Of a DNA stretch of 23,614 nucleotides, positions 1-23,614 are shown one piece after another. Numbering within the stretch: position 1 is the stretch's first letter; the number at the start of each line of letters is the position of its first letter. Location of the stretch: NCBI RefSeq assembly GCF_003334315.1, contig NZ_QOWR01000066.1. One strand, written 5' to 3'. The stretch is from Escherichia coli. GTDB lineage: Bacteria > Pseudomonadota > Gammaproteobacteria > Enterobacterales > Enterobacteriaceae. The translations under genes and the position numbers were made by a program. The notes beneath the pieces are model-generated. The model was not told where the DNA came from. It saw only the letters and a list, made by a program, of their open reading frames with translations, and made no database searches.

Positions 1-77
1 CTTTTCAAAAGGGTATTTTGGCTTTGACATATTAGGGGCTATTCCATTTCATCGTCCAACAAAATGGGTGCAGTACA
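1..77. mobile_element. Terminal segment of an IS3-family insertion sequence (IS150-like), partial; element body lies beyond the window start
   Basis: The gltL reading frame that encodes KLLERVG...LSGGQQQRV from position 78 hits TAG at 33-35, and no frame of 1-77 encodes ABC-ATPase-like sequence. The segment ends ...GCAGTACA at 77 (reverse complement TGTACTGCACCCATTTTGTTGGACG...), a TG...CA terminus typical of IS3-family ends. The resemblance to the IS150 inverted repeat is from memory and unverified. Confidence 0.4.
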
Positions 78-449
78 AAACTGCTGGAGCGTGTCGGGCT
101 TTCTGCTCACGCCAATAAGTTTCCGGCGCAGCTTTCCGGCGGTCAGCAGCAGCGTGTGGCAATCGCTCGCGCGTTGTGTATGGATCCTATTGCGATGCTG
201 TTTGACGAACCGACATCGGCGCTGGATCCGGAGATGATCAACGAAGTACTGGACGTGATGGTGGAACTGGCGAACGAAGGAATGACCATGATGGTGGTGA
301 CCCACGAAATGGGCTTTGCCCGTAAAGTGGCGAATCGGGTGATCTTTATGGACGAGGGTAAAATTGTCGAAGACTCGCCGAAAGACGCTTTCTTCGATGA
401 TCCGAAATCGGACCGCGCAAAAGACTTCCTCGCGAAAATCCTGCATTAA
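78..449 (+). CDS. gltL: Glutamate/aspartate ABC transporter ATP-binding protein, C-terminal part only; 5' portion absent, apparently interrupted by the IS end at 1-77
   Basis: The frame encodes ...[50 protein letters not shown]... (ABC signature LSGGQ and Walker B, hhhhDEPT) and runs to a TAA stop at 447-449. The supplied ORF 156..449 is the same frame from an internal Met. Confidence 0.8.
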
Positions 450-456
450 TCACTCT

Positions 457-480
457 GGCGCGCATACCCAATTGCGCGCC
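457..480 (+). terminator. GC-rich hairpin downstream of gltL (GGCGCGCA-loop-TGCGCGCC); possible terminator, no clear U-tract
   Basis: An 8-bp perfect inverted repeat is seen directly in the sequence immediately after the gltL stop. Confidence 0.3.
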
Positions 481-566
481 ATCTCACGCTTTATCGTTTC
501 GCCCCTCGTATCTGTTACATCCTGGCGTTACCCTTGTCGCAAAGAAGCACACAACAAGGAGCAACA

Positions 567-1502
567 ATGGCACTGCCAATTCTGTTAGATTGCGACCCAG
601 GTCATGACGACGCTATCGCAATAGTTCTCGCCCTCGCCTCACCAGAGCTTGATGTCAAAGCAATTACGTCTTCCGCCGGAAACCAGACACCAGAAAAAAC
701 CTTACGCAATGTTCTGCGTATGCTGACCTTGCTTAATCGCACCGATATTCCGGTAGCAGGCGGCGCGGTAAAACCGTTAATGCGTGAGTTGATTATCGCG
801 GACAATGTGCACGGCGAAAGCGGTCTCGACGGCCCGGCATTACCGGAACCGACATTCGCACCGCAAAACTGTACGGCGGTAGAGCTGATGGCGAAAACGC
901 TGCGTGAAAGTGCGGAACCTGTCACCATTGTGTCTACCGGACCGCAAACTAACGTTGCCTTGCTGCTCAATAGCCATCCGGAACTGCATAGCAAAATTGC
1001 CCGTATCGTGATTATGGGTGGCGCTATGGGGCTGGGTAACTGGACGCCTGCGGCTGAATTTAATATTTACGTTGACCCGGAAGCGGCAGAAATTGTCTTC
1101 CAGTCAGGGATCCCGGTGGTGATGGCCGGTCTGGATGTTACTCATAAAGCACAAATCCACGTTGAAGACACCGAGCGTTTCCGCGCGATTGGTAACCCTG
1201 TTTCAACCATTGTTGCCGAACTGCTGGATTTCTTCCTCGAATATCATAAAGACGAAAAATGGGGCTTTGTCGGCGCACCACTGCATGACCCATGCACCAT
1301 CGCCTGGCTGTTGAAACCGGAGTTATTTACCTCTGTTGAGCGCTGGGTTGGCGTGGAAACACAGGGGAAATATACCCAGGGTATGACGGTTGTTGATTAT
1401 TATTATCTGACAGGCAATAAACCGAATGCCACCGTAATGGTCGATGTTGATCGTCAGGGCTTTGTTGATTTACTGGCTGATCGTCTGAAATTTTACGCTT
1501 AA
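567..1502 (+). CDS. rihA: Pyrimidine-specific ribonucleoside hydrolase RihA
   Basis: The ORF begins [22 protein letters not shown] (nucleoside hydrolase DxDxxxDD motif). The ATG at 567 is preceded by AAGGAG at 556-561 and gives 311 aa, matching the length I recall for RihA. The ORF track's 534 start is an in-frame upstream extension. Confidence 0.9.
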
Positions 1503-1513
1503 CACACGTCATT

Positions 1514-1570
1514 GATTAAGATCACCACGCGTTACCTGGGTGGTCTTAATCTGTTTATCTCTTTTTCTTT
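1514..1570 (+). terminator. Rho-independent terminator after rihA
   Basis: Inverted repeat GATTAAGATCACC...GGTGGTCTTAATC (one mismatch) is followed by a T-rich run, CTGTTTATCTCTTTTTCTTTC. Confidence 0.5.
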
Positions 1571-1585
1571 CAAGATATAAATGCA

Positions 1586-3256
1586 ATGGATAATGCAGAA
1601 CTCGCCATTGGTATCGATCTCGGTACTACCAATAGTTTAATTGCCGTCTGGAAAGACGGTGCCGCGCAATTAATTCCAAATAAGTTCGGTGAATATTTAA
1701 CACCATCCATAATTAGCATGGATGAAAATAATCATATTTTAGTCGGAAAACCGGCTGTATCACGGCGTACTTCGCATCCGGATAAAACGGCAGCGTTATT
1801 TAAACGTGCAATGGGCAGTAATACCAACTGGCGGTTAGGCAGCGACACATTTAACGCGCCAGAACTGTCCTCTTTGGTATTACGCTCATTAAAAGAAGAT
1901 GCCGAAGAATTTCTGCAACGTCCGATTAAAGATGTGGTGATCTCCGTTCCGGCTTATTTCAGCGATGAACAACGCAAGCATACCCGTTTAGCAGCGGAGT
2001 TAGCCGGGTTAAATGCGGTACGCTTAATTAATGAACCCACAGCAGCTGCGATGGCGTATGGCCTGCATACCCAACAAAATACCCGTTCGCTGGTGTTTGA
2101 TCTCGGTGGCGGCACGTTTGACGTTACGGTGCTTGAGTACGCCACGCCGGTGATTGAAGTTCACGCCTCCGCTGGCGACAACTTTCTTGGTGGCGAAGAT
2201 TTTACCCATATGCTGGTCGATGAGGTTTTAAAACGCGCGGATGTCGCCAGGACCACGCTTAACGAGAGTGAACTGGCAGCCTTGTACGCCTGTGTGGAAG
2301 CGGCAAAATGTAGCAATCAATCGCCATTGCACATTCGCTGGCAGTATCAGGAAGAAACGCGGGAATGCGAATTTTACGAGAACGAACTGGAAGATTTGTG
2401 GTTGCCGCTGCTCAATCGCTTGCGAGTGCCGATTGAACAGGCGTTGCGCGATGCGCGTCTGAAGCCGAGTCAAATCGACAGTCTGGTGCTGGTTGGCGGC
2501 GCGTCACAAATGCCGCTGGTGCAGCGAATCGCCGTGCGTCTGTTTGGCAAATTACCGTATCAAAGTTACGATCCGAGCACCATTGTCGCGCTGGGCGCAG
2601 CAATCCAGGCCGCCTGCCGCTTACGCAGTGAAGATATTGAAGAGGTAATCCTCACTGATATTTGCCCTTACTCGTTGGGCGTTGAAGTTAACCGCCAGGG
2701 CGTTTCCGGCATTTTCTCGCCGATTATTGAACGAAACACCACTGTGCCCGTGTCGCGTGTAGAAACTTATTCAACCATGCACCCGGAACAGGATTCAATT
2801 ACGGTTAACGTCTATCAGGGAGAAAACCACAAAGTTAAAAACAACATTCTGGTGGAATCCTTCGATGTGCCGTTGAAGAAAACCGGGGCTTATCAGTCGA
2901 TTGATATTCGCTTTAGTTATGATATCAACGGGTTGCTTGAAGTTGACGTGCTTCTGGAAGACGGCAGCGTTAAGTCCAGAGTGATTAACCACAGCCCGGT
3001 AACATTGAGCGCGCAGCAGATTGAAGAGAGTCGGACGCGGTTATCCGCATTGAAAATTTATCCGCGCGATATGCTCATCAATCGCACCTTTAAAGCCAAA
3101 CTGGAAGAGTTGTGGGCGCGGGCGCTGGGTGACGAGCGAGAAGAGATCGGCCGGGTGATCACCGATTTTGATGCGGCGTTGCAGTCAAACGATATGGCCC
3201 GCGTGGATGAAGTTCGGCGGCGGGCGAGCGATTATTTAGCCATTGAGATCCCATAA
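1586..3256 (+). CDS. hscC: Hsp70-family chaperone HscC (Hsc62)
   Basis: 556-aa ORF with Hsp70 signatures: IGIDLGTTNS near the N-terminus, VFDLGGGTFDVTVL, and LVLVGGASQMP. Length and N-terminus MDNAELAIGIDLGTTNSLIAVW match recalled HscC. Confidence 0.9.
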   Translation: MDNAELAIGIDLGTTNSLIAVWKDGAAQLIPNKFGEYLTPSIISMDENNHILVGKPAVSRRTSHPDKTAALFKRAMGSNTNWRLGSDTFNAPELSSLVLRSLKEDAEEFLQRPIKDVVISVPAYFSDEQRKHTRLAAELAGLNAVRLINEPTAAAMAYGLHTQQNTRSLVFDLGGGTFDVTVLEYATPVIEVHASAGDNFLGGEDFTHMLVDEVLKRADVARTTLNESELAALYACVEAAKCSNQSPLHIRWQYQEETRECEFYENELEDLWLPLLNRLRVPIEQALRDARLKPSQIDSLVLVGGASQMPLVQRIAVRLFGKLPYQSYDPSTIVALGAAIQAACRLRSEDIEEVILTDICPYSLGVEVNRQGVSGIFSPIIERNTTVPVSRVETYSTMHPEQDSITVNVYQGENHKVKNNILVESFDVPLKKTGAYQSIDIRFSYDINGLLEVDVLLEDGSVKSRVINHSPVTLSAQQIEESRTRLSALKIYPRDMLINRTFKAKLEELWARALGDEREEIGRVITDFDAALQSNDMARVDEVRRRASDYLAIEIP

Positions 3257-3263
3257 ACACGGC

Positions 3264-3295
3264 TGCCGGATGCGGCGTAAACGCTGCATCCGGCA
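3264..3295. repeat. REP-like (repetitive extragenic palindromic) element at the convergent hscC/djlC junction; probably also a bidirectional terminator
   Basis: TGCCGGATGCGGCGTAAACGCTGCATCCGGCA is an imperfect palindrome with the GCCGGATGCGGCG motif characteristic of enterobacterial REP sequences. Confidence 0.6.
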
Positions 3296-3315
3296 TCGGC
3301 GCAAAAAACACATCG

Positions 3316-4758
3316 TCAGCTAAACAACATCGCGATTTTGCCGAGAGCATAACCTATCACCAGCACCGTTAAACTGATTTTGATAATGCTGGTAATGCTC
3401 TGTGGTTTTTCACCCTCATCATTTTTTTCTTCATGATTTTCAGGTGTTGGCTCATCGACATCTTCATCCTCCGGCTCGAGTTTCACTTTCGTCAAAAGCA
3501 TCCGGGTGACAATGGCCTCTAATTCTCCGCCTTCCAGCCTTGTATTAAGACGGGCCAGCATCTCTTGTTTCGGAAACGCTTCAAGTACTACCTGTTCCGC
3601 TACCCGATACAAATCCAGGAACGGTGAATCTTGCTCTGTCTCGCTACCGACTCTCGATTTCCACCACGCCCATGCTTTGCGCTTGAAGAATAACGACTCA
3701 ATAAACGATTGACCTAACGGCGATAATTTTCCGCTATGTAAAATCTCCGCCCATAACAGCCGCGTCCGGGCGCTCTCACCAGGAACATATTTCAGCGGTT
3801 GACCTTGCGCATCTACCATGCTCCGCGCTTCGATAACCATCACTAATAACGCGAAATAATCCGGGCAATGACGCTTGCTCCACTGCAACAACAAATTATC
3901 AGCTTGTGTAGATGGGTAACTTTCCCAGTACGCGCAGAGATCGGCAAGCAGGCTTTCCCCCTCGCCGCAGTACAAACGTTGTGCACACAAGTAATACCGG
4001 GCATCTTCGCTTTCTGGTTCTTCCGTTTGCCACTGTTGAGCGACAGGAATGAGTTCCGCCATACCTGTTTGCACCGAGCTGTACCAGCGCAACAGTTTGC
4101 GATGTAACTTTGCATCATCAGGAATTAACCACGGACCTTCCATCGCCAAAAACGCAGTGACATAGTCAGGATGGTAACGGCAGCAACGTTCCAGCGCGAA
4201 GTAATACTCAACAGTCTGGTTCTGCAACGCAATGGGATATTCCAGAAGGCTAAGGAAATCGAAACAATCACCAGCCTGAATGGCCTCAAGAAAAGCCTCC
4301 CTTTCTTCCTCATCCATTCCTTCGCTGTCATTAAATGAATGCCAGTTCAAACGCTCTGCCAGCAAAGAAGCACAATTTAATGAAAGATATCGCGCTTCTA
4401 TGGCGATTGCACACAGCGGCCAGCGTAATTGATCGACATCCTCCATGTTCCAGGTATTTAATTGCTGAATAAATTTCTGCCAGGCGGAAGGCTGAAAACG
4501 ATCACTTTCTGAATCCAGTAATGTCCTGAATGCACGTAGTATTTCATGTTCAGCGGCAGCATCTTTTTCTTCATCATCTGCTTCCTCGACAGGATTTACC
4601 GCCAGTCGCAGGGCCTCTTCATAGGCCTGGCGTAATGCTTTAAACCCTTGCGGATCGGTTTCGGGATGACACAACGGTAAGCGAGCAAGATAAGCCTGGC
4701 GGATAATGTCTATTTGCGTCGTGCTTTCAATTTCGAGGATTTGCCAACATGTTTTCAT
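3316..4758 (-). CDS. djlC: J-domain (DnaJ-like) C-terminally membrane-anchored protein DjlC, putative HscC co-chaperone
   Basis: 480-aa ORF. N-terminus [50 protein letters not shown] aligns to J-domain helices II/III with HPE in place of HPD. C-terminus ...[26 protein letters not shown] is a hydrophobic tail anchor. Its start overlaps the ybeU stop (ATGA). Confidence 0.85.
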
Positions 4759-5462
4759 AGGTCGCTCACATCCTTAAGCGTTACCGGGCATTCAGACTGG
4801 ACAGTTAATGGCTGCCAGGGAAGCGTGGCATAGAAACGATCGCTTCCCGCTGCCAGCTCTTCGAACATACGACTCCCGGCGCTATCGTATTTGTACAGGG
4901 TTAGCGCCTCGCGTAGCGAAGTGTTGTCTTCGCACTGAGAAGATTGCCAGTAGAGACGTCCTAACGAATAGGCGGAAAAATAGTGCATCCAGCTGTGATA
5001 GTAATGGTGAGCTCGTACATAGACGCGCGATTGCAGCCATAAACTCTCTTCTTCCGTCAGCCACTTGTTGAGCACACCGACCCGTGACAGAAACCCCATT
5101 CGAACATAATCCCAGGCTTTGATTCCCCCTTCCCCACAGCACATAGCGGTTTGGGCAACGAATTGGGTATAAATCAACCCTCTCTCCGAGCCACCAGCAA
5201 TTAATGCTTTCCACTCTTCAGGGGAAGAGCGATGCCATGTCAGATATAAGCCAGCTAAATCATTGGCATGACCATCATCAGTCATCTGATAAATAGTCTG
5301 AATTAAATCATCACGATTATTTATTCCCCAGGATGATGAGAGCTCGAATTCTTTTATCCCAGTATACATTTTTGGCGAGTCATGCGCGGGTTTGCAACCC
5401 TGATTAAGTATTTCCATGGGCGCAGAAAGCGCAAAAAGAAGATATTGTTCTTCCTTATTCAT
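4755..5462 (-). CDS. ybeU: DUF1266-like protein YbeU (function unknown), first gene of a ybeU-djlC operon
   Basis: 235-aa ORF, a clear paralog of the ybeR product at 7552..8259 (shared blocks ...[20 protein letters not shown]...). AAGGGA Shine-Dalgarno upstream; stop overlaps the djlC start. Confidence 0.85.
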
Positions 5463-5563
5463 TTGTTAATAATCCCTTAAGTGCATTAACTGACTACTTT
5501 TTTATTATTGATGAGTATAAACTTGACGCTTTCAAAATAAAAAGAAAATCGAAGCATTCACAC

Positions 5564-6118
5564 ATGAATAAAAAATTAATGTATATATTCGCAATTTTTA
5601 TAGTTGCAGCAATTACCTGTATTAGCCAACCCAAGAAAACGACGTTGCGTGATAAAGCCATGGTGAATTATGCCTTTGATTATTTAAGCTCACCGGGCAG
5701 TCTTCCATTCACCACGGCAGCCACGGAGCTTTCCGCGATTCATGGTCACTCAACGTCGCAATATCGCCTTGGAGAATTTTATCTTCATGGTAGCGACGGT
5801 AAACCACTGGATTATACACAGGCGAGATACTGGTATGAGCAATCAGCGGAACAGGAAAATCCACGCGCGCAAAGTAAACTGGGGTGGATCTACCTCAAAG
5901 GTCTGGGGGTCAAACCCGACACCCGTAAAGCAATTCTCTGGTATAAGGAAGCAGCTGAACAAGGGTATGCTCATGCTCAATATACTTTAGGTTTGATCTA
6001 CAGAAATGGCTCAGGTATTAATGTTAACCATTATGAATCTCAAAAATGGTTAAAACTGGCCGCCAAACAACATTACAAAAATGCGGAAAGATTACTTGCC
6101 GGGCTTCCCGCACATTAA
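5564..6118 (+). CDS. ybeT: Sel1-repeat protein YbeT with N-terminal hydrophobic signal/anchor
   Basis: 184-aa ORF. N-terminus [22 protein letters not shown] is hydrophobic. Repeated Sel1-like units are visible ([50 protein letters not shown]...). Transcribed divergently from ybeU. Confidence 0.85.
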
Positions 6119-6127
6119 CGTCGACTG

Positions 6128-7555
6128 TCACCCGAACAGATGGAGTATTTTCCCTATCAAACCAGCAAAGATAAAAATATAGAAAATAATTTTAATGATG
6201 CCCAGACAGCCTGGCCCACCATCGTCAACGGGCATTGGCTGCGGTTGCGGCTCCGGTTCAACAGTTTGCTTCTCGGTAAAATTCGCCGCCTGAATTAATA
6301 ATCGACGAATAATTAATGCTTCCAGTGGACAACGATTTTCTGCATCAAGGCGGCTCACAATCGGCATTAATGATTCTTCTGTAGGTTGGCAGGCCTGCAC
6401 TAATTGTTTGGCAACTAGATATAATGGCCATAAGGTATGTTCTGTATCACGCGTGAGTGAGATCCGCGGCTTACGTCCTTTGTGCAAAACCATCTCGACC
6501 AGTGAACGCCCCAGCGCAGAGAGTTTTTCATCGCTGAGTATTTCGTATAAATGAAAACGCGTACGGGCGCTGTCGCCGGGGACATAAAGTAGCGGTTTTC
6601 CCTGATCGTTAACCAGATCACGCGCTTCAATCATCATCACCAGTAATGGGTAATAATCGACCCGATGCTGACGGCATCATTGCAACATTAAAGCATCCGC
6701 CTGGGTGGAGGGATACTCGCGCCAGTAGTCACAAAGTTCTGCCAACAGGCTTTCGCCTTCTCCACAATAGACGCGTTGCGCGTATTCATAATAAGGCGCA
6801 TCTTCATTATCAGGTTCAGTTTCCCGCCATGACTGGGCGTAATCCAGAAGTTCGGGGATATCCAGGCGACCTGCGCTATACCAGCGGAGTAAATTTCTGT
6901 GCAGTTTTGCATCATCGGGGATAATCACTGCGCGATGTTGCGCTAAATACAATGTCAGCCATTGTGGATGCGATGACCAAATCCGAGCGAACATTTGGTA
7001 AAAATCGATGGTGTCATTTTGCACGGCAACGGGCAGATGCAGAATGGTCTGGAAGTTAAAAACATTCCCCTTCGCAATGGCATATAAAAAGGATTCCAGT
7101 TCTTCTTCGTCTATTTCCCCGGTATTTTCCTCCTGTAACCACCGCAATCTTTCTGCTAATAACACCACGCACTCGAAGGATAAATGGGCAGTGTTCATGG
7201 CGATTGTGCACAGCGACCAGCGTAATTCATCAATCTCCTCCATCGAGCAATAATTTAATTGCTGAATGAATCGCTGCCAGGCGGAGGGCAGAAAACGTTC
7301 ACTATCAGAGGCAAGTAACGCACGAAAGGCGAGCAGAATTTCATGTTCTGCTACCTCATATTCTTCTGGTTGCCAAACAGATTTAGCAGGCGACTGCGCA
7401 ATCCGTAGCGCCTCCTCATACGCCTGACGAAGTTGTTTAAAACCCTGCGGATCGGTTTCTGGATGAAAGGACGGTAACAGCGCCAGATAAGCGCGGCGGA
7501 TAATATCGACGTCAGTCGTTTCCTCTATATCGAGGATCTTCCAGCAATTTTTCAT
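6128..7555 (-). pseudogene. djlB: djlB, J-domain membrane protein paralogous to DjlC, interrupted by a single in-frame TGA
   Basis: ORFs 6677..7555 (292 aa, [39 protein letters not shown]...) and 6128..6640 (170 aa) are in the same frame, separated only by TGA at 6677-6679 (minus strand). Alignment with DjlC (…[27 protein letters not shown]…) against DjlB (…[26 protein letters not shown]…) places the stop where DjlC has Trp (TGG). Confidence 0.8.
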
Positions 7556-8259
7556 AGGTCGCTCATATCCTTAAGCGTTTCCGGGCATGCAGAATAGTAA
7601 GCCAATGGTTGCCAGGACAAGGTAGGGTAATACGCATCATCACTGGCAAATAATTGATAAAACATATCATTGCTGGAATCGTCGTATTCTTTACGCGCTA
7701 AGAATTCGCGTAATAAAGGCAGATGATCATCTTCGGGAGACTGCCAATATTGCCGACCAAAGGTATAACCGGCAAAGTATTGCCGCCAGTTACTATAATA
7801 ACGTAGAGCCCGTAGATGAATGCGCGACTGGATCCATAGACTTTCTTCTTCGCTCAACCAGTTATTAAGTACGCCCATTCGGCTTAAAAAACCCATCCGG
7901 ACATAATCCCAGGCTTTGATTCCCCCTTCGCCACAGCATTCGGCGGTGCTGGCGACAAATTGCGCATAAGCCTGACCTTGCTCATTTAGTTCAGCAAGAT
8001 AGTCACGCCATTCACATGGCGAATAACGAAACCAGCGGTGATAAAACCCTGCCAACCGAGCGGCATGACCGTTATCGATCATTCGGTGAATTGTGCGCAG
8101 CAGGTCATCACGGTCATCAATTCCCCATGAGGAAGAAAGGTCAAAAAAGCATGTACCTAAATACATTTTGGGTGATGAATGCGAAGGTAAACAGCATTCA
8201 TTGCGTATTTCCATCGGAGTGGAAAGTGCAAACAATATTTTTTGCGACTCCATGTCCAT
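7552..8259 (-). CDS. ybeR: DUF1266-like protein YbeR (paralog of YbeU), first gene of a ybeR-djlB operon
   Basis: 235-aa ORF, colinear with YbeU ([23 protein letters not shown]... vs [23 protein letters not shown]...). Its stop overlaps the djlB start (ATGA). Confidence 0.85.
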
Positions 8260-8416
8260 ATAATTTATCCTTAAATATTCATTAAATGAATATTAGCCGC
8301 ATTGCGAGGCTCGTTTATTTATACTTTTCTGACGCGACATAATACGCATAAAATAAGGCTTACGCAAAAATGGAACACATAAAAATATAATATGTTTTAT
8401 CTGCAACCATAAGGAA

Positions 8417-9400
8417 ATGATAATGATTTTCACGTCAAGTTGCTGCGATAATTTATCAATAGATGAGATTATCGAACGTGCTGAAAAAGGCGATTGCGAG
8501 GCTCAATATATTGTTGGGTTTTATTATAATCGCGATAGCGCAATTGATTCTCCGGACGACGAAAAAGCCTTTTACTGGCTGAAGCTGGCCGCTGAGCAAG
8601 GTCATTGTGAAGCACAGTATTCCTTAGGGCAAAAGTATACCGAGGATAAAAGCCGTCATAAAGATAATGAGCAAGCCATCTTCTGGCTGAAAAAAGCTGC
8701 CCTACAAGGCCATACTTTCGCTTCCAACGCCCTTGGCTGGACACTGGATCGTGGAGAAGCCCCCAATTATAAAGAAGCGGTTGTCTGGTATCAGATAGCC
8801 GCGGAGAGCGGAATGTCTTATGCGCAAAATAATCTTGGGTGGATGTACAGAAATGGCAACGGAGTCGCAAAAGACTATGCGCTGGCATTTTTCTGGTACA
8901 AACAAGCTGCATTACAAGGCCATAGTGACGCGCAAAACAATCTGGCCGATCTTTATGAAGACGGAAAAGGCGTTGCTCAAAACAAGACACTCGCCGCATT
9001 CTGGTATTTGAAAAGCGCACAGCAGGGTAATCGGCACGCCCAGTTTCAAATTGCATGGGATTATAACGCTGGCGAAGGGGTGGACCAGGACTATAAGCAA
9101 GCGATGTACTGGTATCTGAAGGCTGCCGCTCAGGGGAGCGTCGGCGCTTACGTCAACATCGGTTATATGTATAAACACGGACAAGGCGTTGAGAAAGATT
9201 ATCAGGCTGCCTTTGAATGGTTTACGAAAGCCGCTGAATGCAATGACGCCACTGCCTGGTATAACCTGGCCATTATGTATCACTACGGAGAAGGAAGACC
9301 TGTCGATCTCCGACAGGCTCTCGACCTGTATCGTAAAGTTCAGTCATCCGGAACCAGAGATGTCAGTCAGGAAATTCGTGAGACTGAAGATTTACTGTAG
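8417..9400 (+). CDS. ybeQ: Sel1-repeat (TPR-like) protein YbeQ
   Basis: 327-aa ORF with at least seven tandem ~36-aa Sel1-like units of pattern AQxxLGxxYxxGxGVxxDxxxAxxWYxKAAxQG. Transcribed divergently from ybeR. The exact start is uncertain (ATG at 8417 or 8423). Confidence 0.8.
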   Translation: MIMIFTSSCCDNLSIDEIIERAEKGDCEAQYIVGFYYNRDSAIDSPDDEKAFYWLKLAAEQGHCEAQYSLGQKYTEDKSRHKDNEQAIFWLKKAALQGHTFASNALGWTLDRGEAPNYKEAVVWYQIAAESGMSYAQNNLGWMYRNGNGVAKDYALAFFWYKQAALQGHSDAQNNLADLYEDGKGVAQNKTLAAFWYLKSAQQGNRHAQFQIAWDYNAGEGVDQDYKQAMYWYLKAAAQGSVGAYVNIGYMYKHGQGVEKDYQAAFEWFTKAAECNDATAWYNLAIMYHYGEGRPVDLRQALDLYRKVQSSGTRDVSQEIRETEDLL

Positions 9401-9410
9401 AGATAAAAAC

Positions 9411-9438
9411 AAGGGCCGGGGAATTTCATTCGGCCCAT
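9411..9438. terminator. Hairpin between convergent ybeQ and ybeL; possible bidirectional terminator
   Basis: AAGGGCCGGGGAATTTCATTCGGCCC has a GGGCCG/CGGCCC stem with flanking A/T runs. Confidence 0.4.
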
Positions 9439-9469
9439 ATTCTCTTTATTGCTGTGCGAAATCAGACTA

Positions 9470-9952
9470 TTACGGCTCAAACGGGCGTCTCTGGAACTGG
9501 TCATGACCACATTTCGGGCATAGCGTCAGCACTTCCGGTGTGTAGATCGGGAGATGGAAGTGACATTTCTCGCAGACCAGATTTCCCAGCCCGACCACTT
9601 CTCCGCTGTGATAAACCCCATGATGATTGAGGTCCTGGAAAACTTCGCGCCATTCAAGCTGCGTTTTATCGGTGATGTCTGCCAGCTCCTGCCACAAGCT
9701 TTCTTTAATCACCCGCATAAAGACGCTGTCAGATTCTTCTTTCAGGCTCTCTTCATAGCTCATGGCGAACTCTTCCAGGTCACGTCTGACAGCTCGCGTC
9801 AGCTCATCGACCTCGGTTCGCGTTAACTCCCCTGTTTTTATTACGCGCTCGCGCGCCTGTTCCACCAGTGCGTCGATATCACGTTCGCCATTGCGCAGGC
9901 GTTCGCTCAGTGACGCAACCAGTTCACGGTAATATTGAGCAACCTTGTTCAT
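9470..9952 (-). CDS. ybeL: DUF1451-family protein YbeL with C-terminal zinc-ribbon
   Basis: 160-aa ORF MNKVAQYYRELVASLSERL... with a C-terminal CEKC...CPKC pair. Matches recalled YbeL. Confidence 0.85.
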   Translation of the reverse strand: MNKVAQYYRELVASLSERLRNGERDIDALVEQARERVIKTGELTRTEVDELTRAVRRDLEEFAMSYEESLKEESDSVFMRVIKESLWQELADITDKTQLEWREVFQDLNHHGVYHSGEVVGLGNLVCEKCHFHLPIYTPEVLTLCPKCGHDQFQRRPFEP

Positions 9953-10186
9953 CGTTTCATCTCCCGGGTCGTTAACTGACTATAATAATAGACGTTCTTT
10001 GTTCCTTGCTTTGCTAATACGCCCACAAACTCTGTAAATTAATGTATGAATAATCCGGGCATCATTTCAACGTCGAGTGCGCGAAAGGCTGTTTTGACGC
10101 GGACGTTTGGGCTATGCTATGCGGATCTGAAAAACCACCTCAACGCTACATTTGTAGCCGTATTGAAAACAGGACCACTGGCTGCC

Positions 10187-12769
10187 ATGCAAGAGCAATA
10201 CCGCCCGGAAGAGATAGAATCCAAAGTACAGCTTCATTGGGATGAGAAGCGCACATTTGAAGTAACCGAAGACGAGAGCAAAGAGAAGTATTACTGCCTG
10301 TCTATGCTTCCCTATCCTTCTGGTCGACTACACATGGGCCACGTACGTAACTACACCATCGGTGACGTGATCGCCCGCTACCAGCGTATGCTGGGCAAAA
10401 ACGTCCTGCAGCCGATCGGCTGGGACGCGTTTGGTCTGCCTGCGGAAGGCGCGGCGGTGAAAAACAACACCGCTCCGGCACCGTGGACGTACGACAACAT
10501 CGCGTATATGAAAAACCAGCTCAAAATGCTGGGCTTTGGTTATGACTGGAGCCGCGAGCTGGCAACCTGTACGCCGGAATACTACCGTTGGGAACAGAAA
10601 TTCTTCACCGAGCTGTATAAAAAAGGCCTGGTATATAAGAAGACTTCTGCGGTCAACTGGTGCCCGAACGACCAGACCGTACTGGCGAACGAACAAGTTA
10701 TCGACGGCTGCTGCTGGCGCTGCGATACCAAAGTTGAACGTAAAGAGATCCCGCAGTGGTTTATCAAAATCACTGCTTACGCTGACGAGCTGCTCAACGA
10801 TCTGGATAAACTGGATCACTGGCCAGACACCGTTAAAACCATGCAGCGTAACTGGATCGGTCGTTCCGAAGGCGTGGAGATCACCTTCAACGTTAACGAC
10901 TATGACAACACGCTGACCGTTTACACTACCCGCCCGGACACCTTTATGGGTTGTACCTACCTGGCGGTAGCTGCGGGTCATCCGCTGGCGCAGAAAGCGG
11001 CGGAAAATAATCCTGAACTGGCGGCCTTTATTGACGAATGCCGTAACACCAAAGTTGCCGAAGCTGAAATGGCGACGATGGAGAAAAAAGGCGTCGATAC
11101 TGGCTTTAAAGCTGTTCACCCATTAACGGGCGAAGAAATTCCCGTTTGGGCAGCAAACTTCGTATTGATGGAGTACGGCACGGGCGCAGTTATGGCGGTT
11201 CCGGGTCACGACCAGCGCGACTACGAGTTTGCCTCTAAATACGGCCTGAACATCAAACCGGTTATCCTGGCAGCTGACGGCTCTGAGCCAGATCTTTCTC
11301 AGCAAGCCCTGACTGAAAAAGGCGTGCTGTTCAACTCTGGCGAGTTCAACGGTCTTGACCATGAAGCGGCCTTCAACGCCATCGCCGATAAACTGACTGC
11401 GATGGGCGTTGGCGAGCGTAAAGTGAACTACCGCCTGCGCGACTGGGGTGTTTCTCGTCAGCGTTACTGGGGCGCGCCGATTCCGATGGTGACGCTGGAA
11501 GACGGTACCGTAATGCCGACCCCGGACGACCAGCTGCCGGTGATCCTGCCGGAAGATGTGGTGATGGACGGCATTAACAGCCCGATTAAAGCAGATCCGG
11601 AGTGGGCAAAAACTACCGTTAACGGTATGCCAGCGCTGCGTGAAACCGACACTTTCGACACCTTTATGGAGTCCTCCTGGTACTATGCGCGCTACACTTG
11701 CCCAGAGTACAAAGAAGGTATGCTGGATTCCGAAGCGGCTAACTACTGGCTGCCGGTGGATATCTACATTGGTGGTATTGAACACGCCATTATGCACCTG
11801 CTCTACTTCCGCTTCTTCCACAAACTGATGCGTGATGCAGGCATGGTGAACTCTGACGAACCAGCGAAACAGTTGCTGTGTCAGGGTATGGTGCTGGCAG
11901 ATGCCTTCTACTATGTTGGCGAAAACGGCGAACGTAACTGGGTTTCCCCGGTTGATGCTATCGTTGAACGTGACGAGAAAGGCCGTATCGTGAAAGCGAA
12001 AGATGCGGCAGGCCATGAACTGGTTTATACCGGCATGAGCAAAATGTCCAAGTCGAAGAACAACGGTATCGACCCGCAGGTGATGGTTGAACGTTACGGC
12101 GCGGACACCGTTCGTCTGTTTATGATGTTTGCTTCTCCGGCTGATATGACTCTCGAATGGCAGGAATCCGGTGTGGAAGGGGCTAACCGCTTCCTGAAAC
12201 GTGTCTGGAAACTGGTTTACGAGCACACAGCAAAAGGTGATGTTGCGGCACTGAACGTTGATGCGCTGACTGAAGATCAGAAAGCGCTGCGTCGCGATGT
12301 GCATAAAACTATCGCTAAAGTGACCGATGATATCGGCCGTCGTCAGACCTTCAACACCGCAATTGCGGCGATTATGGAGCTGATGAACAAACTGGCGAAA
12401 GCACCAACCGATGGCGAGCAGGATCGCGCTCTGATGCAGGAAGCGCTGCTGGCCGTTGTCCGTATGCTTAACCCGTTCACCCCGCACATCTGCTTCACGC
12501 TGTGGCAGGAACTGAAAGGCGAAGGCGATATCGACAACGCGCCGTGGCCGGTTGCTGACGAAAAAGCGATGGTGGAAGACTCCACGCTGGTCGTGGTGCA
12601 GGTTAACGGTAAAGTCCGTGCCAAAATCACCGTTCCGGTGGACGCAACGGAAGAACAGGTTCGCGAACGTGCTGGCCAGGAACATCTGGTAGCAAAATAT
12701 CTTGATGGCGTTACTGTACGTAAAGTGATTTACGTACCAGGTAAACTCCTCAATCTGGTCGTTGGCTAA
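10187..12769 (+). CDS. leuS: Leucyl-tRNA synthetase
   Basis: Contains the class I aaRS HIGH motif ([15 protein letters not shown]) and KMSKS ([12 protein letters not shown]). Starting at ATG 10187 ([15 protein letters not shown]...) gives 860 aa, the canonical LeuS length. The ORF track's 10046 start is an in-frame upstream extension. Confidence 0.95.
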
Positions 12770-12783
12770 GCGCGGGAGGAAGC

Positions 12784-13365
12784 GTGCGATATCTGGCAAC
12801 ATTGTTGTTATCTCTGGCGGTGTTAATCACCGCCGGGTGTGGCTGGCATCTGCGTGATACCACGCAGGTTCCTTCCACTATGAAGGTCATGATCCTGGAC
12901 TCAGGCGATCCGAACGGGCCATTAAGCCGTGCGGTGCGTAACCAGTTACGTCTGAATGGTGTCGAGTTGCTTGATAAAGAAACCACGCGTAAGGACGTTC
13001 CATCCCTGCGTTTGGGTAAAGTGAGCATCGCGAAAGATACCGCATCGGTATTCCGTAACGGTCAAACAGCAGAGTATCAGATGATCATGACGGTTAATGC
13101 GACCGTGTTGATCCCCGGCCGTGATATCTACCCGATTAGCGCCAAAGTCTTCCGTTCGTTCTTCGATAACCCGCAAATGGCGTTAGCGAAAGATAACGAA
13201 CAAGACATGATCGTAAAAGAGATGTACGACCGTGCTGCCGAACAGCTGATTCGTAAGCTGCCAAGCATCCGTGCTGCGGATATTCGTTCCGACGAAGAAC
13301 AGACGTCGACCACAACGGATACTCCGGCAACGCCTGCACGCGTCTCCACCACGCTGGGTAACTGA
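12784..13365 (+). CDS. lptE: LPS-assembly lipoprotein LptE (RlpB)
   Basis: 193-aa ORF with GTG start. Lipoprotein signal with lipobox ...VLITAG|C. Gene order leuS-lptE-holA is conserved. Confidence 0.9.
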
Positions 13366-14396
13366 TGATTCGGTTGTACCCGGAACAACTCCGCGCGCAG
13401 CTCAATGAAGGGCTGCGCGCGGCGTATCTTTTACTTGGTAACGATCCTCTGTTATTGCAGGAAAGCCAGGACGCTGTTCGTCAGGTAGCTGCGGCACAAG
13501 GATTCGAAGAACACCACACTTTTTCCATTGATCCCAACACTGACTGGAATGCGATCTTTTCGTTATGCCAAGCTATGAGTCTGTTTGCCAGTCGACAAAC
13601 GCTATTGCTGTTGTTACCAGAAAACGGACCGAATGCGGCGATCAATGAACAACTTCTCACACTCACCGGACTTCTGCATGACGACCTGCTGTTGATCGTC
13701 CGCGGTAATAAATTAAGCAAAGCGCAAGAAAATGCCGCCTGGTTTACTGCTCTTGCGAATCGCAGCGTGCAGGTGACCTGTCAGACACCGGAGCAGGCTC
13801 AGCTTCCCCGCTGGGTTGCTGCGCGCGCAAAACAGCTCAACTTAGAACTGGATGACGCGGCGAATCAGGTGCTCTGCTACTGTTATGAAGGAAACCTGCT
13901 GGCGCTGGCACAGGCACTGGAGCGTTTATCGCTACTCTGGCCGGACGGCAAACTGACATTACCGCGCGTTGAACAGGCGGTGAATGATGCCGCGCATTTC
14001 ACCCCTTTTCATTGGGTTGATGCTTTGTTGATGGGAAAAAGTAAGCGCGCGTTGCATATTCTTCAGCAACTGTGTCTGGAAGGCAGCGAGCCGGTTATTT
14101 TGTTGCGCACATTACAACGTGAACTGTTGTTACTGGTTAACCTGAAACGCCAGTCTGCCCATACGCCACTGCGTGCGTTGTTTGATAAGCATCGGGTATG
14201 GCAGAACCGCCGGGGCATGATGGGCGAGGCGTTAAATCGCTTAAGTCAGCCGCAGTTACGTCAGGCCGTGCAACTCCTGACACGAACGGAACTCACCCTC
14301 AAACAAGATTACGGTCAGTCAGTGTGGGCAGAGCTGGAAGGGTTATCTCTTCTGTTGTGCCATAAACCCCTGGCGGACGTATTTATCGACGGTTGA
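13365..14396 (+). CDS. holA: DNA polymerase III delta subunit
   Basis: 343-aa [37 protein letters not shown].... Its start overlaps the lptE stop (TGATG). Confidence 0.9.
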
Positions 14397-14397
14397 T

Positions 14398-15039
14398 ATG
14401 AAATCTTTACAGGCTCTGTTTGGCGGCACCTTTGATCCGGTGCACTATGGTCATCTAAAACCCGTGGAAACGCTGGCGAATTTGATTGGTCTGACGCGGG
14501 TCACAATCATCCCTAATAATGTTCCTCCGCATCGTCCCCAGCCGGAAGCGAACAGCGTGCAGCGTAAACACATGCTTGAACTGGCGATTGCCGACAAGCC
14601 ATTATTTACTCTTGATGAACGCGAGCTAAAGCGCAATGCCCCCTCTTACACTGCGCAAACACTGAAAGAGTGGCGGCAGGAACAAGGACCGGACGTGCCG
14701 CTGGCGTTTATTATTGGTCAGGATTCATTGCTGACCTTTCCGACCTGGTACGAATACGAAACGATACTCGACAATGCACATTTGATCGTCTGTCGGCGTC
14801 CAGGTTACCCACTTGAAATGGCGCAACCGCAATACCAGCAATGGCTGGAAGATCATTTGACACATAACCCGGAAGATCTTCACCTTCAGCCTGCCGGTAA
14901 AATTTATCTGGCTGAAACGCCGTGGTTTAACATCTCGGCGACCATCATCCGCGAACGTTTGCAAAACGGTGAATCGTGTGAGGATTTATTGCCGGAACCG
15001 GTATTGACGTACATTAACCAACAAGGCTTGTATCGCTGA
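14398..15039 (+). CDS. nadD: Nicotinate-nucleotide adenylyltransferase
   Basis: 213-aa ORF with the nucleotidyltransferase motif [11 protein letters not shown] near the N-terminus. The ATG lies 1 nt after the holA stop. Confidence 0.9.
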
Positions 15040-15059
15040 TACCTGTCGTTACGGAGGGC

Positions 15060-15674
15060 ATGATGCGACTGTGGTTAATTCGTCATGGCGAAACACAAGC
15101 GAATGTCGATGGTCTGTACAGCGGTCATGCGGCCACCCCCCTGACCGCACGCGGTATTGAGCAAGCGCAAAATCTGCATACACTGCTACATGATGTTTTC
15201 TTTGACCTGGTTTTATGCAGTGAACTGGAACGGGCACAGCATACCGCGCGACTGGTTCTCAGTGACCGCCAGCTCCCCGTTCATATCATCCCTGAACTCA
15301 ACGAAATGTTTTTTGGCGACTGGGAGATGCGACATCATCGCGACCTCATGCAAGAAGATGCCGAAAACTATAGCGCGTGGTGCAATGACTGGCAGCATGC
15401 TATCCCCACGAACGGTGAAGGATTTCAGGCATTTTCGCAACGTGTGGAACGCTTTATCGCAAGGCTTAGTGAATATCAGCACTATCAGAATATTTTAATC
15501 GTCAGCCATCAGGGCGTACTGAGTCTGTTAATTGCTCGTTTAATTGGCATGCCTGCCGAGTCTATGTGGCATTTTCGCGTTGACCAGGGGTGTTGGAGCG
15601 CCATTGATATCAACCAAAAATTCGCGACGCTACGCGTCCTCAATAGCCGTGCCATCGGGGTCGAGAATGCATGA
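15060..15674 (+). CDS. cobC: Adenosylcobalamin/alpha-ribazole phosphatase (histidine phosphatase family)
   Basis: LWLIRHGETQAN matches the RHG histidine-phosphatase motif. The start may be the second ATG at 15063. Confidence 0.85.
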   Translation: MMRLWLIRHGETQANVDGLYSGHAATPLTARGIEQAQNLHTLLHDVFFDLVLCSELERAQHTARLVLSDRQLPVHIIPELNEMFFGDWEMRHHRDLMQEDAENYSAWCNDWQHAIPTNGEGFQAFSQRVERFIARLSEYQHYQNILIVSHQGVLSLLIARLIGMPAESMWHFRVDQGCWSAIDINQKFATLRVLNSRAIGVENA

Positions 15675-15710
15675 CTTTTCTGTTTTTTTACGGGTAAGCC
15701 GCAACGACCA

Positions 15711-15738
15711 TTGACAGCCCCGGGCAGGCTGATATTCT
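15711..15738 (+). promoter_or_regulatory. Candidate sigma70 promoter in the cobC-rsfS intergenic region
   Basis: TTGACA at 15711-15716, a 16-bp spacer, then TATTCT at 15733-15738. Pattern match only. Confidence 0.3.
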
Positions 15739-15915
15739 CCGCAGCCAGACTTTTTCCGCCAGACACGACTTTGTAGAAATTGTTTTACAAAAATGGCGAT
15801 GCAATCTGCGGCGCGGGGTGGGATGATAGCCCACTTTCGAAAGCCGATTCGGCGACAATTGTCCCGAAATCGCCTCTGGTTCAGGTATACTGACAGACCA
15901 TTTTTATCTATTTGA

Positions 15916-16251
<336 letters not shown>

Positions 16252-16254
16252 TGC

Positions 16255-16722
16255 GTGAAGCTGCAACTTGTCGCCGTGGGAACGAAAATGCCGGACTGGG
16301 TACAAACCGGTTTTACCGAGTACCTGCGTCGTTTTCCGAAAGATATGCCCTTCGAGCTGATTGAAATTCCGGCCGGAAAACGCGGCAAGAATGCGGACAT
16401 CAAGCGCATACTCGACAAAGAGGGTGAGCAGATGTTGGCGGCCGCAGGCAAAAACCGCATTGTCACCCTCGATATTCCAGGCAAGCCCTGGGATACGCCG
16501 CAGTTAGCCGCTGAGCTGGAACGCTGGAAGCTGGATGGTCGCGACGTCAGTCTACTGATTGGCGGGCCTGAAGGGTTGTCGCCTGCCTGTAAAGCGGCGG
16601 CTGAGCAGAGCTGGTCGCTGTCGGCGCTTACCCTCCCCCATCCGCTGGTTCGCGTGCTGGTCGCAGAGAGTCTGTACCGGGCGTGGAGCATCACCACCAA
16701 CCATCCTTATCACCGTGAGTGA
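16255..16722 (+). CDS. rlmH: 23S rRNA (pseudouridine1915-N3)-methyltransferase RlmH
   Basis: 155-aa ORF with GTG start, 3 nt after the rsfS stop. Product [17 protein letters not shown].... Confidence 0.9.
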
Positions 16723-16752
16723 TAAGGGAGCTTTGAGTAGAAAACGCAGCGG

Positions 16753-18654
16753 ATGAAACTACAGAACTCTTTTCGCGACTATACGGCAGAGTCCGCGCTG
16801 TTTGTGCGCCGGGCGCTGGTCGCCTTTTTGGGGATTTTGCTGCTGACCGGCGTGCTTATCGCCAACCTGTATAATCTGCAAATTGTTCGCTTTACCGACT
16901 ACCAGACCCGCTCTAATGAAAACCGCATTAAGCTGGTGCCTATCGCGCCCAGCCGCGGCATTATCTATGACCGTAACGGTATCCCTCTGGCCCTCAACCG
17001 CACTATCTACCAGATAGAAATGATGCCGGAGAAAGTCGATAACGTGCAGCAAACGCTGGACGCTTTGCGCAGCGTGGTAGATCTGACCGATGACGATATT
17101 GCTGCATTCCGAAAAGAGCGCGCACGTTCACACCGTTTCACCTCTATTCCGGTGAAAACTAACCTGACCGAAGTACAAGTAGCTCGCTTTGCCGTCAATC
17201 AGTACCGTTTTCCGGGTGTTGAAGTTAAAGGCTATAAACGTCGTTACTATCCTTACGGTTCGGCGTTGACCCACGTCATCGGCTATGTGTCGAAAATCAA
17301 CGATAAAGACGTCGAACGCCTGAATAATGACGGCAAACTGGCCAACTATGCGGCAACGCATGATATCGGTAAGCTGGGCATTGAGCGTTACTATGAAGAC
17401 GTGCTGCACGGTCAGACCGGTTATGAAGAGGTTGAAGTTAACAACCGTGGGCGTGTTATCCGCCAGTTAAAAGAAGTACCACCGCAAGCCGGACACGATA
17501 TTTACCTGACGCTGGATCTCAAACTCCAGCAATATATTGAAACGCTACTGGCGGGTAGCCGCGCAGCTGTGGTAGTCACCGATCCGCGTACAGGTGGGGT
17601 GCTGGCGCTGGTTTCCACGCCTAGTTATGACCCAAACTTGTTTGTTGACGGTATCTCCAGCAAAGATTATTCCGCCTTGTTGAACGACCCGAATACACCG
17701 CTGGTGAACCGCGCTACACAGGGGGTTTATCCTCCCGCGTCTACAGTTAAACCCTATGTGGCGGTTTCGGCATTGAGCGCCGGGGTGATCACGCGCAATA
17801 CGACGCTGTTTGACCCTGGCTGGTGGCAACTGCCAGGTTCAGAAAAACGTTATCGTGACTGGAAAAAATGGGGCCACGGGCGTCTGAATGTCACAAGATC
17901 GCTGGAAGAATCTGCGGATACCTTCTTCTATCAGGTGGCCTACGATATGGGGATCGATCGCCTCTCCGAATGGATGGGTAAATTCGGTTATGGTCATTAC
18001 ACCGGTATCGACCTGGCGGAAGAACGTTCCGGCAACATGCCTACCCGCGAATGGAAACAGAAACGCTTTAAAAAACCGTGGTATCAGGGTGACACCATTC
18101 CGGTTGGTATCGGTCAGGGTTACTGGACAGCGACCCCAATCCAGATGAGTAAGGCACTGATGATCCTGATTAATGACGGTATCGTGAAGGTTCCGCATTT
18201 GCTGATGAGCACCGCCGAAGACGGCAAACAGGTGCCATGGGTACAACCGCATGAACCGCCCGTCGGCGATATTCATTCCGGTTACTGGGAGCTGGCGAAA
18301 GACGGTATGTACGGTGTTGCTAACCGCCCTAACGGTACGGCGCATAAATACTTTGCCAGCGCACCGTACAAAATTGCGGCGAAATCTGGTACCGCTCAGG
18401 TCTTCGGTCTGAAAGCGAACGAAACCTATAATGCGCACAAAATTGCCGAGCGTTTACGTGACCACAAACTGATGACCGCCTTTGCGCCATACAACAATCC
18501 GCAAGTGGCTGTCGCCATGATTCTGGAGAACGGCGGCGCGGGTCCGGCGGTTGGTACGCTGATGCGTCAGATCCTCGACCACATTATGCTGGGTGATAAC
18601 AACACCGATCTGCCTGCGGAAAATCCTGCGGTTGCCGCAGCGGAGGACCATTAA
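16753..18654 (+). CDS. mrdA: Penicillin-binding protein 2 (peptidoglycan transpeptidase)
   Basis: 633-aa ORF with the active-site SxxK (ASTVKPY) and KSG (AKSGTAQV) motifs and an N-terminal membrane anchor. Confidence 0.95.
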
Positions 18655-18656
18655 TC

Positions 18657-19769
18657 ATGACGGATAATCCGAATAAAAAAACATTCTGGGATAAAGTCCA
18701 TCTCGATCCCACAATGCTGCTGATTTTACTGGCATTGCTGGTTTACAGCGCCCTGGTTATCTGGAGCGCCAGCGGTCAGGATATTGGCATGATGGAGCGT
18801 AAAATCGGCCAAATCGCGATGGGTCTGGTCATCATGGTGGTGATGGCGCAAATTCCTCCACGCGTTTATGAAGGCTGGGCCCCCTATCTCTATATCATCT
18901 GTATTATTTTGCTGGTGGCGGTAGATGCTTTCGGTGCCATCTCTAAAGGCGCTCAACGCTGGCTGGACCTCGGTATTGTTCGTTTTCAGCCGTCGGAAAT
19001 TGCCAAAATAGCCGTACCACTGATGGTTGCGCGCTTTATCAACCGCGACGTTTGCCCGCCATCGTTGAAGAACACTGGCATCGCGCTGGTACTGATATTT
19101 ATGCCCACGCTGCTGGTGGCTGCACAGCCTGACCTGGGAACATCAATCCTCGTTGCGCTTTCCGGTCTGTTTGTACTGTTCCTCTCTGGCCTTAGCTGGC
19201 GTCTGATTGGCGTCGCAGTAGTGCTGGTAGCGGCGTTCATTCCGATTCTGTGGTTCTTCCTGATGCATGATTACCAGCGCCAGCGCGTAATGATGCTCCT
19301 GGACCCGGAATCAGACCCACTCGGCGCGGGCTATCACATTATTCAGTCTAAAATTGCTATTGGCTCCGGCGGATTACGCGGCAAAGGCTGGCTGCACGGC
19401 ACTCAGTCACAGCTTGAATTTCTACCCGAACGCCATACCGACTTTATCTTCGCGGTACTGGCGGAAGAGCTGGGATTAGTGGGCATTCTGATTCTGCTCG
19501 CTCTCTACATTCTGCTGATCATGCGCGGGCTGTGGATAGCCGCCAGAGCGCAAACCACCTTTGGTCGCGTCATGGCTGGCGGCTTAATGCTGATATTATT
19601 CGTTTATGTCTTCGTAAATATTGGTATGGTAAGCGGTATTCTGCCGGTTGTAGGGGTTCCGCTCCCACTGGTCAGTTATGGAGGATCGGCGCTAATTGTG
19701 CTGATGGCTGGGTTCGGGATTGTAATGTCAATCCACACCCACAGGAAAATGTTGTCGAAAAGCGTGTAA
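18657..19769 (+). CDS. mrdB: SEDS-family peptidoglycan glycosyltransferase RodA
   Basis: 370-aa polytopic membrane ORF immediately downstream of mrdA (2-nt gap). Confidence 0.95.
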
Positions 19770-19779
19770 GAGGTGCGCA

Positions 19780-20868
19780 ATGCGTAAGCAGTGGCTCGGG
19801 ATCTGCATCGCGGCAGGAATGCTCGCGGCATGTACAAGCGATGATGGTCAGCAACAGACGGTAAGTGTACCGCAGCCTGCGGTATGTAACGGCCCCATAG
19901 TTGAAATTAGCGGGGCGGACCCGCGTTTCGAACCACTGAACGCGACGGCAAATCAGGATTACCAGCGCGACGGTAAAAGCTACAAAATCGTGCAGGATCC
20001 GTCTCGATTTAGCCAGGCGGGACTGGCGGCAATCTATGATGCCGAACCAGGCAGTAACCTGACGGCCTCTGGCGAAGCTTTCGATCCGACACAGCTGACG
20101 GCGGCCCATCCAACGCTTCCGATCCCCAGCTACGCCAGAATCACTAACCTGGCTAACGGGCGAATGATCGTGGTGCGCATTAATGATCGCGGCCCTTACG
20201 GCAACGACCGCGTTATTTCGCTTTCTCGCGCGGCAGCTGACCGTCTTAACACGTCAAACAACACCAAAGTTCGTATCGATCCGATTATTGTCGCCCAGGA
20301 TGGTTCGCTTTCTGGTCCTGGTATGGCTTGTACCACAGTCGCCAAACAGACTTACGCCCTGCCTGCACCTCCCGATTTAAGCGGTGGCGCGGGAACAAGT
20401 TCAGTGTCTGGCCCGCAGGGTGACATTCTTCCGGTCAGTAATTCGACGCTAAAAAGCGAAGATCCGACCGGCGCGCCGGTAACCAGTAGCGGTTTCCTCG
20501 GCGCACCAACGACCTTAGCGCCTGGTGTACTGGAAGGCAGCGAACCGACGCCTGCGCCACAGCCCGTTGTTACAGCTCCGTTGACAACGCCTGCAACCTC
20601 GCCTGCAATGGTGACACCGCAAGCCGTCTCGCAAAGCGCCAGCGGCAACTTTATGGTGCAAGTCGGGGCCGTAAGCGATCAGGCTCGTGCGCAACAGTAC
20701 CAACAGCAACTGGGACAGAAGTTCGGCGTCCCCGGTCGCGTAACTCAAAATGGCGCGGTCTGGCGGATCCAGCTTGGCCCATTCGCCAGCAAAGCCGAAG
20801 CCAGTACCTTGCAGCAACGTTTGCAAACCGAAGCCCAATTACAGTCATTTATTACTACCGCGCAGTAG
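19780..20868 (+). CDS. rlpA: Septal lipoprotein RlpA (DPBB plus SPOR domains)
   Basis: 362-aa ORF with lipobox LAA|C, a Pro/Thr/Ser/Ala-rich linker, and a C-terminal SPOR-like segment (FMVQVGAVSDQARAQQYQQQL...). Confidence 0.9.
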   Translation: MRKQWLGICIAAGMLAACTSDDGQQQTVSVPQPAVCNGPIVEISGADPRFEPLNATANQDYQRDGKSYKIVQDPSRFSQAGLAAIYDAEPGSNLTASGEAFDPTQLTAAHPTLPIPSYARITNLANGRMIVVRINDRGPYGNDRVISLSRAAADRLNTSNNTKVRIDPIIVAQDGSLSGPGMACTTVAKQTYALPAPPDLSGGAGTSSVSGPQGDILPVSNSTLKSEDPTGAPVTSSGFLGAPTTLAPGVLEGSEPTPAPQPVVTAPLTTPATSPAMVTPQAVSQSASGNFMVQVGAVSDQARAQQYQQQLGQKFGVPGRVTQNGAVWRIQLGPFASKAEASTLQQRLQTEAQLQSFITTAQ

Positions 20869-21006
20869 CGTAAAGCAGGCATCTGATGTGTCAATTTCTG
20901 TAAATGACGTTAACAAAGTCACGCGGAATGTCAGATGCCTGCCGGTAGTGCATTTGCTATAGTAGGGCACTTTTTTAATTCCATCACGGATGTCGTAGTT
21001 CAGACC

Positions 21007-22218
21007 ATGAATACCATTTTTTCCGCTCGTATCATGAAGCGCCTGGCGCTCACCACGGCTCTTTGCACAGCCTTTATCTCTGCTGCACATGCCGATGACC
21101 TGAATATCAAAACTATGATCCCGGGTGTACCGCAGATCGATGCGGAGTCCTACATCCTGATTGACTATAACTCCGGCAAAGTGCTCGCCGAACAGAACGC
21201 AGATGTCCGCCGCGATCCTGCCAGCCTGACCAAAATGATGACCAGTTACGTTATCGGCCAGGCAATGAAAGCCGGTAAATTTAAAGAAACTGATTTAGTC
21301 ACTATCGGCAACGACGCATGGGCCACCGGTAACCCGGTGTTTAAAGGTTCTTCGCTGATGTTCCTCAAACCGGGCATGCAGGTTCCGGTTTCTCAGCTGA
21401 TCCGCGGTATTAACCTGCAATCGGGTAACGATGCTTGTGTCGCCATGGCCGATTTTGCCGCTGGTAGCCAGGACGCTTTTGTTGGCTTGATGAACAGCTA
21501 CGTTAACGCACTGGGCCTGAAAAATACCCACTTCCAGACGGTACATGGTCTGGATGCTGATGGTCAGTACAGCTCCGCGCGAGATATGGCGCTGATCGGC
21601 CAGGCATTGATCCGTGACGTACCGAATGAATACTCGATCTATAAAGAAAAAGAATTTACGTTTAACGGTATTCGCCAGCTGAACCGTAACGGCCTGTTAT
21701 GGGATAACAGCCTGAATGTCGACGGCATCAAAACCGGACACACTGACAAAGCAGGTTACAACCTTGTTGCTTCTGCGACTGAAGGCCAGATGCGCTTGAT
21801 TTCTGCGGTAATGGGCGGACGTACTTTTAAAGGCCGTGAAGCCGAAAGTAAAAAACTGCTAACCTGGGGCTTCCGTTTCTTTGAAACCGTTAACCCACTG
21901 AAAGTAGGTAAAGAGTTCGCCTCTGAACCGGTTTGGTTTGGTGATTCTGATCGCGCTTCGTTAGGGGTTGATAAAGACGTGTACCTGACCATTCCGCGTG
22001 GTCGCATGAAAGATCTGAAAGCCAGCTATGTGCTGAACAGCAGTGAATTGCATGCGCCGCTGCAAAAGAATCAGGTCGTCGGAACTATCAACTTCCAGCT
22101 TGATGGCAAAACGATCGAGCAACGCCCGCTGGTTGTGTTGCAAGAAATCCCGGAAGGTAACTTCTTCGGCAAAATCATTGATTACATTAAATTAATGTTC
22201 CATCACTGGTTTGGTTAA
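21007..22218 (+). CDS. dacA: D-alanyl-D-alanine carboxypeptidase DacA (PBP5)
   Basis: Signal peptide [29 protein letters not shown], with SxxK (ASLTKMM), SGN and KTG (IKTGHT) motifs. Starting at 21007 gives 403 aa. The ORF track's 20935 start is an upstream extension. Confidence 0.9.
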
Positions 22219-22274
22219 AAATTAAACACTTGAAAGTGTAATTTCCGTCCCCATATACTAAGCATCAGTAAAAA

Positions 22275-22305
22275 ACTCCCGCCTTCTGGCGGGAGTTGCT
22301 ATTTA
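22275..22305 (+). terminator. Rho-independent terminator downstream of dacA
   Basis: ACTCCCGCC-TTCT-GGCGGGAGT perfect stem-loop followed by TGCTATTT. Confidence 0.6.
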
Positions 22306-22327
22306 ATTACGTTACGCCGGAGCTGAC

Positions 22328-22591
22328 ATGAAAACCAAACTTAACGAACTGCTTGAATTCCCTACTCCTTTTACTTACAAAGTTATGGGGCAGGCGTTAC
22401 CTGAGCTGGTTGATCAGGTGGTTGAAGTGGTACAGCGCCATGCGCCAGGTGACTACACCCCAACGGTAAAACCAAGCAGCAAAGGCAACTACCACTCGGT
22501 ATCTATCACTATCAACGCCACTCATATCGAGCAGGTTGAAACACTGTATGAAGAACTGGGCAAAATCGATATTGTCCGCATGGTTCTGTAA
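22328..22591 (+). CDS. ybeD: UPF0250-family small protein YbeD
   Basis: 87-aa [24 protein letters not shown]... in the conserved position upstream of lipB. Confidence 0.85.
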
Positions 22592-22691
22592 CTCGCTTCT
22601 CCGTTACCCGGCTCCTGGTCGGGTAACTCCCCTCTCCTCGCTGTGATATACTTTTCCCCCACTTTTACTCATTCTCCACGGAGATGCCGTT

Positions 22692-23333
22692 TTGTATCAG
22701 GATAAAATTCTTGTCCGCCAGCTCGGTCTTCAGCCTTACGAGCCAATCTCCCAGGCTATGCATGAATTCACCGATACCCGCGATGATAGTACCCTTGATG
22801 AAATCTGGCTGGTCGAGCACTATCCGGTATTCACCCAAGGTCAGGCAGGAAAAGCGGAGCACATTTTAATGCCGGGTGATATTCCGGTGATCCAGAGCGA
22901 TCGCGGTGGGCAGGTGACTTATCACGGGCCGGGGCAACAGGTGATGTATGTGTTGCTTAACCTGAAACGCCGTAAACTCGGTGTGCGTGAACTGGTGACC
23001 TTGCTTGAGCAAACAGTGGTGAATACCCTGGCTGAACTGGGTATAGAAGCGCATCCTCGGGCTGACGCGCCAGGTGTCTATGTTGGGGAAAAGAAAATTT
23101 GCTCACTGGGTTTACGTATTCGACGCGGTTGTTCATTCCACGGTCTGGCATTAAACGTCAATATGGATCTTTCACCATTTTTACGTATTAATCCTTGTGG
23201 GTATGCCGGAATGGAAATGGCTAAAATATCACAATGGAAACCCGAAGCGACGACTAATAATATTGCTCCACGTTTACTGGAAAATATTTTAGCGCTACTA
23301 AACAATCCGGACTTCGAATATATTACCGCTTAA
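22692..23333 (+). CDS. lipB: Octanoyl-[ACP]:protein N-octanoyltransferase LipB
   Basis: 213-aa ORF with TTG start, [21 protein letters not shown].... Matches recalled LipB N-terminus and length. Confidence 0.85.
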
Positions 23334-23410
23334 TTCCATACATCAATGGCCCAATTTACACTGGGTCATTACTCATAATATCTGCTAATGCTTTACATCT
23401 CCTTCGCGTT

Positions 23411-23614
23411 GGTGATGCTGCCAACTTACTGATTTAGTGTATGATGGTGTTTTTGAGGTGCTCCAGTGGCTTCTGTTTCTATCAGCTGTCCCTCCTGTTC
23501 AGCTACTGACGGGGTGGTGCGTAACGGCAAAAGCACCGCCGGACATCAGCGCTATCTCTGCTCTCACTGCCGTAAAACATGGCAACTGCAGTTCACTTAC
23601 ACCGCTTCTCAACC
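23411..23614 (+). mobile_element. IS1 insertion sequence, left inverted repeat and 5' portion; continues past the window end
   Basis: GGTGATGCTGCCAACTTACTGATTTAGTGTATGATGGTGTTTTTGAGGTGCTCCAGTG... is the canonical IS1 terminal inverted repeat and leader. Confidence 0.9.
23466..23614 (+). CDS. insA: IS1 InsA (transposition repressor / transposase N-terminal part), partial
   Basis: From GTG at 23466 the frame encodes [48 protein letters not shown], the InsA zinc-finger N-terminus. Confidence 0.85.

Follow-up and report, generated by a model that had tools for sequence, protein, structure and literature searches.

IS3-family elements transpose by a copy-out/paste-in route that passes through a circular intermediate (PMC3299598). 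One of them, IS150, has repeatedly used the same targets in experimental populations of Escherichia coli. In evolution-experiment data its target duplication is most often 3 bp, and insertions are listed at identical REL606 positions in independent long-term populations (2655781, 969836, 1270660 and 4415710), as well as at near-identical ones (1136030/1, 16990/75 and 3015771/3; PMC11708052, Table S1). Repeated IS150 insertions have also been recorded beside hok/sok loci and in pflB (PMC5419217, Table 3). The closest described counterpart of the locus studied here is the gltL::IS150 allele of E. coli B (REL606, BL21, BL21(DE3) and their derivatives). RefSeq annotates the 3′ part of gltL as 'missing N-terminus' in B-lineage and other genomes, and in BL21(DE3) the gene (ECD_00618) is listed as 'Interrupted by IS150', with the reactions GLUabcpp and ASPabcpp switched off in the metabolic model (PMC6150544, S10 Table). 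From this annotation and this listing the allele is already known, in the most widely used protein-expression strains; a search of literature main texts for gltL together with IS150 found nothing, the record standing in that supplement.

We analysed a 23,614-nucleotide stretch of E. coli DNA (contig NZ_QOWR01000066.1 of RefSeq assembly GCF_003334315.1; hereafter the window) that opens with the same arrangement. Element, nucleotide, orientation and AAA are those of the E. coli B allele, and identity to it is 100% through window base 1144. Unlike the described B allele, the window departs from the REL606 sequence at base 1145 and beyond (about 2.4% over 4.8 kb), keeps ybeU-ybeT-djlB, which the B lineage is without, and carries IS1 in ybeF at 23411. 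The main result is of a common kind: an insertion sequence has knocked out a transporter subunit that the cell can spare. What goes beyond the known allele is its spread outside the B lineage, a probable multiple origin and a recognisable asymmetric target motif of IS150.

The boundary between IS150 and gltL lies exactly at 77/78, base 77 being the last of the element: the window reads ...CATCGTCCAACAAAATGGGTGCAGTACA up to that base, then AAA CTG CTG GAG CGT GTC GGG from 78. By megablast against complete E. coli genomes, bases 1–77 matched IS150 at 77 of 77 positions (E 1e-31) in 2,838 of 5,426 genomes. The listed matches were all annotated 'IS3-like element IS150 family transposase', the single copy of K-12 MG1655 included, and the likeness is not due to chance. 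On the minus strand, bases 1–77 form the left (IRL, transposase-proximal) end of IS150 (Table 1); in REL606 the position corresponding to window base 30 is where the annotated RefSeq transposase CDS ends. Both ends of the element follow the TG...CA pattern: the window side reads ...GTGCAGTACA, and the opposite end in relatives begins TGTACTGACCCCAAAAAGTTGGACAG. As read from the sequences, about 19 of the first 25 positions agree between IRL and IRR, which are imperfect inverted repeats. Relatives with an identical junction carry an IS150 of 1,443 bp with a 'programmed frameshift' annotation and Pfam rve/HTH domains on its ORFs, of which the window holds 10 orfA codons. An Rfam scan of the window gave no matches.

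An earlier note, drawn up from the letters of the window, had taken this foreign terminus for an IS3-family, IS150-like one. It was right in this, in the TG end and in the inverted repeat it named, and the BLAST comparison it proposed returned IS150 at 100% across the 2,838 genomes. It had also held that the gltL frame cannot be extended upstream of about position 78 and that no frame of 1–77 is ABC-like; an in-frame TAG does lie at 33–35, and none of the three forward frames of 1–77, once translated, resembles an ABC ATPase. The presence of exactly 77 bp of the element at the start of the window might suggest an assembler overlap of k=77 at a contig end. We rejected this as a general explanation, since the opposite end has 204 bp of IS1, which makes the window edges arbitrary.

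Table 1 Features located in the window, with strand and the evidence or remark attached to each.
Feature	Position	Strand	Evidence or remark
IS150 left end (IRL)	1..77	-	100% identity, 2,838 genomes; terminus followed by 5′ untranslated region and orfA/insJ start
orfA (insJ), first 10 codons, MSKPKYPFEK	1..30	-	Translation; remaining element past the window edge
IS150 terminal inverted repeat TGTACTGCACCCATTTTGTTGGACG	inward from base 77	-	
Right-hand copy of the 3-bp target-site duplication, AAA = gltL codon 119 (Lys)	78..80	+	REL606 junctions, empty site
gltL 3′ fragment, codons 119–241 and stop	78..449	+	Translation; stop 447-449
djlC	3316-4758	-	480 aa; 1,452-bp (483-codon) gene in EC24.26
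djlB (J-domain protein)	6128-7555	-	In-frame TGA at codon 293, stop 6677-6679
IS1, first 204 bp (GGTGATGCTGCCAACTTACTGATTTAGTG...)	23411-23614		

The arrangement to the left of base 1 can be read in relatives. All ten examined copies with the junction have a 357-bp 5′ part of gltL (codons 1–119) directly beyond IS150, with AAA on both sides. REL606, NCTC10537, 'strain C', EC24.26, EC-07 and both 'DH5alpha'-labelled assemblies share the layout of gltL 5′ part (357 bp), IS150 (1,443 bp) and gltL 3′ part (372 bp), and SCPM-O-B-12142 has the same layout with an IS150 copy of 1,442 bp. The two parts less one duplication (357 + 372 − 3) make 726 bp, the length of the intact gltL of AHM9C68I, whose empty site reads CTGAAACTG. 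In REL606 the order is gltI, gltJ, gltK, gltL 5′ pseudogene, IS150, gltL 3′ pseudogene and rihA. Its left junction reads ...GAAAAAGCCCTGAAA/TGTACTGACCCC... and its right junction ...GTGCAGTACA/AAACTGCTGGAG (slashes mark the boundaries), which gives the target duplication CTGAAA/IS150/AAACTG. The REL606 element (1,443 bp) has 0 differences from the K-12 copy, and the full-length copies compared are all identical with the sole exception of that in SCPM-O-B-12142 (L007 6609-8050), which is one base shorter and has a different transposase protein accession.

The earlier note had proposed extending the sequence upstream to find the other gltL fragment and a 3-bp duplication. Run in genomes with an identical junction, both checks came out as it expected, with the 357-bp fragment beyond the 1,443-bp element and AAA flanking it. 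The window itself holds one AAA (78–80), and the left side of its source genome is reconstructed from these relatives; read in this way, IS150 almost certainly sits in gltL as a simple insertion. The element (IS3 family, 1,443 bp) would have transposed by copy-out/paste-in between gltL codons 119 and 120 with duplication of AAA, and IRR in the source strain would abut ...GCCCTGAAA.

Two other accounts of the junction deserve weighing. It could be an artefact of the window or of its assembly, a chimeric join at a repeat that hides an intact gltL; the window does start inside a multicopy repeat, the usual break point of draft assemblies, and none of the complete genomes in the collection is 100% identical to the whole window 1-23614. 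We consider this extremely improbable, given that the identical junction occurs in 44 independently finished genomes, among them the long-studied REL606 and BL21(DE3) with a proper 3-bp duplication, that public assemblies contain a fusion ORF across the opposite junction on at least 1,000 contigs, and that the near flanks of EC24.26, EC-07 and SCPM-O-B-12142 are identical to the window's. Alternatively, IS150 might border a deletion, an inversion or an IS–IS recombination here, with the gltL 5′ part (perhaps gltIJK) lost or moved. The left side falls outside the window, and adjacent deletions without target duplication make up 14 of 68 IS150 events in the long-term evolution experiment (PMC11708052, Table S1). 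Yet 10 of 10 examined copies are simple insertions with AAA on both sides, as are those of the three natural isolates with the window's near-flank haplotype, and a rearrangement is very unlikely, if marginally less so than an artefact. A simple insertion is the reading used below.

Bases 78–449 are gltL both by identity, matching the intact gene of AHM9C68I over the common part, and by position in the order gltI-gltJ-gltK-gltL-rihA; window 78–600, comprising the gltL 3′ part and rihA, is 100% identical to RefSeq genomes. The translated fragment holds the signature LSGGQQQR (132–155), Walker B and the H-loop (VTHEM) and ends in ILH before the stop, and it is without Walker A, a start codon and a ribosome-binding site. 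No single polypeptide carries the complete set of ABC motifs: in relatives Walker A (GPSGSGKST) lies on the separate 5′ fragment, whose 128-aa product, encoded by the fusion ORF mentioned above, consists of GltL(1–119) and nine IS-encoded residues, CTDPKKLDS, before a stop. The earlier note's inference that gltL is insertionally inactivated is sound, since the 5′ part stops after these nine residues and the 3′ part has no start before GTG 156, the first in-frame start after the TAG and one that lies downstream of the signature.

An ABC importer requires an ATPase with Walker A and signature in one polypeptide. To judge from its sequence, gltL here is a disrupted gene and not a functional member. 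The insertion would divide GltL, with Walker A and the Q-loop on one half and the signature, Walker B and the H-loop on the other, and because of this split the importer GltIJKL is presumed to be off, left without a functional ATPase while gltI, gltJ and gltK upstream and rihA downstream would stay intact. Alternative glutamate/aspartate carriers are GltP, GltS and DctA. BL21(DE3), which has the same allele, grows rapidly on L-glutamate (PMC6150544), so the loss is tolerated and its phenotype masked by other carriers. We infer that GltIJKL is inactive in the source strain, at little growth cost.

To place the allele among sequenced strains, a 100-bp probe across the junction was used. Of 5,426 complete E. 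coli genomes, 44 covered it in full, 42 of them at 100% identity and the two 'DH5alpha'-labelled assemblies at 92%. Carriers are mostly B derivatives and also include NCTC10537, 'strain C' (cow's milk), EC-07 (fish meat), EC24.26 (bovine) and SCPM-O-B-12142. Window 1–600 is 100% identical to REL606, BL21, BL21(DE3), C41/C43, NEB Express, ATCC 11303 and other B-lineage genomes. The divergence from base 1145 on excludes REL606/BL21 as the identity of the window, and 88 mismatches plus one indel over 23.4 kb exclude EC24.26. The window is a phylogroup-A background other than the B lineage: many phylogroup-A isolates with intact gltL match it at 100% over bases 78-23614 (for example AHM9C68I, the IS1 in ybeF included), and EC24.26, EC-07 and SCPM-O-B-12142 combine its near flanks with the IS150 insertion. 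The allele is not private to the B lineage: bovine, fish-meat and collection isolates carry it, as does a mislabelled 'DH5alpha' stock, and for this reason it cannot alone call B/BL21 contamination.

Left of the insertion point, AHM9C68I (L006 7647-8372) differs from the IS-bearing haplotypes (compared with EC24.26) at 160 and 202 bp, which places a recombination breakpoint no farther than about 160 bp from the IS or at the IS itself. The flanks around gltL in 'strain C' (NZ_CP029371.1) are identical to those of REL606 over the roughly 4 kb left and 3.4 kb right that were compared, and the two have in common a rhomboid-protease gene between lnt and gltI and a frameshifted djlC beside ybeR; 'strain C' seems to belong to the B lineage and not to E. 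coli C.

Does the wider distribution reflect one insertion or several? Between −503 and +1067 relative to the IS, no difference separates the B-type haplotype from the window/EC24.26-type one; the two diverge only outside this interval. Their sequences fit a single insertion that was later set in different backgrounds by recombination, and no independence is claimed for this pair. Compared with the A-type, the gltL of the two assemblies labelled 'DH5alpha' (NZ_CP026085.1 and NZ_CM135829.1; 4.83 Mb, sequenced in Peking and Qingdao) carries differences 6, 7 and 22 bp to the left of the junctions and 4, 15, 18, 21, 27, 30, 33 and 42 bp to the right. Once the IS and one AAA are removed, this allele matches E. 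coli W, LY180 and many other B1 genomes at 100% over 1,600 bp. The gltL-region alleles of these assemblies are of the E. coli W/B1 type and not of K-12, and the assemblies look like a mislabelled strain circulating between laboratories. An assembly artefact is unlikely for this B1 carrier, the second assembly, from another city, having the same structure. In the draft genome GCA_052586725.1 the left junction lies on yet another haplotype.

Importing the IS into the B1 allele by homologous recombination would take crossovers within 3–5 bp of the element on both sides; on the alleles compared, it is much more likely that the element transposed independently a second time, into this same nucleotide and orientation. 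This comparison argues for at least two independent IS150 insertions at the gltL site, in A and B1-type alleles, and gltL::IS150 probably arose more than once. The contrary account has all carriers descend from one ancient insertion, later spread and re-flanked by homologous recombination, with neither hot spot nor recurrence. The long identity shared by the B-type and window/EC24.26-type flanks is what recombination around one event gives, and the full-length IS copies compared are all identical. We nevertheless think a single origin doubtful. B1-type carriers already differ from the A-type 4–7 bp from both junctions, their IS-excised allele matches E. coli W/B1 genomes completely, an exchange would depend on the two closely placed crossovers, and IS150 does reach identical coordinates in independent experimental populations (PMC11708052, Table S1). 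Recurrent insertion, the favoured account, turns attention to the target itself.

A short asymmetric motif appears to guide where IS150, the element with the highest activity in the Lenski long-term lines, inserts. Metagenome contigs were scanned for the IRR end of the element, which yielded 111 stretches with 64 distinct flanks in 34 clusters; the gltL insertion was absent among the 111. GCCYC ends 3–5 nt from IRR in 45 of the 64 distinct natural flanks. The exact pentamer is present in 19 of the 34 unrelated clusters against a background of 0.27%, and a version with at most one mismatch in 23 of 34 against 4.1%. On contigs with both IS150 ends a single base separates the motif from the 3- or 4-bp duplication that comes next, with no mirror motif on the IRL side. 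We propose as the IS150 consensus a purine-rich stretch, GCCYC, N and the 3–4 bp duplication, which would always lie on the IRR side. The largest cluster of flanks (27 of 64 distinct ones) consists of hok/sok-like 3′ stem-loops of the form ...AGAGGC...N25-30...GCCTCGTGG/IS, and at several unrelated IS150 sites GCCYC is the 3′ arm of a hairpin.

Experimental hot spots fit this pattern (hokC, GCCCC-G-AGT; kps, GCCTC-A-CTT; cycA, GCCCG-T-TTG; yfiH, GTCTC-A-TTT). The experimentally recurrent sites (hokC/nhaA, pflB, cycA, yfiH and kps) were hit at identical coordinates in independent populations, and they show the same pattern as gltL, G-C/T-C-Y-C plus N plus duplication, with similar matrix scores. 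They differ in that they are laboratory events in one strain, whereas the gltL recurrence is between natural or laboratory lineages across phylogroups, and in that the gltL B1 allele, unlike them, matches the core motif poorly (3/5). In the A allele (GAAAAA-GCCCT-G-AAA) the motif lies on the IRR side, as predicted, and 4 of 5 pentamer positions match; the B1 allele reads GCATT-G-AAA, with 3 of 5.

Under a cluster-weighted matrix the A-allele site ranks 3 of 1,426 positions and orientations in gltL, 8 of 6,410 in the operon and 91 of 79,048 in 39.5 kb; the B1-allele site ranks only 17 of 1,426 in gltL by the weight matrix. Support from the motif depends on how redundancy is handled: an unweighted matrix, which is dominated by hok-like flanks, puts the gltL site in the top 1.6%, and the cluster weighting, adopted after that unweighted result, in the top 0.12%. 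IS150 would prefer GCCYC-N-(3–4 bp duplication) beside its right end, and gltL reads GCCCT-G-AAA in that register and orientation. Site choice in gltL is probably not random. The motif explains the orientation and why the site is favourable, yet it covers recurrence at the exact nucleotide only in part; selection for transporter loss, or further determinants, may contribute. On balance we lean towards gltL codon 119 being a sequence-determined IS150 hot spot that was hit independently in at least two phylogroups (A and B1-type), with a strong, asymmetric consensus that would also explain the predilection for hok/sok loci and the coincidences in the long-term evolution experiment. If confirmed, the motif would help to separate mutational hot spots from selection in parallel IS150 insertions.

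In the A allele the insertion point falls in the loop of a 7-bp inverted repeat, AAAGCCC-N20-GGGCTTT (window 96-102; left flank L001 3624-3630), and the opposite-strand site beside its right arm ranks 1 of 1,426 as an IS150 target in gltL. The hairpin was rejected as a necessary target determinant, because it is not conserved in the B1 allele, which was also hit. IS911-like targeting, in which the target resembles the IS150 ends, gave no convincing match by eye.

The IS150 of K-12, adjacent to hokA and assigned to the IS150 group of the IS3 family, is the described element closest to the one found here. Bases 1–77 are identical to it, as is the full copy of relatives over 1,443 bp, and the likeness extends to the TG...CA ends, the orfA/orfB arrangement with its programmed −1 frameshift and the rve (DDE) domain. 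The K-12 copy lies at a different location and is without a recognisable duplication (GTT on the left, TAC on the right), in contrast to the clean AAA of the gltL copy. The missing direct repeat of this copy (L002 1135-2577) suggests a later rearrangement or an adjacent deletion there. The flanks of the K-12 copy recur nine times in metagenome contigs.

At the far end of the window, IS1 occupies the last bases (Table 1), so that the stretch is bounded by insertion sequences on both sides; in AHM9C68I, ybeF is broken by IS1A and bears a 'missing N-terminus' annotation. The djlB gene carries an 'internal stop' annotation in AHM9C68I and is intact in EC24.26, EC-07 and SCPM-O-B-12142. Against EC24.26, djlC of the window shows a single 9-bp gap by blastn, and an ungapped comparison runs out of register at 3524. 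B-lineage genomes have a frameshift in djlC and lack ybeU-ybeT-djlB; the djlC/ybeU-ybeT-djlB cluster of chaperone paralogues is structurally variable between close relatives.

Follow-up and report, generated by a model that had tools for sequence, protein, structure and literature searches.

The hscC locus of Escherichia coli probably encodes at its core a self-contained, specialized Hsp70 machine of three components: the chaperone HscC, the J-protein DjlC (with its paralog DjlB) and the DUF1266 protein YbeU (with its paralog YbeR). The HscC and DjlC/DjlB genes are already familiar as the poorly understood "third Hsp70 system" of E. coli (Kluck et al. 2002; for reviews, PMC8215388 and PMC13254874), which is described as having two components. 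YbeU and YbeR, the TPR-like body of the J-protein and a long DUF805-anchored form of that protein lie outside this description. Comparison of gene neighborhoods supports the DUF1266 protein as the constant third partner of HscC and its J-proteins. In the literature searched, YbeU and YbeR were not named as HscC-DjlC partners and the term DUF1266 surfaced in a single unrelated paper.

Gene content of the window and the duplicated unit

The stretch of DNA analyzed (the window, 23,614 nucleotides) is 100% identical to E. coli chromosomes and has the gene order rihA-hscC-djlC-ybeU-ybeT-djlB-ybeR-ybeQ-ybeL-leuS, which is that of the E. coli chromosome and already annotated in RefSeq (Table 1). The original prediction had described the genes from djlC to ybeQ as a tandem duplication of a three-gene module (J-protein, DUF1266 protein, Sel1-repeat protein) and most of its physical observations were borne out. 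Both DUF1266/J-protein gene junctions are 4-nt ATGA overlaps (CTATGAAAA), both Sel1 genes are divergently transcribed from AT-rich intergenic regions (28-29% GC), and the block is more AT-rich than its surroundings, having 47.0% GC versus 51.9% for the rest of the window.

Table 1 Features of the hscC-ybeQ block (window coordinates).
Feature	Position	Strand	Description
hscC	1586..3256	+	HscC-type Hsp70, 556 aa; RefSeq "molecular chaperone HscC"
REP-like GC-rich palindrome GCCGGATGCGGCGTAAACGCTGCATCCGGC	3257..3315		Between convergent hscC and djlC; 61% GC
djlC	3316..4758	-	J-protein, 480 aa; N-terminal J-domain with HPE, TPR-like helical body (modeled), predicted C-terminal tail anchor
ybeU	4755..5462	-	DUF1266 protein, 235 aa; stop overlaps djlC start, ATGA at 4755-4758
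ybeU-djlC/ybeT divergent control region	5463..5563		AT-rich; 101 bp, 28% GC
ybeT	5564..6118	+	Small (184 aa) Sel1-repeat protein; hydrophobic N-terminus (signal or anchor); Escherichia-only insertion
djlB	6128..7555	-	djlC paralog; pseudogene in this window, in-frame TGA 6677-6679
ybeR	7552..8259	-	DUF1266 paralog of ybeU, 235 aa; stop overlaps djlB start, ATGA at 7552-7555
ybeR-djlB/ybeQ divergent region	8260..8422		AT-rich; ybeR/ybeQ gap 157 bp, 29% GC
ybeQ	8423..9400	+	Cytosolic, eight Sel1 repeats, 325-327 aa; adjoins cluster only in Escherichia, Salmonella and Citrobacter

The three-gene module itself did not survive comparison of the paired proteins. YbeU and YbeR (59% identity across all 235 residues) and DjlC and the joined translation of DjlB (49% identity, full length) are paralogous pairs as proposed, but YbeT and YbeQ are not the equivalent duplicates they had been taken to be. 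Both are Sel1 proteins, YbeQ having eight matches to the Pfam model (PF08238), which YbeT and the Salmonella and Citrobacter YbeQ orthologs also match. However, they differ in size (184 versus 325 aa) and in predicted location, YbeT being hydrophobic at residues 2-23 and presumably exported, whereas YbeQ lacks a hydrophobic segment, and they are alike only at the level of the repeat (36% similarity, in several repeat registers). Moreover, ybeT is absent from the Salmonella and Citrobacter clusters, although these contain the double DUF1266-J-protein module and a YbeQ ortholog (that of Salmonella 49% identical and in the same position). Given the unlike sizes and locations of the Sel1 pair and the absence of ybeT from these genera, what was duplicated is a gene pair, DUF1266 and J-protein, rather than three genes.

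Conservation of HscC, the J-protein and the DUF1266 protein

HscC matches Hsp70 models with scores under the DnaK and HscA cut-offs. The Hsp70s that accompany a DUF1266 protein and an HPE J-protein (the three together called the trio below) in 11 other taxa are 40-83% identical to HscC versus 30-36% to E. coli DnaK or HscA, and every trio Hsp70 examined was nearer HscC than DnaK or HscA. By these measures HscC (about 556 aa) belongs to a clade of its own kind, separate from DnaK and from HscA.

The J-domain motif of DjlC and DjlB is HPE rather than HPD (HPETDPQGF in both), and HPE was present in 70 of the 74 J-proteins of the genome-scan loci described below. The Pfam DnaJ match of DjlC is weak (E = 0.036); all 36 relatives matched the model at E ≤ 0.1. 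DjlC and DjlB each have a single hydrophobic segment at the extreme C-terminus (residues 454-480 and 446-475, respectively), which agrees with the tail anchors originally predicted. The body of the J-protein is modeled as a TPR-like solenoid, and Pfam TPR repeats are explicit in the Clostridium J-protein. The Clostridium and Sessilibacter J-proteins lack a hydrophobic segment, and thus membrane anchoring is not universal. Beyond the Enterobacteriaceae, J-proteins of a long DUF805-anchored form were seen.

Experimental data on these proteins come from Kluck (2002) and Peschke (2018) as cited in PMC8215388: the ATPase activity of HscC is stimulated by DjlC and by no other E. coli J-protein (Kluck 2002), DjlC is tail-anchored in the inner membrane (Peschke 2018), and cadmium sensitivity is common to hscC and djlB djlC deletion strains. 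That DjlB likewise stimulates HscC is assumed by extension from DjlC.

When one genome of each species was searched with a YbeU-family profile, 74 loci were recovered, spread over 13 genera. When the count was restricted to the 59 loci having at least 5 kb of downstream flank, a J-protein and HscC were both present in 58, the exception being Leminorella. All-against-all clustering of the locus neighbors found only the DUF1266, J-protein and HscC families to be common across genera. Stop and start codons overlap at all 74 gammaproteobacterial DUF1266/J-protein junctions (ATGA in 71 and TAATG in three). The trio was found in Gammaproteobacteria, in Clostridium and in a Desulfobacteraceae MAG. 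Seven distant cytosolic DUF1266 proteins (20-26% identity; from Vibrio, Aeromonas, Sessilibacter, Clostridium carboxidivorans, the Desulfobacteraceae MAG and two further sources) were encoded adjoining a J/TPR/DjlB_C_2nd protein in every case and beside an Hsp70 in six cases. In four of the seven loci the genes lie on one strand in the order hsp70, J-protein, DUF1266, and hence linkage of the trio survives rearrangement. The DUF1266/J-protein adjacency was invariant in the sampled loci, including those of altered gene order.

Hsp70, J-protein and partner are thus co-encoded and co-inherited (58/59 loci plus the four reordered distant loci), and the assignment of the DUF1266 proteins to the J-proteins and HscC extends far beyond Escherichia. 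The original prediction had staked both the DUF1266 and the Sel1 genes on co-occurrence with hscC and J-protein genes outside this lineage; the DUF1266 genes do so and the Sel1 genes do not. Outside Escherichia, none of the 68 genome-scan loci contained a Sel1 gene even at E < 0.01, nor did the distant trio loci examined as DNA, and Sel1 genes flank the cluster only in Escherichia, Salmonella and Citrobacter. Membership of the Sel1 proteins in the conserved system is therefore not supported by the gene neighborhoods, in which they appear as a local addition.

Possible roles of the DUF1266 protein

YbeU matches Pfam DUF1266 (PF06889) over model positions 2-175 of 175 (E = 4.7e-45). The structure is confidently predicted to be all-alpha and the model gave no match to solved structures (PDB). 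Nine residues are near-invariant (W45, H65, W117, D118, R121, E139, W158, G168 and W172) and are common to the cytosolic proteins and to secreted multidomain proteins in which DUF1266 is fused to SLH, copper amine oxidase N-terminal-like, LRR or TPR modules. The secreted proteins, TPR-DUF1266 fusions among them, had no Hsp70 neighbor. As these residues are common to trio and secreted members, DUF1266 may itself be active and not simply a client. The family also has a conserved C-terminal tail, [KR]PxSLxE[FY]DWS, although overlap with the start of the following gene may account for part of its conservation.

We suggest that the DUF1266 protein and the J-protein would be produced at a constant ratio and assemble into a complex in which DUF1266 is docked on the TPR-like body, possibly by means of the conserved tail; the existence of secreted TPR-DUF1266 fusions is in line with this view. 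The J-domain would then load HscC onto the DUF1266 protein, or onto a client that it holds, at the membrane. DUF1266 would thus be a docked partner or client, and translational coupling together with the modeled TPR-like fold suggests that it could bind the J-protein as an HscC substrate. The analogy is to the ISC pathway of Fe-S assembly, in which HscB presents IscU to HscA. That system likewise has a specialized Hsp70, an exclusive J-protein, no exchange factor and a co-encoded dedicated partner. It differs in that the locus studied here has no Fe-S genes, DUF1266 is unrelated to IscU and only by inference a client, and the J-protein is membrane-bound or TPR-rich.

A second possibility is that the DUF1266 protein is neither client nor adaptor but a regulator that keeps the J-protein off until a signal is received. 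The precedent for an operon-encoded modulator specific to one J-protein is CbpM, a small product of the cbpA operon that occupies the J-domain of CbpA and so denies it to DnaK (PMC8215388). From the strict adjacency and the translational coupling, DUF1266 and J-protein would be expected in matched amounts, and a ligand could be bound by the conserved, pocket-like residues. However, DUF1266 has no sequence or fold relation to CbpM and no PDB match, and the gene order in most lineages is opposite to that of cbpA-cbpM. We consider a regulator of this type unlikely. CbpA also differs from DjlC in being an HPD protein that partners with DnaK.

It is highly improbable that the DUF1266 protein acts independently, as an enzyme or binder of a small molecule or envelope component that has regulation but no contact in common with the chaperone pair. 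The residues common to cytosolic and secreted members, and the secreted fused members that lack a nearby Hsp70, would fit such an activity. On the other hand, every sampled cytosolic member adjoins a J-protein gene, with overlap at 74/74 gammaproteobacterial junctions, and it is the place beside the J-protein gene, not one beside the Hsp70 gene, that outlasts rearrangement. Overlap together with rearrangement-proof adjacency is a pattern typical of subunits of one complex.

Other J-protein systems resemble the three-component machine in part. The eukaryotic TPR J-proteins DNAJC3/p58IPK and DNAJC7/TPR2 are alike only at the level of the fold, their J-domain being C-terminal rather than N-terminal, whereas the J-protein considered here is bacterial, has HPE, is usually membrane-anchored and has an obligate DUF1266 neighbor. 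DjlA is also a membrane-anchored J-protein, but it partners with DnaK and has HPD, an N-terminal anchor and a C-terminal J-domain. The Hsp70 conflict systems of Kaur et al. 2020 (PMC7159879) are variable clusters that contain Hsp70 and sometimes DnaJ- or TPR-fused proteins, but they are centered on GTPases, tubulin homologs, GrpE and effector domains, none of which is found at this locus.

A broader reading, which we put forward only tentatively, is that DUF1266, an HPE/TPR J-protein and HscC constitute a widespread unrecognized Hsp70 machine, located at the inner membrane in Gammaproteobacteria, in which the purpose of HscC would be set by DUF1266 as its obligate partner (a client, a sensor or an enzyme subunit), much as IscU does for HscA. 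The fast evolution, patchiness and H-NS silencing described below would then reflect a role in envelope stress or conflict rather than in general folding.

Phage defense, silencing and selection in E. coli

The suggestion of phage defense found no backing. PADLOC gave no hits for HscC, DjlC, YbeU or YbeR and only marginal hits, without a significant domain, for the Sel1 proteins. No defense genes were found among the Pfam-called neighbors in the small sample of Salmonella, Citrobacter, Vibrio, Aeromonas, Sessilibacter and Clostridium loci, in which the annotated neighbors were metabolic or housekeeping genes. Within phage records the only hits were unannotated fragments of 1.5-2.6 kb, and within plasmid records the hits were mislabeled chromosomes or Erwinia persicina megaplasmids. 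Hence, neither protein models nor location in an island or mobile element placed the trio in a known defense system. A TraDIS screen with phage Arnold picked out ybeT, but the ybeT knockout was wild-type-like (bioRxiv 10.1101/2025.12.01.691526).

The block is silenced by H-NS (PMC7582179, PMC5797941); a DUF1266 gene was up 308-fold in an hns mutant at 25 °C (PMC7582179), and SlyA overproduction raised ybeT 4.1-fold and ybeU-djlC 2.8-fold, both being listed in the H-NS regulon (PMC5797941). In growing cells the proteins escape detection (PMC8215388). Of 5426 E. coli genomes, 3657 carry the complete block and about one-third lack part or all of it; among 45 evenly spaced records five were half-deleted and eight or nine lacked the block. 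ST131-type genomes have lost the second module, and ST1193 and ST38-type genomes lack the block altogether. The region thus has the accessory character proposed for it, and we read the block as dispensable in E. coli.

These data bear on the proposal that two J-protein/DUF1266/Sel1 modules form a membrane Hsp70 targeting system, possibly in phage defense, in which the Sel1 proteins are integral adaptors or substrates. The proposal accommodates divergence of the Sel1 genes from shared AT-rich regions, co-induction of ybeT and ybeU-djlC by SlyA, a YbeQ position kept in three genera, a block that is variable, AT-rich, H-NS-silenced and fast-evolving, and the ybeT TraDIS hit. We nevertheless think it quite unlikely given the lack of Sel1 genes in 68 scan loci and in the distant trio loci examined as DNA, the dissimilarity of YbeT and YbeQ in size and predicted location, the lack of ybeT in Salmonella and Citrobacter, PADLOC matches that are only marginal repeat noise, metabolic or housekeeping neighbors, essential absence of the trio from phages and mobile plasmids and the wild-type-like ybeT knockout. 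In the probable history of the locus, an ancestor of Escherichia, Salmonella and Citrobacter duplicated the DUF1266/J-protein pair in tandem and recruited the cytosolic YbeQ alongside, and Escherichia later gained the exported YbeT. In the strain studied here the second J-protein, DjlB, is inactivated.

The djlB lesion is an in-frame TGA at codon 293, which is TGG in K-12-type genomes. It splits the gene into ORFs of 292 and 170 aa, and RefSeq flags a pseudogene with an "internal stop". An exact 63-mer containing the stop occurs in 50 of 5426 complete E. coli genomes. The dN/dS of djlB is 0.12-0.17 on either side of the stop, and thus the inactivation is recent.

The djlB stop, the losses in ST131-, ST1193- and ST38-type genomes, protein levels below detection (PMC8215388), strong H-NS silencing and a frameshifted ybeU reported in one Salmonella isolate could be taken to mean that the E. 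coli block is a cryptic, decaying remnant that has no present function and an arrangement due only to shared ancestry. This is very unlikely. The ORFs are intact in most genomes, the djlB stop being limited to 50, and deletion phenotypes have been reported (PMC8215388). The trio is kept across phyla and through changes of gene order, for which shared ancestry alone is insufficient. Moreover, dN/dS values between E. coli and E. whittamii are 0.02-0.13 for all seven block genes, and hence purifying selection acts on each of them. Between E. coli and Salmonella the block diverges rapidly, DjlC being 54% and YbeQ 49% identical versus 91-92% for the flanking proteins.

Architecture of the hscC block

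RefSeq places the block genes hscC, djlC, ybeU, ybeT, djlB, ybeR and ybeQ downstream of gltL and rihA and ahead of ybeL, leuS, lptE, holA, nadD, cobC, rsfS, rlmH, mrdA, mrdB, rlpA, dacA, ybeD and lipB, with an IS1A family transposase gene beginning directly after lipB. The 23.6-kb window is chromosomal sequence; that of E. coli 2018-11-3CC is 100% identical to it, and K-12-type genomes are 99.9% identical over the block. The extent given in the original prediction is exactly hscC start to ybeQ stop, and most of its description of the genes also stood. The stop TGA of each DUF1266 gene (ybeU or ybeR) overlaps the ATG of the next J-protein gene, with CTATGAAAA at both junctions. The divergent intergenic regions are AT-rich as described (101 bp at 28% GC and 157 bp at 29% GC), and the mean GC content of the block is 47.0% versus 51.9% in the remaining window. 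The proposed paralogy was seen in YbeU and YbeR (59% identical end to end) and in DjlC and DjlB (49% over the full length). YbeU gave a full-length match to DUF1266 (E 4.7e-45). Eight Sel1 repeats were counted in YbeQ, and YbeT likewise matches Sel1. Both DjlC and DjlB have a single hydrophobic segment, the putative tail anchor, at their very C-terminal end. The exception was the view of the Sel1 genes as equivalent copies: YbeT has 184 residues and an N-terminal hydrophobic signal or anchor, whereas YbeQ has 325-327 residues and lacks one, and the two proteins can be aligned in several repeat registers, with 36% identity.

The convergent hscC and djlC genes are separated by a GC-rich palindrome (61% GC) that is REP-like, and a consensus scan gave a terminator-like hairpin 3' of ybeQ. 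The promoter consensus scan gave no sites in the divergent regions and fewer overall than in shuffled sequence, and hence was uninformative. An Rfam search of the whole window gave no matches, and NCBIfam has no specific models for DjlC, YbeU or YbeR.

The djlB gene of the window has an in-frame TGA at codon 293 (TGG in K-12-type genomes) that gives two open reading frames of 292 and 170 residues, and RefSeq labels the gene a pseudogene. The exact 63-mer spanning this stop, one base from K-12, is rare: 50 of the 5426 complete E. coli genomes have it. As the djlB dN/dS (0.12-0.17) is equally low on both sides of the stop, the inactivation seems recent.

Positions of features in the window and in comparison loci (L handles)
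Sequence	Position	Feature
Window	1586-9400	hscC start to ybeQ stop
Window	1503-9469	Polymorphic region, compared with E. coli loci L002 and L003
Window	3257-3315	REP-like palindrome
Window	6677-6679	In-frame TGA of djlB
Window	9413-9436	Terminator-like hairpin
Window	23466-23614	Start of IS1A family transposase gene (window end)
L004, Escherichia sp. MOD1-EC7003	3648-5003	J-protein-like fragments past ybeQ
L078, Salmonella	15082-16320	412-residue open reading frame
L008, 'Paenibacillus sp. USDA918EY' contig end	10001-10387	ybeU fragment
L011, Budviciaceae	10946-13608	Dehydrogenase genes between J-protein gene and hscC
L009, Budviciaceae	13452-16056	Dehydrogenase genes, as in L011
L017 and L047, Budviciaceae		Dehydrogenase genes, as in L011
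L029, Pseudomonas	13380-13383	Overlap of J-protein and hscC stops
L094, Desulfobacteraceae	1-374 and 8007-8516	Y1 (IS200-type) transposase genes

A DUF1266, J-protein and HscC gene unit across bacteria

HscC is the sole one of the three E. coli Hsp70s without an established purpose more than 20 years after its biochemistry, and its clients have been guessed (PMC8215388). Its ATPase is stimulated by DjlC only, with DjlB assumed to behave alike; both J-proteins use HPE, DjlC is tail-anchored, and cadmium sensitivity is common to hscC and djlB djlC deletions (PMC8215388, PMC13254874). This chaperone cluster was already known and annotated, and so its bare finding is not new. The DUF1266 proteins are uncharacterized, as had been supposed: in the few papers found to name ybeU or ybeR neither is treated as a chaperone partner, and a search for "DUF1266" in 8 million full texts gave one unrelated paper. 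What appears to be new, judging from gene arrangement, is that the HscC system would have an obligate third member across bacteria, the translationally coupled DUF1266.

We scanned one genome per species of the GTDB set with a YbeU-like protein profile. The scan picked up 74 loci from 13 genera (Escherichia, Klebsiella, Leminorella, Rahnella, Pragia, Limnobaculum, Erwinia, Pectobacterium, Gilliamella, Pseudomonas, Marinobacter, Bowmanella and Bdellovibrio) plus one further locus on a Paenibacillus contig, where a fragment that matches E. coli ybeU at 100% identity is probably contamination or part of a chimeric contig. Six-frame open reading frames of the scan loci were then searched with the window proteins. 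The usual order was a DUF1266 gene, a DjlB/DjlC-like gene on the same strand and an HscC gene, the last mostly convergent. With linkage counted from the DUF1266 genes (a search with the HscC protein gave only Escherichia and Salmonella relatives among the matches listed), the J-protein and HscC were both present in 58 of the 59 loci having at least 5 kb of downstream sequence, the exception being Leminorella, in which hscC was not found within 7 kb. All-against-all clustering of every open reading frame showed only the HscC, DUF1266 and J-protein families to be common across genera, and since the flanking genes vary by genus, the behaviour of the trio is that of a self-contained cassette. The DUF1266 stop codon and the start codon of the J-protein gene together form ATGA at 71 of the 74 junctions and TAATG at the other three, an arrangement showing that this junction is almost always of the translationally coupled type. 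In many Pseudomonas species (loci L014-L076) the convergent J-protein and hscC stops overlap by 4 nt, and in Budviciaceae tartrate dehydrogenase-like and aldehyde dehydrogenase genes lie between the J-protein gene and hscC.

More distant members were sampled as seven cytosolic DUF1266 proteins of 20-26% identity. The Vibrio aerogenes and Aeromonas loci have the gammaproteobacterial arrangement. Those of Sessilibacter corallicola, Clostridium carboxidivorans P7, a Desulfobacteraceae MAG and a metagenomic contig have the order hsp70, J-protein, DUF1266 on one strand, with the J-protein and DUF1266 genes overlapping or abutting in all four. The seventh locus is cut by a contig end, and there a homolog of the Sessilibacter J-protein precedes the DUF1266 gene. 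From these two gene orders it follows that the J-protein/DUF1266 adjacency is the invariant and that the Hsp70 gene moves around. All of the trio Hsp70s are HscC-type proteins of 555-570 residues, 40-83% identical to E. coli HscC and 30-36% to DnaK/HscA. Two secreted DUF1266 proteins that were checked (L088 and L089) had no Hsp70 or J-protein neighbours. These data show the three-gene unit to be co-inherited across phyla.

The Sel1 genes do not share this distribution. Searched at E<0.01, Sel1 proteins were seen only beside the Escherichia, Salmonella and Citrobacter clusters. Thus, of the co-occurrence predicted beyond this lineage, that of DUF1266 with a J-protein and HscC held across genera, whereas the Sel1 part was confined to three genera. 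In Salmonella and Citrobacter enshiensis the order is ybeL, a YbeQ ortholog, DUF1266, J-protein, DUF1266, J-protein and a convergent hscC, with ybeT absent; best-match identities track position, the pair nearest ybeQ resembling YbeR/DjlB and that nearest hscC resembling YbeU/DjlC. Klebsiella spallanzanii has a single DUF1266/J-protein pair and no Sel1 gene. These arrangements place the duplication of the pair and the recruitment of ybeQ before the divergence of the three genera; on gene order, ybeT is a later Escherichia insertion. Hence, the duplicated three-gene module of the original prediction reduces to a duplicated DUF1266/J-protein pair, the Sel1 genes not being equivalent copies given that Salmonella and Citrobacter do without ybeT. 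Sel1 genes and second module alike are lineage-specific additions within the enterobacteria, and therefore a single three-gene cassette suffices as an experimental start. Two other enteric features were seen: Escherichia sp. MOD1-EC7003 has extra J-protein-like fragments past ybeQ, which may be what is left of a third module, and a Salmonella locus has between hscC and rihA a 412-residue open reading frame that has no Pfam or NCBIfam match and is absent from the E. coli window.

Protein features and a possible mechanism

The J-domain has HPE in 70 of the 74 J-proteins, and the invariant residues of the alignment include P32, E33 and F39 of an HPExDPxGF motif. The HPE signature is specific to the trio J-protein family. 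DjlB and DjlC were classed in a large survey as J-proteins without other domains (PMC10410713); a newer Pfam release includes a DjlB_C_2nd family. Gammaproteobacterial J-proteins outside Escherichia, Salmonella, Citrobacter and Klebsiella have about 890-970 residues and, in place of the single tail anchor, a multi-span DUF805-type membrane domain at the C-terminus. Those of Clostridium and Sessilibacter have no hydrophobic segment and match Pfam TPR families (across residues 285-798 in Clostridium). The system occurs in nature in a membrane-anchored and in a soluble TPR architecture. The AlphaFold model of DjlC is all-helical (pLDDT 86.5, pTM 0.71). Together the TPR matches and this model show a predicted TPR-like fold for the J-protein body, and we infer that the protein is a J-domain on a TPR-like platform. 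The idea that YbeQ makes up for the half that the short enterobacterial J-proteins lack was rejected, as K. spallanzanii, whose J-protein is short, has no Sel1 gene within 10 kb.

YbeU was modelled very confidently as a compact all-alpha protein (pLDDT 93.5, pTM 0.91) that had no neighbours in AFDB beyond its own family, and PDB sequence searches with the DUF1266 profile and DjlC gave only chance-level matches. Residues W45, H65, W117, D118, R121, E139, W158, G168 and W172 are near-invariant in both cytosolic and secreted members. The trio DUF1266 proteins end in a conserved tail, [KR]PxSLxE[FY]DWS-COOH, or CPxTLKDxSDL in enterics. Natural TPR-DUF1266 fusions occur among secreted family members (proteins P0264, P0207 and P0226), and other secreted members have SLH, copper amine oxidase N-terminal-like or LRR modules.

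It is likely that the trio forms one functional unit. HscC is activated by DjlC, which resides in the inner membrane (PMC8215388, PMC13254874). In the mechanism we propose, DUF1266 and the J-protein would form a complex in fixed proportion, and the J-domain would recruit HscC to DUF1266 or to material that it holds. TPR domains typically clamp C-terminal peptides and the DUF1266 tail is conserved, and hence DUF1266 may dock on the TPR-like platform. The nearest analogy would be the presentation of IscU to HscA by HscB. This specific picture of docking and client is tentative. The same pairing of genes could be read as a CbpM-like inhibitory role for DUF1266, and another rival reading, to be set beside the residues common to cytosolic and secreted members, gives DUF1266 an activity independent of the chaperone. 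DUF1266 is a concrete first candidate for the missing client, adaptor or regulator of HscC, and the trio defines a clean minimal system for reconstitution, so that the question of HscC function is now more directly testable.

Selection, silencing and the phage-defence proposal

At least 80% of the 8.6-kb region was present in one place in 3657 of 5426 complete E. coli genomes. In a sample of 45 records, evenly spaced along the ranked genomes, five (including ST131) keep hscC-djlC-ybeU-ybeT but have lost ybeR and retain only stubs of djlB and ybeQ, and in 8-9 (including ST1193 and ST38) rihA directly adjoins ybeL across a 44-bp gap with REP-like sequence. Because Salmonella and Citrobacter have the block at the same site, these absences are losses. 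A cryptic, decaying locus is a rival reading of such losses and of the djlB stop, to be weighed with the dN/dS values versus E. whittamii, which place the block genes under purifying selection: hscC 0.02, ybeR 0.06, djlC 0.10, ybeU, ybeT and ybeQ 0.11 each, and djlB 0.13. The accessory proteins diverge much faster than the flanks, the amino acid identities between E. coli and Salmonella being 92% for RihA and 91% for YbeL versus 83% for HscC, 64% for YbeR, 62% for YbeU, 54% for DjlC and 49% for YbeQ.

Published expression data agree with an accessory locus that is silenced. In strain 042, an hns mutation raised a DUF1266 gene 308-fold (25 °C) or 4-fold (37 °C) (PMC7582179), SlyA overproduction raised ybeT 4.1-fold and ybeU-djlC 2.8-fold, both being listed H-NS targets (PMC5797941), and HscC, DjlB and DjlC were under the detection limit in growing cells (PMC8215388). 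Hypersusceptibility to the LeuRS inhibitor epetraborole was listed for the Keio ybeU deletion, among other mutants, and the paper offers no explanation (PMC12457515); ybeU lies about 4.7 kb from leuS, the gene of the epetraborole target.

The original prediction also offered a model in which the Sel1 proteins take part in the chaperone system, possibly in phage defence. The lineage-specific Sel1 genes count against this model, and nothing in the PADLOC results, neighbours, mobile elements or knockout data supports the defence idea. PADLOC gave no usable matches for any of the seven block proteins, and the annotated neighbours in six loci of different genera are metabolic or housekeeping genes rather than a defence island. 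A TraDIS phage lead for ybeT was not confirmed by knockout (bioRxiv 10.1101/2025.12.01.691526). The Hsp70 conflict systems of Kaur et al. (PMC7159879) are centred on GTPases and tubulin homologs and so differ from the trio. Given the patchy presence, fast evolution, silencing and IS200-type transposases beside the Desulfobacteraceae copy, a conflict role is possible but unsupported. Those Y1 (IS200-type) transposase genes lie on both sides of the Desulfobacteraceae trio and hint at mobility. The trio was not found on phages or mobile plasmids, except for Erwinia persicina megaplasmids and mislabelled chromosomes; several of the E. coli "plasmid" matches were records of 0.3-4.9 Mb resembling chromosomal sequence. 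The plasmid records with DUF1266 matches included NZ_CP082142.1, NZ_CP101614.1, NZ_CP022727.1 and NZ_CP146505.1, and the E. persicina DUF1266 gene is carried on non-mobilizable plasmids of 130-165 kb.

Follow-up and report, generated by a model that had tools for sequence, protein, structure and literature searches.

The J-domain proteins DjlC and DjlB of Escherichia coli carry genuine but short J-domains in which His-Pro-Glu (HPE) stands at the position of the canonical His-Pro-Asp (HPD) triad, and an alignment of their relatives shows that the glutamate is a trait of the DjlB/C-type family, conserved well beyond these two proteins. The aspartate of HPD is the switch residue by which J-proteins fire ATP hydrolysis by Hsp70, and a natural, conserved glutamate at its position is a probe of the geometric tolerance of that switch. 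We consider it highly probable that DjlC and DjlB are membrane-anchored class C co-chaperones of HscC in which an ancestral glutamate, held under purifying selection, acts as Asp35 does in DnaJ. The features under discussion are collected in Table 1, where positions refer to the window, that is, the whole stretch of 23,614 nucleotides of E. coli DNA that was analyzed.

That DjlB and DjlC of E. coli carry HPE has already been published, in PNAS in 2023 (PMC10410713) and in Cell Stress Chaperones in 2026 (PMC13254874), and the observation as such is correct and ordinary. The survey in the former paper put the number of HPE J-domains at 2,921, roughly 1% of all J-domains, and named DjlB and DjlC among them; the latter paper treats HPE proteins as functional J-domain proteins. 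What is added here to the published work is that, among the best 150 of 1605 family matches, HPD is lacking family-wide and the glutamate is effectively invariant; that the linkage to HscC-type Hsp70s is consistent; that the Hsp70 residues contacting the aspartate are unchanged; and that triads lacking the histidine (NPE, RPD and KPE) also occur beside HscC-type Hsp70s.

Table 1. Features of the hscC-djlC-djlB region, with positions in the window and the basis of each assignment
Feature	Position	Strand	Basis
hscC, specialized Hsp70 partner, 556 aa	1586..3256	+	identical to K-12 HscC; RefSeq annotation
djlC CDS, 480 aa, with hydrophobic C-terminal tail anchor	3316..4758	-	ORF list; RefSeq 'co-chaperone DjlC'; hydrophobic C-terminus seen in alignment
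DjlC J-domain, aa 1-55	4594..4758	-	AlphaFold2; Foldseek; Pfam DnaJ
DjlC His31-Pro32-Glu33 (CAT CCC GAA), at canonical HPD position	4660..4668	-	direct reading; register from Pfam, MAFFT and family profile against PDB
ybeU (DUF1266), stop overlaps djlC start by 4 nt (ATGA)	4755..5462	-	ORF coordinates; annotation
djlB pseudogene, TGA at codon 293 (6677-6679)	6128..7555	-	same-frame ORFs 6677-7555 and 6128-6640; RefSeq 'internal stop'
DjlB J-domain, aa 1-55	7391..7555	-	Pfam DnaJ aa 4-47; alignment with DjlC and family
DjlB His31-Pro32-Glu33 (CAT CCA GAA)	7457..7465	-	direct reading; register from Pfam (E = 8.3e-4) and MAFFT
ybeR (DUF1266), stop overlaps djlB start by 4 nt (ATGA)	7552..8259	-	ORF coordinates; annotation

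The HPE triads and the J-domain fold

Translation of positions 4650-4758 and 7450-7555 on the minus strand gives HPE instead of HPD in both DjlC and DjlB, as the first-pass annotation had read it. The 12-residue strings quoted there for the two proteins are found in the full open reading frames, with their end residues (QG in DjlC, PQG in DjlB) lying just beyond these ranges. The codons of the DjlC triad are 4666-4668 (CAT) for H31, 4663-4665 (CCC) for P32 and 4660-4662 (GAA) for E33, and those of the DjlB triad are 7463-7465 for H31, 7460-7462 for P32 and 7457-7459 (GAA) for E33. Thus, where a J-domain is expected to have an invariant His-Pro-Asp, both proteins have His-Pro-Glu.

The register of this comparison, which had been set by eye, proved right by four independent approaches. 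The Pfam DnaJ model (PF00226) aligns with residues 4-47 of both proteins at model positions 2-51, with no shift near the triad; DjlB scores E = 8.3e-4, and DjlC a weak 0.036 at full length and 7.7e-4 when cut to residues 1-66. When all six J-domains of E. coli (DnaJ, CbpA, DjlA, HscB, DjlC and DjlB) are aligned with MAFFT, HPE is stacked under HPD. We also aligned 66 N-termini from DjlB/C-type proteins, each of which the Pfam DnaJ model matches at E <= 1e-3 (best 1.6e-10). Used as a profile against the PDB, this alignment matched 43 chains, each bearing the name of a J-domain (DnaJ-type) protein; the best E-value was 1.1e-8, and 5nro_B, the E. coli DnaJ chain of a complex with DnaK, scored 1.3e-7; 'hPE' pairs with 'HPD' in all four of the alignments printed. 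A single-sequence phmmer search of the PDB with DjlC residues 1-84 gave one weak match, 2lgw (E = 1.2), and no NCBIfam model matched DjlC or DjlB.

The predicted structure places the triad in the same way. When residues 1-66 of DjlC are modeled with AlphaFold2 (mean pLDDT 82.7), helix I spans residues 4-8, helix II residues 16-26 and helix III residues 36-54, and HPE sits in the helix II-III loop, residues 27-35. The best PDB matches of this model in Foldseek are J-domains, for example 5nro_B with an rmsd of 2.1 Å over 56 columns; their probabilities are 0.9-1.0, with E-values of just 0.1-1 for so small a domain.

An HPD tripeptide does occur in DjlC, at residues 196-198, and could be taken for the true triad if the alignment by eye were out of register, the refuting case that the first-pass annotation had named. 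We regard this as next to impossible. That tripeptide lies outside the J-domain, approximately 140 residues past it, and is conserved neither in DjlB, where its counterpart is HPQ, nor in 18 homologs, in which YPE, RPD, RPL, QLS and others are found, while four independent methods set residues 31-33 opposite HPD. The HPD at 196-198 is therefore ruled out as the triad and appears to be a chance occurrence.

E. coli DnaJ (PF00226; 1XBL and 5NRO chain B) shares with DjlC the helix I-II-III topology and a triad in the II-III loop. Also common to the two are R22 of DnaJ (R20 in DjlC), an A-Y pair, the His-Pro of the triad, the helix III Phe, and K48 and K51 of DnaJ (K40 and R43 in DjlC). The two differ in that DjlC has Glu for Asp35, six fewer residues from the His to the helix III Phe (three fewer than DNAJA1), a Leu-Pro three residues before the His, and a helix II from which most basic residues are gone. 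Furthermore, no helix IV or KRxxYD segment like that of DnaJ is seen in DjlC. Helix IV may be missing from DjlC, since the Pfam alignment, for DjlC as for DjlB, ends at model position 51 of 63. It is absent from the 66-residue model, whose terminal residues have low confidence, and the sequence that follows helix III is acidic and not conserved in the DjlB/C-type alignment.

Triads across the family and the neighboring Hsp70s

A HMMER scan with DjlC over 1.84 billion cluster representatives returned 1605 matches at E <= 1e-3. Among the best 150 of these, 102 have the N-terminal domain; they reduce to 94 distinct segments, which together with the two proteins of the window make a survey set of 96. 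The sequences represent clusters at 50% identity, and only those with a DP.G[FY] signature downstream were selected, so that the set is biased toward the core family. The triad is HPE in 84 of the 96 distinct N-termini, NPE in 7, RPD in 3, KPE in 1 and PPE in 1. HPD was found in none of the 96, a count that covers the best 150 of the 1605 matches and leaves more distant members that could carry HPD. The surveyed proteins are often approximately 900-1200 aa long and merely about 30% identical to DjlC; in the distant relatives of this length, the J-protein itself contains fused TPR repeats.

Across the DjlB/C-type alignment, the triad and the signature that flanks it are almost invariant, and the Leu-Pro pair directly before the triad is conserved. 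Since a single substitution would turn GAA into GAT or GAC, the absence of HPD from the best 150 of 1605 matches points to selection for Glu. In the same set, Asp at the third position of the triad is always accompanied by Arg at the first (RPD, 3 of 3). This co-occurrence suggests that residues within the triad may be coupled. Within E. coli, DjlB and DjlC are paralogs that share the glutamate through descent, so that it counts as a single event and not as two independent observations.

In the literature, HscC and DjlC make up one of three standard subclasses of Hsp70/J pairs in E. coli. Only DjlC is reported to stimulate HscC, with DnaJ, CbpA and HscB having no effect (PMC8215388), and the J-domain of DjlC is described in PMC1906734, which cites Kluck 2002, as unable to replace that of DnaJ. 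To see this pairing outside E. coli, we inspected the contigs of eight distant family members, one of which (P0139, NPE) is too short to show neighbors. In all seven informative loci, three with HPE, one with NPE, two with RPD and one with KPE, the J-gene lies directly beside a gene for an Hsp70 of 559-567 aa. Their identity is 42-59% with HscC and 33-38% with DnaK. In common with HscC, they are short Hsp70s (about 556-567 aa) that resemble HscC more than DnaK or HscA, have no counterpart of the DnaK 208-211 loop and carry other residues at D477 and D481, and we refer to them as HscC-type.

The J-genes with triads that lack the His are found at 2303-5788 in locus L009 (NPE), 5639-6925 in L012 (RPD), 6001-7365 in L016 (RPD; GCA_900101385.1) and 6001-7560 in L018 (KPE). 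Each adjoins a gene for an HscC-type Hsp70 of 563-566 aa that keeps the equivalents of R167, Q378 and P419 of DnaK. Mutants of canonical J-domains in which the His is changed to Gln are inactive, so the NPE, RPD and KPE variants are either inactive or under altered rules. Because such relatives still adjoin an HscC-type Hsp70, their existence shows that constraint on the triad is looser in this lineage than would follow from a simple model in which Glu replaces Asp.

On the Hsp70 side of the canonical interface, the L391 backbone of DnaK is bonded by His33 of DnaJ, P419 is the residue on which Pro34 packs, and R167 and Q378 are both bonded by Asp35 (PMC8215388). E. coli HscC keeps all four of these contacts, as L356, P388, R146 and Q341, respectively. 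Among eight HscC-type sequences (E. coli HscC and the seven neighbors), the equivalents of R167, Q378 and P419 never vary, and that of L391 is kept in seven, with Val in one neighbor. These eight sequences thus rule out that HscC compensates at the residues contacted by Asp35, and given that the residues that bind Asp35 are kept, a swap of partner residues does not explain the change from Asp to Glu.

Differences from DnaK are found elsewhere on the Hsp70. E. coli HscC lacks residues 208-211 of DnaK and has Ser in place of D477 and Asn in place of D481; the seven neighboring Hsp70s likewise lack 208-211 (including D211) and have Ser or Thr for D477 and Asn or Ser for D481. Judged from these alignments, HscC-type proteins lack some of the acidic surface by which the basic face of the J-domain is steered, and helix II of DjlC shows a mirroring loss of basic residues.

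Explanations for the glutamate

In the explanation that we favor, the glutamate would have been fixed in a common ancestor of the DjlB/C-type proteins and kept by purifying selection wherever the J-protein is paired with an HscC-type Hsp70. By analogy with the DnaJ-DnaK complex (5NRO), its carboxylate would hydrogen-bond to Arg146 and Gln341 of HscC, as that of Asp35 does to R167 and Q378 of DnaK, and so trigger ATP hydrolysis. The extra methylene of Glu may be matched to a changed docking geometry, possible signs of which are a stretch from the triad to the helix III Phe that is 3-6 residues shorter, the smaller number of basic residues on helix II, and an HscC without the acidic D211, D477 and D481 of DnaK.

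The first-pass annotation had gone on to suggest that the change from Asp to Glu reflects an atypical or specialized coupling to HscC. A specialized coupling is real, as both the seven loci and the literature attest. The step that makes Glu the cause of the specificity is unsupported: the residues that the triad contacts, R167, Q378 and P419 and in most cases L391, are kept in HscC-type Hsp70s. Specificity could be explained equally well by the basic residues of helix II, by the shorter segment after the triad, or by the acidic residues lost from HscC. The other specialized pair of E. coli, HscB-HscA, likewise sets a dedicated J-protein beside a dedicated, shortened Hsp70, and HscA, too, is without the DnaK 208-211 loop. 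Unlike DjlC and DjlB, however, HscB keeps a canonical HPD (residues 32-34), and a specialized pairing alone therefore requires no change of the triad. Other J-domains with HPE, about 1% of the total and including eukaryotic ones linked to a Na/Ca exchanger (PMC10410713), have the same substitution and differ from DjlB and DjlC in having unrelated architectures and different Hsp70 partners. Our literature searches found no mutants of the DjlC triad, and a search for D35E of DnaJ gave only irrelevant papers.

To the main rival we give a real but minority chance. It holds that the change from Asp to Glu was a conservative founder substitution without a role in specificity, and that specificity for HscC resides elsewhere in the interface. 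Nothing on the Hsp70 side, with R167, Q378 and P419 kept in 8 of 8 sequences and L391 in 7 of 8, obviously demands a longer side chain. An alternative seat of specificity is at hand in helix II, where K23, K26, R27 and K31 of DnaJ align with Q21, L24, A25 and L29 of DjlC, and in HscC itself, which is without DnaK 208-211 and carries D477S and D481N. HPE is, according to the 2026 review (PMC13254874), the only tolerated replacement of HPD, and the paralogy of DjlB and DjlC makes their shared Glu a single event. A neutral founder substitution nevertheless sits poorly with the survey: none of the 84 triads of the form H-P-x among the best 150 of 1605 matches is HPD, despite a distance of one nucleotide and a divergence to approximately 30% identity, and in all three cases of a third-position Asp the His has given way to Arg (RPD), which suggests coupling within the triad. 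The same absence of HPD from the 84, taken with the loss of the His in NPE, RPD and KPE proteins that are nonetheless linked to the Hsp70 gene in an operon, leads to a further reading that we think unlikely, namely that HscC-type Hsp70s read the triad by rules different from those of DnaK, such that Glu would be required and not merely tolerated. If this were true, HscC-type proteins, which in these loci still have the Arg, Gln and Pro contacts, would form an Hsp70 subfamily whose activation switch is rewired, and the choice of Asp or Glu and the necessity of the His would be testable by a simple ATPase assay.

A further view, that DjlC and DjlB have degenerate, non-functional J-like domains, sometimes called type IV J-proteins, that activate no Hsp70, is in our judgment very improbable. 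The canonical Asp is missing and helix IV was not detected in these domains, DjlB and DjlC are under the detection limit of proteomics (PMC8215388), and djlB has a premature stop in this strain. Against this, DjlC is reported to stimulate the ATPase of HscC (Kluck et al. 2002, as cited in PMC8215388), the triad and its flanks are near-invariant, and the linkage to an Hsp70 holds in 7 of 7 loci. Purifying selection on an ancestral glutamate that does the work of Asp35 remains the account that we prefer.

The locus and the djlB pseudogene

An 8-kb query around djlC and djlB is 100% identical to several complete E. coli genomes annotated with hscC, djlC and djlB, which bears out the gene names assigned from the sequence at the outset. 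The order of genes at this locus of the E. coli chromosome is rihA-hscC-djlC-ybeU-ybeT-djlB-ybeR-ybeQ, and the RefSeq annotation across the matching record runs gltL, rihA, hscC, djlC, ybeU, ybeT, djlB, ybeR, ybeQ, ybeL, leuS and onwards. The hscC gene adjoins djlC, at 60 nt from the djlC stop. DjlC (YbeV, b0649) and DjlB (YbeS, b0646) of K-12 are the same genes at the same locus with an identical HPE, and the N-terminal 60 residues of both proteins, HPE included, show no difference from K-12. The only departure of DjlC from its K-12 counterpart is a 3-aa deletion with one substitution at residues 412-415, four alignment columns in all. At about 3520-3530 of the window, D-A-H is missing and Pro is changed to Glu relative to K-12, within 'NTRLEGG(DAHP/E)LEAI', a segment flanked by the conserved region on one side and, on the other, by the acidic linker that precedes the tail anchor. 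The C-terminus of DjlC is a single hydrophobic segment, as expected of a tail anchor, and membrane insertion of the DjlC and DjlB tail anchor is reported in PMC8215388.

In contrast to K-12, djlB is a pseudogene here. The replacement of W293 by a stop is the sole difference from K-12 DjlB; the resulting open reading frame of 292 aa retains the J-domain, and the C-terminal membrane anchor, downstream of the stop, is lost. The statement that both J-domains read HPE is thus true of the DNA, with the qualification that the J-domain of DjlB heads a truncated reading frame. The product, if made, would be a 292-aa fragment without a membrane anchor. Given that djlB is a pseudogene, its J-domain may not be under selection in this strain. 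The nonsense mutation is a minority lineage allele: of the 3388 E. coli genomes with a match at the site, 50, or about 1.5%, contain a 57-mer identical to the mutated sequence.

The 4-nt ATGA overlaps of ybeU with djlC (4755-4758) and of ybeR with djlB (7552-7555) suggest translational coupling of the DUF1266 genes with the two J-protein genes. A DUF1266 gene also overlaps the J-gene in three of the distant loci: L007, at 7306-8004 and 8001-10688 for the DUF1266 gene and the J-gene, respectively; L013, at 5979-6680 and 6677-9376; and L016, where the pair stands in reversed order at 6001-7365 and 7362-8069. Among the papers searched, none mentions DUF1266 together with J-domains. The locus has the appearance of a three-gene unit duplicated in tandem, in which the Sel1/TPR repeat gene lies on the strand opposite to the DUF1266 gene and the J-protein gene. 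The two halves comprise 4755-5462 with 3316-4758 and 7552-8259 with 6128-7555, each accompanied by a Sel1/TPR repeat gene; ybeT lies at 5564-6118 and ybeQ at 8417-9400. At the far end of the window, after lipB, a gene for an IS1A-family transposase begins (23466-23614).

Follow-up and report, generated by a model that had tools for sequence, protein, structure and literature searches.

The specialised Hsp70 HscC of Escherichia coli and its J-domain partners are already described. Experiments identify DjlC as a genuine tail-anchored protein of the inner membrane (Peschke 2018, in the summary given by PMC6794478), and a 2021 review presents both DjlB and DjlC as tail-anchored proteins that put HscC at the membrane, the insertion of DjlB being a prediction (PMC8215388). 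Only DjlC stimulates the ATPase activity of HscC (Kluck 2002, cited from the summary in PMC8215388). In exponentially growing cells, HscC, DjlB and DjlC fall below the detection limit of quantitative proteomics (PMC8215388), and the H-NS regulon includes the locus (PMC5797941). Thus, under laboratory conditions the assembly may seldom be present. What is recorded of HscC function so far is sensitivity to Cd2+ and UV, and membrane-tethered J-partners narrow the search for its clients to membrane or membrane-proximal proteins, a point already in the literature. The tail anchoring of the HscC J-proteins is already known and the locus itself is ordinary; the present analysis adds that this strain has no intact DjlB, that the anchor is conserved more widely, and that caution is needed about the side of the membrane on which YbeT resides.

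The window analysed here is a stretch of 23,614 nucleotides from E. coli (contig NZ_QOWR01000066.1). It is 99.8% identical to K-12 across 13.4 kb, from rihA through hscC, djlC, ybeU, ybeT, djlB and ybeR to ybeQ, and the RefSeq annotation agrees: the window is the known, well-studied hscC–djlC–djlB chaperone locus. It has the same genes in the same order as K-12, including the HPE J domains and tail anchors of DjlC (YbeV) and DjlB (YbeS). hscC (1586–3256, plus strand) encodes a specialised Hsp70 of 556 aa, as judged from its open reading frame, NCBIfam DnaK/HscA-type matches and the RefSeq annotation of K-12 and strain CP53; the protein is soluble and lacks a hydrophobic segment, its maximum Kyte-Doolittle value over 19-residue windows being 1.19. 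Two soluble DUF1266 proteins of 235 aa each are encoded on the minus strand by ybeU (4755–5462) and ybeR (7552–8259), according to their reading frames, RefSeq and hydropathy. They share 59% identity, and the DUF1266 assignment was called at the position orthologous to ybeU in the loci of relatives. The stop codon of ybeU overlaps the djlC start (ATGA), and that of ybeR overlaps the djlB start. ybeQ (8417–9400, plus strand; reading frame, RefSeq and hydropathy) encodes a Sel1-repeat protein of 327 aa that is predicted to be cytoplasmic because it lacks a hydrophobic N-terminus; its Salmonella orthologue likewise has no signal sequence. Within the module, hydrophobic segments are limited to DjlC, DjlB and YbeT, with none in HscC, YbeU, YbeR or YbeQ. 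The PADLOC anti-phage defence models gave no match to HscC, DjlC, YbeU, DjlB or YbeR, and YbeT and YbeQ matched the PtuA model only at E values of 2e-3 and 1e-4, too weakly to count as defence members.

djlC (3316–4758, minus strand) encodes a class C J-domain co-chaperone of 480 aa, identified by its reading frame, RefSeq, alignment to K-12 and a J-domain profile. A 9-nt (3-codon) deletion near window position 3523 makes the protein three residues shorter than that of K-12. The J domain occupies residues 1–55 (4594–4758, minus strand), as delimited by translation, Pfam and a profile search against PDB, and its loop reads HPE in place of HPD (4660–4668, minus strand). HPE is a tolerated loop variant known for DjlB and DjlC (PMC13254874). 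With a single sequence, the Pfam DnaJ model is matched only weakly (E = 0.036), and the DjlB/DjlC family profile matches solved PDB J domains at residues 4–57 (E ~4e-4). By these matches DjlC qualifies as a predicted class C J-domain protein with an HPE loop. The sequence-only reading had described a hydrophobic C-terminus of about 25 residues behind an acidic linker, and both elements are present. The linker, residues 425–454 (3397–3486, minus strand), has 13 Asp/Glu in 30 residues and a net charge of -10. The tail, residues 455–480 (3319–3396, minus strand), is supported by hydropathy, an AlphaFold2 helix, conservation in homologues and the literature (PMC6794478). Kyte-Doolittle 19-residue windows of at least 1.6 occur only at residues 454–480, and the AlphaFold2 model shows a folded part (1–424), a disordered stretch (432–454) and a helix (455–478). 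Among the 21 genes of the window, DjlC and DjlB are the only products with such a hydrophobic window ending at the C-terminus. A search by hydropathy for another transmembrane segment or an N-terminal signal in the two proteins returned none, the N-terminus being the J domain. These features are those of a tail-anchored membrane protein, as had been proposed for DjlC, and they agree with the experiments of Peschke 2018 as summarised in PMC6794478.

The anchor is conserved far beyond E. coli. Of 91 full-length DjlB/DjlC homologues, 85 retain a hydrophobic tail, down to 42% identity, although the tail sequences themselves have diverged. C-terminal membrane segments are also present in 24 of the 25 long representatives that cover the DjlC body, each of which stands for one cluster at 50% identity. 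Among these representatives are distant relatives of about 890 aa that end in a polytopic DUF805 domain instead of the tail, again as part of a DUF1266→Djl←HscC triad. Thus, C-terminal membrane anchoring is conserved in this J-protein family, in the form of a tail anchor in some members and of a DUF805 domain in others.

In contrast to K-12, where DjlB is intact, the djlB reading frame of the window (6128–7555, minus strand; 475 codons) is a pseudogene, as indicated by alignment to K-12 and by RefSeq. A premature TGA replaces the TGG (Trp) of K-12 at codon 293 (6677–6679, minus strand), and this is the sole djlB base that differs from K-12. The same allele in strain CP53 is marked by RefSeq as a pseudogene with an 'internal stop', and the exact 61-mer carrying the TGA is present in 50 of the 3388 complete genomes that hold the region. 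DjlB and DjlC are paralogues with 49% identity and the same design. The hydrophobic end claimed for DjlB is indeed encoded at its expected place (codons 450–475; 6131–6208, minus strand), with 19-residue windows of at least 1.6 at residues 446–475 of 475, but it lies downstream of the stop codon. The J-domain fragment ends at residue 292 and the tail falls on a downstream reading frame without a J domain, so a cytosolic domain and an anchor are not found on one polypeptide, as they are in a tail-anchored protein. The Glu/Asp-rich linker claimed for both proteins suits DjlC better, since the one in DjlB, rich in Pro, Gln and Glu, is no more than mildly acidic (net -4). A tail-anchored DjlB is therefore not expected here, and the allele suggests that DjlB is most likely non-functional in this strain.

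The remaining membrane candidate is YbeT, encoded by ybeT (5564–6118, plus strand). Its reading frame, PF08238 (precomputed on the representative of its cluster), a structural model and PDB matches identify a Sel1-repeat protein of 184 aa, with three to four repeats in a domain at about residues 49–179. E values against solved PDB Sel1 proteins go down to 6e-69, the modelled helical repeats have pLDDT >90, and YbeT is 36% identical to YbeQ over the repeats. The N-terminal signal or anchor previously noted was recovered by hydropathy, in orthologues and in the model: MNKK is followed by a hydrophobic segment at residues 5–21 (together 5564–5626, plus strand), which is conserved in orthologues. 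The uncharged run of 17 residues has a mean Kyte-Doolittle value of 2.5; in length and hydrophobicity it is similar to the signal anchor of PBP2 in the window and exceeds the signal peptides of DacA and RlpA. The charges on either side are nearly balanced, +2 before the segment and +3 over the 15 residues after it, with KK three to four residues past the run. The n-region MNKK fits a Sec signal and possible -3/-1 sites exist, whereas a helix breaker is absent; by these features, the helix looks closest to an uncleaved signal anchor. We also considered a lipoprotein and rejected it: the sequence A-I-T-C around Cys19 fails the lipobox [LVI][ASTVI][GAS]C (DOLOP/PROSITE consensus), with Ala at -3 and Thr at -1 off consensus. 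Within the window, LptE (TAGC) and RlpA (LAAC) both show [GAS] directly before the Cys, in contrast to YbeT, and RlpA conforms to the full consensus. ybeT is inserted between the two DUF1266-Djl gene pairs, divergent from ybeU, and Salmonella, Enterobacter and a more distant metagenomic relative have the conserved module without it. By this distribution, YbeT is an apparently Escherichia-restricted protein outside the conserved core.

One may ask whether the tails of DjlC and DjlB span the membrane at all, or instead form short anchors of a monotopic or interfacial type or serve in oligomerisation. Such a non-spanning tail would account for a pattern found in 52 of 55 distinct tails, which consists of a basic residue, 12–13 uncharged residues, a second basic residue (or Asn-Arg) and the end of the protein, with four to seven residues from the second basic residue (counted in) to the C-terminus. 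The uninterrupted hydrophobic core between the conserved basic residues is shorter than a canonical membrane span, and the transfer energy of the DjlC tail is near or slightly above zero (+1.2 kcal/mol on a simple additive scale with Hessa 2005 values). Thus, from sequence alone the DjlC tail is a marginal transmembrane segment. However, the full tail helix has 24 residues in the AlphaFold2 model, its high hydrophobicity and low moment (<H> 0.62, muH 0.23) are typical of a transmembrane rather than an amphipathic helix, and the lysines at both ends are able to snorkel to the interfaces. In addition, the segment is reported to insert in an SRP/YidC-dependent way and to cross-link to YidC, as summarised in PMC6794478. 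We therefore regard a non-spanning tail as improbable and a membrane-spanning DjlC tail as the better reading. A functional, tail-anchored DjlB in this strain is more improbable still, whether through read-through of the UGA or because the stop is a sequencing error. The alteration is a single base and the remainder of djlB equals K-12, hence any inactivation is recent; on the other hand, 50 independent complete genomes have the identical allele, and RefSeq annotates it as an internal stop, hence it is no sequencing error. Basal read-through of UGA is about a percent or less.

The orientation of YbeT leaves more room for disagreement. We somewhat favour a periplasmic YbeT, either as a type II (N-in, C-out) signal anchor or as a cleaved, soluble periplasmic or outer-membrane-associated protein, which would be kept apart from cytosolic HscC. 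A basic n-region, a hydrophobic stretch and possible cleavage sites (VAA|I, CIS|Q) are arranged as in an export signal, and an orthologue at 71% identity has charges of +3 before and +1 after the segment, favouring N-in, C-out. In an older K-12 annotation YbeT is listed as a 'conserved outer membrane protein' (PMC5797941). Among named Sel1 families the closest (MerG, AlgK, MotX and ExoR) are extracytoplasmic, but these matches do not discriminate, because YbeQ matches the same families even better despite its lack of a signal sequence. Other genera have the conserved HscC module without ybeT, which also fits a periplasmic protein. The sequence-only reading, by contrast, placed YbeT in an assembly with HscC, for which it would have to be anchored N-out, C-in, with a cytoplasmic Sel1 domain that forms an HscC membrane platform together with DjlC and the DUF1266 proteins. 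Positive charges after a signal sequence disfavour translocation of that side. The C-flank of the E. coli protein carries more positive charge than its N-flank and than the same flank of any exported control in the window (-2 to +1), and the protein has neither a helix breaker nor a polar c-region nor, in AITC, a canonical lipobox. The strong, long hydrophobic run like that of PBP2, the position of ybeT within the module and the cytoplasmic, paralogue-like neighbour YbeQ could also be read in this way. An N-out topology, however, needs two lysines of a four-residue N-tail to cross the membrane, the charge patterns of orthologues are inconsistent, and ybeT is not conserved with the module beyond Escherichia. 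We consider the N-out arrangement rather unlikely, and it would be unsafe to take for granted that YbeT is on HscC's side of the membrane.

We then propose a model which we hold to be very likely: DjlC is a tail-anchored co-chaperone of HscC, DjlB is broken in this strain, and YbeT is an envelope-targeted Sel1 protein of Escherichia. In DjlC, an N-terminal HPE J domain would be followed by some 370 residues of all-alpha body, then by an acidic linker, disordered and about 25–30 residues long, and lastly by a single C-terminal helix that stops two residues short of the C-terminus. This helix would be inserted post-translationally, so that the rest of DjlC stays in the cytoplasm, where its J domain would stimulate the ATPase of soluble HscC. 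Since the stimulating partner is tethered, HscC would act at the cytoplasmic face of the inner membrane. The very hydrophobic N-terminal helix of YbeT would send that protein to the envelope. The present analysis shows the segments, their conservation and the stop codon. The membrane assembly suggested earlier stands for DjlC, for which membrane insertion and HscC stimulation come from the literature (PMC6794478, PMC8215388, in their summaries of the original work), while the recruitment of cytosolic HscC is inferred; it falls for the DjlB pseudogene, and a part for YbeT in it is speculation. A bolder scheme, which seems doubtful, is that C-terminal tethering is obligatory for the J-partner of HscC, by a basic-bracketed tail of about 13 residues in Enterobacteriaceae or a polytopic DUF805 domain in distant relatives, and always in the DUF1266→Djl←HscC triad, with YbeT as an N-out, C-in cytoplasmic Sel1 adaptor in Escherichia. 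If true, the locus would encode a three-component, membrane-bound Hsp70 targeting machine with membrane proteins as clients.

DjlA, also a class C J-domain protein, likewise brings an Hsp70 activity to the inner membrane. Listed with DjlB and DjlC among the E. coli J-domain proteins (PMC8215388), it has the opposite arrangement: its anchor is N-terminal, its J domain C-terminal and its partner DnaK, whereas DjlB and DjlC have a C-terminal anchor, an N-terminal J domain and HscC as partner. Flk and SciP resemble DjlC in having a single C-terminal transmembrane segment and no N-terminal signal, and the post-translational insertion of all three needs SRP, FtsY, YidC and DnaK, the DjlC segment being less hydrophobic than that of Flk (as summarised in PMC6794478). 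The DjlB/DjlC family differs from Flk and SciP in its conserved, basic-bracketed core of 12–13 residues. YbeT, finally, shares Sel1 repeats with E. coli c5321/EsiB, Helicobacter HcpC, SEL1L/Hrd3, MotX and AlgK, but unlike these proteins it is short and has a single N-terminal hydrophobic helix.

Within the hscC module, Kyte-Doolittle 19-residue windows reach at least 1.6 only in DjlC (residues 454-480), the djlB frame (446-475) and YbeT (2-23), and no such window occurs in HscC, YbeU, YbeR or YbeQ. A C-terminal segment of this kind is carried by DjlC and DjlB alone among the 21 genes of the window. The hydrophobic C-termini and the hydrophobic YbeT N-terminus described in the sequence-only reading are thus real, with one correction needed, which concerns a stop codon in djlB.

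Judged by its sequence, the window is E. coli chromosome: over 13.4 kb it is 99.8% identical to K-12 MG1655, from which 17 substitutions and one 9-nt gap separate it. According to the ORF listing and to the complete E. coli genomes used for comparison, the gene order is gltL'-rihA-hscC-djlC-ybeU-ybeT-djlB-ybeR-ybeQ-ybeL-leuS-lptE, then onward, in agreement with the gene names first assigned, and 3316-8259 spans djlC to ybeR. About 80% of complete E. coli genomes carry the locus and about 20% lack it: djlC is found in 4378 of 5426, ybeT in 4288 of 5426, and djlB, over at least 80% of its length, in 3709 of 5426. G+C content is 0.42-0.43 at about 5000-9000, versus 0.51-0.53 in the flanks. The H-NS regulon includes ybeT and ybeU-djlC, and over-expression of SlyA induces ybeT 4.1-fold and ybeU-djlC 2.8-fold (PMC5797941). 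A preprint on the RRS element names djlC solely as an insertion site.

Translated from start to end, the 475-codon djlB frame (6128-7555, minus strand) meets an in-frame stop after residue 292. The premature TGA lies at codon 293 (6677-6679, minus strand), where K-12 has TGG (Trp), and the base that creates it is the sole difference between the K-12 and window djlB genes. The frame therefore yields a J-domain fragment of residues 1-292 without the tail, which is encoded downstream of the stop; the statement that DjlB ends in a hydrophobic tail had read through this codon. The exact 61-mer bearing the TGA is present in 50 of the 3388 complete genomes that carry this stretch, and in a strain carrying the same allele RefSeq annotates djlB as a pseudogene with an 'internal stop'. 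Re-initiation at a GTG past the stop was weighed and set aside; no Shine-Dalgarno sequence for it is evident. The TGA looks like a recent natural inactivation.

Other strains carry IS1 inserted in djlB or ybeT (BL12, genome match H1; ET76, genome match H71). In an E. coli B derivative (H26), the match took in only 25% of the djlB query, at 79% identity, and fell on features annotated djlC and ybeR; djlB has probably been deleted there. The IS1 insertions and the E. coli B derivative mark repeated decay of the hscC-djlC-djlB module in nature.

DjlC has 480 residues rather than the 483 of K-12, owing to a 9-nt in-frame deletion at about 3523 (minus strand; K-12 has TGCTCATCC there). The 1443-nt allele is found in further strains, such as CP53 and 14EC001. 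The AlphaFold2 model of DjlC (39 homologues, mean pLDDT 80) is all-alpha over residues 1-424, falls below pLDDT 50 at 432-454 and ends in a helix at 455-478. The linker at 425-454 holds 13 Asp/Glu in 30 residues (net charge -10), while that of DjlB is Pro/Gln/Glu-rich with a net charge of -4. Pfam-A returned only a weak DnaJ match for DjlC, from a library without the newer PF27158 (DjlB_C_2nd), and NCBIfam gave no model for DjlB, DjlC or DUF1266, only generic Sel1 and Hsp70 matches. A Foldseek search of the DjlC model against the PDB found nothing below E = 0.04; the top, non-significant hits were mostly helical-repeat (TPR-like) proteins.

Composition shuffles are uninformative for DjlC, as 141 of 2000 reach the observed hydropathy maximum; the meaningful tests of the DjlC and DjlB tails are their position at the very end of the protein and their conservation across homologues. 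A hydrophobic window ending no more than 8 residues from the C-terminus is present in 85 of 91 full-length DjlB/DjlC homologues (42-96% identity; Escherichia, Salmonella, Citrobacter and Enterobacter). The tail sequences themselves are highly divergent, and 52 of 55 distinct tails share a pattern consisting of a basic residue, 12-13 uncharged residues, a basic residue (or Asn-Arg), and 4-7 residues to the end, counted including the second basic residue (3319-3396 and 6131-6208 in the window, minus strand; homologues P0062-P0173). The basic residues stand about 14 positions apart, and the uninterrupted core falls short of a canonical membrane span. When 1.84 billion representative proteins were searched with a profile, about 25 long relatives covering the DjlC body emerged, 24 of them with C-terminal membrane segments. 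Relatives of about 890 residues (P0191-P0214) carry a C-terminal polytopic DUF805 domain in place of the single tail anchor, and in their locus (metagenome contig L006, 2202-7312) the J-protein gene overlaps a DUF1266 gene and converges on an HscC gene, the arrangement also found in E. coli. Taken together, the tails, the long relatives and the DUF805 proteins in the same arrangement indicate that attachment to the membrane at the C-terminus is conserved in this family of J-proteins, including where one type of anchor has given way to another.

The J-protein genes are paired with DUF1266 genes by 4-nt ATGA overlaps, ybeU/djlC at 4755-4758 and ybeR/djlB at 7552-7555, which suggests translational coupling within each pair. 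Because the DUF1266-Djl pairing is also conserved, YbeU and YbeR are probably coupled partners of the J-proteins. The unit of a Sel1 gene followed by DUF1266 and Djl genes is tandemly duplicated, with 49% identity between DjlB and DjlC and 59% between YbeU and YbeR. A phmmer search of YbeU against PDB sequences gave no match, and thus no solved relative by sequence. An extra 412-aa gene without a Pfam match separates hscC from rihA in Salmonella (L003, 11250-12488); E. coli lacks this gene.

Exported proteins with genes in the window served as controls for YbeT (184 residues, 5564-6118, plus strand). In the YbeT model, a helix at 3-20 is followed, after a break at 21-27, by a confidently modelled Sel1 domain at 49-179, and the N-terminal segment is kept in full-length orthologues down to 71% identity. 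The uncharged run of 17 residues (mean Kyte-Doolittle 2.5) resembles the uncleaved signal anchor of PBP2 (17 residues, 2.8), and the cleaved signal peptides of DacA and RlpA are less hydrophobic (1.7-1.8); the YbeT segment has no helix breaker and no polar c-region. The lipoprotein reading was rejected, since the sequence before Cys19 (AITC) is a non-canonical lipobox. Net charge is +3 over the 15 residues past the run, where the exported controls all lie between -2 and +1, and +2 on the N side; in one orthologue the balance is reversed (+3 N side, +1 C side), so the positive-inside rule leaves the orientation undecided. In an older K-12 annotation, YbeT is listed as a 'conserved outer membrane protein' (PMC5797941); no experimental localisation was found.

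As for a role of YbeT beside HscC, ybeT is missing from Salmonella, which has HscC, two DUF1266-Djl pairs and a Sel1 protein of the cytoplasmic YbeQ type, and Sel1 genes of any kind are missing from Enterobacter and from the distant DUF805-type module. These absences argue against YbeT as a core partner of the module. We conclude that YbeT is probably directed to the envelope; contact between its Sel1 domain and HscC is speculative. An anti-phage role for the module was dropped, as PADLOC gave nothing meaningful for any of the eight module proteins. In a 2025 preprint (bioRxiv 10.1101/2025.12.01.691526), TraDIS under phage Arnold challenge places ybeT among its top hits, but the Keio ybeT knock-out behaves like wild type.

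We propose that DjlC is made in the cytoplasm and then inserted post-translationally through its C-terminal helix, as the literature indicates. Its acidic, disordered linker would hold the folded body and J domain off the membrane surface. The J domain, with an HPE loop instead of the canonical HPD (4660-4668 in DjlC and 7457-7465 in DjlB, both minus strand), a recognised peculiarity of the two proteins (PMC13254874, PMC10410713), activates HscC, again according to the literature. Since the activating J domain belongs to a membrane-inserted protein, HscC may act on clients at the cytoplasmic face of the inner membrane, with YbeU and YbeR probably serving as the translationally coupled J-protein partners. 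In this strain, the DjlC arm alone is intact.

The sequence-only reading had envisaged tail-anchored DjlC and DjlB, together with YbeT, as a membrane assembly recruiting HscC. Its YbeT part is unproven; for DjlC it is right and already known in the literature (PMC6794478, PMC8215388). According to the summary of Peschke et al. 2018 in PMC6794478, DjlC is a genuine tail-anchored inner-membrane protein whose insertion needs SRP, FtsY, YidC and DnaK, and its segment, less hydrophobic than the Flk one, cross-links to YidC. PMC8215388 describes DjlB as well as DjlC as tail-anchored and states that the HscC ATPase is stimulated by DjlC only and that Cd2+ sensitivity rises when hscC, or djlB together with djlC, is lost; the same paper likewise proposes that HscC works at the cytoplasmic face of the inner membrane.

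Follow-up and report, generated by a model that had tools for sequence, protein, structure and literature searches.

Organization of the djlB locus and its predicted product

The window, that is, the whole stretch of 23,614 nt analysed here (Escherichia coli assembly GCF_003334315.1, contig NZ_QOWR01000066.1), contains a segment with the gene order gltL-rihA-hscC-djlC-ybeU-ybeT-djlB-ybeR-ybeQ-ybeL-leuS and onward. An IS150 junction lies in gltL at positions 1-77, and this junction was found together with the djlB TGA in none of the complete genomes. The gene of interest, djlB (ybeS), occupies 6128..7555 on the minus strand and is present as a pseudogene, allele W293*. Its 1428 nt (7555-6128+1, or 476 codons) are colinear with the intact 475-aa gene of K-12, and a premature TGA stands at codon 293 (6677..6679, minus strand), at which TGG (Trp) is the ancestral codon. 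An earlier note on this DNA had described two minus-strand open reading frames here, 6677..7555 (292 aa plus stop) and 6128..6640 (170 aa), as lying in one frame and as aligning across the break with the paralogue DjlC, which has Trp at the matching position. Both observations were confirmed: in the ORF list the two ORFs share a frame, with 12 sense codons (gap 6641..6676) and one stop between them, and DjlC (YbeV) is colinear with DjlB over its full length at 51% identity, with Trp (...LLLQWSKRH...) at the corresponding site. The view that the TGA was the only defect of djlB is also correct for the window, as base-by-base comparison with djlB of K-12 W3110 revealed a single difference in 1428 nt, G879A, which turns codon 293 from TGG into TGA. 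The reading around the stop is ...TTG CAA TGA TGC CGT... (TGA at 6679..6677, minus strand; context CAA-TGA-T). The untranslated 3' rest of the gene, codons 294-475 plus stop (6128..6676, minus strand), stays in frame and intact, with zero further stops or frameshifts in the 549 nt past the TGA. Thus, the locus is orthologous to and syntenic with K-12 djlB beside hscC, with the same neighbours (ybeQ, ybeR-djlB, ybeT, ybeU-djlC and hscC) in the same order and 1427 of 1428 bases identical, and differs from it in that codon 293 is TGA instead of TGG and residues 293-475, with the membrane anchor among them, are missing from the product.

The surrounding genes are intact in the window. ybeR (DUF1266; 7552..8259, minus strand) is the 5' gene of the ybeR-djlB pair, and its stop overlaps the djlB start (ATGA, 7552-7555). 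The Sel1-repeat protein YbeQ, partner of the ybeR-djlB module, is encoded at 8417..9400 on the plus strand. The second DUF1266 copy of the pair of modules is ybeU (4755-5462, minus strand) and the second Sel1-repeat copy is ybeT (5564-6118, plus strand). The paralogue djlC (480 aa; 3316..4758, minus strand) encodes a protein with the same layout as DjlB, namely a J domain, a helical domain, an acidic linker and a tail anchor. Unlike djlB it is intact in the window, though with a 9-bp in-frame deletion (DAHP to E) near 3524; this deletion was present in 12 of the 12 genomes examined that carry the djlB TGA (hereafter carriers) and absent from all non-carriers compared across the site (1443 versus 1452 nt). 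Finally, hscC (1586..3256, plus strand) encodes the Hsp70 partner of DjlB and DjlC (PMC8215388). A role of the module in anti-phage defence was considered and found no support: in a PADLOC scan of DjlB, YbeR, YbeQ, YbeT, YbeU and DjlC, the sole matches were marginal, repeat-type ones between the Sel1 proteins and PtuA (E = 1e-4 to 2e-3), with no passing domain. NCBIfam offered no model for DjlB or YbeR, and for YbeQ and YbeT only sub-threshold Sel1-repeat similarities.

Both DjlB and DjlC belong to the class C J-domain proteins, are tail-anchored in the inner membrane and act as partners of HscC; both lie under the proteomic detection limit, and deletion of djlB and djlC together causes Cd2+ sensitivity (PMC8215388). 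For DjlC, experiments showed that it stimulates HscC and inserts into the membrane, whereas stimulation of HscC by DjlB is assumed from similarity, even in K-12 (PMC8215388). Sensitivity to UV is, besides that to Cd2+, a known phenotype of hscC and djlBC mutants. We examined which of these features are still encoded using an AlphaFold model, all-alpha with a mean pLDDT of 80, and the alignment of 25 homologues on which it was built; the homologues came from Escherichia, Salmonella, Citrobacter and Enterobacter, and DjlC of the window was one of them. The J domain (residues ~1-55; 7391..7555, minus strand) was recognized by a weak Pfam DnaJ match (residues 4-47, E = 0.0017), by the alignment and by three N-terminal model helices; its catalytic tripeptide is HPE (H31, P32, E33), invariant in the 25 homologues, in place of the canonical HPD. 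In the model, residue 293 falls inside helix 284-297, within the block of the central domain that is predicted best (pLDDT 92-95). The C-terminal tail-anchor helix spans residues 451-474 (6134..6205, minus strand; AlphaFold model and PMC8215388) and lies 3' of the TGA; it is encoded in the DNA and absent from the predicted product. The part that can still be translated, a 292-aa N-terminal fragment of 33 kDa (6680..7555, minus strand), comprises the J domain and ~60% of the helical domain, with no membrane anchor. The djlB DNA is therefore that of a member of the DjlB/DjlC family, and its product is an incomplete member. Because the stop cuts in the middle of a domain and removes the anchor, the model suggests that the fragment would be mislocalised, unstable or both. 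A polar effect of the stop is not expected, since djlB comes second in its pair with ybeR and is followed by the convergent gene ybeT.

Distribution, origin and further decay of the TGA allele

To place the allele in the population, a 61-mer centred on the djlB TGA was compared with 5426 complete E. coli genomes. Exact matches were found in 50 of them and matches with one or two mismatches in 3335 more; the UGA allele is restricted to 50 of 3388 genomes bearing the djlB 61-mer. It should be noted that some strains are represented by more than one record, so that the 50 carrier records correspond to ~47 distinct strains. They come from many laboratories, from pig, poultry (chicken, duck and turkey), frog, dog, pangolin, cattle and human hosts, and from China, Japan, Viet Nam, Canada, France and elsewhere. 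The full 1428-nt djlB including the TGA had 100% identity matches in many complete RefSeq genomes, and the exact 292-aa truncated protein occurred on 990 contigs in a collection of 15 billion proteins from public assemblies. W293* is real in the population and is no assembly artefact, because the identical allele recurs in 50 complete genomes and its product on these 990 contigs. A sequencing or assembly error in the window, which the earlier note had offered as one explanation, has nothing in its favour except the prior that single-base errors occur, and its probability is negligible in view of the identical allele in so many strains, hosts and countries. The defect seen by the note in one assembly is genuine, and it is not private to that assembly.

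In every carrier inspected, NCBI PGAP flags djlB as a pseudogene with an "internal stop"; strain CP53, whose sequence is identical to djlB of the window, is one such case. In practice the allele matters little: the clade, which includes many livestock- and human-associated isolates, should be handled as djlB-null, as annotation pipelines already do, and W293* provides a handy single-base marker of the clade.

The direction of the change is clear from comparison with related strains. TGG and an open reading frame were found at codon 293 in 15 of the 15 non-carriers read, among them K-12, W409, six further K-12-like genomes, 730V1, GF161, O157 Al Ain, O104:H4, DXMF6-3R and E20, whose djlB is 95.8-99.9% identical to that of the window. 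In addition, Trp293 is at least 90% conserved in the alignment of 25 homologues. Because TGG is present in all non-carriers read and Trp293 is conserved in homologues, these sequences indicate that TGA is derived and TGG ancestral, and the case that would have undone the earlier note's idea of an inactivation, an ancestral and conserved TGA in related genomes, is not what the related strains contain.

The best 38 whole-window matches (H157-H194, 100.0% over 23.5 kb) were all carriers, and the next match, W409 (99.9%), has TGG. For this reason the sequences point to a single mutational origin of W293* with inheritance by descent, monophyly of the carriers being judged from this 23-kb region alone. 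Several carriers may be ST48. One carrier, 14EC001, was typed as ST793 (PMC6206212), and spread of the allele through recombination is possible. Within the clade there are nested sub-haplotypes, defined by ybeR G196S and by a 314-bp deletion adjoining IS1 at the right end of the window; both are present in the window and absent from 162.2, 14EC001, OkiPb01684 and F1053. Private SNPs are also present in carrier strains. Across the 23 kb, only two changes were found in all carriers examined and in no non-carrier, namely djlB W293* and the 9-bp deletion in djlC. The djlB pseudogene is thus young yet clade-wide. The earlier note had proposed a very recent inactivation; the derived change from TGG to TGA and the barely decayed rest of the ORF agree with a recent event, whereas "very recent" is too strong for a clade that extends across hosts and continents, includes nested sub-haplotypes and an ST793 member, and has acquired secondary IS insertions and deletions.

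A second destructive lesion of djlB was found in 7 of the 50 carriers, and the ORF was otherwise unbroken in the other 43. In ET220, an IS1B lies at window positions 7122-7129 (read directly); BL12, GS04 and BHD6 have the same 2204-nt span and IS1B annotation, and the four genomes probably have this insertion in common. Strain 2017.13.01CC has an ISKpn26 (an IS5-type insertion) at 7156-7159. ET245 and ES6 combine IS1B with a deletion that takes the whole of ybeR together with the 5' portions of djlB and ybeQ; the deletion junctions are different in the two strains (gene nt 427 and 646). These lesions represent at least three independent events. An IS-split djlB was observed in none of 49 non-carrier genomes with a full-length match, taken from an evenly spaced sample of djlB-bearing genomes, although this comparison is descriptive, as the events are phylogenetically non-independent and the numbers small. 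Point changes of djlB in carriers comprised three nonsynonymous (A123V, E143G and A382G) and two synonymous ones (P175P and N316N). The IS insertions and deletions in descendants, small as their number is, indicate a loss of constraint on djlB. The unbroken 3' ORF in 43 of the 50 carriers fits a young pseudogene; weak residual selection, for example through low-level readthrough, might possibly contribute.

Recoding, readthrough and loss of function

An in-frame UGA within an open frame is also found in the selenocysteine genes fdhF, fdnG and fdoG and at the prfB frameshift site (UGA-C), and this is where the likeness of djlB to them lies. Unlike them, djlB has no SECIS hairpin, no Cys/Sec homology and no conservation of the UGA, and its +4 base is U, not C. 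An Rfam scan of positions 6000-7700 at E <= 10 for a SECIS or other RNA element gave no family match, the sole match in this region being a chance snoRNA (E = 5.9), and the predicted folding of the 76-nt segment around the UGA was not better than that of shuffled sequences (z = 0.16). The residue found at this position in at least 90% of the 25 homologues is Trp, not Cys or Sec. As for programmed readthrough, which is associated with a leaky context and a conserved stop, the context here is UGA-U and the stop is limited to one clade. In E. coli, readthrough is lowest in the UGA-U context (PMC5289835 and PMC11126739). The earlier note's suggestion of a stop-codon readthrough site finds no support and is rejected in view of the UGA-U context, the lack of structure in the folded segment, the unconserved UGA and the additional breakage of the ORF in carriers.

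Several alternative explanations of the stop have to be weighed in the light of these data. That the UGA is programmed, either as selenocysteine or as a regulated readthrough site, draws on the identity of the codon and the open frame after it and on nothing else, and against the absence of an Rfam family match, the z-score of the fold, the Trp of the homologues and the confinement of the UGA to the 50 carriers we regard it as next to impossible. We also consider improbable a leaky hypomorph, in which occasional decoding of the UGA by near-cognate tRNA-Trp yields trace wild-type DjlB that keeps the function, and hence the ORF, under selection. UGA is the leakiest stop of E. coli and is misread mainly as Trp, with reporter values of 0.7-6% in K-12 (PMC11126739), and since DjlB is normally below detection (PMC8215388), a trace might be enough for a low-abundance catalytic co-chaperone. 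The ORF 3' of the stop is, moreover, unbroken in the window and in most carriers. Set against this are the U at +4, the 7 of 50 carriers in which djlB has been destroyed by IS elements or deletions, and the ratio of three nonsynonymous to two synonymous point changes, which gives no sign of constraint. K-12 carries a weak RF2 allele, with Thr at prfB codon 246 where the efficient form has Ala, and the high reporter values obtained in this strain may not hold for the carriers. Any readthrough product would be wild-type DjlB; this coincidence is the automatic outcome of a TGG-to-TGA mutation and provides no evidence of programming.

The two halves of the interrupted gene were considered as sources of new products. 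Reinitiation giving a C-terminal fragment was examined as a candidate: in-frame GTG306, ATG307 and ATG308 follow the stop, and the 20 nt upstream of them, TCGATTATTACCCATTACTG, contain no Shine-Dalgarno sequence. From the sequence, reinitiation downstream of the stop appears unlikely, and the exact 170-aa C-terminal product was not found in the 15-billion-protein collection. Another idea is that the 292-aa fragment has taken on a new role as a soluble J-domain protein and can still stimulate HscC. Its J domain and the translational coupling to ybeR are intact; however, the cut lies within a helix of the best-predicted part of the helical domain and not at a domain boundary, the IS insertions of carriers fall within the N-terminal part (gene nt 397-434), and the nonsynonymous changes A123V and E143G have accumulated there. 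We consider such a neofunctionalised truncation highly improbable, a little less so than recoding.

The preferred interpretation, which we hold with high confidence, is that W293* is an ordinary lineage-specific loss-of-function allele of djlB inherited by the strain of the window. It resembles the common nonsense pseudogenes that PGAP labels 'internal stop' in being derived and clade-restricted, in having no recoding signal and in having suffered later IS insertions and deletions, the sole nuance being that the djlB stop replaces Trp, the residue that natural misreading of UGA would restore. According to this proposal, one G-to-A transition would have converted the Trp293 codon TGG into an opal stop in the ancestor of one E. 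coli clade, which is closely related to K-12 in this region. Ribosomes coupled from ybeR would terminate at codon 293 and release a 292-aa fragment that ends within a helix of the all-alpha central domain and is 183 residues short at its C terminus. The missing part would include the tail anchor, which places DjlB on the inner membrane beside its Hsp70 partner, HscC. With DjlC and HscC intact in the window, the HscC system should remain functional by way of DjlC. djlB would then drift, and in sister genomes it is broken further by IS1 and IS5 insertions and IS1-mediated deletions. Trace full-length wild-type DjlB might still arise through near-cognate tRNA-Trp at the UGA, as incidental leakiness with no programmed signal.

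Selection and damage across the hscC-djlC-ybeU-ybeT-djlB-ybeR-ybeQ island

The loss of djlB is one of many lesions in this island. At least 80% of djlB was found in one piece in 3709 of the 5426 complete genomes. In MNCRE44, which we take to be ST131, the 5' part of ybeQ, ybeR and djlB have been lost, and only the last 128 nt of djlB remain; the same 128-nt remnant was seen in ~8 of 60 evenly sampled matches. O157 Al Ain has kept djlB and has stops in djlC and ybeQ, and BL21(DE3) lacks ybeT and ybeU, has a ybeQ stop and contains a djlB'-'djlC chimera with a frameshift. W409, the closest TGG relative of the carriers, has an IS1 at djlB nt 100-108 as well as ybeR K190*. One carrier, HS30-1, has hscC W510* and djlC S378* besides W293*, so that hscC, djlC and djlB are all stopped. 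In a K-12-like control group, MB30 has ybeU Q6* and ETEC1732 a ybeR frameshift. Overall, at least eight independent loss-of-function routes in the island were identified in ~35 genomes inspected.

We also analysed the selection acting on these genes. Among lineages with intact genes, long-term dN/dS was 0.06 for hscC, 0.17 for djlB and 0.17 for djlC (island range 0.06-0.20), and 0.04 for leuS. Because this shows purifying selection where the gene is kept, intact djlB is functional and the stop a real loss. Within 12 carriers, unique coding changes in the island were 18 nonsynonymous or nonsense versus 5 synonymous, compared with 7 versus 11 in the flanking housekeeping genes (Fisher p = 0.022). 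The ratio of 18:5 is about the neutral expectation (roughly 3:1) and not above it, and the K-12-like control group had a similar pattern (5 nonsynonymous or nonsense changes and 1 frameshift versus 2 synonymous). The relaxation is neither clade-specific nor above neutrality, as follows from the near-neutral ratio and the similar control. For the TGA clade, ~20 nonsynonymous to 2 synonymous changes in the first four genomes had suggested that the island was positively selected, an idea that was discarded when the ratio became 18:5 with 12 carriers.

These data bear on the question of whether W293* and the other lesions were favoured, one copy or the whole HscC module being costly in some niches. 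Such adaptive loss seems unlikely to us, though clearly less remote than any of the alternatives weighed above. Independent lesions do recur (MNCRE44, O157, BL21(DE3), W409, HS30-1, MB30 and ETEC1732), the carriers differ between island and flanks in the contrast just given, and the only clade-wide changes in 23 kb fall in djlB and djlC. However, the carrier ratio is about neutral and the K-12-like controls are equally rich in nonsynonymous changes, the flanks consist of essential housekeeping genes, so that the contrast may reflect dispensability alone, and the long-term dN/dS values show that the genes are kept where present. We have little confidence that the djlB stop is one case of a dismantling of the duplicated HscC co-chaperone island that recurs across E. 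coli and may be selected. If the losses were adaptive, the module would have a niche-dependent cost or liability, which would offer a handle on the physiological role of HscC. The earlier note had remarked that inactivation of one copy would be notable if the module were costly; lesions do recur across the island in many lineages, whereas the ratios of nonsynonymous to synonymous changes fit relaxed or neutral evolution and fall short of demonstrating that loss was selected.

Repeated inactivation of the island in wild and laboratory strains alike, taken together with purifying selection on its genes where they are kept, agrees with a system that is useful under certain conditions. The island appears to be conditionally dispensable, with no proof of selection for its loss. 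In the search for the physiological role of HscC, comparison of natural nulls with intact relatives could serve as a guide, although no new mechanism is opened by the present allele. The lineages with a damaged island include successful ones, such as those with the ST131-type deletion, O157 and the laboratory strains of E. coli B.

Changes in both J-protein paralogues

DjlB and DjlC, the paralogous J-protein co-chaperones of the Hsp70 HscC, share a J-domain signature tripeptide with all 25 homologues that we aligned: HPE, in contrast to the canonical HPD. In djlB it comprises H31, P32 and E33 (window 7463-7471), each of which was invariant across the alignment. Besides the djlB stop (W293*, TGG to TGA) that defines the TGA carriers, a second change was identified in djlC (3316-4758, minus strand), which has lost 9 bp in frame, compared with K-12, at window position ~3524. 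The deletion replaces K-12 ...LEGGDAHPLEAI... by ...LEGGELEAI... and shortens the protein from 483 to 480 aa. All 12 TGA carriers examined had this deletion, which was found in none of the non-carriers among the genomes compared across the site. Thus, both J-protein paralogues were changed on the branch leading to the TGA clade.

Coding changes and lesions in the hscC-ybeQ island

In 12 TGA carriers, unique coding SNPs in the island (window 1586-9400) comprised 18 nonsynonymous or nonsense versus 5 synonymous changes, whereas the flanking housekeeping genes had 7 and 11, respectively (Fisher p = 0.022 for the island contrast). Synonymous density was similar in the island and the flanks. It should be noted that one carrier, CP53, by itself supplied seven or eight of the island's amino-acid changes, including ybeQ L55P and R110P (residues counted from the start at 8423). 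The ORF finder placed the ybeQ start at the ATG at 8417 (327 aa), which PGAP also chose for CP53; its choice for most of the other genomes was 8423 (325 aa). A G-to-T change at 8425 abolishes the second ybeQ ATG in CP53. In another carrier, HS30-1, seven of the eight private differences from the window fell within the island (23.5 kb compared). HS30-1 has hscC W510* (TGG to TGA, equivalent to window 3115) and djlC S378* (TCA to TAA, equivalent to window 3626) in addition to the djlB stop; therefore, the Hsp70 and both of its J-proteins are stopped in this genome.

Island lesions could also be identified beyond the TGA clade. In E. coli B strains, a deletion (equivalent to window ~4792-7193 in BL21(DE3), NC_012971.2) runs between the 5' end of djlB and that of djlC. 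The resulting frameshifted djlB'-'djlC chimera immediately follows ybeR, ybeT and ybeU are gone, and ybeQ has an internal stop. Therefore, BL21(DE3), a common expression host, appears to be without any intact HscC co-chaperone. Independent lesions were present in five further genomes. O157 Al Ain had internal stops in djlC and ybeQ, and MNCRE44, which we take to be ST131, had lost 5' ybeQ, ybeR and djlB except for the last 128 nt of djlB. W409, the closest TGG relative, carried an IS1 at djlB nt 100-108 together with ybeR K190*. In the K-12-like group, ETEC1732 had a 1-bp deletion in ybeR, and MB30 had ybeU Q6* and djlC W278R.

Flanks of the island and ends of the window

The island itself was nearly identical between the window and K-12-like genomes. 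Differences from these genomes across window 10187-15560 were mostly synonymous SNPs, which clustered within leuS (11113-12445) and across holA, nadD and cobC (13649-15551). Such clusters beside a near-identical island form a mosaic of the kind that recombination tracts at its borders typically produce.

At the left end, window 1-77 is the end of an IS150 inserted in gltL, with the junction at 78. Over window 1-400, the sequence was 100% identical to the gltL::IS150 junction found in BL21(DE3), C41, C43 and other E. coli B strains. The insertion was missing from all 50 complete genomes that carry the TGA, and their matches began at window 78; therefore, either the strain of the window is absent from the complete-genome set, or IS150 was inserted twice at one gltL site.

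The right end (23411-23614) extends into an IS1 element, with the transposase start at ~23466. Relative to the carriers 162.2, 14EC001, OkiPb01684 and F1053, the window and several others have lost 314 bp from the interval that separates lipB and the IS1, and with it a ybeF remnant; this IS1-adjacent deletion marks a subclade within the TGA clade.

Follow-up and report, generated by a model that had tools for sequence, protein, structure and literature searches.

The window, that is, the whole stretch of 23,614 nucleotides of Escherichia coli DNA that was analyzed (contig NZ_QOWR01000066.1), ends with the lipoate synthesis gene lipB, a short intergenic spacer and the beginning of an insertion sequence. 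The features located at this end were the following:

22328-22591, + strand: ybeD, identified by an NCBIfam equivalog model
22692-23333, + strand: lipB, lipoyl(octanoyl) transferase, intact, an ORF of 213 aa identified by the NCBIfam LipB equivalog NF010922
23334-23410, + strand: retained part of the lipB-ybeF spacer, the first 77 of 258 bp, with the 3' end TTCGCGTT
23345-23370, + strand: imperfect hairpin with a 9-bp stem just past the lipB stop, from the RNA fold
23411-23433, + strand: left inverted repeat (IRL) of IS1, 23 bp, GGTGATGCTGCCAACTTACTGAT, exact match
23418-23445, + strand: sigma-70-like promoter match (CTGCCA, 16 nt, TATGAT), from a consensus scan
23466-23614, + strand: 5' part of insA, the first 49 codons with a GTG start, cut by the window end

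The LipB protein scored 367.8 bits against NF010922 (E = 1e-110; curated cutoff 235), and the annotation of matching genomes also gave the name lipB to this gene. It is transcribed towards the IS1. The RNA fold of 23325-23415 displayed -19.6 kcal/mol (z = -2.9). However, the hairpin within it has no U tract and is therefore not a canonical intrinsic terminator. Neither the terminator scan nor the RNA fold detected an intrinsic terminator between lipB and IS1, thus transcription from lipB reading through into IS1 is plausible. A rise in IS1 activity due to upstream transcription has been reported (PMC12428005). No RNA families were detected in the whole window by comparison with Rfam.

The insertion sequence was identified by several features. 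The preliminary description had placed its left repeat at 23411, with insA reading outward on the plus strand, and this was confirmed both by the exact match of all 23 bp and by a match of the 49 InsA residues to the IS1/IS1595 zinc-binding domain NF050000 (42.8 bits, E = 5.5e-11; cutoff 28). The full-length IS1 transposase model scored below its cutoff because the window end cuts the insA ORF. As is characteristic of the IS1 family, insA starts about 55 bp inside the left repeat. The sigma-70-like match overlaps the IRL, corresponds to 4319-4346 in strain HS30-1 (L001) and is located where we assume the promoter of IS1 itself to be. Its assignment as the IS1 promoter also rests on the literature (PMC12428005). 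The 204 bases from 23411 to 23614 were identical to the first 204 bases of the complete 768-bp IS1 in matching genomes, which excludes a chance resemblance. The window end corresponds to the leftmost 204 bp of an ordinary IS1 (768 bp) of the IS1A type.

A complete IS1 generates a target duplication of 8-9 bp, and its insB' is reached by a -1 frameshift at an A6C site. The IS1 of HS30-1 occupies 4312-5079 (768 bp), with an exact right repeat and TTAAAAAACTC present; PGAP notes a 'programmed frameshift' for it. In the matching genomes insA/insB' are annotated as whole under the RefSeq label 'IS1-like element IS1A family transposase'. The IS1 copies of HS30-1, CP53 (L002) and L005 were identical in 768 of 768 bases, and an independent IS1 inserted nearby in L003 differed from them at four sites. 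The relatives of the window harbored roughly 25-40 or more IS1 matches per genome.

In the reference strain K-12 MG1655 the gene order is lipB, 258 bp, ybeF (954 nt, encoding a LysR-type regulator), 208 bp and lipA, all on one strand. The position of ybeF between lipB and lipA, which the preliminary description had stated, was thus verified, and its distance of 77 bp between lipB and IS1 also agreed with the lipB stop at 23333 and the spacer at 23334-23410. The K-12 YbeF contains an N-terminal HTH_1 domain (residues 31-89, E = 2.5e-14) and a C-terminal LysR_substrate domain (residues 116-316, E = 1.9e-16), the combination of helix-turn-helix and substrate-binding domains that marks a LysR-type regulator. 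The retained spacer of the window was identical to the first 77 bp past lipB in CP53, which keeps the full spacer. The reference reads CGCGTT and then TGTATATT, and the window has IS1 in place of TGTATATT.

The junction was compared across 5426 complete E. coli genomes, using 60-bp queries centered on the junctions, so that neither of the 30-bp halves scores alone. With a 515-bp query spanning the junction, 85 complete genomes gave matches covering 80% or more of the query, a number in which several arrangements are mixed. The exact left junction, lipB+77 to IS1, was found by the 60-bp query in 39 of the 5426 genomes. In every one of these 39 genomes the opposite end of IS1 abuts ybeF from nucleotide 126 onward. 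A target-site duplication was absent in all 39, as TTCGCGTT lies to the left and ACATAAAG to the right of the element. In HS30-1, for example, the left flank of IS1 reads ...CTTCGCGTT (longer: ...CTCCTTCGCGTT) and the right flank reads ACATAAAGGGATCG (longer: ACATAAAGGGATCGTTAATG...), the latter being ybeF from nucleotide 126. RefSeq calls this ybeF remnant a pseudogene 'missing N-terminus'.

A second form of the locus was represented by CP53, where an identical IS1 with the same right flank is preceded by ...GTATATGTACATAAAG. Here ACATAAAG is present on both sides and ybeF is split. The duplication has 8 bp; it becomes 9 bp (ACATAAAGG) when the initial G of the left repeat is counted as flank. 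The left junction of CP53, which represents a simple insertion within ybeF, was found in 17 related genomes. The right junction was found in 55 genomes, namely these 17 and 38 of the 39 genomes with the deletion form. The ybeF::IS1 allele in either form was carried by 56 of the 5426 complete genomes, globally dispersed isolates from humans, livestock and wildlife; for strain 14EC001, which has the simple insertion, the literature gives the sequence type ST793. The HS30-1 sequence equals that of CP53 minus 4312-4625, i.e., 314 bp abutting the left repeat. The lost 314 bp comprise 181 bp of the lipB-ybeF spacer and nucleotides 1-133 of ybeF, including the left copy of the duplication. The junction of the deletion is the outer edge of the IRL, between 23410 and 23411 in the window.

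Some variants of the right side were observed. In the 39th genome, FACU 2024 (L006, NZ_CP147009.1, about 5760-5775), the right junction carries a microdeletion of 35 bp, which takes the whole right repeat and lies between ACATAAA in IS1 and ACATAAA in the ybeF flank. This loss would immobilize the IS1 copy, and it could also be a sequencing error. In L005 (NZ_CP104618.1, 27101-27102) and eight other genomes one A is missing at the IS1/ybeF boundary. These nine genomes with the deletion form, some of which are among the closest relatives of the window, read CATTACC followed by CATAAAGG instead of ACATAAAGG, which is probably a sublineage marker. The sequence CATAAAGGG is a variant of the right-flank sequence ACATAAAGGGATCG.

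The window displayed only two mismatches in 23,537 bp to AHM9C68I, a genome with the deletion form, and it was identical to CP53 over the 4.3 kb available. At its other end, bases 1-77 are the terminal part of an IS150 in reverse orientation, inserted in gltL (encoding the ATPase of a glutamate/aspartate ABC transporter), and gltL follows from base 78. None of the 39 relatives with the same left junction has IS150 in gltL, and their alignments all begin at base 78 of the window. The strain of the window therefore differs from these 39 complete genomes. The window is probably a whole short-read contig bounded by IS150 and IS1, which is why only one IS1 end is visible and why the downstream structure has to be deduced, strongly, from relatives. 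In the preliminary description an extension across the right end of IS1 and its target duplication had been proposed; followed through these relatives, the right end was located within ybeF and no 8-9 bp duplication accompanied it.

An identical IS150::gltL junction was found in 42 genomes, mainly E. coli B (REL606, BL21 and ATCC 11303) and a few isolates such as EC24.26, in backgrounds 97.6-99.6% identical to the window. This distribution suggests either a site-specific hot spot of IS150 or transfer of the allele. An assignment of the window to E. coli B was rejected: REL606 is 97.6-98.7% identical, lacks about 2.4 kb and has an intact ybeF. The djlB gene (encoding a J-domain co-chaperone), at 6128-7555 on the minus strand, contains an in-frame stop at codon 293, and the annotation of the matching genome AHM9C68I lists it as a pseudogene.

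From the 39 near-identical genomes we infer that the genome of the window itself carries the same structure, and a single IS1 linking lipB+77 and ybeF nucleotide 126 is very likely. The position lipB+77 would most likely be the endpoint of a 314-bp deletion adjacent to IS1 rather than the target of an insertion. The simple ybeF insertion, whose duplication is perfect, must be the primary event. The arrangement with the window's left junction derives from it, since both share the right junction, the IS1 sequence and the flanking haplotype. In a first step, IS1 would have entered ybeF after nucleotide 133 (codons 42-45, in the HTH domain), duplicating ACATAAAG. In a second step, the 314 bp beside the left end of IS1 would have been lost, bringing the left repeat to TTCGCGTT, which is presumably the IS1 target of the deletion event. 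The loss could be achieved in one step if InsAB' performed an intramolecular replicative transposition into the nearby TTCGCGTT: IS1 would stay in the chromosome and the intervening DNA would depart as a circle. This mechanism, presumably mediated by the transposase, together with the structure forms a reading that we consider rather likely.

Adjacent deletions are textbook products of intramolecular replicative transposition, which start at the terminus of the insertion sequence, keep the element and lose the duplication. The lack of a duplication is what a secondary deletion is expected to leave, and it does not speak against the identity of IS1. Here too, the loss begins exactly at the IS terminus, with the element and its other junction unchanged. 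Documented cases of deletions with an exact start at an IS terminus and no duplication include those of IS1/Tn9 (PMC9330008; PMC11708052).

These results bear on several claims of the preliminary description. Its suggestion that ybeF may be disrupted was borne out, as the 5' end of the gene is truncated in all 39 genomes with the same junction. Its placement of the IS1 insertion itself 77 bp downstream of lipB is probably incorrect, because a duplication is lacking and the right end matches the simple ybeF insertion of 17 genomes. It had also been anticipated that a rearrangement junction might replace a simple insertion, and this holds in a mild form, a 314-bp adjacent deletion. Its proposal of altered lipA expression found no evidence, the lipA coding sequence and the 208-bp spacer upstream of it being intact in the relatives.

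A two-step route to the same product is possible but unlikely. First, TTCGCGTT would have received a second IS1 oriented like the resident one; RecA-dependent recombination between the two direct copies would then have excised the 314 bp between them along with one IS1. The product would be indistinguishable from that of an adjacent deletion, and recombination between insertion sequences is a recognized cause of missing duplications (PMC11708052). Moreover, TTCGCGTT is usable as an IS1 target, as indicated by a tandem IS1-TTCGCGTT-IS1 in strain 2017.04.03CC. However, this route takes two events instead of one, and its intermediate junction (right repeat, TTCGCGTT, TGTATATT) was present in none of the 5426 complete genomes; the search returned chance partial matches only, and as a control it recovered the expected 37-nt partial match from the genome with the tandem IS1. 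The absence of the intermediate therefore weakly favors the one-step adjacent deletion without proving it.

The tandem in 2017.04.03CC (L007, NZ_AP025205.2, 5031-6574) consists of two complete IS1 copies separated by exactly TTCGCGTT, and the same 8 bp are repeated to the left of the first copy. It follows from this repeat that the second IS1 took as its target the 8 bp directly next to the left repeat of the copy already present and duplicated them. Alternatively, the tandem may be an assembly artefact.

It is very improbable that in the genome of the window a larger rearrangement, for example an inversion or a large deletion between distant IS1 copies, has its breakpoint at this IS1 and has unlinked lipB from ybeF and lipA. 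The contig does end within a multi-copy repeat, and IS150 in gltL gives the strain at least one insertion sequence that its sequenced relatives lack, but none of the 39 relatives is rearranged at this IS1 copy. The gene lipA is required for aerobic growth without lipoate, a requirement that places no constraint on its linkage to lipB.

A simple insertion of IS1 at lipB+77 that duplicated 8-9 bp and left ybeF intact beyond it is hardly credible: the window by itself, ending 204 bp into IS1, is compatible with it, independent simple insertions exist in the AT-rich spacer of other strains (L003, L011) and the tandem in L007 makes an independent insertion at TTCGCGTT with an 8-bp duplication conceivable, but ybeF is truncated on the far side in 39 of 39 genomes with the same junction, the right junction that it requires occurs in 0 of 5426 genomes and the window is only 2 SNPs in 23.5 kb away from a genome with the deletion form. 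We retain the adjacent deletion as the preferred reading of the locus.

The deletion takes the ribosome-binding site and the start codon of ybeF, residues 1-42 including the start of the HTH domain with its first helix, and the upstream sequence as far as lipB+77, which includes the promoter region. The remnant in the genomes with the deletion form encodes residues 43-317 without internal stops and has no start codon. Because the start codon, the ribosome-binding site, the upstream region and the start of the HTH domain are missing, ybeF would be a dead remnant and the regulator function is presumably lost, judging from the sequence. A truncated YbeF product driven by read-through is conceivable. 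The deleted spacer contains weak promoter-like consensus matches at 4293-4321 and 4452-4480 of CP53; these were rejected as a mapped ybeF promoter, since they are weak consensus matches only. Both lipoate synthesis genes, lipB and lipA, appear unaffected.

Other insertions were found in the same interval. Two genomes carry a simple IS1 at lipB+23, within the hairpin that follows lipB (L003, 4258-5025), with the duplication GGCCCAATT. A different IS1 variant is inserted 47 bp upstream of the ybeF start in L011 (reverse complement, about 2017-2784), also as a simple insertion, with the duplication AGATTATTG. A contiguous interval from lipB to the 5' end of ybeF was missing in 80 of the 5426 genomes, among which 39 have the deletion form; in about 40 other genomes the interval is interrupted in one way or another. 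IS1 prefers AT-rich targets, and the insertions in the lipB-ybeF spacer, with a GC content of 36% compared with 50% for the whole window, fit this preference. The interval was hit independently by IS1 at least three times, in different E. coli backgrounds, and in addition by the secondary deletion, which might be read as a sign that the loss of ybeF was selected rather than neutral. We regard this reading as unsupported and selection as improbable. If selection did act, strains could naturally acquire altered motility through such IS1 events via lrhA/FlhDC, much as in the well-known case of IS insertions upstream of flhDC.

To our knowledge, an effect on lrhA and FlhDC is the only published phenotype of a ybeF deletion. 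In E. coli BW25113 the deletion lowered the expression of lrhA and raised that of the FlhDC regulon, and the study mapped no direct binding site (PMC9068703). The strains of the lineage without YbeF (56 of 5426 complete genomes) are potential natural knockouts, usable for testing the proposed links of the regulator to lrhA/flhDC and to citrate metabolism. The arrangement itself is already known, being present and annotated in public genomes, and represents routine behavior of IS1 at the gene of a poorly characterized regulator. The primary IS1 target lies 306 bp further on in the reference, inside ybeF, and the visible junction is secondary. An IS end at the edge of a contig should thus not be taken as the insertion site.

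Compared with the ybeF knockout of BW25113, the function of YbeF would likewise be lost here, as deduced from the sequence. In contrast to that knockout, the present allele is a natural 5' truncation with IS1 upstream. The element of the window agrees with the IS1A isoform of IS1 from E. coli and Shigella in the left repeat and the zinc-finger N-terminus of insA, and the copies of its relatives share the length of 768 bp, the right repeat and insA/insB' with the A6C frameshift site. The element itself showed no differences from IS1A; the copy in the relatives differs in having no flanking direct repeats and one flank deleted. Compared with the adjacent deletions known to be mediated by insertion sequences (the classical cases of IS1 in the gal region and Tn9, and also IS903, IS26 and IS150), the deletion described here is very short (314 bp), is found in natural isolates instead of under laboratory selection, and has the transposase as its presumed agent. 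It shares with them the exact start at the IS terminus, the conservation of the other junction and the absence of a duplication, and the parental insertion was likewise found in relatives.
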